A DNA stretch of 64,000 nt from an uncultured Collinsella sp. Lineage in GTDB: Bacteria; Actinomycetota; Coriobacteriia; Coriobacteriales; Coriobacteriaceae. Position 1 is the first letter of the stretch. Every line of letters starts with the position of its first letter. Below are positions 1-64,000 of the stretch, one piece after another. The notes under the pieces were generated by a model. It had not been told where the DNA came from and made no database searches. It worked only from the letters and a program-made list of their open reading frames with translations. The DNA lies in contig CAJKGW010000001.1 of assembly GCA_905199545.1 (NCBI GenBank), positions 144,606 through 208,605 on the forward strand, in the 5' to 3' direction. Made by a program: the position numbers and the translations under genes.

Positions 1-744
1 CATGCCCTCGCGGCCGGAGCCGGGCTGGCCGGACTTGGCCTCGGCAACGGAGTCGCGCAGGTTCTCGCTGATCAGCTTAATAGCCTCAAAGTGGAACATG
101 TCGGAAAGCTCCCAAGCGCCCTTGGTGGTGTAGCCCTCGATGGCGTGGGTCAGAGCGTCCATGCCGGTGGAAGCGGTCAGGCCGGCGGGCATGGAAGCCA
201 TCATGTCGGGGTCGACGACGGCGACCTCGGGGGCGTCGTTGGTGTCGACGCACACGAACTTGCGGACCTTCTCGGGGTCGGTGATGACGTAGTTGATGGT
301 CACCTCAGCAGCGGTACCGGCGGTCGTCGGCACGGCGATGGTGAACACGGCATGGTTCTTGGTGGGAGCAACGCCCTCGAGGCTGCGGACATCGGCGAAC
401 TCGGGGTTGTTGATGATGATGCCGATAGCCTTGGCGGTGTCCATGGAGGAGCCGCCACCGATGGTCACGATAGCGTCAGCCTCGGCGGCCTTGAAGGCCT
501 CGACGCCGTCCTTGACGTTCTGGATCGTGGGGTTGGGCTTAATCTCGGAGTACAGGCTCCAAGCGATGCCGGCGGCGTCGAGCTCGTCGGTCACCTTAGC
601 GGTAACGCCGAACTTGACCAGGTCGGGGTCGGAGCAGACGAAAATCTTCTTGTAGCCGCGACGCTGGAGCTCGCCGGGGATCTCCTTGATGGCGCCGGAA
701 CCATGATAAGAGATGGTATTGAGAACGAAACGATTAGCCATTGA
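1..744 (-). CDS. fucO: Iron-containing alcohol dehydrogenase, FucO-like lactaldehyde/1,2-propanediol oxidoreductase; 3' end runs off the window
   Basis: Reverse-strand translation begins MANRFVLNTISYHGSGAIKEIPGEL...GGGSSMDTAKAIGIIINNPEFADVRSLEG...PTTAGTAAEVTINYVITD. This is near-identical in motif order to E. coli FucO (GGGSxxD, PTTAGTA). The ATG is at complement 742-744. The ORF is missing from the track because no stop codon lies inside the window. Confidence 0.85.
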
Positions 745-1151
745 TAGCCTCCCATCGTGTGCGGGGCACCCATTACGCCCCGCGCTATGAGTCCCATCCT
801 AACGCTTTTGAAACAAAAAACACGCGAGAACATCAAAAGTGTTAAAGCGTTTCAACGTACTAACGGGGCCTTAGCCCTTCCCTCCCGACAGCAGCGAAGG
901 CTAGATTACAGGAGCAATCGCCCAAAGAATACGATCCACTCAGTCTAAATTATTTCTGCTTTAGCAATATATGTTTAACAGCACGTTTATAAAAGGATAC
1001 TTTGTGGTAAATAACATGCATGCAGCAAATAGCATCATTCATTTTGTTAGAGATTGCCCATGCAGTTATTGTGGCTGCATACACTGCAACGTACAGCGTA
1101 ATTCTCCGCACGAAGCAGACGGCGGTTCCAATTCGATCGAGGCGATGACGC

Positions 1152-1691
1152 ATGGTGGCTACTGGTCCTAAATCGAGCAAGACAGCTACAAACGAATATC
1201 AAATCTCAATTGAAGGTAACCCTTATCCGCATACTCTGGCTCTCATCAACCCAGCGGGAGACAACCTCAACATCAAAAAACATGGGTTCGCGGGTCCATT
1301 AGGACAGCTATTGAGTCTTAAATATACCGTTTATGACGATGCAAATGAAAAACTCTTCACTGTCGTCGACGGCGGTTTTAGCAACATGCCCAGGGTTGCG
1401 CTCATCATCGAACACGAGGAAGTTGCGGTGTTCGATTATGGCTTAAACAGACTTGAGATGAAGTGCGTAACGAACATACCGAATTACACAATAAAAGGTA
1501 ACTTCCTATTTGGAGATTACGGTATATTCAGCCAACGGGAAGTGAAGCTATCTTCAGTTATCGTCCTTCAATGTGATAAACAATCGTGCTTTAGCATACA
1601 GGTTTTGGATAAAGCCGAATTAGCCGCCGCAATTGGAATACCTACAGCCATTGCCCTTCTTAAGGCTCGGATTGAAGAGCATCTCGAATAA
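1152..1691 (+). CDS. Hypothetical protein encoded in a low-GC island
   Basis: 179-aa ORF with a GAGG-like SD about 9 nt upstream. The surrounding ~0.95-1.75 kb is visibly AT-rich compared with the flanks. No recognisable motif. Confidence 0.5.
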   Translation: MVATGPKSSKTATNEYQISIEGNPYPHTLALINPAGDNLNIKKHGFAGPLGQLLSLKYTVYDDANEKLFTVVDGGFSNMPRVALIIEHEEVAVFDYGLNRLEMKCVTNIPNYTIKGNFLFGDYGIFSQREVKLSSVIVLQCDKQSCFSIQVLDKAELAAAIGIPTAIALLKARIEEHLE

Positions 1692-1704
1692 ATCGCAAAA
1701 AGCA

Positions 1705-1763
1705 GTTCGTAACAGCATTCAGGAGCTAGATAGTTTTTCTGGCTCCTGAATGTCGTTACGAAC
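1705..1763. terminator. Long hairpin that could terminate transcription in both directions, between convergent genes
   Basis: gttcgtaacagcattcaggagc...ggctcctgaatgtcgttacgaac gives a ~21-bp stem with a T-rich loop. Confidence 0.5.
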
Positions 1764-1770
1764 ATGCACC

Positions 1771-2490
1771 TTAGCGCTTAAGACTCGTGGTCTGCCAGTC
1801 AGCTACGATGCGGGCCCATTTCCTGTGCAAATCGCGTTCACGGTCGATAAACATGATGGCAAACGCGATAAACAGCAGCACGCTCGCCACCGCAATGGCG
1901 TGCAGGCCCATGCGCTCAATACACCAGTTGCCCAGCACGGCGCCAAACACAAAGGTGAAGATCACGCCAAAGTACAGTGCGCCGTTTTCCAAAAAGCCGC
2001 GCTTGTGGGTGATGATATAGTCGTCCACGTTTTGCAGGGCGTTGCGCAAGTTGCCGATGCACATGGTCGTAGCGATGCCGTGTCCATGAATCTTGCGGAA
2101 GCTCTCGACCTGCATACCGCAAGCAAACGAGGTAAGGCAGTTGGCGAGCAGGTTGAAATCGCCACCGGGGATAAAGCTCACGCCCAGCAAGATGACGGCT
2201 TCAAAGAACACCGTCACCTGGCGCCAGTGAATCACGCTGCCAAACCGCTCGTGTACCAGGTCGGCAAGCATAATGCCCACGGCAAACGACACCACGGGGA
2301 AGAAATAGCGTCCCGCGAGCGCCCAATTGCCCTCCGAGATGCTCACGCCCACCAGCAGGATATTGCCTGTCTGCGCGTTGGCGAAAACATGGTCGCGCCC
2401 AATGTACGAATACACGTCCATAAAGCCACCAGCGAGCGCCAGAATGATGCCCAGCTCGATGGACTCCGATATCTGCTTGGCACGCTGCAT
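1771..2490 (-). CDS. YoaK/DUF1275 family membrane protein
   Basis: Multi-TM protein with a DUF1275-like profile. The likely start is the internal M (MQRAKQ...) rather than the long ORF start at 2727. Confidence 0.7.
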   Translation of the reverse strand: MQRAKQISESIELGIILALAGGFMDVYSYIGRDHVFANAQTGNILLVGVSISEGNWALAGRYFFPVVSFAVGIMLADLVHERFGSVIHWRQVTVFFEAVILLGVSFIPGGDFNLLANCLTSFACGMQVESFRKIHGHGIATTMCIGNLRNALQNVDDYIITHKRGFLENGALYFGVIFTFVFGAVLGNWCIERMGLHAIAVASVLLFIAFAIMFIDRERDLHRKWARIVADWQTTSLKR

Positions 2491-2746
2491 CGTCGTGCGG
2501 CCTCCTTGTTGACGACCCTCTCGTGCGTTGGCGGAGACATAGCCGCCGTTCATACTGTAACCCATTGACAACATGGCGTGCGCGCGAGACGGGCTCCCCA
2601 ACGCGCAGATACACAGTCTGGAAACAAACGGCGGGCGCGGCGCCACACCCGACGCCCGACGCCTCGTGTACTCCACCAGTCTTTTTAGCCCCGTCCCAAA
2701 AAGACTGGTTACAATTACGTGCAGCATACAAACACCGGGAGGGATC

Positions 2747-4888
2747 GTGGCAAAAAAGCCTCAGCACGCTCAGAACAACCAGCGCAGTCAGCAGGGCAAA
2801 CAGGGCCAGCAACAAAAGCGCGGCGGCAAGGCGCAGGCCACGGTCGCCCGCACCAAGCATTCCCAAGCGACGCCCGCCCGCCCCTGGCGGCCGGGCCGCG
2901 ATAAGTTCCTCCCCGTCAGCCGCGCCGACATGGATGCGCGCGGCTGGGACCAGTGCGACTTTGTCTACATCTGCGGCGACGCCTACGTGGACCATCCCAG
3001 CTTTGGTATGGCCATCGTCAGCCGCGTCCTCGACGCGCACGGCTACAAGGTGGGCATCATCTGCCAGCCCGACTGGACCGACCCCGCCAGCATCACCGTG
3101 CTTGGCGAGCCGCGCCTGGGCTTTCTCGTCAGCGCCGGCAACATGGACTCCATGGTCAACCACTATTCGGTGACCAAGCACCGCCGCCACACCGACGCCT
3201 ATACCCCTGGTGGCGAGGAGGGGCGCCGTCCCAATCGTGCCGTCACGGTCTACGGCAACCTCATCCGCCAGACGTTCAAGGACGCTCCCATCATCATCGG
3301 CGGCATCGAGGCAAGCCTGCGCCGCCTGGCCCACTACGACTACTGGCAGGACAAGCTCAAGCGCTCGGTACTGCTCGACTCGGGCGCCGACATCCTCATC
3401 TACGGCATGGGCGAGCACGCGATTGTCGAGATCGCCGACGCGCTCGATGCGGGGCTGCCCGTCGATCAGATCACCTATATCAACGGCACCGTCTACCGCA
3501 CGGGCTCGCTCGACGAGGTCTACGACTACGACCTGCTGCCCAGCTGGGACGACCTTACCGCCGACAAGCTCAACTACGCGCGCAGCTTTAACGTGCAGCA
3601 GCAGAATATGGACCCCATCACCGGTCATCGCCTGGTAGAGCCCTACCCCAACAGCGTCTATGTGGTGCAGAACCCGCCGTCGGCGACACTCACCACCGAC
3701 GAGATGGACGAGGTGGCCGAACTCCCCTACGCACGCGATTGGCATCCCGACTACGACACGGCGGGCGGCGTGCCGGCCTTTGCCGAGATCAAGTTTTCAA
3801 TTAGCTCCAACCGCGGCTGTTTTGGCGAGTGCTCGTTTTGCGCCCTCACCTTCCACCAAGGCCGCGTGCTGCAGATGCGCAGCCACGACTCGATCATGCG
3901 CGAGGCCGAGCTGCTCACGCGCGATCCCGAGTTTAAGGGCTACATCAACGACGTGGGAGGACCAACGGCCAACTTTAGCCGTCCCGCCTGCGACAAGCAG
4001 CTCAAGCACGGCGTATGCAAGAACAAGCGCTGCCTGTGGCCGAGCGTGTGCAAGAACATGGTGGTCGACGAGAGCGGCTACACGCAGCTGCTGCGCGACC
4101 TGCGTCAGCTGCCGGGCGTCAAAAAGGTCTTCGTGCGCAGCGGCATCCGCTTTGACTACACCATGGCCGACGCCTCGGACGAGTTTTTGCGAGAGCTGCT
4201 GGAGCATCATGTCTCGGGCCAGCTACGCGTGGCGCCCGAGCATGTGAGCGATGCGGTGCTGTCCGTGATGGGCAAACCGAGCCGTGCCGTCTACGACGCG
4301 TTCTGCCGTAAATTTGAACGCTTGAACCGCGAATACGGACTCAAGCAGTACGTGGTGCCGTATCTGATCTCGAGCCATCCCGGCTCGACGATGAAGGAAG
4401 CCGTGGACCTTGCCGAGGCCGTGCGCGACATGGGCTATATGCCCGAGCAGGTGCAGGACTTCTACCCCACGCCGTCCACCATGTCGACCTGCATGTACTA
4501 CACCGGCGTGGATCCGCGCACCATGGAGCCGATCTACGTAGCCCGCGACCCGCACGAGAAGGCCATGCAGCGCGCGCTCATCCAGTACCGCAAGCCCGAG
4601 AACTACAAGCTCGTGCGCGAAGCACTGGAAAAGGCCGGGCGTCGTGACCTGATCGGCTACACCAAGCATTGCCTGATTCGCCCCGTGCCGCCGCGCCCGG
4701 GCGAGACGTCTGCTGGCGGTGGGCATGGCACCGGCAAGAAGGGCGGCAAGGCCCACGGTGGCGCCGCCGGCAAGGGGCCCAAGGGCAGCAAGGGGCGCAG
4801 TGGCATGTCGCGCGCGCAGAACACCGCAGGCCGCAACCGCGCGGCGCAGGGGCGTCAGGGCGCCAACGGCGGCGGCAGGCGCAACTAG
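2747..4888 (+). CDS. ygiQ: YgiQ family radical SAM protein (UPF0313) with low-complexity N- and C-terminal tails
   Basis: FLPVSRADMDARGWDQCDFVYICGDAYVDHPSFG matches the YgiQ N-terminal signature. CFGECSFC is the radical-SAM Cys cluster. The start is ambiguous. GTG at 2747 has a GGGAGGG SD, and ATG at 2930 is the alternative. The C-terminus is a K/G-rich tail. Confidence 0.85.
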   Translation: MAKKPQHAQNNQRSQQGKQGQQQKRGGKAQATVARTKHSQATPARPWRPGRDKFLPVSRADMDARGWDQCDFVYICGDAYVDHPSFGMAIVSRVLDAHGYKVGIICQPDWTDPASITVLGEPRLGFLVSAGNMDSMVNHYSVTKHRRHTDAYTPGGEEGRRPNRAVTVYGNLIRQTFKDAPIIIGGIEASLRRLAHYDYWQDKLKRSVLLDSGADILIYGMGEHAIVEIADALDAGLPVDQITYINGTVYRTGSLDEVYDYDLLPSWDDLTADKLNYARSFNVQQQNMDPITGHRLVEPYPNSVYVVQNPPSATLTTDEMDEVAELPYARDWHPDYDTAGGVPAFAEIKFSISSNRGCFGECSFCALTFHQGRVLQMRSHDSIMREAELLTRDPEFKGYINDVGGPTANFSRPACDKQLKHGVCKNKRCLWPSVCKNMVVDESGYTQLLRDLRQLPGVKKVFVRSGIRFDYTMADASDEFLRELLEHHVSGQLRVAPEHVSDAVLSVMGKPSRAVYDAFCRKFERLNREYGLKQYVVPYLISSHPGSTMKEAVDLAEAVRDMGYMPEQVQDFYPTPSTMSTCMYYTGVDPRTMEPIYVARDPHEKAMQRALIQYRKPENYKLVREALEKAGRRDLIGYTKHCLIRPVPPRPGETSAGGGHGTGKKGGKAHGGAAGKGPKGSKGRSGMSRAQNTAGRNRAAQGRQGANGGGRRN

Positions 4889-4942
4889 GGCAGCGAGGGC
4901 CAGCCGGCGTCTCATGGCCAGCCGGCGTCCTTTCATCGGCCA

Positions 4943-5094
4943 AGCGTGTTTTCCCTAGGGGGAACACGCTTGGGCTGTCTCCAGTCGTGTTTTCCCTAGG
5001 GGGAACACGCTCAGACACACCTAGCCGTGTTTTCCTTAGGGGAATCACAGCAGATTTGTTTTTATCCACGTTGGCCCTTAAGGGAATCACGCTT
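4943..5094. repeat. Four tandem copies (period ~41-42 bp) of a palindromic unit AGCGTGTTTTCCCTAGGGGGAACACGCT, progressively degenerate
   Basis: Direct reading. Copies start at approximately 4943, 4985, 5026 and 5067. The array lies between convergent ygiQ and the CPBP gene. The last copy overlaps the CPBP 3' end. Confidence 0.65.
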
Positions 5095-5995
5095 GCTGGT
5101 AGGGACGATCCGTCTGGCACGTCAGCTTGAGCGACCGCATCGCCTCTACCAGTACAAAGCCGGCGATGGCAACCGTGACCGCCACGTCGAGCGGCGTGTT
5201 CACAAACCACAGCAGGCCCATCAGGTACGACCCGGCATTAAAGGCAAAGTGCAGCAGGATCGTGTAGCGGAGCTTTCCGGTCGTCACGAGCACCCAACCA
5301 AAGATGAGGCCGGCGGCGCCCGCGTAGCAACCCTGCACCCAATTCATGTGCATAAAACCGAAGATTGCCGCCTGCAACACAGTCGCCGCGGCGATACCCC
5401 ACGTGCTTGGAGCCGCCCAGGGCACCATGGCGCCGTCCTGTGCGCTCGCACGACGCCGGCGTTTCCAGAGCGGACGGCACTGCGGGTTAAACGCTCGGAG
5501 CGAAAACTCAAAAATGATACCGCGCACCAGCAGCTCCTCGCAAAACGGAGCGCCGAGCACCGTGGTCAGGACGGACAGATAGCTCGTGTCGCCCATGCCC
5601 GTCTCCTCGACAAGTTCGCTATAATCGGCCGCGGCATCAGGCAACAGCGACAGCACAGCGTCGGTCACGTAGCCAACGACCACCTGCAGGGCAAGACCGA
5701 TCACGATAACGCAGGCGATGCGTTTCCACGCCCCACGCGCTCCCCCGCCAAGCGGACGCTCGTCCTGCCAGCGCGCCATAAACGAGCGCGGCCACAGATA
5801 ACGCCACCACAGCAGCGCCATCAAAAACGATGCCGTCTGAGCGGCAGCCTGGAACCATTGGATATCGAGATTGTCGATCGGATAGCCCATCAGCACCGAC
5901 ACGGCATCGAGAACTGAAAACAGAACCGCGCTCAGGGCTATATCGGCAGCGACGACGCCAAAACAGGCAAGCGCCCAAATCATCGCATTGAGCAT
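5087..5995 (-). CDS. CPBP family intramembrane metalloprotease (CAAX protease / Abi domain)
   Basis: Motifs EELLVRG, FGFMHM and HFAFN are present in a multi-TM protein. The ATG is at complement 5993-5995 with a GAGGAGG SD 5 nt upstream. Confidence 0.8.
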   Translation of the reverse strand: MLNAMIWALACFGVVAADIALSAVLFSVLDAVSVLMGYPIDNLDIQWFQAAAQTASFLMALLWWRYLWPRSFMARWQDERPLGGGARGAWKRIACVIVIGLALQVVVGYVTDAVLSLLPDAAADYSELVEETGMGDTSYLSVLTTVLGAPFCEELLVRGIIFEFSLRAFNPQCRPLWKRRRRASAQDGAMVPWAAPSTWGIAAATVLQAAIFGFMHMNWVQGCYAGAAGLIFGWVLVTTGKLRYTILLHFAFNAGSYLMGLLWFVNTPLDVAVTVAIAGFVLVEAMRSLKLTCQTDRPYQQA

Positions 5996-6049
5996 GCCAA
6001 CCTCCTCAAAACCGTTCCCTAGTTCTACCACAACTCGGCAGAGAGCTGA

Positions 6050-6080
6050 TCCCATGGGGACGGAGGAAAACGGATCACTT
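6050..6080. repeat. Copy 1 of a ~28-bp direct repeat CCCATGGGGACGGAGGAAAACGGATCAC
   Basis: Direct reading. A second copy sits at 6448-6478. Confidence 0.7.
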
Positions 6081-6279
6081 ATTGATGAGAATCGGGCGCA
6101 GTGCCAAAGGCCCCGTTGGGCGAAATGTCGAACGGAAAGGTGCCGCAGCGATTAAACGCGGCGATAAACATGCGGATGGCGTTGGACGGCGTGGTGCCCA
6201 CGAGTTGGGTTGCCGCCGCGAAGGCCGCCTTTTCCTCGGGCAAGACCTTCGCGACAACCGGGGTCATGTGTTCTGCCAT
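6079..6279 (-). CDS. RelB/DinJ-family antitoxin-like small protein (COG3077)
   Basis: 66 aa, MAEHMTPVVAKVLPEEKAAFAAATQLVGTTPSNAIRMFIAAFNRCGTFPFDI. This fits the DinJ pattern (DxxLK...LGLTxSxAIRMFL...IPF). An AAGGAAG SD lies upstream. Confidence 0.6.
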   Translation of the reverse strand: MAEHMTPVVAKVLPEEKAAFAAATQLVGTTPSNAIRMFIAAFNRCGTFPFDISPNGAFGTAPDSHQ

Positions 6280-6447
6280 GGCGCTTCCTTTTTGAAACGA
6301 CGGTGGTGCGGATAGATGCGGGCCACGCGGCTGGGCGACGGGCTGTGAAGGCAACCCGATTGGCCCGCATCTGGAGTTTGTTTCTGCGGCGTTGGTATTA
6401 CTTGGTATCCCTAAGTATTACCCCCCAGATAGAATACCACAGCCGAC

Positions 6448-6478
6448 CCCATTGGGACGGAGGAAAAACGGATCATTT
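6448..6478. repeat. Copy 2 of the ~28-bp direct repeat CCCATTGGGACGGAGGAAAAACGGATCAT
   Basis: Direct reading. Each copy contains a CCCATGGG or CCCAATGGG palindrome and a GGAGGAAAA stretch. Confidence 0.7.
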
Positions 6479-6740
6479 TGTTGCTGAATGAGTATTTAGA
6501 GCGTGATGATGCCCGAGACATTGAGGGCCCGAGCGTCAGCGGCATCGTGCGTGGCAAGCAACAGTATGCGGCCGCCGCGCGTCAGCAGAAAACCTCATGC
6601 CCTGCATCGATGTCGGATAGCCCATCCCCCATATCAGCCCTTTGCACCAAACGACAATGCCCCGTCCGCGCAAGCACGCGAACGGGGCATTGGTCAAGTT
6701 TTGCGGTCAGCGACCCTTTTGTGCCAGCGTCCTTCTGTCT

Positions 6741-8123
6741 TTAGCTAAGCTCGGGCCAGTAACCCTTGTTGGCCTCGATCATGTCGTCGAGAACCTCCTT
6801 GGCGACCTTCATCGAAGGCACGGTCTTGTTGAGCGTGAAGGCCTTGAGTGCCTTCTCGTACGAGCCCTCGATCGTGGCCTCGACCACGAGCTTCTCGGAG
6901 TTCAGCTGCTGCATCATGAGGCCCTGCTGGAACAGAGGAATATTGTCGCGGCTGATGACCTCGGGGCCGTTCTTGCCAATGTAGGCAGGCAGCTCGACCA
7001 TGGCGTCGTAGGGCATGTTGGGAATAGCGCCCTTGTTCTCGCAGATGACCAGGAAGCGCTGCTTGGTATCGTTCTTCAGAGCGATTGCCAGGTCGGCGAT
7101 CCAGTCGCCGTGGCTGCCCGCATAGAACGTGCTCTCGTCGATCTCGCCCGTCTTCTCGTAGTGGTCGATGCCGTCGAAGAGGTTCTTCTCGCGCGTCTCC
7201 TCAACCTCGTTTGCACGGGTGCGCTCGGGGTTGGAATGCTCGACGAACTCCTTCTGCTGCAGGTAGTAGTTCAGGTACGTGTTGGGCAGGTACTCCGGGA
7301 AGCACTCCATGATCTCGTACTCGCCCTTCCAGACGTAGTACCAGCTGCCCTTGGTGTGGCGGTTCTGCTCGGGGTGCTCGTCAGTGGCCTCCTCGGGCTT
7401 CTTTGCCATGAGCGAGCCCATGCCCTTGAGGTAGGAGTCGGGCAGCAGAATCTCATGCTCCTTGATGTACTCGCGCAGCTGCGGGAGCACCTCCTCGCCC
7501 TTGTGGCGGATCGAGGTGAACCAACCAAAGTGGTTGAGGCCAAAGTAATCGTACTCGACATCCTTCTTGTCGATATCGAGTGCGGCGCAAACCACGTCGA
7601 TGATCGCGATCGGCATGTCGCAGATGTTGATGATGCGAGCGTTGGGGCGCAGCACACGGCAGCCCTCGGACACGATGGCGGCAGGGTTGGAGTAGTTGAG
7701 AATCCAGTAGTCCTTCTTGGCGTACTTCTCGACGTCATCGATCAGCTCGACCATGGGGAAGATGGTGCGCATGCCGTAGGCAAGGCCGCCGCAACCGCAG
7801 GTCTCCTGGCCCACGCAGCCGTGACGCAGCGGAATCTTCTCGTCCTGCTCGCGCATGGCGTAGCCGCCCACGCGCATCTGGGCAAACACGAAGCTCGCGT
7901 CGGTAAAAGCCGTCTTTTTGTCGGTGGTCACCGTAAGCTTGATGTCCAGGCCGAGGTCCTCGTGCAAAATCCAGTCCACGAGCACGCCGATCTTGCGCTG
8001 GCGCTCCTCGTTGATGTCGTACAGACGAATCTCGTCAACATCGAGCTCGTCCTTGCGCAGGGCGATGGACTTGACGATGCCGGGGGTAAAGGTGGATCCG
8101 CCACCACACAGAGTAATGATCAT
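6741..8123 (-). CDS. glvA: GH4 6-phospho-alpha-glucosidase (maltose-6'-phosphate glucosidase, GlvA/MalH-like)
   Basis: Strong motif-by-motif match to B. subtilis GlvA: NYSNPAAIV, NICDMP, GLNHFGWF, PNTYLNYYL, SNPERTRANEV, ENKGAIPNMPYDAMVELP, EANKGYWPEL. GAAGGAG SD. Confidence 0.9.
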   Translation of the reverse strand: MIITLCGGGSTFTPGIVKSIALRKDELDVDEIRLYDINEERQRKIGVLVDWILHEDLGLDIKLTVTTDKKTAFTDASFVFAQMRVGGYAMREQDEKIPLRHGCVGQETCGCGGLAYGMRTIFPMVELIDDVEKYAKKDYWILNYSNPAAIVSEGCRVLRPNARIINICDMPIAIIDVVCAALDIDKKDVEYDYFGLNHFGWFTSIRHKGEEVLPQLREYIKEHEILLPDSYLKGMGSLMAKKPEEATDEHPEQNRHTKGSWYYVWKGEYEIMECFPEYLPNTYLNYYLQQKEFVEHSNPERTRANEVEETREKNLFDGIDHYEKTGEIDESTFYAGSHGDWIADLAIALKNDTKQRFLVICENKGAIPNMPYDAMVELPAYIGKNGPEVISRDNIPLFQQGLMMQQLNSEKLVVEATIEGSYEKALKAFTLNKTVPSMKVAKEVLDDMIEANKGYWPELS

Positions 8124-8126
8124 TGT

Positions 8127-9743
8127 TTACTGCTCCTTCTCAATTGCGTTTTCGACCTTGTCGCGCATCTCGGCGACCTTCATGCCAAAGATGATCTGGA
8201 TATTATTGCCGTTGCGGTTGATGCCGCTGTTGGGCACGTGGTTGATGAGGTTCTCATCGATGAGGTCCGGGTTCTTAACGTTCACGCGGAGACGCGTAAA
8301 GCAGTTCTCGAGCTCCTCGATGTTGTCCTTGCCGCCAAGACCTGCGACCAGGTCGGCAATACCTGCATCGACACCCTCTGCAGGAGCCGCGGCAACAGCG
8401 CCCTGCTTTACCGCGACAGACGCGGCGGCCTCGCCCTCGGCAACGGACTCGGCGAGCTCGGACTCCTCCTCGCGACCAGGCGTGTGGAGCTTGAGCTTCT
8501 TAATGAGGAAGCTAAAGAGGAAGAAGTACAGAGCGGCGTTGACGACTCCAAGCACCAGCATAACCGGCCAGTTGGTCTTATCGACACCAAGAACCAGGTT
8601 GGAAACCACGATGTTGATGATGCCGCCTGCAGTCGAAGCGGGCACGGAGAGGACCTTGAGCAGAACCAGGAAGATGCCGGAAAGAACCGAGTGAACGACA
8701 AAGAGCACGGGAGCGGCAAAGACAAAGAGGAAGTCCATGGGCTCGGTCACGCAGGAGAGCACGGCGGTGATGATCAGCGGGATGATAACGGCCTTGGTCT
8801 TATCCTTGTTCTCCTTGTAAGCGGTGAAGATAAAGGCGAGACCGATACCGATATAGGGCCACAGGTTGTTGAAGGTGTAGCTGTTGAAATACGTGCTGTC
8901 GGAGAAGGGCTGGCCCGTCATTGCCATCTCGGCGACACGGATGGGATAGGCGCCGGCGATAACCTGACCACCCAGCGTCAGGGTGCCGCCCACATCGGAG
9001 AACTGGAACGGGGTGTAGATGAGGTGGTGCAGACCGGTGGGAACGAGCAGCTTATTGAGCATGCCGTAGATAAACAGACCGATGTTGCCCGACTCCTTAA
9101 TAATGCCGGCAACGGAGGAGATGGCACCCTGAACCGGAGGCCAAACGATGCAGAAGCCAGCACCCATGATCCAGGAAATGATGATCATGATCAGGAAAGG
9201 AAAACGAACGCCCGAGAACATCGAAAGGGCAATGGGGAACTGCTTGTTCGAGTACTTGTTGAACACGGCACCGGTGATGCAGCCCAGGATGATGCCACCA
9301 AACACGCCGGTATCGAGCACCTGGATGCCCATAACGGTGGCCTGGCCGGTTCCGGTAAGACCGAGCATGCCACTCGCATCGGCAAGAGAGCCGGTGGCGT
9401 TGAGCACGATGTTGTTAGCCTGCAGGAACAGGAAGAACGACATCAGGGCAATCAGCGAAGCATGGCCCTTGTTCTTCTTTGCCATGGCGCCGGCAATGCC
9501 CACGCAGAACAGAATCGAGAGGTTGTTGATGATAAACATCAGCGACTGATAGACAACGGCGCCCACAAGCTGGAACGGACCGGAGCCCAGTACGGGGATC
9601 AAGGCGCAAATGGTCTTGTTGGTCAGAATAATGCCCACGATGAGCAGAATGCCGGCAACCGAGAGATACATCATCGGCTGAACGATTGACTTCGCGAACA
9701 CCTCCAACGGCGCTTTGAAATTGAACTTCTTTTTTGCGGTCAT
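8127..9743 (-). CDS. PTS glucose/maltose-family EIICB component (alpha-glucoside specific by context)
   Basis: Multi-TM EIIC domain followed by an EIIB domain with the ENCFTRLRVNV phospho-Cys motif. Start MTAKKKFNFK has an AAGGAAGGGGA SD. The stop abuts the glvA start. Confidence 0.9.
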   Translation of the reverse strand: MTAKKKFNFKAPLEVFAKSIVQPMMYLSVAGILLIVGIILTNKTICALIPVLGSGPFQLVGAVVYQSLMFIINNLSILFCVGIAGAMAKKNKGHASLIALMSFFLFLQANNIVLNATGSLADASGMLGLTGTGQATVMGIQVLDTGVFGGIILGCITGAVFNKYSNKQFPIALSMFSGVRFPFLIMIIISWIMGAGFCIVWPPVQGAISSVAGIIKESGNIGLFIYGMLNKLLVPTGLHHLIYTPFQFSDVGGTLTLGGQVIAGAYPIRVAEMAMTGQPFSDSTYFNSYTFNNLWPYIGIGLAFIFTAYKENKDKTKAVIIPLIITAVLSCVTEPMDFLFVFAAPVLFVVHSVLSGIFLVLLKVLSVPASTAGGIINIVVSNLVLGVDKTNWPVMLVLGVVNAALYFFLFSFLIKKLKLHTPGREEESELAESVAEGEAAASVAVKQGAVAAAPAEGVDAGIADLVAGLGGKDNIEELENCFTRLRVNVKNPDLIDENLINHVPNSGINRNGNNIQIIFGMKVAEMRDKVENAIEKEQ

Positions 9744-9769
9744 AGCGGTACTCCCCTTCCTTTTCCGCA

Positions 9770-9842
9770 AATTAAGACAAATGTGCCCTGGGCAAGACCG
9801 TGAGCCTTGCCTTATATCAATCGATGTGTGGGCACGTTATGC
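9770..9842 (-). promoter_or_regulatory. Leader region with a candidate RAT/terminator for the LicT-type antiterminator
   Basis: The reverse strand reads GATTGATATAAGGCAAGGCTCACGGTCTTGCC. That is a GGCAAG...CTTGCC hairpin with partial similarity to the RAT consensus (ATTG..GCAGGCAA). Confidence 0.35.
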
Positions 9843-10709
9843 CTAGAGATCAGGTTCTCCAAGCAGGTTAACAATGTGGTACGCGAGATAACTCTTCTCG
9901 GCATCGGTAACGACAACGTTATAGGTAGACAACAAGTGGGCGGCTATGGCGTCCGCGCACGAGAATGCACACGGATACGCCGTTTCATCGATTCGGAACA
10001 GCGCGTCTCCGTTGATTTGCCCGGCCGTAGGATCGAGCGCTCGCTGTGCGAAAAACTGCAGGTGACGAACGAAACGTTCGTAAGGCAGCGAGGTGTCGTC
10101 GAGGGTCGTGGCATAGCGCTCGGAAACAATCGCGAGCACGTCGCGAACAAGCTGGACCGAAACAATCAGACGGTCAGAGCGCTGCGGCATGGTGGCGTTG
10201 ACGATATGCAAGGTAATGAAACCCTGCTCCTCCTCGCTCATCTGGATGCCCAAATAGTCCTTGATGATCTGAAGGGCACGGCCCGCAAGCGCGTACTCCT
10301 TGCGATAGAACTGCTGGATCTCGAGCAGCAGCGGGTTCTCGCAGGGAACGCCTTTGCGCTCGCGCTCCAAAGCAAGGCTGATATGGTCTGCGAGAGCGAT
10401 GAGGATCTTGTCGTTAATATCAACATTGAGCTCTCGACGAAGCATCTGAACGATATCCTCGGAAATCACGAGGTTGACGGTGGGGATGGACTCCAAAAGA
10501 TGTGCCAAGCGGTCAATCGTGCGCGAATCCTGAGAAGTTCCCTCCTGCAACGCGTAGGTCTTTTCGACTGACGCCTCGTCGATGGCATCGCCGGCATGAC
10601 GGCCAAAGCAGAGGCCTCGACCGATGACGATGAGCTCGGAGCCATCGTCCGAAGTGACCATTGCGACGTTGTTGTTAAAAACTCGCTTGATAACCACGGT
10701 ACCCACCAC
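9843..10709 (-). CDS. licT: BglG/LicT-family transcriptional antiterminator (CAT RNA-binding domain plus two PRDs)
   Basis: The N-terminus VVIKRVFNNNVAMVTSDDGSELIVIGRGLCFG matches the CAT domain. The length is consistent with two PRDs. Confidence 0.85.
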   Translation of the reverse strand: MVGTVVIKRVFNNNVAMVTSDDGSELIVIGRGLCFGRHAGDAIDEASVEKTYALQEGTSQDSRTIDRLAHLLESIPTVNLVISEDIVQMLRRELNVDINDKILIALADHISLALERERKGVPCENPLLLEIQQFYRKEYALAGRALQIIKDYLGIQMSEEEQGFITLHIVNATMPQRSDRLIVSVQLVRDVLAIVSERYATTLDDTSLPYERFVRHLQFFAQRALDPTAGQINGDALFRIDETAYPCAFSCADAIAAHLLSTYNVVVTDAEKSYLAYHIVNLLGEPDL

Positions 10710-10715
10710 AAGAAT

Positions 10716-11228
10716 TTACTCGGAAAGCCAGACGACAGGCTCTTTAACAGCAACAGGGCCGGAAGCATGCTCACGAAGAGTCGAGTTCTCCGAGCGCTCG
10801 CACACGATAACGAAGACCGTGGGATCGAAGCCGGCGGCGCGGACCGCGTCGAAATCGACCTCGACGAGGGGCTGGCCCGCATCGACATGGTCACCCTGGG
10901 CAACAAGCGCATGGAAGCCCTTGCCCTCAAGCTTAACAGTATCGATTCCGATATGCAGCATCACCTGAGCAGAGCTGTCGTCGGACATGATGCCCAGCGC
11001 GTGCTCAGTCGGGAACAGCGCCGCGATGGTACCGGAGACAGGAGCACACACCGTTCCCTCTTGGGGAACCACGGCAACGCCATCGCCCACTGCGCGGCTG
11101 CTAAAAGCGGGGTCCTTGGTATTTTCTAGATGAACAAGCTCGCCGGAAACAGGGGCGAGGATTTCGAACTCGGAAGCCGCAGTCGTCTGCTTATCCGAGC
11201 CACCCATAAGGCGAGAAAAGAAACCCAT
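10716..11228 (-). CDS. crr: PTS EIIA-Glc (Crr-like) component
   Basis: Motifs GDGVAVVP, APVSGT and HIGIDTVKLEGKGF match the EIIA-Glc signatures. The likely start is MGFFSRL. Confidence 0.85.
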   Translation of the reverse strand: MGFFSRLMGGSDKQTTAASEFEILAPVSGELVHLENTKDPAFSSRAVGDGVAVVPQEGTVCAPVSGTIAALFPTEHALGIMSDDSSAQVMLHIGIDTVKLEGKGFHALVAQGDHVDAGQPLVEVDFDAVRAAGFDPTVFVIVCERSENSTLREHASGPVAVKEPVVWLSE

Positions 11229-11531
11229 GGTGGCATGTCCCTTCATAAATATAGCCCAACCAAAATCAATCGAATGCGCCCATTGAGACGCGCACGATCA
11301 AAGACTTTGGTTAGGCCCACGTCCGAGGGGACTCGGTAACCTTCCGCATTTCTTTTTACGGGGGTTATTGTAGACAAGCCCAAAGCCGGAACAATCATTA
11401 TGACCGGCGAACGGTATTTTTTCTCCGATAAACGGTATTTAGGCGATATTTGGATGTCTCTATGACACTTAGGGACGTTCCTTTTCTGCCAGTACCCAGG
11501 GACACTCCTTGCTCTGACCTCTTTGCACTAA

Positions 11532-11568
11532 AAAGGGCCCCGAGCATAGTCTGCTCGGGGCCCTTAGT
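11532..11568 (-). terminator. Rho-independent terminator of the helicase gene
   Basis: GGGCCCCGAGCA...TGCTCGGGGCCC hairpin followed by a T-run on the minus strand. Confidence 0.6.
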
Positions 11569-11597
11569 TCGCCTCGCTCTAGCGTGCGACGCGTGTG

Positions 11598-13847
<2,250 letters not shown>

Positions 13848-14120
13848 ATGTTGTTGTTCCTTATCTGCACGCGCAAGGGGCACGGCATGCGGCCGCGCGG
13901 GGCGTGCTTGGTAGTGCGCTAATACATACAAAAACAGGTGCGCACAGAGAGGACGTTGCTCAGCACGCTGGCGATCGCTTTGGCAGCCCTATCACGCGCC
14001 GTCCAGACGCAGCAGCTCTAAGCGATGGAGCAGATTCGCCGCCGGTTAGTATACCCGCACTCCGTATGCACCCACGTAAACCACAGATGACGAGGCGGAC
14101 GGGGCGGACCTGGGCCAATT

Positions 14121-14257
14121 GTCTCAATCTGTAACAGATACTCAGCAAAAACCGGTCCAGCTGTTATAGATCGAGACAAACTCAAACCTCGCAAAACAAA
14201 ATCTCGATCTATAACAACTAGAGGTCATTTTCCCTGCTAGATGTTACAGATTGAGAT
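14121..14257. repeat. Family A hairpin array, locus 1 (2 units plus a degenerate arm)
   Basis: Arms gtctcaatctgtaacag / ctgttatagatcgagac and tctcgatctataacaa / tgttacagattgagat. The loop of unit 1 is in reverse orientation (aaaaccgg). Confidence 0.8.
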
Positions 14258-14333
14258 GTTTGGCAGGGACTGCCAACGATTGAGCAGCCGCCCTCATCTG
14301 TAATGAAAAGTCATACATTCCAACTATTACTAG

Positions 14334-14356
14334 ACACCCCCAGGGGGTATGGGTGT
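14334..14356 (+). promoter_or_regulatory. Candidate CsoR operator overlapping the copA promoter
   Basis: ACACCCCCAGGGGGTATGGGTGT is a GC-rich pseudo-palindrome. It closely resembles the B. subtilis copZA CsoR operator (TACCCTACGGGGGTAT). It lies ~55 nt upstream of the copA ATG. Confidence 0.5.
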
Positions 14357-14408
14357 ATAGTATCGGTTGGTTAACAATTCCAACACTAAACTACAGAAAG
14401 GAGAAGCC

Positions 14409-16748
14409 ATGGCTCAAGATAAATTCGATGTGGGTGGCATGACGTGCGCCGCCTGCCAGGCGCACGTAGACCGCGCCGTGAGCAAGCTCGACGGCGTCGA
14501 GAGCGTCGCGGTCAATCTGCTCGCCGGCTCTATGCTGGTGGACTACGACCCTGCGCAGGTCTCCCCCGACGATATCTGCACCGCCGTCGACCGCGCTGGC
14601 TACTCGGCCTCACCCGTCAGCACGGGCACCGACGCCGCCCAAAGCGGCAGTACGCAAGCCAGGTCCGGCGCCGCCCATATGGAGTCGCCGACCAAAAAGT
14701 TGGAGGCCGCCGCCTCTGCCATGCGCACCCGCCTCATCGTCTCAATCGTCTTCCTCATCCCGCTGTTCTACATAGGCATGGGGCACATGCTCGGTTGGCC
14801 ACTGCCCGGCGTCTTCACCGACCACACCCACAGCATGACGCTCGCCCTCACCGAGCTCGTCTTGCTCATCCCCATCGTCTACGTCAACGACGCGTACTTT
14901 ATCAACGGCTTCAAGTCGCTCGTGCACGGCGCGCCCACCATGGACGCCCTCATCGCCGTCGGCGCCACCGCTTCCATTGCCTGGTCGCTCTACGCCATGT
15001 TCATCATGGCCGACCAGCTAGCCGCAGGTCAGGTGCACGAGGCCATGATGACGGGCATGGACAACCTCTATTTTGAGAGCGCGGGCACGATTCTGTCGCT
15101 CGTCACCGTGGGCAAATACCTCGAGACGCGCAGCAAGTCCAAGACCGGCGGCGCCATCGAGGCGCTCATCGACTTGGCGCCCAAGACCGCGACCGTCGTT
15201 GCCGATGACAGCACCGAGACCACGGTGGACGTCGACAGTATCCTTCCCGGCCAGGTCCTGCGCGTGCGCCCCGGCGAGTCTATCCCCGTCGACGGCGTGG
15301 TACTCGAGGGCGCGTCGGCCGTGGACGAGAGTGCGCTCACCGGCGAGTCCATCCCCGTGGAAAAGACCGCCGGCGACACCGTCAACGCCGCCACCGTCAA
15401 CCGCACCGGTTCGTTTACCTTCCGTGCCACACGCGTGGGCGCCGACACGTCGCTTGCCAAAATCATCCAGCTCGTCGAGGACGCCAACGCCACCAAGGCG
15501 CCCATCGCCCGCCTGGCCGACAAGGTCGCCGGCGTGTTTGTGCCCGTGGTGTTCGTGATCTCGGCCGTGACCTTTGCGGTATGGATGGCGCTGACCGGCA
15601 GCATAAACGAGGCGCTCACCTCCGCCGTGGCCGTGTTGGTGATCAGCTGCCCGTGCGCACTCGGCCTGGCCACGCCCGTCGCCATTATGGTGGGCACCGG
15701 CAAGGGCGCCGAAATGGGCATCCTGTTCAAGAGCGCCGAGGCGCTGGAGAATCTGCGCAGCGTGGGCACCGTGGTGCTCGACAAGACGGGCACCGTCACC
15801 CGCGGCAAGCCGGCCGTGACCGACATTGTGGTTGCCGCGCGCGCCGACGGCTCGCCCGCCATGAGCGAAAAGGCGCTGCTCAAGCTGGCCGCCGCGCTGG
15901 AGCGCTCGAGCGAGCACCCGCTGGCAGAGGCGATTATGGCCGAGTGCGAGGCGCGCGGAATCGTCGCACGCATGGTCGAGGACTTTGCCGCCGTGCCTGG
16001 ACGAGGCGTTACGGCGCGCGAGGGACAAAACGTCATCGCTGCCGGCAACGCGCGCTTCATGGGCGAGTTGGGCGCTGCCGTGCCTACGGACCTTGCCGAG
16101 CAATTTGCCACCGAGGGCAAAACGCCGCTGTTCTTTGCCAAGAACGGTGAGCTTGTCGGCACCATTGCCGTGGCCGACGAGGTCAAAGAGACGAGCGCTG
16201 CCGCCATTGCCGCATTGCGCAAGCTCGGCGTCGATGTGCGCATGCTCACCGGCGACAACCGCGTGACGGCCGAGGCCATCGCCCGCCGCGTGGGACTGAG
16301 CAGCGAACAGGTTGTCGCCGACGTCCTGCCCGCCGACAAGGAGCACCAGGTGCGCGAACTGCAGGATGCGGGCGGCAAGGTCGCCATGGTGGGCGACGGC
16401 ATCAACGACTCCCCCGCCCTGGCGCGCGCCGACGTGGGCCTTGCGATCGGCACCGGCGCCGACATCGCCAAAGAAGGGGCAGATGTGGTGCTCATGCGCA
16501 GCGACCTCATGGATGTTGCGCGCGCCATCGAGCTTTCGCGCGCCACGATCCGCAACATCAAGCAGGACCTGTTCTGGGCGCTGTTCTACAACGGCATCGG
16601 CATTCCGCTGGCGGCAGGCGTGTTCTTCCCCCTCACCGGTTGGCAGCTCTCGCCGATGTTCGGCGCCGCGGCCATGAGCCTGTCGAGCGTGTGCGTCGTA
16701 AGCAATGCGCTGCGCCTACGAACCTTTAAGCCTAAAGTGGCAAAATAG
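14409..16748 (+). CDS. copA: Copper-translocating P1B-type ATPase
   Basis: N-terminal HMA domain [11 protein letters not shown] motif ([11 protein letters not shown]), DKTGTVT and [17 protein letters not shown] before ATG 14409. Confidence 0.9.
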
Positions 16749-16895
16749 GTTCACCCTTAAGTCCATTTAGAACGGGTTTTCCAGGTGCCCGAGATTGACC
16801 TGAAAGAGGAGCGACGCGTACTTTGGTACGCGAGCGACGGCTTGAAGGTCAAGGTCGGGTGCCTGGGAAAGCCGACACAACAGAGAGGAATACCC

Positions 16896-17117
16896 ATGCG
16901 TTACACAATCAAGACTTCCGGCCTCATGTGCGGCCACTGCGACGCTACTGTCGAGACGGCACTGCTCAACGTGGCCGGCGTGACCGACGCCGACGCCGAT
17001 CACGAGACCCAGACCGTCCAGGTGGAGTGCGCCGACACCGTGACCGCCGAGCAGCTCGCCGCCGCCGTCGAGGCCGCGGGTGAGAAGTTCCACGCCCTTT
17101 CGGTGACCGCCGCGTAA
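16896..17117 (+). CDS. copZ: Heavy-metal-associated domain copper chaperone (CopZ-like)
   Basis: 74 aa with a MCGHC metal-binding motif. AGAGAGGAA SD. Confidence 0.8.
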   Translation: MRYTIKTSGLMCGHCDATVETALLNVAGVTDADADHETQTVQVECADTVTAEQLAAAVEAAGEKFHALSVTAA

Positions 17118-17160
17118 CGACCCGCACGTACCCCCCCCCGACCAGAAACGAGGACCCGCC

Positions 17161-17433
17161 ATGATGGCAGACCACAAATCGGTAACCCGCATGCTCAAGA
17201 CGGCACGCGGCCAGATCGACGGCATCTTGCGGATGGTCGATGAGGACCGTTACTGCGTCGATATTTCCACGCAGCTCATGGCAACGCAGGCGCTCATTGC
17301 GCGCATCAACGCCGACGTGCTCAAGGCGCATATCGAGGGCTGCGTGACTTCGGCAATCGAATCGGGCGACGAAGACCTCAAGGCCGCCAAGCTCGCCGAG
17401 ATCGAACGCGTCGTCGACAAGCTCTCCAAGTAA
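17161..17433 (+). CDS. csoR: CsoR/RcnR-family metal-sensing repressor
   Basis: 90 aa. RYCVDISTQL and the C/H/C ligand spacing are typical of DUF156 CsoR. Confidence 0.85.
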   Translation: MMADHKSVTRMLKTARGQIDGILRMVDEDRYCVDISTQLMATQALIARINADVLKAHIEGCVTSAIESGDEDLKAAKLAEIERVVDKLSK

Positions 17434-17443
17434 TTGGGGCATT

Positions 17444-17525
17444 GGGGACGGACTGCTTTGCACCTTCTTGGTGCATCGGGGACAGGTATGTTTGCACCAC
17501 CTTGGTGCAGATTGACCTGTCCCCC
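17444..17525. repeat. Family C motif, tandem pair (GGGGACnG...TTTGCACCnnCTTGGTGCA) with an enclosing GGGGACAGG...CCTGTCCCC stem
   Basis: Direct reading immediately after the csoR stop. It probably also acts as the terminator. Confidence 0.6.
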
Positions 17526-17579
17526 TTGCTCTAAATCGGGTATAAAGGCGTGCAGCATATCGAACGAAAGGCAATTTGC

Positions 17580-18053
17580 ATGAATGACTTTATGAAGGGC
17601 CGCAATGGCGCCGATGAGCTCACCATCGTTATGGGCTTTGTCGGCATCGTCATCGCGATGATCGGATCGATAGCCCATATCCAGTGGCTCAGCTGGATTG
17701 CCATCGCCGTAATCGTGATTGGCGTGCTGCGCGGCCTGTCCAAAAATATCGATGCACGTCGCAAGGAAAACGCGGCCTTTGTCGCCGCGACCGCTAACGT
17801 CCCCGGCCTGGGCAAGTTCGTAGCGAGCTTGGGTAGCGGCACCGCGGCTGCCAACGCCTCGCGCACGGCCGGTACCAGCAAGGAAGACTTTGAGCGTGCC
17901 AAGCGCACGGCCAAGAAGATGTGGAAGGGTCGCAAGACCACAGCATACCTCAAGTGCCCCAACTGCGGCCAGATGCTCTCCGTCCCCAAGGGCAAAGGCA
18001 AGATCCGCGTCACCTGCCCCAAGTGCCACGCCAAGATGGAAACCCGCTCCTAG
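17580..18053 (+). CDS. Small membrane protein with a C-terminal zinc-ribbon (CPNC...CPKC)
   Basis: One or two TM segments followed by a basic linker and a CxxC...CxxC motif. The start is assumed at MNDFMKG. Confidence 0.5.
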   Translation: MNDFMKGRNGADELTIVMGFVGIVIAMIGSIAHIQWLSWIAIAVIVIGVLRGLSKNIDARRKENAAFVAATANVPGLGKFVASLGSGTAAANASRTAGTSKEDFERAKRTAKKMWKGRKTTAYLKCPNCGQMLSVPKGKGKIRVTCPKCHAKMETRS

Positions 18054-18186
18054 CGCCCGCACGCGGGACAAATTAATCAGGTTTGTTTGTCCCAAATCTT
18101 AAGTATTTGTTCGATAAAAAAGCCGAGGCCTCGTGTTGAGACCTCGGCTTTTTGCATGCGGCAACGGAGCTGCCCCTTTGTCACAT

Positions 18187-19557
18187 CTACGCCACACCGT
18201 CGCGGGCGAGCTCCTCAGCCAGCGCTTCGGCAGGCATGGCCATAATCGCGTCGAGCTCGGCGTCCACCTCGGGAATACGCTTCACCTTGAGTTTGCGCAC
18301 CAGATCACCACGGCACATCACGTACGTCGGCTCACGCAGTGCGCACAGATCATCGAGCGGGTTCTTGCGCGTTACCAAGATATCGGCAGCCTTGCCGCAC
18401 TCGATCGTACCGGTCTCGCCGCCCAGCCCCAGCAGCTCGGCATTGATCTGCGTAGCCGTATGCAGCGCAAAGGCGTTGCTCACGCCCACGTACTTGGCAA
18501 AAAAGGCAACCTCACGCCACATGTCGTACTGCGTCACAAACGGGCAGCTCGAGTCCGTGCCCAGGCCCACCTTAACGCCAGCTTCCAGTGCGGCACGGGC
18601 GCTCTCGATGATGCCCGAACACACAATGTCGCCGTTCTTCTTTTGCGTGTCGGTCGAATGGGTCTTCTCCGGATCGAGCAGCACAAACGGCAGCGCGGGG
18701 CTGATAGTGCAGGTAACGCTGGGCGCACGCCCCTCAAGCTGCGTGCCCGCGGCGCCGCGGTACAGTTCCAAGATCTCGGGAGTCATCGGGGCACCGTGCT
18801 CGATCGTATCGACGCCGGCCTCAAGCGCGGCCTTCACGCCCTCGGTGCTCTCGACATGAGCCATAACCGGCAGGCCCACCTCGTGCGCAGCCTTGCACGC
18901 CGCCGCGGCAACCTCGACCGGCATGCGCAGCACGCCCGGCTCACCTACTTCGGTCGCGTCGAACACGCCGCCCGTCACGAACAGCTTGATGACGTCGGCA
19001 CCGCGCGCATACAAGTCACGCACTTGTTCGGCCGCCTCATCGGGGGTATCGGCGACCTGCGCGAACAGCCCCGCACCGTGACCGCCCGGCACCGTGACAC
19101 CCGTTCCCGGCGCCACCAGACGCGGACCCTGATACTTGCCGGCGTCGATAGCGTTGCGCACGGCAATATCGGCAAACAGCGGGTCACCCGCACCGCGCAC
19201 CGTGGTCACGCCGCTTGCCAACTGCTGCTGGGCGCTGCCCTTAAGAATATGGCGCACGATGGCGCGCCCCACGGGATTATCGAGCTTCTTCATCAGCGCG
19301 CCCGCATCGCCGGCCGAGACAGGCTTGCCCGAGCCGCACAGGTGCACATGCATATTGATGAGGCCGGGCATGAGGTACGCGCCGGCCAGGTCGATGACCT
19401 CGGCACCTGCAGGCGCCTGCGCCACAGCACTCGGCCCCACCCACGTGATGACACCGCGCTCAACGGCCACGGCCATATCGGGTTGCGGCTCCATATGCTC
19501 CGAGCCATCCAGGACGGTCGCATTGATAAACAACGTGGAACGATCGGCAGACGCCAT
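18187..19557 (-). CDS. Amidohydrolase-family metal-dependent hydrolase
   Basis: GLINMHVHL (HxH), conserved H and D ligands, and an amidohydrolase fold pattern. Start MASADRS with a GGGAGGAG SD. Confidence 0.8.
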   Translation of the reverse strand: MASADRSTLFINATVLDGSEHMEPQPDMAVAVERGVITWVGPSAVAQAPAGAEVIDLAGAYLMPGLINMHVHLCGSGKPVSAGDAGALMKKLDNPVGRAIVRHILKGSAQQQLASGVTTVRGAGDPLFADIAVRNAIDAGKYQGPRLVAPGTGVTVPGGHGAGLFAQVADTPDEAAEQVRDLYARGADVIKLFVTGGVFDATEVGEPGVLRMPVEVAAAACKAAHEVGLPVMAHVESTEGVKAALEAGVDTIEHGAPMTPEILELYRGAAGTQLEGRAPSVTCTISPALPFVLLDPEKTHSTDTQKKNGDIVCSGIIESARAALEAGVKVGLGTDSSCPFVTQYDMWREVAFFAKYVGVSNAFALHTATQINAELLGLGGETGTIECGKAADILVTRKNPLDDLCALREPTYVMCRGDLVRKLKVKRIPEVDAELDAIMAMPAEALAEELARDGVA

Positions 19558-19706
19558 ATCGAGCTCCTCCCTCACGAGCAACTTGAACATTTGTCCATTA
19601 TCACCCAGTGCGGCAGGGTTGCTGCGGACATATCGGTTAACGGAGAAAGGATGAGACACGGAGAACGGAATGCATTGCAGTCCCATCCCAGCGACATCCG
19701 GGAAAT

Positions 19707-19923
19707 GTCTAGATCTGTAACAGGTAGACCGGGTTTTAGCAGCCAGATGTTACAGATCGAGATCTTTCGGCACCGCGTCCAACCTTTGTCTCAATCTGTA
19801 ACAAGTAGACAGGTTTTCGGCCTCTAGATGTTACAGATCGAGATATTTTAGCGGCAGCCAACCTTCTGTCTCGATCTGTAACAGTTGCGAGGCCAAACGG
19901 CCCCTTGTTGTTACAGATCGAGA
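19707..19923. repeat. Family A hairpin array, locus 2 (3 units, period ~80 bp)
   Basis: gtctagatctgtaacag...tgttacagatcgagat; gtctcaatctgtaaca...tgttacagatcgagat; gtctcgatctgtaacag...ttgttacagatcgagac. Confidence 0.85.
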
Positions 19924-19965
19924 CAAACTCGGCAGGAACAACCACATCCGCGTCAGTTACACCCC

Positions 19966-21042
19966 TCAGCGCCCATACCACTGCCGCCTCCACTGCTCAG
20001 CCAAATCGGCCCACTGCGGAATGCCCGCCAGTCTCATCTTTTCAGCCAGCTTCCCCGGATTCTTGAGCTCATCAAACGTAAACCTCAGCACCTTATGTCC
20101 GAGCATCGTCAGATGAGACTCTCGCTGACGTTCTGCCACGAACGGGTCGACCGACTCCCGACCCTCGTCGTTCTGTAAGGCATACTTTCCCTTTCCATCG
20201 AGCTCGCCAATCACGCACGTCCCGTCCTCGAGCCTCCAGAAATAATCAACGCGAAACACTTGGCTCGAATCAAGCGGGTCACGAAACTCCACCTGCAACT
20301 CTGGCACCGGAAAACCGTATGCAATAAAGAATGCCCGGAACCGAGACTCGCCACCGTTTTCGGACAGCCCGTCCGCATGCGACGCAATCACCTGAGCTCT
20401 GCGATATCCGCGTCTGCCCTCGCAATCGGCCTGGAGCCGTTCGCAGAGGTCGTCGCGCGATATGCCCTTCGCCCGCAGCGCAGAATCGGCGATCGCCAGA
20501 CCATACGAAAACGGCGCACGCAGCAGACAGTCCTTCACCGTGCGCCAAAACGGCGTCACTCGCACGCCGTCGACGCGCTCAAGCGCACCCGCCGCCTGCG
20601 GACGCAACAGCCGGCATCCTGCACTCAGCGGCACCGAGCAACCTGTCTTAACAAGAAATCGCGGCCCAAGCAGATCATTTGGCACCTCCAGACCCCACAA
20701 AAGTGCCGCGTCGTAACCCCAAAACGCCCAATCGGGATGAAACTCCGCAAGCCCTTTGATGGTCCGCAGCGCTCGCTCCGTCGGCGTCAACGCATCCCAA
20801 TCATGCTGAAAACAGAACAGGTGCGACTCAGGCTCCGCGATATCGTCGGTTCCCACATGGCGCCGCAGCCACATGAGCTCGGCATTGTCGTGCGTCACAA
20901 GCAGCACGCCTAGTTCAGCCGCCTCCGTGAGCCTGGCAAGCATCCTATTCCGCGCCAACGTGTTGCGAGCCGTATGCTTGTGTTTGAGAACGGTATTAGA
21001 CACTTCCATCACCACCACATCGGACAAATGGACCATTGTCAC
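19966..21042 (-). CDS. DUF559 (REase-like) domain protein with an AbiEi-like N-terminal region
   Basis: The C-terminus ESRFRAFFIAYGFPVPELQVEF...VDYFWRLEDGTCVIGELDGKGKY...TMLGHKVLRF matches the DUF559 pattern that is common in Actinobacteria. Confidence 0.65.
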   Translation of the reverse strand: MTMVHLSDVVVMEVSNTVLKHKHTARNTLARNRMLARLTEAAELGVLLVTHDNAELMWLRRHVGTDDIAEPESHLFCFQHDWDALTPTERALRTIKGLAEFHPDWAFWGYDAALLWGLEVPNDLLGPRFLVKTGCSVPLSAGCRLLRPQAAGALERVDGVRVTPFWRTVKDCLLRAPFSYGLAIADSALRAKGISRDDLCERLQADCEGRRGYRRAQVIASHADGLSENGGESRFRAFFIAYGFPVPELQVEFRDPLDSSQVFRVDYFWRLEDGTCVIGELDGKGKYALQNDEGRESVDPFVAERQRESHLTMLGHKVLRFTFDELKNPGKLAEKMRLAGIPQWADLAEQWRRQWYGR

Positions 21043-21063
21043 CGTTGCCTCCGCTGATAAACG

Positions 21064-21199
21064 TCTTGATCTGTAACAGTTAGACGTTCTCCAGGCCCCT
21101 AAACGTTACAGATTTAGACAAACCAGCGGCGCCCAGGTATTCGTCTCGATCTGTAACAGGTAGACCGGTTTTTTGTCCCTAAACGTTACAGATCGAGAC
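21064..21199. repeat. Family A hairpin array, locus 3 (2 units)
   Basis: gtcttgatctgtaacag...cgttacagatttagac; gtctcgatctgtaacag...cgttacagatcgagac. Confidence 0.85.
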
Positions 21200-21239
21200 A
21201 TAAAGGCAGAAGGCAAGGCAGGCGACAACCGTCCATCCC

Positions 21240-21947
21240 CTACTCCCATTCCTGTTCGTAGATGTTGAGCGACTTCACATACCGCCCCTGGGCACCCATG
21301 ATGTCGCGGACCAGGCGCAAAAAGAAGCTGATGCACGAGGTGTCGAAACCGTCCTCCAGGTCCTCGGGATGCACCGAGCCCGGCCCGTCGACCGTCGTGT
21401 CGCTCAGGCGCGCGATGTCATACAGGTAGAGCTGCCCCGCCGTCAGCCAGACATCGTCGACGCACGCGAGTCGCACCGCAATCGCACCATCGTTCCAGCG
21501 CTCCTTTTGCACGATATGTGGGTCGTAGACGTCAAAGCGACGGTCGGTGCGCGTGTCCTTCAGCACGACCATGCCAGTCGCGGGATCCTTGTCCAAAATG
21601 CCAAAGCGCGAGAAATACTGCGTGTCACGCACCTGCTTAAGTCGCCCGAGCGAAGCAGGAGAAATTGACGCTGGCGGCTCGTCCACATACAGCTCCAACA
21701 GCGTCTTGCCGTGGTAATAGGGGCGCTCAAACAGCAGCCAATCGGTAAACGCCATGTTGTAGGCCATGATTTCGTTTTGAGATGGTTCCTCGCAATAGCT
21801 GAGCCACGGATCGACGATAATCTCGAACTGCTCGCGCGCCGGCTCCAGAAATTGAAACTTCCGCAGCATCCAAAAGTGAGCCATGTCGGCAATATCGTTG
21901 CCGACGGCCTCGGCCAGCTGCGCTCGATCAAAAACTTGGTCAGTCAT
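21240..21947 (-). CDS. Hypothetical protein
   Basis: 235-aa ORF with coding-like composition. No recognisable motif. Confidence 0.5.
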   Translation of the reverse strand: MTDQVFDRAQLAEAVGNDIADMAHFWMLRKFQFLEPAREQFEIIVDPWLSYCEEPSQNEIMAYNMAFTDWLLFERPYYHGKTLLELYVDEPPASISPASLGRLKQVRDTQYFSRFGILDKDPATGMVVLKDTRTDRRFDVYDPHIVQKERWNDGAIAVRLACVDDVWLTAGQLYLYDIARLSDTTVDGPGSVHPEDLEDGFDTSCISFFLRLVRDIMGAQGRYVKSLNIYEQEWE

Positions 21948-22242
21948 GGCATCCTCCTCAAACTGATGGACCTCAATTTGAGCTTACGAGGAGGGTGGGC
22001 AACCGAGGCAAGCGCGGGCAAAATAGGCCTTCGACTGCAAACCAGATGCTAACCAAACACTTGACGGGACACTTGACCGAATGAGTCCACCGCAACAAAA
22101 CCGCAGGTAGACATAGACAGCCAACCCGCCCTTTTGAGCCAGATGCCCGCAGCCACCACAGAAACAACAGGTGACCACAGCCCAAGAAGTCGACAAATGA
22201 ACACCCGTACGTCGACAAACGAGCAAATCGCTCGCAAATCCG

Positions 22243-22307
22243 CAAGGAGTGTCCCCAACGACTAGACAAAAAATGACTAGTCATTGAGGACGTTCTTAAA
22301 TGACTAC
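22243..22307. repeat. Family B motif copy (CAAGGAGTGTCCCC...AATGACTAGTCATTGAGGACGTTCTTAAATGACTA)
   Basis: Direct reading just 3' of gltD. Confidence 0.6.
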
Positions 22308-22308
22308 T

Positions 22309-23790
<1,482 letters not shown>

Positions 23791-23795
23791 GGCAC

Positions 23796-26700
23796 TTACG
23801 CCTCCTTCTTGGTCGAAGCAACAGGGCTGGCAGCCACGGACGCAGCACCCGCAGCACCGCCCGCAATATCGAAGCGAGCGACATCCGCGGCGCTCGCGCG
23901 ACCGGTCACAATGTCAAACGCCAGCTCCTCTGCCTGCGCATGCGTCTTACCGGCAGCCTCGCTCGCAGCGACAATCGCCAGCACACGCTCGTACTCGGTC
24001 GGAATGACCTTCACAAAGTGCTTGCTCATCGTCTCAAAGCTGTAGAGCAGCTTGATGCCGCGCGGGCTCTGCGTCGCGTCCACGTGCTCCTGGATGAGCT
24101 CGCGAATCTGCGCCAGCTCGCCGGCAGTCGGGGCCTTGAGCTCAACGCTCTCGTGGTTCACGCGGGCATCGAGCGTGCCGTACTGGTCAAAAACATAAGC
24201 CACGCCACCCGTCATGCCGGCAGCGAAGTTCTGCCCGACCTCGCCCAGGATGAGCGCCAGGCCACCCGTCATGTACTCGCAACCGTGGTTGCCGCAACCC
24301 TCGACCACCACGGTGGCACCGGAGTTGCGTACGCCAAAGCGCTGGCCGGCCAGGCCGTTGATGAAGCCACGGCCGCTCGTGGCGCCAAAGAACGCAACGT
24401 TGCCCACGATGATGTTTTCGTCGAACTTATAGGTCGCATGCGGGTTGGGGCGCACCGACACCTCGCCGCCCGAAAGGCCCTTGCCAAAGTAGTCGTTGGC
24501 GTCGCCGCACACGTTGAGCGTAATGCCGCGCGGCAGGAAGGCGCCAAAGCTCTGACCGGCCGAGCCATCGCAATCGATGGTGATGGAGCCGGCGGGCAGG
24601 CCCTCGGGATGCGCCTTGGTCACCGCGTTGCCCAAGATGGTGCCCACGCAGCGGTTGACGTTGGCGATATCGGCGCGGAAGCGAATCGGGCGCAGTTGCG
24701 CGCGAGCGTCGGCCGTGTAGGGCACAAACAGCGTGGAGTCGAGCGTCTTGTCGAGCTCGCTGTCCGCAGCCATCTGGGGCAGGAAGTGACGGCCGTCGGC
24801 ACCCGGGATGTGGGCACCAAACTCACAGGTCGCACCTGCCAGCACGGGCGACAGATCCAGCAGGTTAGCCTTGCGGTTGCCCGGGACCTCGATCTGGCGC
24901 AAGCACTCGGGATGGCCGACCATCTCGTCGACGGTGCGGAAGCCCAGGCTCGCCATGACCTCGCGCAGCTGCTCGGCAACAAAGAGCATAAAGTGCTCGA
25001 CATGCTCGGGCTTGCCGCGGAAGCCGCGACGCAGGCGACAGTTTTGCGTCGCGATGCCGGCGGGGCAGGTATCCTGCTGGCAGTCGCGCTGCATGAAGCA
25101 GCCCATCGAGATGAGCGGCATGGTCGCAAAGCCAAACTCCTCGGCGCCCAGCAGGCAGGCGACGGCAACATCGGTGCCGTCCATGAGCTTGCCGTCGGCC
25201 TCGAGCACTACGCGCGAGCGCAGGCCGTTTTGCAGCAGCGTCTGCTGGGCCTCGGCAAGACCGAGCTCCAGCGGCAGACCCGCGTGCCAGATCGAATCGC
25301 GAGCAGCGGCACCCGAGCCGCCGTTGTGGCCGCTGATCAAGATCTTGTCGGCAGCGCCCTTGGCAACACCAGTGGCGATGGTGCCGACGCCGGCCTCGCT
25401 GACCAGCTTGACCGACACGCGCGCGCCGGGGTTGGCGTTCTTAAGGTCAAAGATCAGCTCTGCCAGGTCCTCGATGGAGTAGATGTCGTGGTGCGGCGGA
25501 GGCGAGATCAGGCCGATACCGGGCGTGGACTGACGGACCTCGGCAATCCAGGGGTAGACCTTCTTGCCGGGCAGGTGGCCACCCTCGCCGGGCTTGGCGC
25601 CCTGGGCCATCTTGATCTGAATCTCGAAGGCGCTGCACAGGTAGCGGCTCGTCACGCCAAAGCGCGCACTTGCCACCTGCTTGATCGCGGAGTTCTTGGA
25701 GTCGCCGTTGGCCAGCGGGGTCTCGCGACGCGGATCCTCACCGCCCTCGCCCGAGTTGGAACGGCCGTGTAGGCGGTTCATGGCGATGGCCATGCACTCG
25801 TGTGCCTCTTTGCTGATGGAGCCATACGACATGGCGCCGGTGTTAAAGCGGCGGACGATGTTGAGCGCGGGCTCGACCTCGTCGAGTGCCACCGGCGTGC
25901 GACCGTTGGCATTAAAGTCGAGCAAGTCGCGCAGGCGCACGGCACGGCCGGTGCGGTGCAGGCGGGCGCTGTACTCCTTAAAGGTGTCGTAGCTGTCCTC
26001 GCGGCAGGCGGTCTGCAGCAGGTAGACAGTCTGAGGGTCGATCAGGTGATCCTCGCCGCCGAGCGGGCGCCACTTGGTCAGGCCCAGTGTGGGCAGCTGA
26101 TCGGGAGCCGGGCTCTTAAGGATGGCGAGTGCGGCGTCGTAGCGCTCATTCTGCTCGCGCTCGACGTCCTCGACACCCATACCGCCCACACGGCTCACCG
26201 TGCCGGCAAAGTACGCGTTAACAAACTCCGGGGTAAAGCCCACGGCCTCGAAGATTTGCGCCGAATGGTAGCTCTGCACCGTGGAGATGCCCATCTTGGA
26301 CATAATGGAGACGATGCCAGCGGTCGCAGCCCTGTTGTAATTGGCGATGCCCTGCTCGGCCGTCACGTCCAGATCGCCGCGCGCCGCCAGATCGCGGATG
26401 CACGCATGCGCGTTATACGGATAGATGCCGCTCGCGGAGTAACCCACCAGTGCCGCAAAGTCGTGCGGGGACACGGCATCGCCGCACTCCACCACGATGT
26501 CGGCAAAGGTACGCACGCCGGCGCGGATCAGGTGGTTGTGCACGCAGCCCACGGCAAGCAGCGACGGCACGGGTACCTCGCCCGCTCCGGCACGATCGCT
26601 CAACACCACGATGTTCACGCCGTCGCGGACCGCAGCCTCAACGTCCTCTGCAAGCTGCTTGAGCGCAGCCTGCAGCGCGCCCTCGCCGGCATCGCGGCGG

Positions 26701-28493
26701 TACACGGCACGGAAACGGCGGGTCTTAAAGCCCACGCGGTCGATGGCACAGATACGCTCGAACTCCTCCTCGTTCAGCAGTGGGCGCTCCAAGCGCACCA
26801 GCTGGCAGGCCGTACGAGAGTCCTCGAGCAGGTTGCCGTGGTTGCCCAGGTAGAGCGTGGTCGAGGTGACCATATGCTCGCGAAGGGCGTCGATGGGCGG
26901 GTTCGTGACCTGAGCGAACAGCTGATAGAAATAGTCGTAGAAGGAGCGCGTCTTCTTGGACAGGCAGGCCAGCGGCGCATCGATGCCCATCGAGGCGAGC
27001 GGCGCCTTGCCCTGCTGGGCCATGGGACGCACAACCTCGTCAACATCATCCCAGTGATACCCGAGCTTAGCCATGCGCACGGCGGCGGGCACCTCGGCGT
27101 CCTCGGCGGGCGTTGCCGTGGCAGGCCTATCGAGCGCGTCGACGGTCAGCGTCTCCTCGGCAATCCAATCACGGTAGGGCTTCTCCTTGGCGTAACGGGC
27201 GCGCAGCTCGTCGTTGTAGATCACGCGGCCGCGGGCAAAATCGACCTCGAGCATCTGGCCCGGCCCCAGACAGCCGCTCGTCAGGATGTTCTCGGGGCTC
27301 ACCTCGATGGTGCCCACCTCGCTTGCCAGCATAAAGCGACCGTCGCGCGTCACATAGTAGCGGGCGGGGCGCAGGCCGTTACGGTCGAGGGCGGCGCCCA
27401 GCGTGCGACCGTCGGTAAAGGCGATGGCTGCCGGGCCATCCCACGGCTCCATGAGCATGGACTGGTAAGCGTCGTAGGCGCGGCGCTCCTCACTCAGGCT
27501 GTCGTTGTGGTCCCACGGCTCGGGCAGCAACATGGACGCGGCACGCGTGAGCGGACGACCGTTCATGACCAGGAACTCAAGCACGTTATCCAGAATCGCG
27601 GAATCGGATCCCTCGCGGTTGATGATAGGCATCACGCGCTCAAGATCGTGCTGCAGCACGGGGCTGTACAGGTTGGGCTCGCGGGCGCGAATCCAGTTGA
27701 CGTTGCCCTTGAGGGTGTTGATCTCGCCGTTATGGATGATAAAGCGGTTGGGGTGCGCGCGCTCCCAGCTGGGCGTGGTGTTGGTGGAGTAGCGCGAGTG
27801 GACGAGCGCCACGGCCGTCTTGACGGCGGCGTCGTTGAGGTCGATGAAGAAGCGGCGCATCTGCGTGGCGACGAGCATGCCCTTGTACACGATAGTGCGC
27901 GAGCTCATGGAGCAGACGTAGAAGATCTTGTCGCGCAGGGCAAACTCGGCATCGGCCTTCTTCTCGATAGTGCGACGGCACACGTACAGGCGACGCTCGA
28001 AGGCATCGCCGGCGGGCGTGTCGTCGGGGCGGCCCAGAAAGGCTTGCAGAATGGTGGGCATGCAGGCGCGTGCCGTCTCGCCCAAGTCGTGCGGGTCGAC
28101 GGGCACCTCGCGCCAAAAGAGCAGCGGCACGCCGGCCTCGGCGCAGCCCTCCTCAAACACGCGACGGGCATCCTCTACGCCCTTGTCGTCCTGCGGGAAG
28201 AACAGCATGGCCACGCCATAGTCGCCCTCTGCCGGCAGAATCTGGCCGCACTTTTGAGCCTCTTTGCGGAAAAAGTGATGCGGAACCTGGAACAGGATAC
28301 CGGCACCGTCGCCGGTGTTCTTCTCGAGTCCCGTACCGCCGCGGTGCTCCAAGTTGACCAGAATGGACAGTGCGTCGTCCAGAATCTGGTGATGGCGCTC
28401 ACCGTTGATATCGGCAAGCGCGCCGATGCCACATGCATCGTGGTCGAATTCGGGGCGATAAAGGCCCTGCTGCCGAGCGGAATCTGCCTGCAT
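23796..28493 (-). CDS. gltB: Glutamate synthase large subunit
   Basis: 1565 aa. N-terminal amidotransferase domain (CGIGA), FMN-binding domain and a GXXG-repeat domain. Immediately upstream of gltD. Confidence 0.95.
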   Translation of the reverse strand: MQADSARQQGLYRPEFDHDACGIGALADINGERHHQILDDALSILVNLEHRGGTGLEKNTGDGAGILFQVPHHFFRKEAQKCGQILPAEGDYGVAMLFFPQDDKGVEDARRVFEEGCAEAGVPLLFWREVPVDPHDLGETARACMPTILQAFLGRPDDTPAGDAFERRLYVCRRTIEKKADAEFALRDKIFYVCSMSSRTIVYKGMLVATQMRRFFIDLNDAAVKTAVALVHSRYSTNTTPSWERAHPNRFIIHNGEINTLKGNVNWIRAREPNLYSPVLQHDLERVMPIINREGSDSAILDNVLEFLVMNGRPLTRAASMLLPEPWDHNDSLSEERRAYDAYQSMLMEPWDGPAAIAFTDGRTLGAALDRNGLRPARYYVTRDGRFMLASEVGTIEVSPENILTSGCLGPGQMLEVDFARGRVIYNDELRARYAKEKPYRDWIAEETLTVDALDRPATATPAEDAEVPAAVRMAKLGYHWDDVDEVVRPMAQQGKAPLASMGIDAPLACLSKKTRSFYDYFYQLFAQVTNPPIDALREHMVTSTTLYLGNHGNLLEDSRTACQLVRLERPLLNEEEFERICAIDRVGFKTRRFRAVYRRDAGEGALQAALKQLAEDVEAAVRDGVNIVVLSDRAGAGEVPVPSLLAVGCVHNHLIRAGVRTFADIVVECGDAVSPHDFAALVGYSASGIYPYNAHACIRDLAARGDLDVTAEQGIANYNRAATAGIVSIMSKMGISTVQSYHSAQIFEAVGFTPEFVNAYFAGTVSRVGGMGVEDVEREQNERYDAALAILKSPAPDQLPTLGLTKWRPLGGEDHLIDPQTVYLLQTACREDSYDTFKEYSARLHRTGRAVRLRDLLDFNANGRTPVALDEVEPALNIVRRFNTGAMSYGSISKEAHECMAIAMNRLHGRSNSGEGGEDPRRETPLANGDSKNSAIKQVASARFGVTSRYLCSAFEIQIKMAQGAKPGEGGHLPGKKVYPWIAEVRQSTPGIGLISPPPHHDIYSIEDLAELIFDLKNANPGARVSVKLVSEAGVGTIATGVAKGAADKILISGHNGGSGAAARDSIWHAGLPLELGLAEAQQTLLQNGLRSRVVLEADGKLMDGTDVAVACLLGAEEFGFATMPLISMGCFMQRDCQQDTCPAGIATQNCRLRRGFRGKPEHVEHFMLFVAEQLREVMASLGFRTVDEMVGHPECLRQIEVPGNRKANLLDLSPVLAGATCEFGAHIPGADGRHFLPQMAADSELDKTLDSTLFVPYTADARAQLRPIRFRADIANVNRCVGTILGNAVTKAHPEGLPAGSITIDCDGSAGQSFGAFLPRGITLNVCGDANDYFGKGLSGGEVSVRPNPHATYKFDENIIVGNVAFFGATSGRGFINGLAGQRFGVRNSGATVVVEGCGNHGCEYMTGGLALILGEVGQNFAAGMTGGVAYVFDQYGTLDARVNHESVELKAPTAGELAQIRELIQEHVDATQSPRGIKLLYSFETMSKHFVKVIPTEYERVLAIVAASEAAGKTHAQAEELAFDIVTGRASAADVARFDIAGGAAGAASVAASPVASTKKEA

Positions 28494-28629
28494 CGCGATC
28501 CTCCCCTAGATATTTAGACAGTCAGTTGAATAGGCATAGTAGGAGCATCGTCGGCCCGTTGTGTTTCCCACCCGTTTCGAAACAATCGCGTAACGCACAC
28601 CGACCATCAACGTCTTGCTATCAAACATG

Positions 28630-28680
28630 TACGTCAGCCCCCAAACATGTCGAAATTTGACATCTTTGGAGGCTGACGTA
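28630..28680. promoter_or_regulatory. ~47-bp imperfect palindrome in the gltB upstream region
   Basis: tacgtcagcccccaaacatgtcgaaatttgacatctttggaggctgacgta. The arms match at about 21 of 24 positions. Confidence 0.35.
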
Positions 28681-28842
28681 CACGTTTTAGTGCAGGGACA
28701 GCCGGCACATATGCATCTGGCCCCTTTGAATCATTCTGGAAACAAGGGCCATGCGGACTTTTGCATGATGGGGCTCGACACAGCAGGCCTCAAGGGCGGC
28801 AACAAGACGCCCAAGTTCGGCCTGTAAGCTCACCGCTTCAAA

Positions 28843-29060
28843 CATCTCAATCTGTAACAGGAAGACCCAATTTTGGCGCCTAGATGTTACAGATTGAGAT
28901 TTTCTGCGGAGCGGTTTTGGTTTGTCTCGATCTGTAACACGAAGGGCCGGTTTTGGCGGCCAGCTGTTACAAATCGAGATTTTCCATAGGACCATTTCTT
29001 CCTGTCTCGATCTGTAACACCTAGGCCCAATTTCCATCCCTAGTTGTTACAGATCGAGAC
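28843..29060. repeat. Family A hairpin array, locus 4 (3 units)
   Basis: catctcaatctgtaacag...atgttacagattgagat; gtctcgatctgtaacac...ctgttacaaatcgagat; gtctcgatctgtaacac...ttgttacagatcgagac. Confidence 0.85.
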
Positions 29061-29196
29061 ATTTCGGCAGCCCCCTTCACCATCCCATTCAAATAGAACA
29101 ATTTTGTTAGTCTTGGTTAACTTTTAAGCTTAAACGGGTATCCTTTGCGGCGTCAAGCAAACGGCACGCACACCGTGCCAGATCAAGGAGGCCCCT

Positions 29197-29970
29197 ATGG
29201 CGCACCAAGCAGACCAGCAGACGATGCAACTCGTCCTTATCCGTCACGGAGAGTCCGAGTGGAACAAGCTCAACCTGTTCACCGGCTGGACCGATGTCGA
29301 GCTCACCGACACGGGCCGCGAAGAGGCGGCAGCAGGCGGCCGCGCCCTCAAAGAAGCCGGTTTCGACTTTGACGTCTGCTACACTTCGCGTCTCAAGCGC
29401 GCGATCCACACCCTCAACATCGTGCTCGGCCAAATGGATCGCGAGTGGCTGCCCGTCATCAAATCCTGGAAGCTCAACGAGCGCCACTACGGTGCGTTGC
29501 AGGGTCTCAACAAGGCCGATGCCGCCGCGGAGCACGGCGACGAACAGGTGCTCATCTGGCGCCGCTCCTTCGATATCTGCCCGCCGGCACTCGAGCCGAA
29601 CGACGCGCGCGATCCCCACACCCAGGAGCAATACCGTGATGTCGCGCCTGATCAGCTGCCCTATACCGAATGCCTCAAGGACACGATCGCCCGCGCCTGG
29701 CCCTATTTCGAAGACGAGATTCGCCCCCAGATGCTCGCCGGCAAGCGCGTACTCATCGCCGCACACGGCAACTCCCTGCGCTCACTCGTCATGAAGCTCG
29801 AACACCTCACGCCCGAGGAGATCCTCAAGGTCAACATCCCCACCGGCGTGCCGCTCGTCTACACCTTCGATACCGATTTCAATGTCCTCGACAAGCGCTA
29901 CATCGGCGACCCGGCGACCATCGCCGCCAAGATCGACGCCGTGGCCAATCAGGGCAAAGCACACAAGTAG
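29197..29970 (+). CDS. gpmA: 2,3-bisphosphoglycerate-dependent phosphoglycerate mutase
   Basis: LIRHGESEWN, RLNERHYGALQG. AAGGAGG SD. Confidence 0.9.
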   Translation: MAHQADQQTMQLVLIRHGESEWNKLNLFTGWTDVELTDTGREEAAAGGRALKEAGFDFDVCYTSRLKRAIHTLNIVLGQMDREWLPVIKSWKLNERHYGALQGLNKADAAAEHGDEQVLIWRRSFDICPPALEPNDARDPHTQEQYRDVAPDQLPYTECLKDTIARAWPYFEDEIRPQMLAGKRVLIAAHGNSLRSLVMKLEHLTPEEILKVNIPTGVPLVYTFDTDFNVLDKRYIGDPATIAAKIDAVANQGKAHK

Positions 29971-30045
29971 CCCCAACCCAAAACCGACGCGTGGCGCCGC
30001 ACGGCCCAGATGTGACGTCACGCCGCCCATACACAGGAGCGCACC

Positions 30046-31302
30046 ATGCTCAGCCATCTCAAACAACACTTTGGCTCCCGACGCACCGGTGGTCACGGAG
30101 GCCTAGACATTGCGCGGCATATCGGCCCCGGGCTGCTCGTGACCGTCGGCTTTATCGACCCGGGCAACTGGGCCTCCAATATGGCCGCGGGCTCGCAGTT
30201 TGGCTACGCGCTGCTGTGGATCGTCACGCTGTCCACGATTATGCTCATCGTGCTGCAGCACAACGCGGCGCACCTGGGTATCGCCACGGGCGCCTGCCTT
30301 GCCGAGGCCACGACACGTTACCTCCCCCGCTTCGTCGGGCGTACGGTGCTCGCCAGCGCCTATCTCGCGACCATCGCCACCGCCATGGCCGAAGTCCTGG
30401 GCGGCGCGATTGCCCTTCAAATGCTCTTTGGGCTGCCCGTGCGCGCGGGCTGCGTCATCGTGGCGGCAGTATCGATGGCGATGCTCATGACGAACTCCTA
30501 CAAGCATGCCGAACGCTGGATCATCGCCTTCGTAGGCGTGGTAGGACTCTCGTTTTTGGCCGAGCTTGCACTAGTCAAGGTCGACTGGCCGCAAGCCGCC
30601 GCAAGCTGGATCACGCCCAGTATGCCCACTGGCTCTGCCGCGATTATCGTGAGTGTCCTGGGTGCGGTCGTTATGCCCCACAACCTTTTTCTGCACTCCG
30701 AGGTCATCCAATCCATGCACTTCGAAGGCCAAGGCGAGCAGGTTATCGAGGAACGTCTGCGCTATGAGCTCTTCGACACGCTCTTTTCGATGGGCGTGGG
30801 CTGGGCAATCAACTCGGCCATGGTCATCCTGGCCGCAACGACCTTCTTTGCGCACGGCATTGTCGTAGACGACCTCGCCGTCGCAGCGGACACACTCTCC
30901 CCCATTCTGGGCCCGGCGAGCTCGACCATCTTTGCGGTAGCACTGCTGTTTGCGGGCATATCGAGTAGTGTGACGGCGGGCATGGCGGCGGGCACCATCA
31001 CCGCGGGCATGTTCGACGAGGAATACGACATCCACGACCGACATTCCTCGATCGGGGTGGCGGCCAGTTTCGTCGGCGCAGTGGCGGCGTGCCTGGTCGT
31101 CCCAAATCCTTTTGAAGGTCTCATCTGGAGTCAGGCGCTGCTGTCGCTTCAGCTGCCGATTACGGTCTTTGTGCTCATACGGCTCACCAGCTCACGCCGC
31201 GTCATGGGCAAATACGCCAACTCGCGCCCGCTCAACGCGCTGCTCATAGGGATCGGCGCCATCGTGACGATTCTCGATGTCGTGTTATTGACGGGGATGT
31301 AA
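30046..31302 (+). CDS. mntH: Nramp-family divalent metal (Mn2+/Fe2+) transporter
   Basis: DPGNWASN motif with 11-12 TM segments. Confidence 0.9.
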   Translation: MLSHLKQHFGSRRTGGHGGLDIARHIGPGLLVTVGFIDPGNWASNMAAGSQFGYALLWIVTLSTIMLIVLQHNAAHLGIATGACLAEATTRYLPRFVGRTVLASAYLATIATAMAEVLGGAIALQMLFGLPVRAGCVIVAAVSMAMLMTNSYKHAERWIIAFVGVVGLSFLAELALVKVDWPQAAASWITPSMPTGSAAIIVSVLGAVVMPHNLFLHSEVIQSMHFEGQGEQVIEERLRYELFDTLFSMGVGWAINSAMVILAATTFFAHGIVVDDLAVAADTLSPILGPASSTIFAVALLFAGISSSVTAGMAAGTITAGMFDEEYDIHDRHSSIGVAASFVGAVAACLVVPNPFEGLIWSQALLSLQLPITVFVLIRLTSSRRVMGKYANSRPLNALLIGIGAIVTILDVVLLTGM

Positions 31303-31328
31303 TGGGGCGGGGCACCTACCCAGGCAAA

Positions 31329-31547
31329 CGTCTCAATCTGTAACATCTAGACACGCTTTTAATATCTAGATGTTACAGATCGAGATTATTCCGAGGGACA
31401 GCTCCGTTTGTCTCAATCTGTAACAAGTGGACCCAATTTTCACCGTTAGATGTTACAGATTGAGACCTTCTGCCGGACGGTTTTGGTTTGTCTCGATCTG
31501 TAACAGGAAGACCCGTTTTGAGCCGTTAGACGTTACAGATTAAGACA
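31329..31547. repeat. Family A hairpin array, locus 5 (3 units)
   Basis: gtctcaatctgtaacat...atgttacagatcgagat; gtctcaatctgtaacaag...gatgttacagattgagac; gtctcgatctgtaacag...cgttacagattaagac. Confidence 0.85.
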
Positions 31548-31691
31548 AAAGGTCGGCCGGACTCACAACAGACAGGATCGGCCAACAGCAACCGTGATCC
31601 CTTGGGGGCGGAGAAAAAGGGTCCCGGCCGGGATATCCGACCGGGACCCTTGGACAGAGCTATATGTTGCCGTGAGCCGCGTGCCGACGAG

Positions 31692-31835
31692 CTACTCCTC
31701 GACGAGCTCAAACTGATCGGGACCGACGCCGCAGACCGGGCACACGTAGTCCTCGGGCAGCTCGGGCGTGTCGACCTCAACCTCGTAGCCACAAACGATG
31801 CACACGAACTTATACGTCTTCTTCTCCTCAGCCAT
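31692..31835 (-). CDS. Rubredoxin
   Basis: CIVCGY...CPVCG double CxxCG motif. GAGGAG SD. Confidence 0.8.
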
Positions 31836-31924
31836 GATGTTCTCCTCTCGAACGCGACTGGTGATGTACTTCATTTATCAGTATAGATTCTCAATAATAT
31901 AATGCAAGTATTTTTAAAACATTT

Positions 31925-32428
31925 CTAGCCTTGATACGAGGACGCCTTCGGAGGCGTCTTGCCCTTCAGGACCTTATGGTAGTAATCGTAGGTGAGCGGC
32001 GTCTCGTCACTCAAGCGCTCGGCATCCTCGACCTCGCCGATAAACAGTAGATGCGTGCCAACATCCACAGTGTCGATCAAATGGCAGCTAAACAGGGCCG
32101 CCGCGTGCTCGGGCACATAGGGCATGCCCAGAGCCGTCTCGCGGGTCTCGTATTTGGCAAACTTGTCATAATCGCTGCTGGTGCGGAACCCAAAGTTACC
32201 GATGTAGAGCATATCGGCGGTCTGATCGATCACGGTCAGCGCGAACGCTTTGGCCGAAGCGATGACGCCCGAGGTGACGTTGTCCTTGTTCACGGCAACC
32301 GAAATGCGCGGCGGCATGGACGTCACCTGCACCGCAGTGTTGATGACGCAGCCGGCGCGCAGCCCGTCTGCCGCGGCGCTCACCACGTACAGGCCGCTCG
32401 GCATGGTAAAGAACGCAGTTTTGTCCAT
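31925..32428 (-). CDS. Flavin reductase-like FMN-binding domain protein
   Basis: Split-barrel flavin reductase pattern. Start assumed at MDKTAFF. Confidence 0.7.
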   Translation of the reverse strand: MDKTAFFTMPSGLYVVSAAADGLRAGCVINTAVQVTSMPPRISVAVNKDNVTSGVIASAKAFALTVIDQTADMLYIGNFGFRTSSDYDKFAKYETRETALGMPYVPEHAAALFSCHLIDTVDVGTHLLFIGEVEDAERLSDETPLTYDYYHKVLKGKTPPKASSYQG

Positions 32429-32477
32429 AACGATCACTCCCCTAGCTCGGGTTGGAACCTCATGGATGTATGTACCC

Positions 32478-32512
32478 ACAAAAAAGGCAGCGCCCATAAC
32501 GGACGCCGCCTT
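32478..32512 (-). terminator. Rho-independent terminator downstream of smpB
   Basis: Minus strand AAGGCGGCG...CGCTGCCTT followed by TTTTTTGTGGG. Confidence 0.5.
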
Positions 32513-32634
32513 TGAAACATATGTGTCAGAACAGTAAGAAAGATGAGACACCCGCAGCTGCGGTGAAATAGGGACTGAATAGCCCCTCAAACAGGCAAAA
32601 CAGTCCGTATTCCACCGCAACTTATGAAGGACGG

Positions 32635-33102
32635 TCAGCGGTTGCGTTCCTTGAGGGCGCGGTCAATCTCGCGTTGAACATCGCGTTTGGCCATGTCCTC
32701 GCGCTTGTCGTAGAGCTTTTTGCCTCGGCCCAGGCCCAGCAGCAGCTTTACGCGGCCGTCGGTATTAAAGTAGAGCTCCAACGGAACCAGCGCATAACCA
32801 CGGTTGCGAAGTTTGCCGTCAAGAAAGTCGATCTCCTTGCGGTGCAGCAGCAGACGGCGCCGACGGTCGGGATCGCGATTCCACACGCCACCATGGCTAT
32901 AAGGGTGGATATGTAGGCCGACGAGCCAGCACTCCCCGCCACGAATCAGTGCAAAGGTATCGGTAATCTGGCACGCGCGCTCGCGAATCGACTTGACTTC
33001 GGTACCGCTCAGCTCAATACCGCACTCAAACGTCTCATCGATAAAGTACTCGTGATGTGCCGAGCGATTCTTGGAAATGAGCTTGCGCTCGCGCTTACTG
33101 GG
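32635..33102 (-). CDS. smpB: SsrA-binding protein
   Basis: MPSKRERKLISKNRSAHHEYFIDETFECGIELSGTEVKSIRE is a canonical SmpB N-terminus. Confidence 0.85.
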   Translation of the reverse strand, partial: PSKRERKLISKNRSAHHEYFIDETFECGIELSGTEVKSIRERACQITDTFALIRGGECWLVGLHIHPYSHGGVWNRDPDRRRRLLLHRKEIDFLDGKLRNRGYALVPLELYFNTDGRVKLLLGLGRGKKLYDKREDMAKRDVQREIDRALKERNR

Positions 33103-34012
33103 CATCGCCGGCCTCCTTGGCGCCATCGGCGTTTGAGCCCGCAGCCTCGCGCTTTGCCTTGCGCTCGGCGTTAAGCTCGGCATCACTCTCGCGCACCAGC
33201 TTGATAATCGCCGCGCACGCCTCTTCGCCCACCAGGTCGCGGGCACGGACCGTCAGGCGCGTAGCCTCCTGCTTGTCGCCGTCGCTTGCAGCATCGGTCG
33301 CGCACATGATCAGGCAGATGGCGATCTCGGCCGAAGGCGAGGTCGGCACGCCCTGCAGGGCGAGCTCACCCATCACATGGTCGTCACTCTCGTCCGCGGC
33401 ATCCGGATAGGTGGTATGGATCTTGTTGAGCAGGCGCGTCGTATGCGCATCGTTGGGCGCCAGGCGCAGCGCCAGACGCGCGCAGCCCACGGCAGCCGAA
33501 ATGTTCTCGGTCTCGGGCTCCAAGAAGTACTGACCCAAATTGGTGTAGGCGCGTGCGGCGCACTTACCGTCGCTCGCGCGCTCCAGCACCGAGAACGAGA
33601 GCGATGCCCACTCCTGCTTGTCCTCGAGCGCGCGGAACAGCTCGGCCAAGTCCAAGCGATAGTTGCAGTTCATGGGATCCCAACGCACGGCCTGCATCAG
33701 GGCATTCCGAGCACTCACATAATCCTGCTGGCGAATGTAGGCAAACGCCATGTCGGAGTACAGGCGGTCAAAGGGAACCTCGACCTGCACCAGCTCGCGC
33801 GGATCCTTCTCCACGCGGCGATAGGCCAGGCGCTCAAACTTGCTGTCGAAGCTAAAGTACTGGCGCTTCTCCTCCGTCTTGCACTCGGCGTCGATATACT
33901 CCTCGGCGAGCTCCACCAGACGCTCCAACAGCGGCGTCGCCGTAGCCAGGTCGCCCTGCGCCAGATAGTTCTCGGCATACGTGATGTCTTCCAAGCTGAT
34001 AGGCAGGTCCAT
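33095..34012 (-). CDS. TPR-like repeat protein, hypothetical
   Basis: 305-aa acidic helical protein. Its 3' end overlaps the smpB start by 8 nt. Confidence 0.5.
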   Translation of the reverse strand: MDLPISLEDITYAENYLAQGDLATATPLLERLVELAEEYIDAECKTEEKRQYFSFDSKFERLAYRRVEKDPRELVQVEVPFDRLYSDMAFAYIRQQDYVSARNALMQAVRWDPMNCNYRLDLAELFRALEDKQEWASLSFSVLERASDGKCAARAYTNLGQYFLEPETENISAAVGCARLALRLAPNDAHTTRLLNKIHTTYPDAADESDDHVMGELALQGVPTSPSAEIAICLIMCATDAASDGDKQEATRLTVRARDLVGEEACAAIIKLVRESDAELNAERKAKREAAGSNADGAKEAGDAQ

Positions 34013-34109
34013 GACAACTCCTCGGTCCGGGCGGCAGACTCAACGCGCGCCTTAAATATCGGTCAATACACAAAACCCGGGTCTCTTACGAGGCCCGGGC
34101 GTTCAATTT

Positions 34110-34186
34110 TGGTAGCCCGTACCAGATTCGAACTGGTGATCTCCGCCTTGAGAGGGCGGCGTCCTAAACCGCTAGACGAACGGGCC
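34110..34186 (-). tRNA. tRNA-Glu (anticodon CTC)
   Basis: Reverse strand GGCCCGTTCGTCTAGCGGTTTAGGACGCCGCCCTCTCAAGGCGG...GGTTCGAATC-like T-arm...ACGGGCTACCA. A cloverleaf can be drawn. Confidence 0.8.
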
Positions 34187-34203
34187 ATATGTAGCAAATG
34201 CAA

Positions 34204-34277
34204 TGGCTGGGATGGAGGGAGTCGAACCCCCATTGACGGAACCAGAATCCGCTGTCCTGCCATTAGACGACATCCCA
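34204..34277 (-). tRNA. tRNA-Gln (anticodon CTG)
   Basis: Reverse strand TGGGATGTCGTCTAATGGCAGGACAGCGGATTCTGGTTCCG...GGGGGTTCGACTCCCTCCATCCCAGCCA. Confidence 0.8.
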
Positions 34278-34553
34278 ATGACTGCATCGCTGCGCTCGGC
34301 TGTGCCTTTGCGCAAGAAAGAAATATACGGGAAGTACCGCCGTGACGCAAGCCCCAATTTTGACTTTTTTAAAATTCAGCCAAATTGGCCTAATTTAGTC
34401 CAACCCGTGAAGGACCTGTGAAGCCGACCGCTGCACACGAAGGGCAAAACGCCGCGAGCGGTAGCCGTCAACCGTTGGCAGATTCTACCGTGAAAACGAT
34501 AGCACCAGGCAACACAATCGGAGTATCAATGATCGCGTAGATATCGAGGCGCC

Positions 34554-34964
34554 ATGGACGAAGAGCTTGATTACCTATGGGAGACCCTGGGCCTCGAGAT
34601 CACTGCTGACCTTTGGCCCGAACGGGACAAAATCCATCCCACACTGCGCCCCGCCATCACGGTGATGCAGGCAAACTACCGCCGTGCATCCTTTTTGATC
34701 ATGCGGATGTCATGGCACGCGGGACTCCCCGACCTTAAGCGAATCCAGGCAAGCCTCGTCGAGCTGTCCGGCATGCCGACCGTCATATCCGAGGCGCGCC
34801 TGGAGCAGCGCCAGCGCGAGCGACTGCAACAGCAGCGGATTCCCTTTATCTGCCCCGGCATTCAGGCATACCTGCCCTTTATGGACGAGGAGTACTGGAG
34901 CGGCAAGCCCAACAAGCACGTAAAGGTCTACGATCCGCACGAATGGGCACAGCTGAAGGACTGA
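34554..34964 (+). CDS. Hypothetical protein
   Basis: 136-aa ORF with no recognisable motif. Confidence 0.45.
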   Translation: MDEELDYLWETLGLEITADLWPERDKIHPTLRPAITVMQANYRRASFLIMRMSWHAGLPDLKRIQASLVELSGMPTVISEARLEQRQRERLQQQRIPFICPGIQAYLPFMDEEYWSGKPNKHVKVYDPHEWAQLKD

Positions 34965-35009
34965 CTGGGGCAGGCCCGCACTCGAAATGGGACGTACTTT
35001 CCGCAGCCG

Positions 35010-35369
35010 CTACAGCAACGCCTCGGCCCAAGCCGATTCCCTAAAGCCGGGAATCACAAAGTCGTCGCCCACCAGCAGCGGACGCTTGACCAGCATGCCG
35101 TCGGTCGCCAGCAGCTCGTAGCACTCCCGATCCGTCATGCCCGCATCCAGGCGCGCCTTCAGGCCCAGCTCTCGATATTTCATGCCCGACGAATTAAAGA
35201 AGCGCCGCACCGGCAGCCCCGAACGAGCAATCCAGGTCGCTAGCTCATCAGCCGTGGGATTGTCCAAAACGATATCGCGGTCGATATACTCTACCCCGTG
35301 TTCGTCCAGCCACGCCTTGGCCTTTTTGCAGGTCGAGCACTTGGGATATTCAACAAACAGTACGGTCAT
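35010..35369 (-). CDS. ArsC/Spx/YffB-family thioredoxin-fold protein
   Basis: MTVLFVEYPKCSTCKKAKAWL with a CxxC-like N-terminal cysteine context typical of the family. Start at the internal M. Confidence 0.7.
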   Translation of the reverse strand: MTVLFVEYPKCSTCKKAKAWLDEHGVEYIDRDIVLDNPTADELATWIARSGLPVRRFFNSSGMKYRELGLKARLDAGMTDRECYELLATDGMLVKRPLLVGDDFVIPGFRESAWAEALL

Positions 35370-35491
35370 GGGATTTCCTTTCTTAGAGAAAACAGGTGTC
35401 TGGAAAACTGCACATCGACGGCCACTCGCGATTGCAGCCGTTATTGTAGTCAATGTCGAAGCGCAGGCAGTCGCGATGTCTCGTCTTAAGG

Positions 35492-36073
35492 CTAGCGCCT
35501 CGCATGGGCGCCGATCGGCCGATTCGCATGGCGCACCAACGCCGCCGCCAGCAATACCAACAGCATGGCGGTGACATAGCCCGCAGCATCGAATCCTAGA
35601 TCGATAACGTCGAAATGCCTGCCGGGAACAAAGATCTTATGTACCTGATCGCCAACGGAGCAGGCGGCGCAAAAGAGCAATACGGGCACGCAACGGGAGC
35701 ATACGCTCCACGGACGCCTGGAAAAGCAAACCACGACCACCGAGGCGAACAATCCGACGAAGAAAAACTCTACGGTATGGGCAACGCGACGGACGTTCGT
35801 GCCCACCCACATGCGAATGGAAGCAAGTCGGCCAGACCGGACATTCGAGGCAGCCGAATCGGCGCCCCCGGTCATTCCGTTCTCCGTCTGGGCTTCACCC
35901 GTGGCATCGACAGCCTGAACGCCCGTAGCCTGACCCTCTACCACACGCGCGGTGGACTCGCTCAGCAACGACGTCTCCACCGCATTTTGCTCCGTCAGCA
36001 CCCAGATGCCCGCCAGCGTTACAACGAACAGAACGATCGCGGTCCATCCGATTATTTGTTTTACGCGCGACAA
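35492..36073 (-). CDS. VanZ-family membrane protein
   Basis: TM helices with a GDQVHKIFVPGRHFDVIDLGFDAAG motif typical of VanZ-like proteins. Confidence 0.55.
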   Translation of the reverse strand: MSRVKQIIGWTAIVLFVVTLAGIWVLTEQNAVETSLLSESTARVVEGQATGVQAVDATGEAQTENGMTGGADSAASNVRSGRLASIRMWVGTNVRRVAHTVEFFFVGLFASVVVVCFSRRPWSVCSRCVPVLLFCAACSVGDQVHKIFVPGRHFDVIDLGFDAAGYVTAMLLVLLAAALVRHANRPIGAHARR

Positions 36074-36178
36074 GGGCCAACCTCCTTTTTTTGAATATCA
36101 GCGAGTGTAGCCCCAAATGACATCGTCACCGTATCAAAATTTGAATCGCAACAGGAAGCGACAAAGCGACGCAAACCC

Positions 36179-36784
36179 CTACCCCGCCTCGCGCATCCAG
36201 CGATCGAACGTCCCCACGCACACGCCCAGGCACTTTGCTGCCTGGCTGCGGGTAATATCGCCCGCCTCATAGCTATCGCGTACCAGATCAAACTGAGGAG
36301 GGCACGGCTTGCGAGGTCGACCGAAACGAACCCCTCGCGCCCGCGCCGCTGCAATTCCCTCCGCCTGGCGCCGATGGATATTCTCGCGCTCCACCTGCGC
36401 CACGTAGCTCAGCAGTTGCAGCACAATATCGGCAATCAGGGTATTGGTCACATCCGGCGTGCCGCTTGCCCTGGCGCGCGTGTCAAGCAATGGCATGTCC
36501 AACACCACAATGGCAACCCCGAGCTCCTTGGTAATGCGTCGCCATTCCTCAAGAATCTCGGAGTAATTACGACCAAGTCGGTCGATAGAAAGCACCACCA
36601 GCACGTCCCCGTCTCCCAGGACGTGCAGCAGCTCGCGATAGCGCGGTCGATCGAAGTCCTTGCCGCTCGCATGGTCGGCATAAATATTCGCCGAGCCCAC
36701 GCCATAGGCGCCCAGCGCATCCAGCTGCCGATTAAGATTCTGATCGCGCGAACTCACCCGCGCATAACCATACACCGTCGCCAT
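36179..36784 (-). CDS. Small serine recombinase (resolvase/invertase family)
   Basis: N-terminal catalytic domain YARVSSRDQNLNRQ, SIDRLGRN, and a C-terminal HTH. Confidence 0.8.
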   Translation of the reverse strand: MATVYGYARVSSRDQNLNRQLDALGAYGVGSANIYADHASGKDFDRPRYRELLHVLGDGDVLVVLSIDRLGRNYSEILEEWRRITKELGVAIVVLDMPLLDTRARASGTPDVTNTLIADIVLQLLSYVAQVERENIHRRQAEGIAAARARGVRFGRPRKPCPPQFDLVRDSYEAGDITRSQAAKCLGVCVGTFDRWMREAG

Positions 36785-36906
36785 CTCATCCCCGCTTTCT
36801 TGTAAACCTGCCAAAAAGGGACAGGTTTATTTTGGTAGGTTTTACCTCTCAAATAGCAGGTAAGCGGGCGGCCGAGCAGACGGCAAGGTAGCCATGATCC
36901 AAATGC

Positions 36907-36935
36907 GGAGGGCGGCCCCGAAAGACCGCCCTCCG
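36907..36935 (-). terminator. rnr terminator hairpin
   Basis: GGAGGGCGG...CCGCCCTCC. Confidence 0.5.
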
Positions 36936-36961
36936 CTCTCCCGCCATGAGTCGAGATTTGG

Positions 36962-39097
36962 CTAATGGATAAGCTTAAAGTCCAAGTGCCCACGCGTGGT
37001 ATTGACGCGCGAGACCTCGATAATCACGCGCTGGCCCAGTTCATAGCGAGTCCCCGTGTCGGCGCCCGTCAGCGTAAGCGCATCCTCGTCGAACTCGAAC
37101 CACTCGTTGCCCAGGCTCTTGATCGAAACCAAGCCTTCGACCTGCGTCAGGTCCAAGCGCACAAAGAGGCCCATGCTGCTAACCCACGAGACGGTTCCGG
37201 CATAGCGCTCGCCCAGACGGTCCTCATAGTACTGGGCAATCTTGATCTTTTGCGTCGCATGGCTGGCGGCATCGGCCGCACGCTCCGCATCGCTGCATGC
37301 GCGGCAGATCTGCGGCAGAATGCGCGGCAGCGACTCGCGCCCCTTGCCGATCAGCCGCGGCGTACGGACCAGGGCGTCCTTGCCGCCGAGCTGTTCATAG
37401 GCCAACTGCAGTTTGAGCACGCGGTGCACCACCAGATCGGGGTAGCGACGGATGGGACTCGTAAAGTGACAGTAGCACGGCGCGGCGAGCGCAAAGTGAC
37501 CCTCGTTGCGCGGCTTGTACAGTGCGCGCTGCATGCTGCGCAGAAGCAGCGTGTTGACGAGCGGTGCGTTGGCCGTACCGGCGGCAGCATCAACTGCAGC
37601 CTGTAGCTCATCGGGACTCCCCAGGGCGATACCGGCAGCACGGCGATCGTCGATGATGCCTAGCTGCGCCAGCGCAACGGCGGCACCGTGCAGGCTATCG
37701 GGGCTCGGATCCTCATGCACGCGATAGCAGGCCTCGATATCACGGTCTGCCAGCCACTCTGCAACGCACTCGTTGGCGAGTAGCATGGCTTCCTCGATAA
37801 GCGACGTGGCACACGAACGCTCGCGCGCCACAATCTGCACGGGCACTCCGTCCTCATCCAATAGAGCGCGAATCTCGGCCGTGTCAAAATCGACTGAGCC
37901 GCGGGCACGACGAATACGACGGCGAAGTTCGGCGAGTTCGTTGGCGGCGACAAGGAAATCGCCGAGGTCGACGTTATAGCCGCGAGCAGTTTCCTCGCAC
38001 GCAAGACCGCGCTCAAGCGCCTCCTCGCGCGAGGCCTCAGCAGCCGCAACATCCTCAGCGGCGCCTTCCAGCACCGAATACTCAACAGCGTCGGCACGCA
38101 CCAGCAGCGCCTCGGCGCCGTCATAGTCCATACGCACACGCGAGCGAATCACGCTGGGGTACGGATCGTAATGCCGCACGCGACCCTGCGCATCGAGCTC
38201 AATGTCAACGGTAAACGCAAGACGGTCCTCGTCAGGGCGAAGAGAGCATAGGTCACAGGACAGGCGTTCGGGCAGCATGGGAAGCACGCGATCGGCCAGA
38301 TACACCGATGTCGTACGATGGCGAGCCTCAAGATCGATATGCCCGTCCCAAGCCACATAGTGAGAAACGTCAGCGATATGCACACCCAGCTTGTAGCCAC
38401 CCTCGGGCGTGCGCTCAAGCGAAATGGCATCGTCAAAGTCGCGCGCGTCGACCGGGTCGATCGTGATGACAAAGCGGTCGCGCAGATCGCGGCGGAGCGG
38501 GTCCTTAAGCGCCGCGGACACATCGAGCGAAAGCCCCTCGGCCTCGTCCAGCGCGGCCTCGGGATAGCTATCGGTATAGCCGTAACGCGCCATCACGTAT
38601 TGAACGCCCAAATCGGGCGCGTCATCTCCGCCAATGCGGCGTTCGATCGTCACGGTGCCCGATTCCAGGCGCGTCGGGTAGGTCAAAATGCGCGCGACAA
38701 CGGCATCACCCGGGTGGACGCCCAGACGATCCGCCGAGGTATCCTCGGGCAGAATGAAGAAGTCGGCCTTCAGGCGCGAATCGAGCGGCTCGATCACACC
38801 GAGCGGACCAGCGGTCTGGTACGTACCCACCACGCTTATGGCTGCGCGCTCAACCACGCCTTCGATCACGGCGCGCCGCTCACCGTGCGGGCTGTTCTTA
38901 ATGCTCACGGCAACGGTGTCGCCGTCCATGATCTCGCGCTTACCGCGGCCCATAACCTTGTAGTCGCCGCTCTCGGTTATGACATAGGCGCCATGCTCAT
39001 GGAGCTGCACGCGCCCGGTCAGGCTCGGACGGCGTTCGCTGCGCACCGGCCCACGCTTATTGCGAGCACCGCGCTTATGCTTGTTATTGCGCCCCAT
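36962..39097 (-). CDS. rnr: Ribonuclease R
   Basis: RNB catalytic domain motifs and a C-terminal S1 domain. N-terminal basic region. Confidence 0.9.
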   Translation of the reverse strand: MGRNNKHKRGARNKRGPVRSERRPSLTGRVQLHEHGAYVITESGDYKVMGRGKREIMDGDTVAVSIKNSPHGERRAVIEGVVERAAISVVGTYQTAGPLGVIEPLDSRLKADFFILPEDTSADRLGVHPGDAVVARILTYPTRLESGTVTIERRIGGDDAPDLGVQYVMARYGYTDSYPEAALDEAEGLSLDVSAALKDPLRRDLRDRFVITIDPVDARDFDDAISLERTPEGGYKLGVHIADVSHYVAWDGHIDLEARHRTTSVYLADRVLPMLPERLSCDLCSLRPDEDRLAFTVDIELDAQGRVRHYDPYPSVIRSRVRMDYDGAEALLVRADAVEYSVLEGAAEDVAAAEASREEALERGLACEETARGYNVDLGDFLVAANELAELRRRIRRARGSVDFDTAEIRALLDEDGVPVQIVARERSCATSLIEEAMLLANECVAEWLADRDIEACYRVHEDPSPDSLHGAAVALAQLGIIDDRRAAGIALGSPDELQAAVDAAAGTANAPLVNTLLLRSMQRALYKPRNEGHFALAAPCYCHFTSPIRRYPDLVVHRVLKLQLAYEQLGGKDALVRTPRLIGKGRESLPRILPQICRACSDAERAADAASHATQKIKIAQYYEDRLGERYAGTVSWVSSMGLFVRLDLTQVEGLVSIKSLGNEWFEFDEDALTLTGADTGTRYELGQRVIIEVSRVNTTRGHLDFKLIH

Positions 39098-39232
39098 GGC
39101 GCCTCCTTGCTATCGATGACGAACTCCAAAGAGTCTACCCAAATGATTCGCTTTCCTGCCGTCCCCTAGAGATCAAAAAACGGGCCGCCCCATAAGAGAC
39201 GACCCGTTGGAAGGGATGAATTCCAGGCATGC

Positions 39233-40153
39233 CTACACGCGCAGGTAGCGGCGCATGGCTATGGCAGAACCAAAGAGACCGATAATCACACCGACCAGAA
39301 TCAGCGCAGCATAGGTCACCAGGTAGTACTGCATCGGCAGGGCAAACGACATCCAGCCGATGCTCTCCTGCAAACGCGGAATCATCAGATTGCGCAGCAG
39401 CTCCAGAACGCCGATGGAAAGCAGCGAGCCCAAAATGGCCTGCAGTACGCCCTCGGTGATAAACGGGCCGCGAATGAAGCCGTTGCTGGCGCCGACCAGA
39501 CGCATAATCGCAATCTCACGACGACGCGCCGTGATGGACAGGCGAATCGTGTTGTTGATGAAGATGAATGCGATAAAGGTCAAAAGGCCAACGAGCACCA
39601 CGGCGGCGATGCGGATGTAGTTGGTCACCTGGAACAGGCGGCTCACTTCCTCTTGGCCGTACAGCACGCTCGCGTTGACGTCGCCGTCATCCGCGATCTT
39701 CTGGAAGTCGGCGTTCTTCTTGAGCTTCTGGGCCGTGCTCTCGACCTTGGACGGATCGTCCATCTCAATTGCAAACGAAGCCGGCAGCGGGTTCTGGCCA
39801 TCGAGCGCGCTCATGGTGGCGTCGGCGTTGCCCGACATCTTGCTCGTATACTCGGCCAGCGCGTCGTCCTTGTCCTTGTACGTCACGGACTTGACGTTGC
39901 TCCACGTCTTGAGCTCAGCCTCAAAAGCCTGAACATCGGCCTGATCGGCGTCATCGCTAATAAAGGCGTTGATGACGACCTGATCCTCGACGGTGCCGAT
40001 CACGGAGTTCAGCATCGCGGAGCCCATGATGAACAGGCCGATGATAAACAGCGAAAGGAAGATCGTGATGACGGCGCCGAGCGAGGTAGTCCAGTTACGG
40101 AAGAAGTGACTGATTGCCTCTTTGAAGGAGTAGCCCACGTTAGTTGGTGCCAT
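39233..40153 (-). CDS. ftsX: Cell division ABC transporter permease FtsX
   Basis: 4-TM topology with a large extracellular loop. Adjacent to ftsE. Confidence 0.85.
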   Translation of the reverse strand: MAPTNVGYSFKEAISHFFRNWTTSLGAVITIFLSLFIIGLFIMGSAMLNSVIGTVEDQVVINAFISDDADQADVQAFEAELKTWSNVKSVTYKDKDDALAEYTSKMSGNADATMSALDGQNPLPASFAIEMDDPSKVESTAQKLKKNADFQKIADDGDVNASVLYGQEEVSRLFQVTNYIRIAAVVLVGLLTFIAFIFINNTIRLSITARRREIAIMRLVGASNGFIRGPFITEGVLQAILGSLLSIGVLELLRNLMIPRLQESIGWMSFALPMQYYLVTYAALILVGVIIGLFGSAIAMRRYLRV

Positions 40154-41360
40154 AGTTGCCGTAACCTCCCCTCTCCTGGTCGCGGATAACGTGGCCGCCC
40201 TCGAGGGCGATCACGCGACGGTGCATGCTATCGACCATCTCGCGGTCGTGCGTGGCGACGATCACGGTGGTGCCGGTGCGGTTAATACGCTCGAGCAGCT
40301 TCATGATGCCCAGCGAGATCGCCGGGTCGAGGTTGCCCGTGGGCTCGTCGCAGATAAGCAGCGGCGGGCGGTTGACCATGGCGCGGGCAACGGCAACGCG
40401 CTGCTGCTCGCCACCGGAAAGCTGATCGGGCAGCGAGTCCATCTGATCGGCCAGGCCGACCAGACGCAGCACCTCGGGAACCTGGCTGCGAATGACACCC
40501 TTGGGCTTGCCGATGCACTGCAGGGCAAACGCCACGTTTTCGTAGGCGGATTTTTGAGGCAGAAGCTTAAAGTCCTGGAACACGGCGCCAATCTGACGGC
40601 GCAGGAACGGAACCTTGCGGTTCTTGATCTTCATGAGGTCCTGACCGGCAACCAAGATGCGGCCGCTCGTCGGCTTGACGTCGCGGTTGAGCGTCGACAG
40701 CAGCGTGGTCTTACCCGAGCCGGAATGACCGACCAGGAAGACGAACTCGCCCGGATAGATCTCGATGTTGATGTCGTCGAGTGCAGGCTTGTTGGGCTGT
40801 GCCGGATAGATCTTGGTGACATGCTCCATAAGGATGACGGGCTCGACACCGGCCTGCTTGGCCATCTTCTTGCGGCTGGCTTGCGGATCGATGGGCGCAA
40901 ACACCGACGTAAAATCGGGGTTGTTGAGCGCGTTATCGAGGCTTGCGACCTCGGCGGCCTGATCGCTCTCGACCACCGGGGCAGCAGGCTGCGTGGGATC
41001 GGGAATAGCGGCAAAGAGACCGGACTGCGCAGGCTGAGGAACCGGCGTCGCAGGGGCCATGGGGTCGGGAATGCCGGCCATGGTAGGCTGCGGCGTGGCG
41101 GCGCCAGCCTGAGGCTGCTCCACGCGAGCGGTCACGGCCTGAACGGGCTCAAAACCCGCCGTGCCGGAAAGCGCGACATCGCTGGTGGGATTGTAGGCAA
41201 AGGGATCGGATGCCGGCTGTGCCTGATCTGCCGGCTGAGCGGGGGCCTGAGCAACAGGCTGGCCCTCTGAATCCGGAGTGGCGAAACGACTGCCCTGGAC
41301 GCCTGTCTGCGTCTTGGGGGCATCATCGCCCGCACCGGAGGTACGGAAGTGGTTACCCAC
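40140..41360 (-). CDS. ftsE: Cell division ATP-binding protein FtsE with a ~170-aa P/Q/A-rich N-terminal extension
   Basis: Walker A GHSGSGKTT, LSGGEQQR signature and Walker B LLICDEPTGNLD. GTG start at complement 41358-41360 with an AAGGAG SD 5 nt upstream. Confidence 0.8.
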   Translation of the reverse strand: MGNHFRTSGAGDDAPKTQTGVQGSRFATPDSEGQPVAQAPAQPADQAQPASDPFAYNPTSDVALSGTAGFEPVQAVTARVEQPQAGAATPQPTMAGIPDPMAPATPVPQPAQSGLFAAIPDPTQPAAPVVESDQAAEVASLDNALNNPDFTSVFAPIDPQASRKKMAKQAGVEPVILMEHVTKIYPAQPNKPALDDINIEIYPGEFVFLVGHSGSGKTTLLSTLNRDVKPTSGRILVAGQDLMKIKNRKVPFLRRQIGAVFQDFKLLPQKSAYENVAFALQCIGKPKGVIRSQVPEVLRLVGLADQMDSLPDQLSGGEQQRVAVARAMVNRPPLLICDEPTGNLDPAISLGIMKLLERINRTGTTVIVATHDREMVDSMHRRVIALEGGHVIRDQERGGYGNYGTN

Positions 41361-41462
41361 TGGTGCTCCTTATCGTCGTGCGTTTAAACTACATGAGCGC
41401 TTTGTATTTTAGCAGCATTAGCTTTGCTGCACATAAGAAGCATGGCGGGGTTTGGTCCCACC

Positions 41463-41585
41463 GGCCGCGCACAGGGTTACCTCCCAAATCGTCCTCGGAC
41501 ATGTCGGCGCCCCCGCTGCGCGCTTCGCGCTGCGGGGGCGCCTCCGTCCTGCGGAAAGATTTGGGAGGTAACCCTGTGCGCGGCC
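41463..41585. repeat. 28-bp perfect inverted repeat (GGCCGCGCACAGGGTTACCTCCCAAATC) flanking a 67-bp GC-rich core with its own palindrome
   Basis: Direct reading. Left arm 41463-41490, right arm 41558-41585. Confidence 0.75.
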
Positions 41586-41808
41586 TGCGGCTACTATGGG
41601 GTCGCCGCGTGATCTTGGGGTGCTGCACATACAAAGTTGGGAGGGCTGAATTGCACGTTGCCGTACTGGGCCCTTTTCCCGAAGAAGGCCTTGCTTGATG
41701 CGGCACTGATTTTGCTGAAATATAAAAACAGGGGCGTCCTCTTTTTGAGGGCGTCCCTGTCTACGTCTATTTGCTATTGGCTTGTGGCCGATTTGAGCGG
41801 TGGTTGCT

Positions 41809-42756
41809 CTATGCCAAGAACTCCTTGGTGGTCGCCACGATGTTGGCGGCGTCCAGGCCGTACTTGTGCAGGAGCTCGGCACCCGGGCCGGACTCGCCGA
41901 AGGTGTCGTTGACACCGATCTTCTTGAGCGGCGTCGGGCACTGCTCGCACAGGACGTCGGCAACGGCGCTGCCCAGGCCACCGATCACAGAGTGCTCCTC
42001 AACGGTCACGACGTGGCCGGTCTTGGTGGCGCTCTTGACGATCAGGTCGGCATCGATGGGCTTGATGGTGTGCATGTTGATGACCTCGGCATCGATGCCC
42101 TCGGCAGCAAGCTGCTCGGCGGCCTCGAGAGCCTCGCCGACCATCAGGCCGCAGGCGATGATGGTCACATCGGCGCCCTCGCGCATGACAATGCCCTTAC
42201 CCAACTCGAACTTGTAGGTCTCGGGGTCGTTGATAACCGGCGAGGCCAGACGGGCAAAGCGCATGTACACGGGGCCGTCGCACTCGTAGGCGGCGCGCGT
42301 CACGGCGCGGGCCTCGACATCGTCGGCCGGAACGATAACGGTCATGCCGGGGATGACGCGCATCAGGGCGATATCCTCGCAGCACTGATGCGTAGCACCG
42401 TCCTCGCCCACCGAGATACCGGCGTGCGTGGCACCGATCTTAACGTTGAGGTGCGGGTAGCCGATGGAGTTACGGACCTGCTCAAAGGCGCGGCCGGCGG
42501 CGAACATGGCAAAAGTGCTCGCGAAGGCAACGCGACCGGTGGTTGCGATACCGGCGGCAACACCCATCAGGTTGCTCTCGGCGATACCCACATCGAAGAA
42601 ACGGTCGGGGCAGGCGGCCTTAAACTTACCGGTCTGCGTGGCGGCGGCCAGGTCGGCGTCGAGGACCACAAAGTCATCGTGCTCGTTGGCGAGCTCGACG
42701 AGGGCCTCGCCGTAGCTTACGCGCGTGGCGATTTTCTTGACGTCTGCCATCCTAGA
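41809..42756 (-). CDS. Transketolase, C-terminal subunit
   Basis: Pyrimidine-binding and C-terminal domains of a split transketolase. Confidence 0.9.
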   Translation of the reverse strand, partial: SRMADVKKIATRVSYGEALVELANEHDDFVVLDADLAAATQTGKFKAACPDRFFDVGIAESNLMGVAAGIATTGRVAFASTFAMFAAGRAFEQVRNSIGYPHLNVKIGATHAGISVGEDGATHQCCEDIALMRVIPGMTVIVPADDVEARAVTRAAYECDGPVYMRFARLASPVINDPETYKFELGKGIVMREGADVTIIACGLMVGEALEAAEQLAAEGIDAEVINMHTIKPIDADLIVKSATKTGHVVTVEEHSVIGGLGSAVADVLCEQCPTPLKKIGVNDTFGESGPGAELLHKYGLDAANIVATTKEFLA

Positions 42757-43582
42757 GCTCCTCTCCGGCGGCCGTGAGCTCTGCCATGGCCTGCTCAAAC
42801 TGTTCATCATTGGGGGCCTTGCCGTGCCAACCAACCTGGTTCTCCATAAAGGACACGCCCTTGCCCTTCAGGGTCTCGGCGATAATGGCGGTCGGCTGGC
42901 CCTTGGTGGCGCGAGCCTCGGCAAAGGCGGCGCGGATCTGATCGAAATCGTTGCCGTCGGCAAGCTCCACCACGTGGAACTTAAAGGCGCGGAACTTGTC
43001 GGCGAGCGGCATGGGGTCGTTGACCTCCTCGACGGGACCGTCGATCTGCAGGCCGTTGTGGTCGACGATCACACAGAGGTTATCGAGCTGCTGGTTGCCG
43101 GCAAACATGGCGGCCTCCCAGACCTGGCCCTCCTCGCTCTCGCCATCGCCCAGCAGGGCGTACGTGCGATAAGTATCGCCCCAGTGCTTGGCGGCAACGG
43201 CCATGCCCACGGCGGCGGAGATGCCCTGGCCGAGCGAACCGGTGGACATGTCAACGCCCGGAGTGTCGTTCATGTTGGGATGACCCTGCAGGTGGCTGCC
43301 GATGTGGCGCAGCGTCTCAAGATCCTCCTTGGGGAAGAACCCACGCTCGGCGAGCACAGCGTACAGACCAGGTGCACAGTGGCCCTTGGAAAGCACAAAG
43401 CGATCGCGGTCGGCCTTGCGGGGATGGGCCGGGTCGACGTTCATTTCCTCAAAGTACAGATAGGTCATGATGTCGGCAGCGCCGAGCGAACCGCCCGGAT
43501 GGCCGGACTTGGCAGCGTGCACGCCGGTGACGATGCCCTTCCTTACCTCGTTGGCAACCTTTTTGAGCTCTTCGTCGCTCAT
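42752..43582 (-). CDS. Transketolase, N-terminal (TPP-binding) subunit
   Basis: GHPGGSLG and GDGESEEG TPP-binding motifs. Confidence 0.9.
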   Translation of the reverse strand: MSDEELKKVANEVRKGIVTGVHAAKSGHPGGSLGAADIMTYLYFEEMNVDPAHPRKADRDRFVLSKGHCAPGLYAVLAERGFFPKEDLETLRHIGSHLQGHPNMNDTPGVDMSTGSLGQGISAAVGMAVAAKHWGDTYRTYALLGDGESEEGQVWEAAMFAGNQQLDNLCVIVDHNGLQIDGPVEEVNDPMPLADKFRAFKFHVVELADGNDFDQIRAAFAEARATKGQPTAIIAETLKGKGVSFMENQVGWHGKAPNDEQFEQAMAELTAAGEEL

Positions 43583-43789
43583 TGTGCCTTCCTTTCATCC
43601 TCATTAGACAAAATGCGCACGGCACCGAAGGTAATCCCAACACAGCCGCAATGCACGTACGTCATTCATTATGCTGGAAACTGATGGCTTTACCAGAGTT
43701 TTTATCATTATTTGAACAATTTAGCAGGCAGAACCGCTGATGAAACGGTTTATCAATGTGAACGTCTTTTGGATGGGACGCGGTCGGCC

Positions 43790-44680
43790 CTACGCGCTAA
43801 TGTCCTTGAATCCCTCGCCGAAAGCTTCCGTAACGTCGGCGACCGTCACAATGGCGTGAGGATCGCGCTCGCGCACGATCGTCTTGAGGGTATTGAGCTC
43901 TCGACGGTTCACGATGACCATGATCACCGGCTTCTCGGCACCCGAATACATGCCAGTCGCCTTAAACTTGGTACAACCACGACCCAGGCCATACATGATA
44001 TCGGCAGCGATATCAGGGAACTTGTCCGAGATGATGAGTACCATACGGCGTTTGTTGCCACCATCGACCACGGCATCGATCACGTAGCCGCTAATGACCA
44101 TCGAAAGGCCTGCATATAGTGCATTTTCGATTGAAAAGACCGGAGCCGACAGCGCGCATACGGCAACATCGATCGCCATGACGGTCGAGCCCACGGGCAG
44201 CGAGGTATTACGCGAGATGATTTGGCCAATCGTGTCCGAGCCGCCGGTGTTGGCGCCGGCGCGCAGCACCATGCCGTAACCGATGCCTGTAATAATGCCG
44301 CCCCACATGGCAGGGAGCATCAGGTCCGCATCCGCCAGAGGTGCTACAAACGGGGCGAACAGATCGGTAAAGAAGCCCAGCAGCACAAAGCCCGTCGCGG
44401 TCTGCACCACGTAGAACATGCCGCCCTCGCGCATAACGACCAGCAACAGCAAGGCGTTCATCACGATCGTCTGAATACCAACGGGAAGCGATATGCCGCG
44501 CGATGCGCCGACCGCCTGGATAATGGTGGCAAGGCCCGTAACACCACCGGCAGCAAGGCCGTTGGGAATCAAAAACAGGTCGGTCGCAATAGCGGCCAGA
44601 GCGCACCCCAACATAATCTGGGGCAGGTCGTGAAAGAAGTTCATCGATAGAATGCGCTTGATGTCCAGACGATATGCCAT
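43790..44680 (-). CDS. YitT-family (DUF161/DUF2179) membrane protein
   Basis: Multi-TM N-terminus with a C-terminal DUF2179-like domain. Confidence 0.7.
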   Translation of the reverse strand: MAYRLDIKRILSMNFFHDLPQIMLGCALAAIATDLFLIPNGLAAGGVTGLATIIQAVGASRGISLPVGIQTIVMNALLLLVVMREGGMFYVVQTATGFVLLGFFTDLFAPFVAPLADADLMLPAMWGGIITGIGYGMVLRAGANTGGSDTIGQIISRNTSLPVGSTVMAIDVAVCALSAPVFSIENALYAGLSMVISGYVIDAVVDGGNKRRMVLIISDKFPDIAADIMYGLGRGCTKFKATGMYSGAEKPVIMVIVNRRELNTLKTIVRERDPHAIVTVADVTEAFGEGFKDISA

Positions 44681-44846
44681 GCTACCTCCCTCAAAAAAGC
44701 GCACCCAAACGGATGCGCTTCGAACTTCTTGCTGTATTCGATTCTACCGATTCGCCGAACAAAAACCACCCCTGCGCAGGGTTTGCTTTGGATACAAAAC
44801 CACCCTGCTCGGAGGGTTTTATCCATTTCCACATAAACCGGGCGGT

Positions 44847-45994
44847 TTATGCAGATGGGATCTCCGCGTCAGCGTTGCCAGTGGCCCAGCGATGGTAGCC
44901 AATAACAAACGGGTCCAGGTCGCCATCGTCAAGAACGGCCTCGACATTGCTGGTCTCAACGCCCGTGCGTAGGTCCTTAACCATCTGATACGGGTAGAGC
45001 ACGTAGCTGCGGATCTGGTTGCCAAAACCAATCGTGGTTTTGGGTCCGCGAATCTCATCCAGGGCCTCGGCGCGCTTCTCGAGCTCAATCTCGTACAGGC
45101 GAGCCTTGAGGATCTGCATGCACGCGGCCTTGTTCTGGATCTGGCTGCGCTCGTTTTGGCAGGTGACCACAATGCCGCTGGGGAAATGCGTCACGCGCAC
45201 GGCGGAGTCGGTGGTGTTAACGCCCTGACCGCCCGGGCCGCTCGCGTGGTACACGTCCACGCGGATGTCATCGGGACTGATCTCGATGTCGATATCATCG
45301 GGTAGCACGGGGATGACCTCGACGCCGGCAAACGTGGTCTGGCGGCGCTTCTTGTCGTCGGTGGGGCTAATGCGAACCAAGCGGTGGACGCCGGCCTCGG
45401 CGCGCAGCATGCCAAATGCGTCCTTGCCCTCGACGGTAAAGGTCGCGCGGTCGATGCCGATGACCTCAGCAGCGGGGCAGTCGTTAATCGTGACCTTCCA
45501 GCCGCGACGCTGGCAGTACTTCATGTACATCTTAAAGAGCATGAAGGTCCAGTCCTGGGCCTCCAGACCACCCTGTCCGGGCTTGATGGTCACAATGGCA
45601 TCGCCGTGATCGAACTCACCGGTAAACCAGCTCGAAAGCTCAAACTCATCGATGGCACGGGCCAGGCGCTCAGCCGTGGCTGTAGCCTCCTCGCGAAGGG
45701 CGGCGGCATCGGGGTCATCCCCCATCTCCTCGGCAAGCTCCAGCGCGGCGCGGGCATCGGAAAGCTCGCCGCGCGCGTTGTCCACGGCAGCGATATCTTC
45801 CTTGGTGCGCGCGATTTCCTCCATGGTGGCACGGGCGGCGTCGGCGTCATCCCAAAAGCCGAGGGCCACGCTTTTGGCCTCGAGCTCGGTCACGCGCGTG
45901 CGCTTTTCGTCCAAGTGGAGATACGACTCGACCTCGCCGAGCCGGTCCGCAAACGCGTCCAGCTCGGCGGGCGTTACCTCTAAAGCCTCAGCCA

Positions 45995-45995
<1 letters not shown>
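44847..45995 (-). CDS. prfB: Peptide chain release factor 2, uninterrupted ORF
   Basis: GGQ motif and RF2-type domain 2 (VHRLVRISP-). There is no programmed frameshift. The tripeptide reads SPT rather than SPF. Confidence 0.85.
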
Positions 45996-48823
<2,828 letters not shown>

Positions 48824-48997
48824 CGCCCACGCCGTGCAGCTGCGGGCGAGTTAAACACAGATGATTGTACTTTAGCCAAACAAGGCGCGGCCTATACGGT
48901 CGAGCTCGACCGCCACGTAATAACTATGACCAACCTGCCGCAATGGAACGGGTTTATTTTGGCAGGTTTTATCTGAGCAAACGCCGTCTCTCTGCCA

Positions 48998-49030
48998 TTT
49001 GGTGCCACGGGGACAGGTTAGCTTGCACCA
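48998..49030. repeat. Family C motif copy (TTGGTGCCACGGGGACAGGTTAGCTTGCACCAA)
   Basis: Direct reading in the secA upstream region. Confidence 0.55.
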
Positions 49031-49034
49031 ATAA

Positions 49035-49075
49035 AAAGAAAAGGGCCGCGCACCCAAATGGATGCACGGCCCTCA
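49035..49075 (-). terminator. rpmE rho-independent terminator
   Basis: Minus strand GGGCCGTGCATCCATTTGGGTGCGCGGCCC followed by TTTTCTTTTTATT. Confidence 0.6.
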
Positions 49076-49109
49076 TGCCATGAATGCGAGTGATTCCGCG
49101 GCGAGCTAT

Positions 49110-49535
49110 TTACTCAGCAGCCTCGGTGGTCTCGGCCTCGGCAGCGGCCTCCTCGACGGGAGCCTCTGCGGGAGCCTCGGCGGCCTGCTTGGCAGCCTCC
49201 TCGGCAAACTTAGCAGCACGCTTGGCCTTCTCGGCAGCCTTAGCCTCAGCGGCGGCCTTGCGAGCGGCCTCGGCCTCAGCAGCCTTGGCGGCCTTGGCAG
49301 CCTTGGCCTCCTCAGCCTTCTTGAGCTGGGCGGCAGCGGCGCCACCGAACTTGTCGGCGAAGCGCTGGACGCGTCCACCGGTGTCGACGAACTTCTGCTG
49401 GCCGGTGTAGAACGGGTGGCACTCGTTGCAAAGCTCGACCTTCATCTCGGACACGGTAGCGTGCGTCTTGAAGGTGTTGCCGCAGGAGCACGTCACCGTG
49501 CACTCGACATACTGGGGATGGATACCCTGCTTCAT
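49110..49535 (-). CDS. rpmE: Ribosomal protein L31 (Zn-ribbon type) fused to a ~75-aa Ala/Lys/Glu-rich C-terminal tail
   Basis: [22 protein letters not shown]...[10 protein letters not shown] is a canonical L31. It is followed by [30 protein letters not shown] low-complexity sequence. Confidence 0.8.
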
Positions 49536-49722
49536 GGTAGGACTCCTTATTGGTCAGGCGCTGGTTACCGATCAGCGCATAAGGCGTCTTGGTTTCCGAC
49601 CAAGACAACAAACTCGGCTATGGTACCACGGCGCCGCATGTCCCACAAAAGGTTCACGGTCTTTTCGGCACGACACGAGCTGGCCCTTGAATATCAACTA
49701 TCATCCGAACACTCCCCCACAT

Positions 49723-51531
49723 TCATCCTTCGTATGTATCGAGGTATTCCTGCTTGAGCGTCTGCGAGGACGACTTGATCTTTTCCACGAGCGTGCCGGC
49801 CTCGATGAAGTAGAACGAGTCGGTGAGGTCTGCCAGGTCGTCGAGCAGATGGCTTGAAATGAGCACGCTGCGTCCCCGCGCCACCTCGCTGCGCATCGCG
49901 TCGCAGGAGGTTTTCCGTTTTCCCGGATCGAGGCCGTTCAGCGGTTCATCGAGGATGAGGTACGGGCAATCGGTCGCTATCGCCATGGCAAGCTTTACCT
50001 GCTGCTTCATTCCTGTCGAGAGTTTACGGGTCGGCTTGTCGAGATATGGGGAGATTCCGAGGGAGTCGCAGAGCGAGTCGATGTCGGCGGCCGATTTCCA
50101 CGCCTCCCTAACGAAAGCAAGGTGCTCGATGGCCGATAGCGTGGGATAGAGATCCGCGCTGCCCGAAGAGCTCAGGTAGACGAGTTCTGCAAATTCGGCT
50201 GATCGACGTTGGCAGATTCCGTCTGCCGCCAGGCTTCCCGAGCGGATGCGGGTGGGAAATTGGCCCGACAGCGCTTCAAGAAGGGTGGTTTTCCCCGAGC
50301 CGTTGGGAGCAACGAGGCCCGCCGCCGTTCCCGGGCTCAGGAAAAGCGACCCGATTGAAAGTATCGTCGTGCTTCCGTATCCCACGCTCACGTCCAGAAG
50401 CTCGAGCCCATGGCGCTTTTTCGCGGGTCCAGGCTGTTTGGGCGAACGTGTCGCAACGGCGCCGACCGCAAAAAGGACCGCGACGTATGCCAGGGCCACG
50501 GCAAGCATCGATGCGCTGCCTGAACCGGAGCCAATGAATTCTGTCGGGAAGCATCCTACGTAACCCGTTGCCTCGATAGGCGAGAACACGGCCAGCGGCA
50601 GGAGCCCGAGCACGGCATTATGCCCTAGTGCCGAATCGGACAGCAACGGGAATGCCGGGGCCGCGACAAGCAGCGCTGAGGTAAGGGGGCCCGCGAGGAC
50701 GCGCCTCGTTGCGGTCGATAGGACGGCGGAGCAAACGGATATCAAGGTTCCGCCCGCAAGCAGCGCGAGAAGCAGGGCTGTGAAGACGTTTCCCGCGGTC
50801 GTGGTGGTAAGCGCGCCGTCATGGAAGAAGGCGATCGGGTACCCAATTTGCCCGAAGCCGTTTAGGACCAAGGCGTAAATGCCCCCGGGTGCGAGGCCGG
50901 CGAGGAGCATCGCGGTCCCCGCGACGATTATCGAAAACACGATCTGGATAAGGCGCCGGAATTTGGGCGCGGGCGCCTTTGCCGCCAGGGTCGCAGGCCT
51001 TGTGGCGCCGAGCACGAGTATCGACGAGAGAAGGAAGGGGATGAAGGGAAGGAAAGACGGCGCCGTGGCAATGGCGTAAGGCAGGAAGGAAAGGAATGGC
51101 AGGTCGTTTGCGGAGGCCGGGATATCCGTGATGCCGGAGCTGCTCAGGGCACGGCAATATGCGAGCGCTGCGTCATTGGTCTCTCGGTCTCCCACGATGG
51201 ACCCGGATTGGAAGCCTTCGCCCATGAGCGCGTAGTAGCTCTCGGCAGAATCGAGAAAGGCGGCGTCGGTTTGAGCGGCAAGGGCGGCGTTCGCGTATCT
51301 TGCAAGCTCCGCGTCAGCTTGCTGCTCTGGCGATAGGTCTGTGCCGCTGGCCTGGGGCGCGCGCGTATTGAATGCGTCGACAAAGCCCTGCATGCCCTGC
51401 TTCATAAAGAAGGGCCCGTAGATGGGTGAATTGAACGCAATGGGGACGGAAAAGGCTGCAGCGAGAACGAGCGTACAAATCCATGCGGCCTTGTCTCTTA
51501 GGATCAGTTTGAGAAGAAGTCGACAGTACAT
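49723..51531 (-). CDS. Fused ABC-2-type permease (N-terminal) and ABC ATPase (C-terminal)
   Basis: N-terminal ~390 aa are multi-TM. The C-terminus carries Walker A GLVAPNGSGKTTL, the signature LSTGMKQQ and Walker B LILDEP. Confidence 0.75.
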   Translation of the reverse strand: MYCRLLLKLILRDKAAWICTLVLAAAFSVPIAFNSPIYGPFFMKQGMQGFVDAFNTRAPQASGTDLSPEQQADAELARYANAALAAQTDAAFLDSAESYYALMGEGFQSGSIVGDRETNDAALAYCRALSSSGITDIPASANDLPFLSFLPYAIATAPSFLPFIPFLLSSILVLGATRPATLAAKAPAPKFRRLIQIVFSIIVAGTAMLLAGLAPGGIYALVLNGFGQIGYPIAFFHDGALTTTTAGNVFTALLLALLAGGTLISVCSAVLSTATRRVLAGPLTSALLVAAPAFPLLSDSALGHNAVLGLLPLAVFSPIEATGYVGCFPTEFIGSGSGSASMLAVALAYVAVLFAVGAVATRSPKQPGPAKKRHGLELLDVSVGYGSTTILSIGSLFLSPGTAAGLVAPNGSGKTTLLEALSGQFPTRIRSGSLAADGICQRRSAEFAELVYLSSSGSADLYPTLSAIEHLAFVREAWKSAADIDSLCDSLGISPYLDKPTRKLSTGMKQQVKLAMAIATDCPYLILDEPLNGLDPGKRKTSCDAMRSEVARGRSVLISSHLLDDLADLTDSFYFIEAGTLVEKIKSSSQTLKQEYLDTYEG

Positions 51532-51684
51532 TCAGAAGCACCTACGTTCCTCAAAGAATCGTTAGATTAAAAGTAACAGACCGGATGAAGATACGTGCGA
51601 CGGGGGCGAGGCGAATGGCTGAGCGGTATCGATACGCGGGTTCAACGGTATCACATTGGCCACATAGATTTTTAACTTGCATTT

Positions 51685-52434
51685 CTACCCGCCCTTTTCG
51701 TAGAGTCGCCGATACGTGCTTAGCGCACCCTCGGCGCGTCCGGCAGGCTTTGCGAAATGGGATCCAGGAGACTTCGGCGCAGCATCATCTTGCGGAATGC
51801 TTCTAATGAGCCTCCCATCCTTCAAAAACAGAATCTCATCGCACAGCCTATCGACCGAATCCAAGATGTGGGATGACATGATGATGCACGTACCAGAATC
51901 GGCCAGCTTCCTGAGAATCTCGGAATGCAAGTCCACCCTGCTGGGGTCGAGCGCGTTCATGGGCTCATCTAATAGAAGGTACCGCGCGCCCGTCGCATAC
52001 GCAATCGCCAGGGTAAGCTGCTGCTTCATGCCCTGGCTCAGAGTGCGGATCCTCATCTTCGCGAACTCGCCTATCTGCGTTTGTTCCACTATCTCTTCGA
52101 TATCGCGAGCATGCGGCCACATATCGCAAACCATCTTGAGGTGATCTTCCGCACGCAATCCGGGATACAGCAGCGTCCCCTCACCAGGTGCATAGAAGAT
52201 CATAGAACGGACCTCTCTCGCACCCGTACCCTGCACCTCATCCAGAACGATGCTCCCGTCCACGCGAGGACCCGGCAAACCTGCCATCGCACGCAGCAAC
52301 GTCGTCTTTCCATGCCCGTTCGGAGCGACGAGACCGTAGACCGTACCCGGGGCAAACTCAGCGTTCACCGAATCTACGAGCACCTTCTTTCCATAAGAGA
52401 TCGTCAGCGTTTGAAGGTCAATCATCGAGATCAT
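51685..52434 (-). CDS. ABC transporter ATP-binding protein
   Basis: Walker A GLVAPNGHGKTTL, signature LSQGMKQQ, Walker B LLLDEP. The ATGA start overlaps the stop of the upstream permease. Confidence 0.85.
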   Translation of the reverse strand: MISMIDLQTLTISYGKKVLVDSVNAEFAPGTVYGLVAPNGHGKTTLLRAMAGLPGPRVDGSIVLDEVQGTGAREVRSMIFYAPGEGTLLYPGLRAEDHLKMVCDMWPHARDIEEIVEQTQIGEFAKMRIRTLSQGMKQQLTLAIAYATGARYLLLDEPMNALDPSRVDLHSEILRKLADSGTCIIMSSHILDSVDRLCDEILFLKDGRLIRSIPQDDAAPKSPGSHFAKPAGRAEGALSTYRRLYEKGG

Positions 52435-54653
52435 CCCCTTTCGATCTTTGGAACACTCAGGCGCACCATCAACGGAGATACGGCGCCCAAGACCACCAGC
52501 AGAGCGCCCGATGCGCCGACGACCTCTCCAAAAGGCATCGCGTTCGTCCCTCGCCCAAGGAACCCAATCGTCCCCACCTGGGAAGCGGGATCAAACGAGG
52601 CGAATGGAGCCAGCAGCGCGACGCCCATGCCCACGCTTTCAACATGAGCGCTCAACGAACCCAACACCAAGAGAACCGCGCAAACCATTCCGGTGACAAC
52701 GGAGTTGCGGCTAATCGCTGCTGTCAACGCAGCGACGACGGAAATCACGCCGTATGCCATGACCAGCAACGGAATACTGCACAACACCGCCTCCCCCACC
52801 GTGGACGTTGTCGAAGCTCCCGCCCGAATGAGAGCGACGGGATACTCCGATCCACCCGCACCGTTCTTAATCACGGACACAACGACAGCGGGAACCATCG
52901 ACACCAAAAGCAGCACCAAGCCAAGCAGGAGAGCCAGCGCAACAGCCGTCAGAAAACGCACATGCGCTGTTGCGGGGATCTGGAGAACCAGAAGGGAACG
53001 ACACTGCAGGTGGGTGCACGCGAGCGATGTGACAACCACGGGCAACAGCAAAAATAAGGAGGGAAGCGCTGCCTGGAGATACGAAAGGAGGATTAATGGG
53101 GGCATCTTCGTACTTAACTCGTAAACCTTGGGGTCCGGCAAGCTCGCGATCGACTCAAGCAGAAGGGCGCGCGCCTCCGCACGAGAAGGAGTCTCCGGCT
53201 CGATTCCGATCGATTGCAGGAGAGTCGCATCTGCCGCGCCCAGCTCACCTCGAGCGCGCTCGTACGTCGCAAGGCTTCGAAACCCCTCCGCAGGCATAGG
53301 CGCGTACACGAAACCCGAAAGAGCATCCCGCATGTCTTCCAGGGCCGCTTTGCCCTCGACGTCCATATTCGCAGCGTTCTGCTCTAGATACCGATCTATT
53401 GAACGGAGCTCTCCATCCCTATACCGAACAGCGGAAACGTTATCAGCGTCAGGAAACATCTCGACCAGAGCCGGGGCCAGCATCGTCGTCGACATTGCAA
53501 TCGCGCATACGGCGAGGGTAGGAGAACGCAGGAGCAGTTTCCCCATCGTTCTTACGTATGCAACGGCGAAGGCACAAGCGCTCGAACGAGTTGCCGTTCT
53601 CGATGCAGTGAAGGAACCTCTCTCAAGACAAATCGGGGATATCGGGCACGCGCAGCCGCTCTTTCCAGCAACGCAAAGCAGGCTAATTGCCAGCACCTCG
53701 ATCCCGATTGCGCATACGAGGGCAATCGCGCCACGCTCGAAGCAAAGTCCAGGCAGATTCACTATCTGCGTTGTCGGGTACGGGCTATAGGCGCCGACGG
53801 TCAACTCAGTGTTCGCATACGTAAGGGGATTCAACAGGGCGAACTCACGTAAAGCGATGGATCTTCCGTAATACCCGGGAACCATCGTCACCCCCATCAG
53901 GGCACATACGAACACGATTCCAAGCGTAGGGTTATTGGCAATCTTCACGGCAAGGTGAACGACAAGCGAGATGAACGCTGCCACCAAGAATTGCAAGATG
54001 GCCGTCTGCGCGAACACCAGCCAAGCCGGTTTGATAACCGGAGTCGCATATTGAATGTAGCCTATCGGATAGAACGGCGAGCCCGGGCCATTCTTCACAA
54101 GCGCGGCGATTATCCCTGGAAGATTGATGGCGAGGACGGCAAGCATTGCAAAAACACTCGCCCATACGCTCGATGCAACAAGTCTACCCAGCTCGCCCAT
54201 CGGTGCCTGGATGATGAGCTTTTCACGTTTGTTAAGACGCGCGGCAAGGAACGAGACGGCAACGGCCGTTGCGACCCATAGCAAGTACTCCTTCGATCCG
54301 TCATAATAGGTGTACTCTCCATCCGATATCTGCAGAAACGGAAGTAGGGGAGAGAGCGGTGCCAAGATAAGACGTCCCGCGGCAAGAGGGTACAGAAGCG
54401 CGGGCATGCTTGATGAAGAGGTACAGACACCGTCCTCCCCCGCATTCACAAGCGCATCCGCATAGGATGCTGACAATTCCTGCTCAACACGGGTTATTCC
54501 CGACTCGAGGTATTCGACCCGTCCGTCGATGCCAGCCGCGCTCCTGAAGACGGCCAGAGCACAAAGAACCATCAACGCAACAACGACAACACAGAGCGAC
54601 CTGGAGGAGAGAAGCGACCTAAAGATCGCCTTCGAGATTTTGAGCATATTCAT
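52431..54653 (-). CDS. Large polytopic permease with duplicated modules; presumed ABC-2 partner
   Basis: 741 aa with many TM segments and two large non-TM domains. Translationally coupled to the ATPase. Confidence 0.55.
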   Translation of the reverse strand: MNMLKISKAIFRSLLSSRSLCVVVVALMVLCALAVFRSAAGIDGRVEYLESGITRVEQELSASYADALVNAGEDGVCTSSSSMPALLYPLAAGRLILAPLSPLLPFLQISDGEYTYYDGSKEYLLWVATAVAVSFLAARLNKREKLIIQAPMGELGRLVASSVWASVFAMLAVLAINLPGIIAALVKNGPGSPFYPIGYIQYATPVIKPAWLVFAQTAILQFLVAAFISLVVHLAVKIANNPTLGIVFVCALMGVTMVPGYYGRSIALREFALLNPLTYANTELTVGAYSPYPTTQIVNLPGLCFERGAIALVCAIGIEVLAISLLCVAGKSGCACPISPICLERGSFTASRTATRSSACAFAVAYVRTMGKLLLRSPTLAVCAIAMSTTMLAPALVEMFPDADNVSAVRYRDGELRSIDRYLEQNAANMDVEGKAALEDMRDALSGFVYAPMPAEGFRSLATYERARGELGAADATLLQSIGIEPETPSRAEARALLLESIASLPDPKVYELSTKMPPLILLSYLQAALPSLFLLLPVVVTSLACTHLQCRSLLVLQIPATAHVRFLTAVALALLLGLVLLLVSMVPAVVVSVIKNGAGGSEYPVALIRAGASTTSTVGEAVLCSIPLLVMAYGVISVVAALTAAISRNSVVTGMVCAVLLVLGSLSAHVESVGMGVALLAPFASFDPASQVGTIGFLGRGTNAMPFGEVVGASGALLVVLGAVSPLMVRLSVPKIERG

Positions 54654-54719
54654 CGCCAACCTTAACCTCATCCAGTCGGAACAGAAGGGCCGAACAAAAT
54701 GCTCGGCCCTTCCTCGCAT

Positions 54720-55085
54720 CTAGTAGGTGCTATAGACAAATTGCCATTTATCAGTTGTGCCAAGAACACCACAGGAGCACATTGCAGCGAGGCGGGATTC
54801 CCTATGATGCGCGGATCGGCGATAGCCATTTCGGTAGGAAATCGTCTTGTAAGAGATGTTGAACATCGAGATGCTGTGCCCGCTTACGCCGCGAGGACAG
54901 CTGTAGCTCCAGTAGGTATCGACGACGTCGTCCGTATACCCGAGGGGCTCAACGAGGGCACACTGGCTGCTCTCATGGGAAGGAGGCATCGGGGTATCCG
55001 CAAAAGCGGGGGCTCCCGGCAGCAACAAACAAAGAGCGAGGCCGAGGAAAACCAAGAGCTTACACGACTTAACAGTACTGAACAT
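54720..55085 (-). CDS. Small secreted Cys-containing protein (signal peptide then ~95-aa mature part)
   Basis: MFSTVKSCKLLVFLGLALCLLLPGAPAFA|DTP... with an AxA cleavage site and 5 Cys in the mature part. GGAGAGGA SD. Local AT-richness. Confidence 0.5.
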   Translation of the reverse strand: MFSTVKSCKLLVFLGLALCLLLPGAPAFADTPMPPSHESSQCALVEPLGYTDDVVDTYWSYSCPRGVSGHSISMFNISYKTISYRNGYRRSAHHRESRLAAMCSCGVLGTTDKWQFVYSTY

Positions 55086-55205
55086 AATCCTCTCCAATCT
55101 AGAGGGGTTTCGGTTGCAGTATGCTGTGATTACTTGCCGGCAAAGTCAATTTAACATAAACTGTTAAAAAGTAACCTGAGTTTTTTAAATTCTTCGGAGG
55201 TTATT

Positions 55206-55718
55206 ATGAGTTCCGACAATCGCACTCCCCGGCTTCATTCCTTCCGCATCGCATGTGCGATAGCCTCTGCGACCCTTTGCGCCACCGCCATCGCACAAGT
55301 GGCGTTCTCCTTAAAGCCAGCAATCGAAGTGCTCGACAACCCTGTAATTGCAGACTCCCCCGCGTATCCAGCCCTTGCGATCTCGACATTGGTCCCTGCC
55401 GTCATCGGTATCGCTACGACCATCCTCAGCGCCGTTCTCGTGTGGACGATCAAGAGCGGAGACCCCTTCAAGAAAGGGTCTGCGACATGCTTGAAGGTGC
55501 TCGGCATTCTCTTCGTTGTTCAAGCTGCCACCAGCCTCTACGCCGGCTCACTCAAAACCTCCGTTTCGATGTTTGGCGGCGAGGGGGCCGTCGGCGCCCA
55601 AGAGATCGCTTCATCATTCGATTGGACCTCTCTGGTTCTCGGCATCGTCCTGTTCATGCTTTCCCAGCTCTTCTTGTACGCCCGAGAGCTGTACCTCGAC
55701 TCCGACGAGATTGCGTAA
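55206..55718 (+). CDS. DUF2975-family membrane protein
   Basis: ~170 aa with 4 TM segments, in the classic pairing with a YozG-like HTH downstream. GGAGG SD. Confidence 0.65.
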   Translation: MSSDNRTPRLHSFRIACAIASATLCATAIAQVAFSLKPAIEVLDNPVIADSPAYPALAISTLVPAVIGIATTILSAVLVWTIKSGDPFKKGSATCLKVLGILFVVQAATSLYAGSLKTSVSMFGGEGAVGAQEIASSFDWTSLVLGIVLFMLSQLFLYARELYLDSDEIA

Positions 55719-55727
55719 GGAAACGCC

Positions 55728-55979
55728 ATGCCCGTAATTGTTCGCCTCGACAAGATCATGGCCGAGCGAAAGATTTCCTCGAACGAACTTGCCGAAAGGA
55801 TTGGAACCACGCCCGTGAACCTGTCCCGTATTAAAAAAGGGCATATTCGCGGCATTCGCTTCAACACACTCGAGCAGCTATGCCTCGCCCTTCGTTGCCA
55901 ACCCGGAGACCTTCTCGAAGTCATGAGCGAAGAGGATGCCCGAAAGGAGTTCGGACTCGATTGGTCCGCCGAGGATTAG
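55728..55979 (+). CDS. YozG-like (COG3655) HTH transcriptional regulator
   Basis: IVRLDKIMAERKISSNELAERIGTTPVNLSRIKKGHIRGIRFNTLEQLCLALRCQPGDLLE matches the YozG consensus closely. Confidence 0.8.
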   Translation: MPVIVRLDKIMAERKISSNELAERIGTTPVNLSRIKKGHIRGIRFNTLEQLCLALRCQPGDLLEVMSEEDARKEFGLDWSAED

Positions 55980-56705
55980 AGGGCGGTCGTACTCGCCCTG
56001 CACACGGGGATGCGAATCGGCGAGGTCTGCGGCCTTCGGTGGTGCGATGTGGATTTCGAGACGGGCCTGATCTCGATCAGACACTCGGTGGCGTACGCGA
56101 AGGGAATGGGTTCGTTCATCAAGGACACCAAGACCCATGACGCCAGGGGTATCCCCATCGACCCGGTCGGCCTACTCCCCTTCCTGAAGGAGACCCACGA
56201 GATCGACTGCGGAAAGCTGCGCTTGCGCGGCCTTACCGGGGCGGTCGAGATCGGGGACTGCTACATCCTGTCGGAGCCGGGCGCGACCTTCGCGACGACA
56301 AGCTATATCCGCAGGGCGTTCAAGACGTTCTCGGAGACCAACGGCCTCATGGGCACCAACGACGAGCTGATCACGTTCCACGGCCTTCGCCACACGTTCG
56401 CAACGCAGTGGATCCGCCAAGGCGGCGATATCAAGGCGCTCCAATCGATCCTCGGCCACAAGGACGCCATGGCGACGCTCAACGTCTACGCCGACATCGA
56501 GCCCATCTCCAAAATCCATAACATGCTGCGCGCCACGCCGTGCCTTTGGCGCGGGCACCTCGGGCCGAGGGTCGATCCGGGTCCCATGTTCCAACAGAGG
56601 ATCCAGGAGTCCATCGAGACGCTCCAGGCGTTCGGCTACGGCATCACCGAGCCGGACGACCGAAATATCGCCATACGCGACGTAAAGACGAACAGTTGGC
56701 TCTAG
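55980..56705 (+). pseudogene. Tyrosine recombinase/phage integrase, catalytic C-terminal half only (remnant)
   Basis: ALHTGMRIGEVCGLRWCDVDF (catalytic R box), HGLRHTFAT, LGH...TLNVY (Y nucleophile). The reading frame continues directly from the yozG stop codon with no N-terminal core-binding domain or start. Confidence 0.65.
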
Positions 56706-57101
56706 CTCACCGAGTACGCGGCAGTGCTGGGCCCATCCCAACTGAGGTCACGGTGGTCCGATAGGGGCGCCGCCCGCGGCATGCGCCGCGGAGCGGTATC
56801 CCCTACCGAAGGGCGGGGATGCCCTCCGCTTCCAGTTCGGAATCAGCCGTCGGAGGCGTTCGGCTGACTGCGGGAACGGTCTGTCCGCTCAACGTGTTCG
56901 GCTGAGATCGGAAATCAACCCAACACGAGCCGGACACGCGCCAGACGGCTCTTCCCCGTGCGGCCCTCCCCCTTACGCTCATGTTGCAGGCATGTAACGC
57001 CGCAGCGAGCGCGCCTTTTTTGCGCCAGACAGGTACAATGATGAACACTGTACCGTAGCGGAGCGCCCCGCGCGCGCCGCAATCACGCGAAAGGGTTTCC
57101 C

Positions 57102-57389
57102 ATGGCCGAGATCTCGTCCTCCCGTATCGTCATCACCGTCCTTGGCAAGAACCGCCCCGGCATCGTCGCCGGCGTCACCCGCGTTTTGGGCGAGGCCAAT
57201 GTCGACATCCGCGACATCACGCAGTCCATTATCGAGGACATCTTCACCATGACCATGCTGGCCGACACCGCCGAGTCCAAGCTCGACTTCGCCGAGCTGC
57301 AGAAGGCGCTGGCCGAGGCCGGCGAGCTTTCGGGCGTCAACGTGTCCATCCAGCGCGAGGACGTCTTTAACTTTATGTACCGCCTGTAG
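57102..57389 (+). CDS. ACT-domain protein (UPF0237 family)
   Basis: RIVITVLGKNRPGIVAGVTRVLGEANVDI is the ACT fold signature. Confidence 0.75.
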   Translation: MAEISSSRIVITVLGKNRPGIVAGVTRVLGEANVDIRDITQSIIEDIFTMTMLADTAESKLDFAELQKALAEAGELSGVNVSIQREDVFNFMYRL

Positions 57390-57468
57390 CGAACAGGCCG
57401 TACGGGAACAGGCCGGCGCATCTGCACCCAAGCACGCCGCCCCCCATACGGCCCCGAGAGGAGCGCGC

Positions 57469-58887
57469 ATGGCTTACGACGCCAAGAAAATCTACTACCG
57501 CTTCGATGACCATCTGAGCCGCCTGGTCTTGGATTATGAGGCGAGCCGCCAGATTTCGCCCGAAAGCGAAAACCTCTACCACGGCCTGCCGACTGATCCG
57601 TACGACGAGGGTCTGTTCGTCGAGCACAACGTCAAGCGCGGCCTGCGCAATGCCGACGGCTCGGGCGTGGTCGCGGGCCTTACCCGTATCTCGGATGTGC
57701 ACGGCTACAACAAGGTCGACGGCAAAGTCGTGCCCGACCAGGGCAAGCTCACGCTGCGCGGCTATAGCATCGAGGATCTGGTCAACAATGCCCAGTCCGA
57801 GAATCGCTATGGCTACGAAGAAGTCGCCTATCTGCTTATCACGGGCTCGCTGCCCAACAAAGAGGAGCTCGACGGTTTTTGCGAGCGCTTGGGCGCCTTT
57901 AGGCATCTGAGCGACGAATACGTCAAAGAGTTCCCCATGACCACGGTGTCGTCGAGCATCATGAATGTGCTCCAGCGCGCCGTGTTGCTGCTTTACGCCT
58001 TCGACGCCGAGCCCGACGCGATTACGCCCGAGCATGAGATCGACGTGGCCATTTCCATGCTCGCACGTCTCCCGCGCATCGCCGCCTTCGCACACATGGC
58101 CTCGATCGCCAAGCTTCGCGGCTCCGAGGTTCACGTGCCGCACCCCACGCCCGGTCTCTCCACCGCCGAGACCATCCTACAGGTGCTCCGCGGCGGTATG
58201 GCGTTCACCCGCGATGAAGCCATGCTGCTCGACGTGATGCTCATGCTGCATGCAGAGCACGGCGGCGGCAACAACTCCACCTTCGCCTGCCGCGTGCTGT
58301 CCTCTTCGGCCACCGACCCGTATTCTGCCTACGCCGCGGCTATCGGCTCGCTCAAGGGTCCGCGCCACGGCGGTGCCAACGCCAAGGTCGTGTCCATGCA
58401 CGAGGACATCCGTGCGCATGTCTCCAATTGGGAGGACGAGGACGAGGTCGCGGCCTACCTAGGCAAGATCCTCGATAAGCAGGCCTTCGACGGCACGGGT
58501 CTCATCTACGGTATGGGCCACGCCGTCTACACGCTGAGCGACCCACGTGCCGAGGTGTGCCGCCGTTACGCGCGCACGCTTGCCGCCAAGAAGGACCTGG
58601 GCGATGAGTTCGCACTCATCGAGCGCATCGAGCGCCTGGCGCCGCAGGTGATGCGCGATCACGGCATGACCAAGCCCATCTGCGCCAACATCGACCTATA
58701 CACGGGCTTTATCTACAAGATGCTCGGCGTGCCCGAGACGCTCTTTACGCCGCTATTCGCCGTTGCCCGCATGGCCGGCTGGTCGGCGCACCGCATGGAA
58801 GAGCTCTTCTGCGCACATCGCATCATCCGCCCGGCATACCGTCCGGTGATCGAGCCGCTGAAGTACAAGCCGCTCGCCGACCGCTAG
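57469..58887 (+). CDS. Citrate synthase family protein
   Basis: LHAEHGGGNNSTF, GMGHAVY and NIDLYTG are the three conserved citrate synthase boxes. Confidence 0.85.
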   Translation: MAYDAKKIYYRFDDHLSRLVLDYEASRQISPESENLYHGLPTDPYDEGLFVEHNVKRGLRNADGSGVVAGLTRISDVHGYNKVDGKVVPDQGKLTLRGYSIEDLVNNAQSENRYGYEEVAYLLITGSLPNKEELDGFCERLGAFRHLSDEYVKEFPMTTVSSSIMNVLQRAVLLLYAFDAEPDAITPEHEIDVAISMLARLPRIAAFAHMASIAKLRGSEVHVPHPTPGLSTAETILQVLRGGMAFTRDEAMLLDVMLMLHAEHGGGNNSTFACRVLSSSATDPYSAYAAAIGSLKGPRHGGANAKVVSMHEDIRAHVSNWEDEDEVAAYLGKILDKQAFDGTGLIYGMGHAVYTLSDPRAEVCRRYARTLAAKKDLGDEFALIERIERLAPQVMRDHGMTKPICANIDLYTGFIYKMLGVPETLFTPLFAVARMAGWSAHRMEELFCAHRIIRPAYRPVIEPLKYKPLADR

Positions 58888-58974
58888 GACGCGGACCGTT
58901 ATAGAACCCGAGCGTGGCCAGGGCATCACCGCCCTCGGCCACGCTTTTTATGCCAGTAGAAAGGGCTGCATCGA

Positions 58975-59817
58975 ATGATTGTGTTTTCCGACATGGATGG
59001 AACGCTGCTGACGAGCGATAAGCAGATGAGCGACGCCACCTGGGCGATGCTCGACGAGCTCGCGCGCCGCGGTATTGAGTTTGTGCCCTGCACGGGGCGC
59101 CCGCTGTCGGGCGTCTTTGAGCCCATCCTCGCCCACCCCGCCGTACACTACGCAGTCTGCGCCAACGGTGCCAGCGTCTGGCAGCTCGACGACGGTACGC
59201 CTACCGATGTCTCACGTGCTACACGCATTTTGAGCCGACCACTCGACCGCGCCATCGCCCACCGCGTCCATAGCATTGCCGCCGGCCACGATGTGACCTT
59301 CGATATCTTCGCGGACGGGCAGTGCTTCCTCCCCCGCCCGCTCTACACGCGCCTGGACGAATTCTGTGGCGGCGATCCTCACATCGCGGCTTCGCTCAAG
59401 CGCACGCGAACGCCGATCGACATGGATATCGACAGCAAAATCGACGAAGTCGAGGTGCTCGAACGCATCGCCATGTACTGGCACGACCCGGCCGATCGCG
59501 ACGCCATCGCGGTTGAGCTCGACACGCTCGGAGGCATTGAGGTCACGCGTTCGTACTCCATGAATATCGAGGTCATGGGCGAGGGCGCCACCAAGGGAAC
59601 AGCCCTCACGTGGCTATGCGAGCACCTGGGCGAGCGTCTCGCCGACGCCTGGGCGTTCGGCGACAACATCAACGACATCCCCATGCTGCAGGCAGCGGGC
59701 CACGGCATGGCCATGATCAACGGCGAACCCGAAGACCACGAGGCCGCCGACGCCATCACCGAATACGACAACGACCACGACGGCGTCGCCCGCACCATCA
59801 TGGCCGCCCTCGCCTAG
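58975..59817 (+). CDS. Cof-type HAD-IIB phosphatase
   Basis: DMDGTLL motif I, GDNINDIPM motif IV. Confidence 0.8.
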   Translation: MIVFSDMDGTLLTSDKQMSDATWAMLDELARRGIEFVPCTGRPLSGVFEPILAHPAVHYAVCANGASVWQLDDGTPTDVSRATRILSRPLDRAIAHRVHSIAAGHDVTFDIFADGQCFLPRPLYTRLDEFCGGDPHIAASLKRTRTPIDMDIDSKIDEVEVLERIAMYWHDPADRDAIAVELDTLGGIEVTRSYSMNIEVMGEGATKGTALTWLCEHLGERLADAWAFGDNINDIPMLQAAGHGMAMINGEPEDHEAADAITEYDNDHDGVARTIMAALA

Positions 59818-59820
59818 TCA

Positions 59821-59955
59821 TCGGCCAGTCATTGGGGACGTTCTTAAACGACTAGTCATTGGGGACGTTCTTCGCGAAAGCCACAAGGACTGTCCCAACC
59901 TGCCGGCACTTGGGGACGTTCCCAAACTGCCGGCAGGAAAGGAACGTCCCCAAAT
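59821..59955. repeat. Family B locus. It holds two direct copies of GACTAGTCATTGGGGACGTTCTT(AAAC) plus a TTGGGGACGTTCC...GGAACGTCCCCAA hairpin with a CTGCCGGCAG loop palindrome
   Basis: Direct reading between two convergent Cof genes. Confidence 0.75.
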
Positions 59956-59961
59956 GCCAGT

Positions 59962-60756
59962 CTAGGCGAGGCTCTCCAGCATGCGGCGGAGCTCCTGTTG
60001 GACGGCGTGGTCGCGGTTGCACCCCACCACACGATCGGCAACGGCCTTGAGCGCAGGGCGCGCGTTTTCCATCGCGCAGCCCGTGCCGACAAAGCGAATG
60101 ATCTCGTAGTCGTTCATCGAGTCGCCAAACGCCATGACCTCGTCGCGTCCAATGCCGTAATGCTCCGCGAGCTGCGCGATACCCGAGGCCTTCGACACAC
60201 CAGGCTGCATGGCATCGATCCACGCGTTGCCCGAAGGCGCAAAAGTAAAGAGCTGACCAAGTTCGCGCTGTAGCACGTACGCACTGTCCATAACCGCACT
60301 GTCGTCGCAAAAGATACTCGCTTTGATGATATTTACGCTGGGATCGGGCAGCTCCCAAATGCGCTCGGCATTGGGAAGGTCCTTATCGACCTCACGCACG
60401 AACTTGCACTCGTCATCGAGCAGGAAGGACTTGGTTCGGTCAAAGAGCGCAAGATGCAGATTGGGAAACGTCCTGACGGCTTGGGCGAGCCTTCGAATCG
60501 CCAGGTGGGAATACACCTCACGGTCTACCATCTTACCGTCGGCGTAGACCTGGGCGCCGTTAGCGGCGACAAAGTCCATCTTGTCGCGAACGGGCGCAAA
60601 GAACTCGCACAGGCGATCGTAGCGACGACCTGACGATGCGGCGAAATGCACGCCATGCTCGCGTAGCGCCAGAATCAGTTCGTAGGTCTCGGGAGGCACC
60701 TGGCCGTTTTCGTCAAGCAGTGTGCCGTCCATATCGGATGCAATCAGTTTAAACAT
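59962..60756 (-). CDS. Cof-type HAD-IIB phosphatase
   Basis: SDMDGTLL, GDSMNDYEI. Confidence 0.8.
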   Translation of the reverse strand: MFKLIASDMDGTLLDENGQVPPETYELILALREHGVHFAASSGRRYDRLCEFFAPVRDKMDFVAANGAQVYADGKMVDREVYSHLAIRRLAQAVRTFPNLHLALFDRTKSFLLDDECKFVREVDKDLPNAERIWELPDPSVNIIKASIFCDDSAVMDSAYVLQRELGQLFTFAPSGNAWIDAMQPGVSKASGIAQLAEHYGIGRDEVMAFGDSMNDYEIIRFVGTGCAMENARPALKAVADRVVGCNRDHAVQQELRRMLESLA

Positions 60757-60917
60757 AGAAAAGCTCCCTTCGGGCTTGTTGGAATCGAACGTGTATCCGA
60801 TTCCAACGTACCCAAAGGGAGCTCAAATAAGACGCCGCAGTCGTAAACGTTACATAGACCTGGCAAATAGCTCACACATGCCAGGGGTCCTACGGTCGCG
60901 GCGTCAGGCAGCCCGCC

Positions 60918-60996
60918 AAAGAGTGTCCCCGATGACTAGTCGTTTAAGAACGTCCCCGATGACTAGTCGTTTAAGAACGTCCCCGATGACTAGTCG
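60918..60996. repeat. Family B locus in the opposite orientation, 2.5 tandem copies of GTTTAAGAACGTCCCCGATGACTAGTC
   Basis: Direct reading. Reverse complement of the 59825-59872 unit. It abuts the ade stop. Confidence 0.75.
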
Positions 60997-62810
60997 GCGT
61001 AGGTGAAAGTGGTGACGTCGAACATGCCCTCGGGGCGGATGCGGAGCGTCGGGATAACCGGCAAGGGCAGGAAGATGATGCCCATGATGGGATCGAGCGG
61101 CGGCTCAATGCCCATGGCGCGCGCCTTGACCATAAAGTCGTCATGCTGTGCGGCCACGTCCTCGGCAGCGCCTTCGCTCATCAGGCCGCCGAGCGCCAGC
61201 GGAATGCGCGCCACGACCTCGCCGTTGCGCACCAGCACGTGGCCGCCCTGGCCCACGGCCTCAACGGCAGCCATCATATCCGCCGCATTGTCGCCCACCA
61301 CGCACACGTTGTGCGAGTCGTGGCCAATCGTGGAGGCAATGGCGCCACCCGTGATGGTAAAGCCGCGCACCCAGCCGCGACCGATATGCTTGCCAACCAA
61401 GCCCAGACCCGCGGGGCCGTCACCGTCGGCGCCCTCGGCCTGCAGCGACACGCCGCGGCCGTGGCGCTCGATCAGCATAATGCGGCGCAGGCCCTCGGCA
61501 CTCTCGGGGCGAACCATACCCGTGATAGCCATACCCGGGATGACATCGATAACGGCCTCGCCCGGCTTAAAGGCATAGTCGAACACGTCGAGCGATAGCT
61601 TCGGCAGCTTAACGGAAGCACGCAGCTCATCGGCAAGCGCTGCGACCTCGGCCATCTCGGGTGCGATCTCGCCCACAAAGGTGCCGTCCTGCGCCACCAG
61701 AGCACCGGCGGCATATACGCGATGCGGAGCCTTGGCAAACGTCAGGTCATCGAGCAACAGCAGGTCGGCGCGTTTGCCCGGGGCGATCGCGCCACGGAGC
61801 TCATGCGGGTCGCGACAGCCGTGGTCCAGGCCAAATGCCTCAGCCGTGGAAAGGGACGCCATGGAGATGGCGACCACCGGGTCGATGCCGGCCTCGATGG
61901 CCACGCGGCAGGCATTGTCGATCATACCGGTCGAAAGAGCATCGGAGGGAGCGCGGTCGTCGGTCGCAAAGCAGCAGCGGCGGGCGCGGGCAGGGTTCTC
62001 CAGCAGCATCGGAGACAAATTGGCCAGGTCGTGGCTGCACGTGCCCTCACGCAGCATCACATACATGCCGCGGGACAGCTTGTCGAGCGCCTCCTCGGGA
62101 ATCGTCGACTCGTGGTCGGCGATAATGCCCGCTGCGGCATAGGCGTTGAGGTCCATACCGGCAACGAGCGGCGCGTGGCCGTCAACCTGCTTGGACGGCG
62201 TCTGGTTGGCAGCATCGATGCGGGCACAGGTCTCGGGGTCGGCCATAAAGACGCCCGGCAGGTTCATCATTTCGCCCAGACCAAAGACATCGCCCGGATG
62301 CTCGGCAAAAAACGCCTGCATGTCAGCGGCGGTAATCACAGCGCCCGCTTGCTCGTCGGGCAGTGCGGGCACGCACGAAGGCATCATGTACTTGATGGAG
62401 ATGGGCGCACGACGACCATCCTCGATCATAAAGCGCAGGCCGTCGAGACCGGCAACATTGGCAATCTCGTGGCTGTCGGCAATGGCGGTGGTAGTACCGC
62501 GCGTCGCGGCCATGCGAGCATACTCGGCGGGACGGATGTTCGAGGACTCAATGTGCAGATGCCCGTCAATAAAACCGGGAGCGAGATAGCGACCCTGGCA
62601 GTCGACGACCTCAGTTGCCTCGTAGGTGCCAGCGGCATCGTCGCGACCATCGTAGAGCACGCCGACGATCACACCGTCCTTGACGGCAACGCTACCGGGC
62701 GCCACACGCTGGCCATACACGTCGACGATCTGCGCATTGGTAAACAGCGTGTCGACGGGCACGCGGCCCTCGGCGGCCTCGATCACAGACCTCATGACCT
62801 CAACGGACAT
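60990..62810 (-). CDS. ade: Adenine deaminase
   Basis: GFIDGHLHIESS metal site and an amidohydrolase fold. Start MSVEVMRS with an AAAGGAGAA SD. Confidence 0.85.
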   Translation of the reverse strand: MSVEVMRSVIEAAEGRVPVDTLFTNAQIVDVYGQRVAPGSVAVKDGVIVGVLYDGRDDAAGTYEATEVVDCQGRYLAPGFIDGHLHIESSNIRPAEYARMAATRGTTTAIADSHEIANVAGLDGLRFMIEDGRRAPISIKYMMPSCVPALPDEQAGAVITAADMQAFFAEHPGDVFGLGEMMNLPGVFMADPETCARIDAANQTPSKQVDGHAPLVAGMDLNAYAAAGIIADHESTIPEEALDKLSRGMYVMLREGTCSHDLANLSPMLLENPARARRCCFATDDRAPSDALSTGMIDNACRVAIEAGIDPVVAISMASLSTAEAFGLDHGCRDPHELRGAIAPGKRADLLLLDDLTFAKAPHRVYAAGALVAQDGTFVGEIAPEMAEVAALADELRASVKLPKLSLDVFDYAFKPGEAVIDVIPGMAITGMVRPESAEGLRRIMLIERHGRGVSLQAEGADGDGPAGLGLVGKHIGRGWVRGFTITGGAIASTIGHDSHNVCVVGDNAADMMAAVEAVGQGGHVLVRNGEVVARIPLALGGLMSEGAAEDVAAQHDDFMVKARAMGIEPPLDPIMGIIFLPLPVIPTLRIRPEGMFDVTTFTYAD

Positions 62811-62940
62811 ACATTCTCCTTTAACCGTAGAAAACAGCTGCGGAGCGGACAGGCCTTCACCGCAGCAAGACAATAGCCATTGTATGCCCAAACGATGGGT
62901 CGGGAATACACCCCCTCCGCTTAACGGCACACGCCGCTTG

Positions 62941-63020
62941 GCGCAATGGGGACAGGTTGCTTTGTACCAATGACAAGGAGTGTCCCAAAGTGCCGGCACA
63001 AAAGGAACGTCCCCAAGTGC
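62941..63020. repeat. Composite Family C/B motif (GGGGACAGGTTGCTTTGTACCAA; CAAGGAGTGTCCCAAAGTGCCGGCAC...GGAACGTCCCC)
   Basis: Direct reading upstream of ade. Confidence 0.55.
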
Positions 63021-63027
63021 CGCAAAA

Positions 63028-63146
63028 TGATGAGAGTGGATAATCTCCCACTTTGAACCCCAAAGCAGGCCAAAAACGGAAGATTATCCACTCTCATTCT
63101 GTGGGCACTCATTTAAGTCTGTCCCCAATGAGTGCACCTAACTGCC
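63028..63146. repeat. Nested palindromes. 17-bp perfect IR ATGAGAGTGGATAATCT...AGATTATCCACTCTCAT plus GGGCACTCATT...AATGAGTGCACC
   Basis: Direct reading ~170 bp upstream of the IS110 transposase start. Confidence 0.7.
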
Positions 63147-63315
63147 ACCTACAACAACGGAAGCGCCGATGTCTTGGCAACGACAGACACTATGACCCAA
63201 TCCGAGGGCACTAAAAAGATAGGAGCCCCCGCTCGTGACCGCGGGTCGGGGCTGCGACAATGATGTTGAAGTGCCATAGGCGCAGCCGCGCCGCAACGAG
63301 GTTGGGAGGCTCCCA

Positions 63316-64000
63316 TGCCAAAGTATTCTACCGCGTTCGGGATGGACGTCCACCTGAGGTCGACCACCGTCTGCGCCCTCGACGCGGACACCGGCGAGGC
63401 CGTGACGAGGAGGTTCCCCGGCAACCCCTGGGGCGAGATCGCCGGGTGGATGGATGGGTTCCCCGGGCCGTCGCTCGCGGCCTACGAGAGCGGCTACCCC
63501 GGCTTCGCCCCGCAGAGGGAGCTCGCCGGGCTCGGCGTCGAGTGTGTCGTCGCCGCGGTCTCGAAGATCCCCAGGTCGGCCGCCGACTCGGCCTCCAAGA
63601 ACGACAGGAACGACGCCGCCAGGATGGCCAAGGCGATACTCGCCCACGACATCTCCCCCGTATGGGTCCCCTCCCCCGAGGTCGAGGGCATCAGGGACCT
63701 CGCCGGCGCCTACGACGGGGCGACCGCGCGCCTGGCGACCGCCAAGCAGCGGCTGCTCGCCTTCCTCGCAAAGCGAGGGTTCGTCTACGGCGGCACCACG
63801 CCCGCCGGCAACCCGAGGAAGTACTGGACCTACGACTTCCTGAGGTGGCTCGACAAGGTCAGGCCGGAGGACGACGGCGGGGTTCGGACGCTCGCCGCCC
63901 TGAGGAACGAGGTCGAGGCCGCGGCGGAGGCCCGGGCGGACCTGCTCTCCGAGTACAGGGCGGCCGTGGATGCCAGCCCGATCGCCGCGGAGGCGGCCGC
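63316..64000 (+). mobile_element. IS110-family transposase gene (5' part; continues beyond the window)
   Basis: MPKYSTAFGMDVHLRSTTVCALDADTGEAV is the DEDD N-terminal domain start. KNDRNDAARMAKA is the conserved IS110 motif. GGGAGG SD. Local GC around 70%. Confidence 0.85.

Follow-up and report, generated by a model that had tools for sequence, protein, structure and literature searches.

LanFEG, a lantibiotic self-protection system of the ABC-2 type, removes a peptide that targets the cell envelope; an extracytoplasmic binding protein, such as the lipoprotein LanI, often assists. PmtABCD of Staphylococcus, which consists of two ATPases and ABC-2 permeases, exports peptide toxins (the phenol-soluble modulins) and protects the producer. 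In the lactococcin 972 cluster (lcn972-orf2-orf3), located on plasmid pBL1 of Lactococcus lactis, the gene of a small, unmodified, Sec-exported bacteriocin comes first and is followed by those of a large membrane protein and an ABC ATPase, a system thought to confer immunity (PMC4055356). Propionicin T1 (pctA-orf2, Propionibacterium thoenii), a bacteriocin from the Actinobacteria, also depends on Sec; the gene directly after it encodes an ABC-type protein, for which a role in immunity rather than export has been proposed (PMC5756557).

The locus presented here is a four-gene block (small gene, permease, ATPase and permease-ATPase fusion) encoded on the minus strand, in a chromosome of the Collinsella aerofaciens complex, within the 64,000-nt stretch of DNA that was analysed as a whole (the window). 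All four open reading frames had been claimed in a preliminary description, and all were found, with strand and positions in agreement; only the length of the large permease, given as 741 aa, had been overcounted by one codon, and is 740 aa from the ATG. The open reading frames are more than chance, since the large permease is intact in all 80 genomes of the comparison set (those with a permease at least 99% identical), with a pN/pS of 0.22. Within the C. aerofaciens complex, this region forms an accessory locus of composite build. The flanking genes are rpmE, secA, a regulator pair, a recombinase remnant that is conserved in 78 of the 80 genomes, and citrate synthase; the block itself has an atypical GC3. 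The AT-rich surroundings noted previously are confined to the upstream intergenic region (36.7% GC). The features are as follows.

49723 to 51531, minus strand: 602-aa half-transporter, a permease module (residues 1 to about 370) joined to an ABC ATPase (PF00005, E 7.3e-19)
51685 to 52434, minus strand: 249-aa ABC ATPase of the DrrA/NodI/LanF class (PF00005, E 1.7e-21)
52431 to 54653, minus strand: 740-aa permease with two homologous modules (hydropathy, self-comparison; no Pfam or NCBIfam match)
54683 to 54713, minus strand: 14-bp GC-rich hairpin without a U-tract, after the stop of the small gene and 30 nt before the permease start
54720 to 55085, minus strand: 121-aa precursor of a predicted secreted protein, mature form about 10.4 kDa (signal features, family matches, presence/absence)
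55150 to 55168, no strand: inverted repeat TTTAACA-N5-TGTTAAA, a putative operator in the AT-rich divergent promoter region
55206 to 55718, plus strand: DUF2975-like membrane protein of 170 aa, first of the divergent pair (PF11188, E 3.2e-4; 21 bits against a cut-off of 27 bits)
55728 to 55979, plus strand: HTH_26 (Cro/C1-type) regulator of 83 aa, divergent from the exporter operon (PF13443, E 4.9e-21)
56010 to 56705, plus strand: truncated tyrosine recombinase of 231 aa, catalytic domain only (PF00589, E 6.8e-19, from profile position 36)

The order of the 121-aa gene, the permease and the ATPase is like that of the lactococcin 972 cluster, and the lactococcin module is plasmid-borne, as is the module of the fusion and a 114-aa paralog described below. 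The match is architectural only. Neither the 121-aa protein nor its 114-aa paralog has a match to PF09683 or TIGR01653 at E ≤ 10 in Pfam and NCBIfam, and homology to lactococcin 972 was rejected when an hhalign comparison with a four-sequence alignment of the small-protein family returned a probability of 0.3, for an Lcn972 query sequence that may be inexact. The permease lies outside the lactococcin-associated membrane protein family (TIGR01654/DUF1430), the ATPase is of the DrrA/NodI class, and the mature small proteins, at 80–112 aa, are larger than mature lactococcin 972, which has 66 aa. Propionicin T1, with 65 aa in its mature form, is cationic, whereas the 121-aa precursor yields a hydrophilic mature protein of neutral charge (pI 7.06); no link to propionicin T1 was found through the Pfam and NCBIfam family libraries. 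The paralogs of the 121-aa protein have pI values of 7.8–9.1.

The 121-aa gene carries, as had been noted, a strong ribosome-binding site, GGAGAGG, 5 nt ahead of the ATG at 55085. The Sec signal peptide and AxA site proposed earlier were likewise recognised: residues 1–29 comprise an n-region with two Lys and a hydrophobic core, with predicted cleavage between AFA and DT. The lipobox pattern [LVI][ASTVI][GAS]C is not matched: in LALC the residue at position -1 is Leu, and the signal peptidase I site comes after it. The description of the product as Cys-rich was an overstatement, with four Cys in 92 mature residues that are not conserved in the paralogs, and the mature protein contains no amphipathic or hydrophobic stretch. 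Membership of the small protein in a lipoprotein or cell-wall protein family had been named beforehand as grounds against a bacteriocin; profile searches match it to no such family, and to none at all in Pfam, NCBIfam or PDB. PDB sequence searches with the small protein and with its family returned nothing significant, the protein is absent from phage and viral collections, and an AlphaFold2 model of the mature form (pLDDT 47) was too poor for a fold search.

Sequence comparison nevertheless places the 121-aa protein in a new Collinsella family of small, Tyr-, Ser- and Thr-rich secreted proteins. BLASTP matches the 121-aa protein to pl132 (1e-8), and p117 to the 121-aa protein (1.6e-7), the 114-aa protein (1.3e-6), pl132 (2e-13) and pl139 (5.6e-4). 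A leave-one-out family HMM finds the 121-aa protein with an E value of 2.9e-5 among 18,009 ORFs. The motifs of the family alignment, D-x-[VL]-[LVK]-[DN]-x-Y, Y-[KR]-x-[LI]-x-[FY] and a C-terminal aromatic-x-[CF]-x-Y, are present in the 121-aa protein and are kept across paralogs that are only 17–43% identical.

Three members of the family, located on the chromosome or on a 0.9-Mb replicon, each adjoin a paralogous exporter. The 121-aa gene is followed by the two-module permease and the ATPase; a 602/604-aa fusion is followed by the 114-aa gene; and a 633-aa fusion, 26% identical to the fusion of the window (E 4e-33), is followed by the p117 gene (L104). The small gene and the exporter are separated by 1 nt and 15 nt in two of these pairs. 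The fused permease-ATPase of the window, already recognised in the preliminary description, is part of a mobile module that begins at position 51670 and that elsewhere carries the 114-aa secreted paralog directly downstream of the fusion (L001, L005). The 114-aa gene has been lost from the window, with a scar at 49679–49719. The module of the fusion and the 114-aa gene was found on two independent plasmids, with copies 96–97.5% identical; on one of the two, a pair of tandem paralogs lies beside a four-TM protein, with no exporter adjoining them. The 114-aa gene is missing as well from the two loci whose fusion gene is truncated. An intact small gene beside a broken exporter was not seen, an observation of little power given only two disrupted exporters, and exporters are retained without small genes in 43 of the 80 genomes and at 11 loci.

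The duplicated-module character of the large permease was borne out, as its two modules match each other at 7e-10, and the C-terminal module matches the N-terminal half of the fusion (E 4e-24). By hydropathy, each module consists of a first TM segment, an outside loop of approximately 85–130 aa and then about five TM segments; the family motif is NGxGxxxYP. These permeases make up a rare, undescribed family that is absent from Pfam and NCBIfam, with 126 matches at E<1e-3 among 1.8 billion representatives. Pfam searches of the large permease and 30 relatives gave only ATPase-type domains and one isolated LMBR1 match, and ABC2_membrane matched neither the window proteins nor these relatives. NCBIfam searches of the large permease, the permease half of the fusion and nine relatives gave no permease model except GldF, matched weakly in two relatives (E 0.0018 and 0.015). 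A PDB search with the permease profile found nothing significant, a search of a word-indexed protein database with a profile that included distant relatives returned only close Collinsella copies, and the AlphaFold2 model of the large permease, predicted as a single sequence (pLDDT 39.5), was too poor for a fold search. A match to a well-characterised nutrient or multidrug exporter had likewise been named as grounds against a bacteriocin; the transporter matches no characterised exporter. An arms-race signal in the outside loops was considered and rejected: the window and an 80%-identical allele differ in the inter-module linker and in the TM region of the second module rather than in the loops.

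The ATPase gene overlaps the stop of the permease gene in an ATGA, in agreement with the translational coupling proposed earlier, and Walker A, Walker B and H-loop motifs can be read in its translation. Its top NCBIfam matches are galliderm_ABC (TIGR03740), NodI, DrrA, GldA, PmtA/C and CcmA, with E values of 1e-25 to 6e-36, all below the equivalog cut-offs. The ATPase is thus of the class (DrrA/NodI/CcmA) found in ABC-2-type, DrrAB/NodIJ-like exporters. With about six TM segments per module, the permeases look ABC-2-like rather than of the MacB/FtsX type. A resemblance to FtsX/MacB had been suggested, and MacB/FtsX (type VII) and BceAB do share a long outside loop after the first TM helix; the comparison was rejected on the number of TM segments, which is not four, on the lack of an FtsX match (PF02687) and on the DrrA/NodI class of the ATPase.

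The best NCBIfam match of the ATPase, TIGR03740 (E 6e-36), is a point of likeness to LanFEG. However, the cut-off of that model is 309.75 bits, and the ATPase scores 124.2 bits and the fusion 83.5. The permeases here are also far larger than those of LanFEG and have long outside loops, and no lanthipeptide precursor or modification genes were found nearby. The presence of PmtA and PmtC among the ATPase matches recalls PmtABCD; in contrast with that system, PmtD reaches only E 2.1 against the permease profile, and the small proteins here are predicted to use Sec.

The permease-ATPase core occurs in more than 560 species-level genomes, and no plasmid was found to carry the large permease. The conserved elements of the core are the divergent HTH_26/DUF2975-like pair, a putative operator with the sequence TTAACA-N5-TGTTAA, and the genes of permease and ATPase. 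The HTH_26 regulator is 100% identical in L001. In a relative (L097; permease 29% identical), the core is kept and the small gene is absent: an 80-aa HTH_26 ortholog lies in the same position, the DUF2975-like counterpart has 171 aa, and the equivalent intergenic region has the same half-sites and spacing. The inverted repeat is probably the operator of the HTH_26 protein. A literature text search on DUF2975 found nothing relevant.

The hairpin ahead of the permease (MFE -33.8 kcal/mol over an 86-nt stretch, z -3.4) is a leader element of the permease operon. It is present with or without the small gene, and compensatory changes were seen at the base of its stem in L028, L004 and L035. Because it also occurs at empty sites, it does not point to attenuation as a control set between structural and immunity genes, and this role was rejected.

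The recurrence of the small-gene/exporter pairing, three times in the species and partly on plasmids, gives the locus the look of a toxin with self-protection. Sec-exported bacteriocin-like proteins with an ABC self-protection system are the best reading in our analysis, one that we hold tentatively and short of an even chance; lactococcin 972 and propionicin T1 are its precedents. A bacteriocin with export and immunity genes had been proposed in the preliminary description; the repeated pairing and the plasmid module speak for this proposal, whereas no bacteriocin homology was found, and ABC export of the small protein is unlikely because the Sec signal makes that route unneeded. None of our searches, a literature text search for Collinsella bacteriocins among them, tied the locus or the protein family to a described bacteriocin.

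The locus is best explained as an old core with later additions. The core consists of the HTH_26/DUF2975-like pair, the operator and an operon of two-module permease and ATPase. Collinsella made two additions: insertion of the 121-aa gene between the promoter and the permease, a position in which it is presumably co-transcribed with the exporter and controlled by the same repressor, and acquisition of the mobile fusion module, normally with the 114-aa paralog behind it, a paralog that has been deleted in the window. The small proteins are predicted to leave the cell by way of Sec, with cleavage by signal peptidase I. In the toxin-and-immunity model, the secreted protein would be antagonistic and would act in a bacteriocin-like manner on related bacteria, at their cell envelope. 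The ABC exporter beside it would clear the protein from the producer's own membrane, and so serve as immunity rather than as the export route. The analysis shows the anatomy of the genes, their homology, the recurrent pairing, the plasmid location, the presence/absence pattern and the conservation of regulator and operator, whereas co-transcription, repressor binding, toxicity and protection are steps that we infer. A slightly bolder proposal, to which we give a little less credence, is that the locus represents a new class of Sec-exported, unmodified bacteriocins of about 10 kDa in gut Coriobacteriia, each with its own ABC-2-like exporter of the undescribed permease family, mobile on plasmids and chromosomes, and polymorphic between producers and immune non-producers.

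The distribution of the 121-aa gene bears on this model. The gene is intact in 34 of the 80 genomes, has a nonsense mutation in three and is lost from 43 (from one of them by a separate deletion), and is a dispensable accessory gene. Among sequenced isolates, ATCC 25986 (L013) is without it, whereas CLA-JM-H32, 16-6-I_3_FM and AF29-7AC (L016, L017 and L032) have it. Loss has been repeated and independent, by nonsense changes at S7 and K9, several frameshifts and three different deletions. This fits a costly toxin that is shed while immunity stays, and also fits any dispensable gene. Against the toxin reading stand the lack of bacteriocin homology, the neutral and hydrophilic mature protein, and a core that predates the small gene, does not depend on it and is wired to stress-type regulators in relatives. 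In addition, a sister clade has a 300-aa lipoprotein as the exporter partner. A lipoprotein cannot be a diffusible toxin, and the conservation of this one suggests an accessory role for a partner outside the membrane.

The small proteins could accordingly be extracytoplasmic partners of the exporters, each with its own, that bind or present a compound or sequester an antimicrobial, as LanI does with LanFEG; such a system would be a pump for inducible resistance or detoxification rather than a toxin module. We regard this main rival as unlikely, though deserving of real weight. The sister clade keeps the permease, the ATPase and the lipoprotein, which recalls LanI, as an operon; the lipoprotein is kept at 29% identity, and the permeases at approximately 43%. 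Relatives of the core without the small gene adjoin BlaI/BlaR1-like, PadR or HTH_26 regulators, among them sensor-repressor pairs typical of drug and envelope-stress responses, as expected of a general inducible exporter, and the one-to-one pairing with divergent paralogs is as compatible with co-evolution of partners as with a toxin and its immunity. However, with signal peptidase I sites and neither a lipobox nor an anchor, the small proteins should diffuse off, and they have no detectable homology to the lipoprotein. The tandem plasmid paralogs lack an adjoining exporter. Moreover, all 43 genomes without the 121-aa gene have a fully conserved exporter that evolves under purifying selection, and the exporter hence does not need that gene.

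It is decidedly less probable that the small gene is unrelated cargo, such as a secreted or surface protein involved in interactions with host, phage or the immune system, that has landed in a variable spot with no link to the exporter. The slot is indeed variable, with unrelated signal-peptide genes (141 aa and 219 aa) downstream in L004 and L071, and the atypical GC3, the recombinase remnant and the frequent loss of the small gene would fit such an origin. Against it, three divergent family members each adjoin a paralog of the same ABC family, two of them at the very short spacings given above, and the rarity of that family makes a triple chance co-location unlikely. Very improbable, finally, is that the 121-aa gene has no function today and is decaying, as the many frameshift alleles in metagenomes, the deletions and a pN/pS of 0.68 (only 10 sites, two nonsense alleles counted) might suggest, because 34 of 37 copies are intact at 98.6–100% nucleotide identity, with ribosome-binding site and signal peptide kept, and the family motifs are conserved in the divergent paralogs.

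Collinsella aerofaciens is among the most prevalent Actinomycetota of the human gut and shows extreme strain-level diversity. As the small proteins match no known family, profiles of the BAGEL or antiSMASH type cannot detect them. If they and their exporters are toxin/immunity pairs, they would provide a concrete means by which Collinsella strains compete with each other, and would constitute a new bacteriocin family together with a new family of immunity transporters. Even if the small proteins are not toxins, the locus offers two unannotated protein families, a conserved regulator/operator module and a genetic association that can be tested.

The locus derives from the high-GC DNA of the Collinsella aerofaciens complex. 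Its four open reading frames lie on the minus strand as first described, with small corrections, the permease having 740 aa when counted from its ATG:

54720–55085, minus: 121-aa protein; GGAGAGG 5 nt before the ATG; typical signal peptide ending AFA/DT
52431–54653, minus: large two-module permease, 740 aa
51685–52434, minus: ATPase, 249 aa; ATGA overlap with the permease stop
49723–51531, minus: permease-ATPase fusion, 602 aa; preceded by a 153-nt gap

By hydropathy, each permease module consists of TM1, a long loop and about five TM segments, a pattern that fits ABC-2-type exporters rather than the four-TM MacB/FtsX type to which the permease had been likened. The three modules are paralogous (E values between 4e-24 and 6e-7). 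PF00005 matches both ATPase domains, and the two ATPases share 36% identity; their best scores fall in the DrrA/NodI/LanF/GldA/Pmt group, always far below family cut-offs. Proteins with at least 99% identity to the large permease are encoded in many Collinsella genomes, that of C. aerofaciens ATCC 25986 among them. In the 80 species-representative genomes that encode the large permease at this identity it is always intact, with a pN/pS of 0.22. The separate ATPase (51685–52434, minus) has 36 nonsynonymous and 12 synonymous segregating sites across 77 genomes, and every catalytic motif is intact despite a pN/pS of 0.95.

On one side of these genes lies rpmE (49110–49535, minus), encoding a 141-aa L31 protein with an Ala/Lys/Glu-rich C-terminal tail of ~75 aa; an L31-Coriobacteria ribosomal protein leader immediately precedes it (RF03128; 49543–49578, minus; 35.1 bits, gathering score 33). 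On the other, an HTH_26 and a DUF2975-like regulator gene, transcribed divergently from the exporter operon, are flanked by a 231-aa tyrosine recombinase (56010–56705, plus; kept in 78/80 genomes). The recombinase is reduced to its catalytic domain, and the GC3 of the whole regulator, small-gene and ABC block (0.63–0.71) is below that of secA and citrate synthase (0.83–0.86), which suggests that the block is an old acquired island. Elsewhere, the window contains a 179-aa ORF (1152–1691, plus) in a patch of 47% GC, against ~60% otherwise, and adjacent tRNA-Glu(CTC) and tRNA-Gln(CTG) genes (34110–34277, minus).

The 121-aa gene is accessory. It is found in 37 of the 80 genomes, at 98.6–100% nucleotide identity, and three copies carry nonsense mutations in the signal peptide (at S7 twice, at K9 once). 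In a further 42 genomes the site is cleanly empty and 126 or 127 nt long, and in one locus, L035, an independent deletion has left the first 15 and last 12 nt of the insert in place. Further alleles come from metagenome assemblies: one deletion of 82 bp, another that removes 40 codons in frame, and several frameshifts. The pN/pS of the gene is 0.68, from only 10 segregating sites. On one side the insertion is bordered by the promoter-operator region and on the other by a 14-bp leader hairpin, both conserved; the empty sites have the hairpin as well.

A weak tblastn match led to the C. aerofaciens plasmid NZ_OY725718.1, on which two signal-peptide proteins, pl132 and pl139, are encoded in tandem; a further member, p117, is encoded on the 0.9-Mb replicon NZ_OY725717.1. 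In pairwise BLASTP, p117 matches the 121-aa protein (1.6e-7), its secreted 114-aa paralog (1.3e-6), pl132 (2e-13) and pl139 (5.6e-4), and the 121-aa protein matches pl132 (1e-8). A leave-one-out HMM recovers the 121-aa protein from 18,009 ORFs (E 2.9e-5) and misses the 114-aa protein (E 2.6), which is thus linked to the family solely via p117. Every member has a signal peptidase I site, a mature length within 80–112 aa and a pI within 7.1–9.1; three motifs are common to them, while cysteines are not conserved. No lipobox was found in the 121-aa protein, and its low-confidence structure model is all-beta. Divergent from the tandem plasmid genes lies the gene of a candidate small immunity protein (NZ_OY725718.1, 21299–21721, minus), 140 aa long and predicted to have four TM segments.

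The 114-aa gene lies 1 nt past the fusion stop in most genomes and is deleted in the window; the p117 gene lies 15 nt after a 633-aa fusion paralog (26% identical, E 4e-33). Counting the 121-aa protein, three divergent small proteins are thus each found next to a member, itself divergent, of a single rare ABC family; that the pairing is tight and recurs speaks for a functional link. The fusion and 114-aa module is also present on two plasmids of different isolates (96–97.5% identity), the common sequence starting at window 51670. About 30 of the 80 genome contigs end at ~51341–51616, in the spacer between ATPase and fusion gene or within the first ~60 codons of the latter (among them loci L011, L014, L016, L019–L022, L026–L028 and L030), and locus L084 has a scaffold gap with a 290-bp overlap on its flanks; the contig ends are attributed to this second, plasmid-borne copy. 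The fusion gene is intact in all 24 loci with an intact 114-aa gene, and the 114-aa gene is absent from the two loci where the fusion gene is truncated; no intact small gene was found beside a broken exporter. On one metagenome contig (L004:13474–14839) only the first 63 codons of the fusion gene are left, the remainder being replaced by two genes, one for a Gly/Ser-rich protein of 219 aa with a twin-arginine-like signal, the other for a signal-anchored protein of 141 aa; in another locus (L071:11938–12429) the 141-aa gene occupies the slot after the fusion gene. Neither protein matched a family.

Among 1.8 billion representative proteins, searched exhaustively, only 126 permease relatives were found at E<1e-3, in two-module (725–884 aa), single-module (~370–400 aa) and fused (~600–650 aa) forms with the common motif NGxGxxxYP. 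Apart from two weak GldF matches, no Pfam or NCBIfam permease model matched the large permease, 30 distant relatives or the permease halves of fusions, and a profile search of PDB sequences with the permease was negative as well. A two-module permease and ATPase relative at 29% identity has the same divergent HTH_26/DUF2975-like pair and, in its intergenic region, the TTAACA-N5-TGTTAA inverted repeat seen at window 55150–55168; the small gene is absent there. A BlaI/BlaR1-like pair adjoins one single-module relative, and PadR with a membrane protein adjoins one fused relative. One clade has an operon of permease, ATPase and a 300-aa lipoprotein, the last kept at 29% identity. From these contexts, the exporter core is old and regulator-controlled and tends to be accompanied by an extracytoplasmic partner. 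The ~300-aa lipoproteins of this sister clade, encoded after permease and ATPase (L085:9439–10341, L086:8100–8987, L090:9724–10653, L101:6224–7126), carry a twin-arginine-like signal and a lipobox (LAGC) and matched no family.

The small secreted protein may be a toxin, against which the adjacent ABC system would protect its producer. This reading is circumstantial, and we hold it tentatively, as plausible but short of probable. In its favour, one module is carried by plasmids, the small genes vary between strains and have been lost recurrently while exporters are kept, and no intact small gene was seen with a broken exporter; the architecture also matches those of lactococcin 972 and propionicin T1. 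Against it count the lack of any known bacteriocin homologous to the small proteins, the neutral, hydrophilic mature 121-aa protein, a core exporter that predates the small gene, is independent of it and is wired like a stress-inducible pump, and the lipoprotein partner in the sister clade. The bacteriocin idea of the preliminary description survives the tests set there, by which it would have failed had the small protein belonged to a conserved lipoprotein or cell-wall family or the transporters matched a well-characterized nutrient or multidrug exporter; it remains circumstantial. The export role also proposed there is unlikely, given the Sec signal of the small protein.

The main rival, in which the small protein is an accessory extracytoplasmic partner of the exporter, is doubtful, since free secretion is expected of the small proteins and the exporter can do without them. 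That the small gene is unrelated cargo is improbable beside its repeated pairing with exporters, and that the 121-aa gene is simply decaying, its nonsense and frameshift alleles notwithstanding, is very improbable. Ahead of these we place the toxin and self-protection reading. The main outcome is the genetic coupling, in Collinsella, of an undescribed family of secreted proteins with an undescribed family of ABC-2-like exporters.
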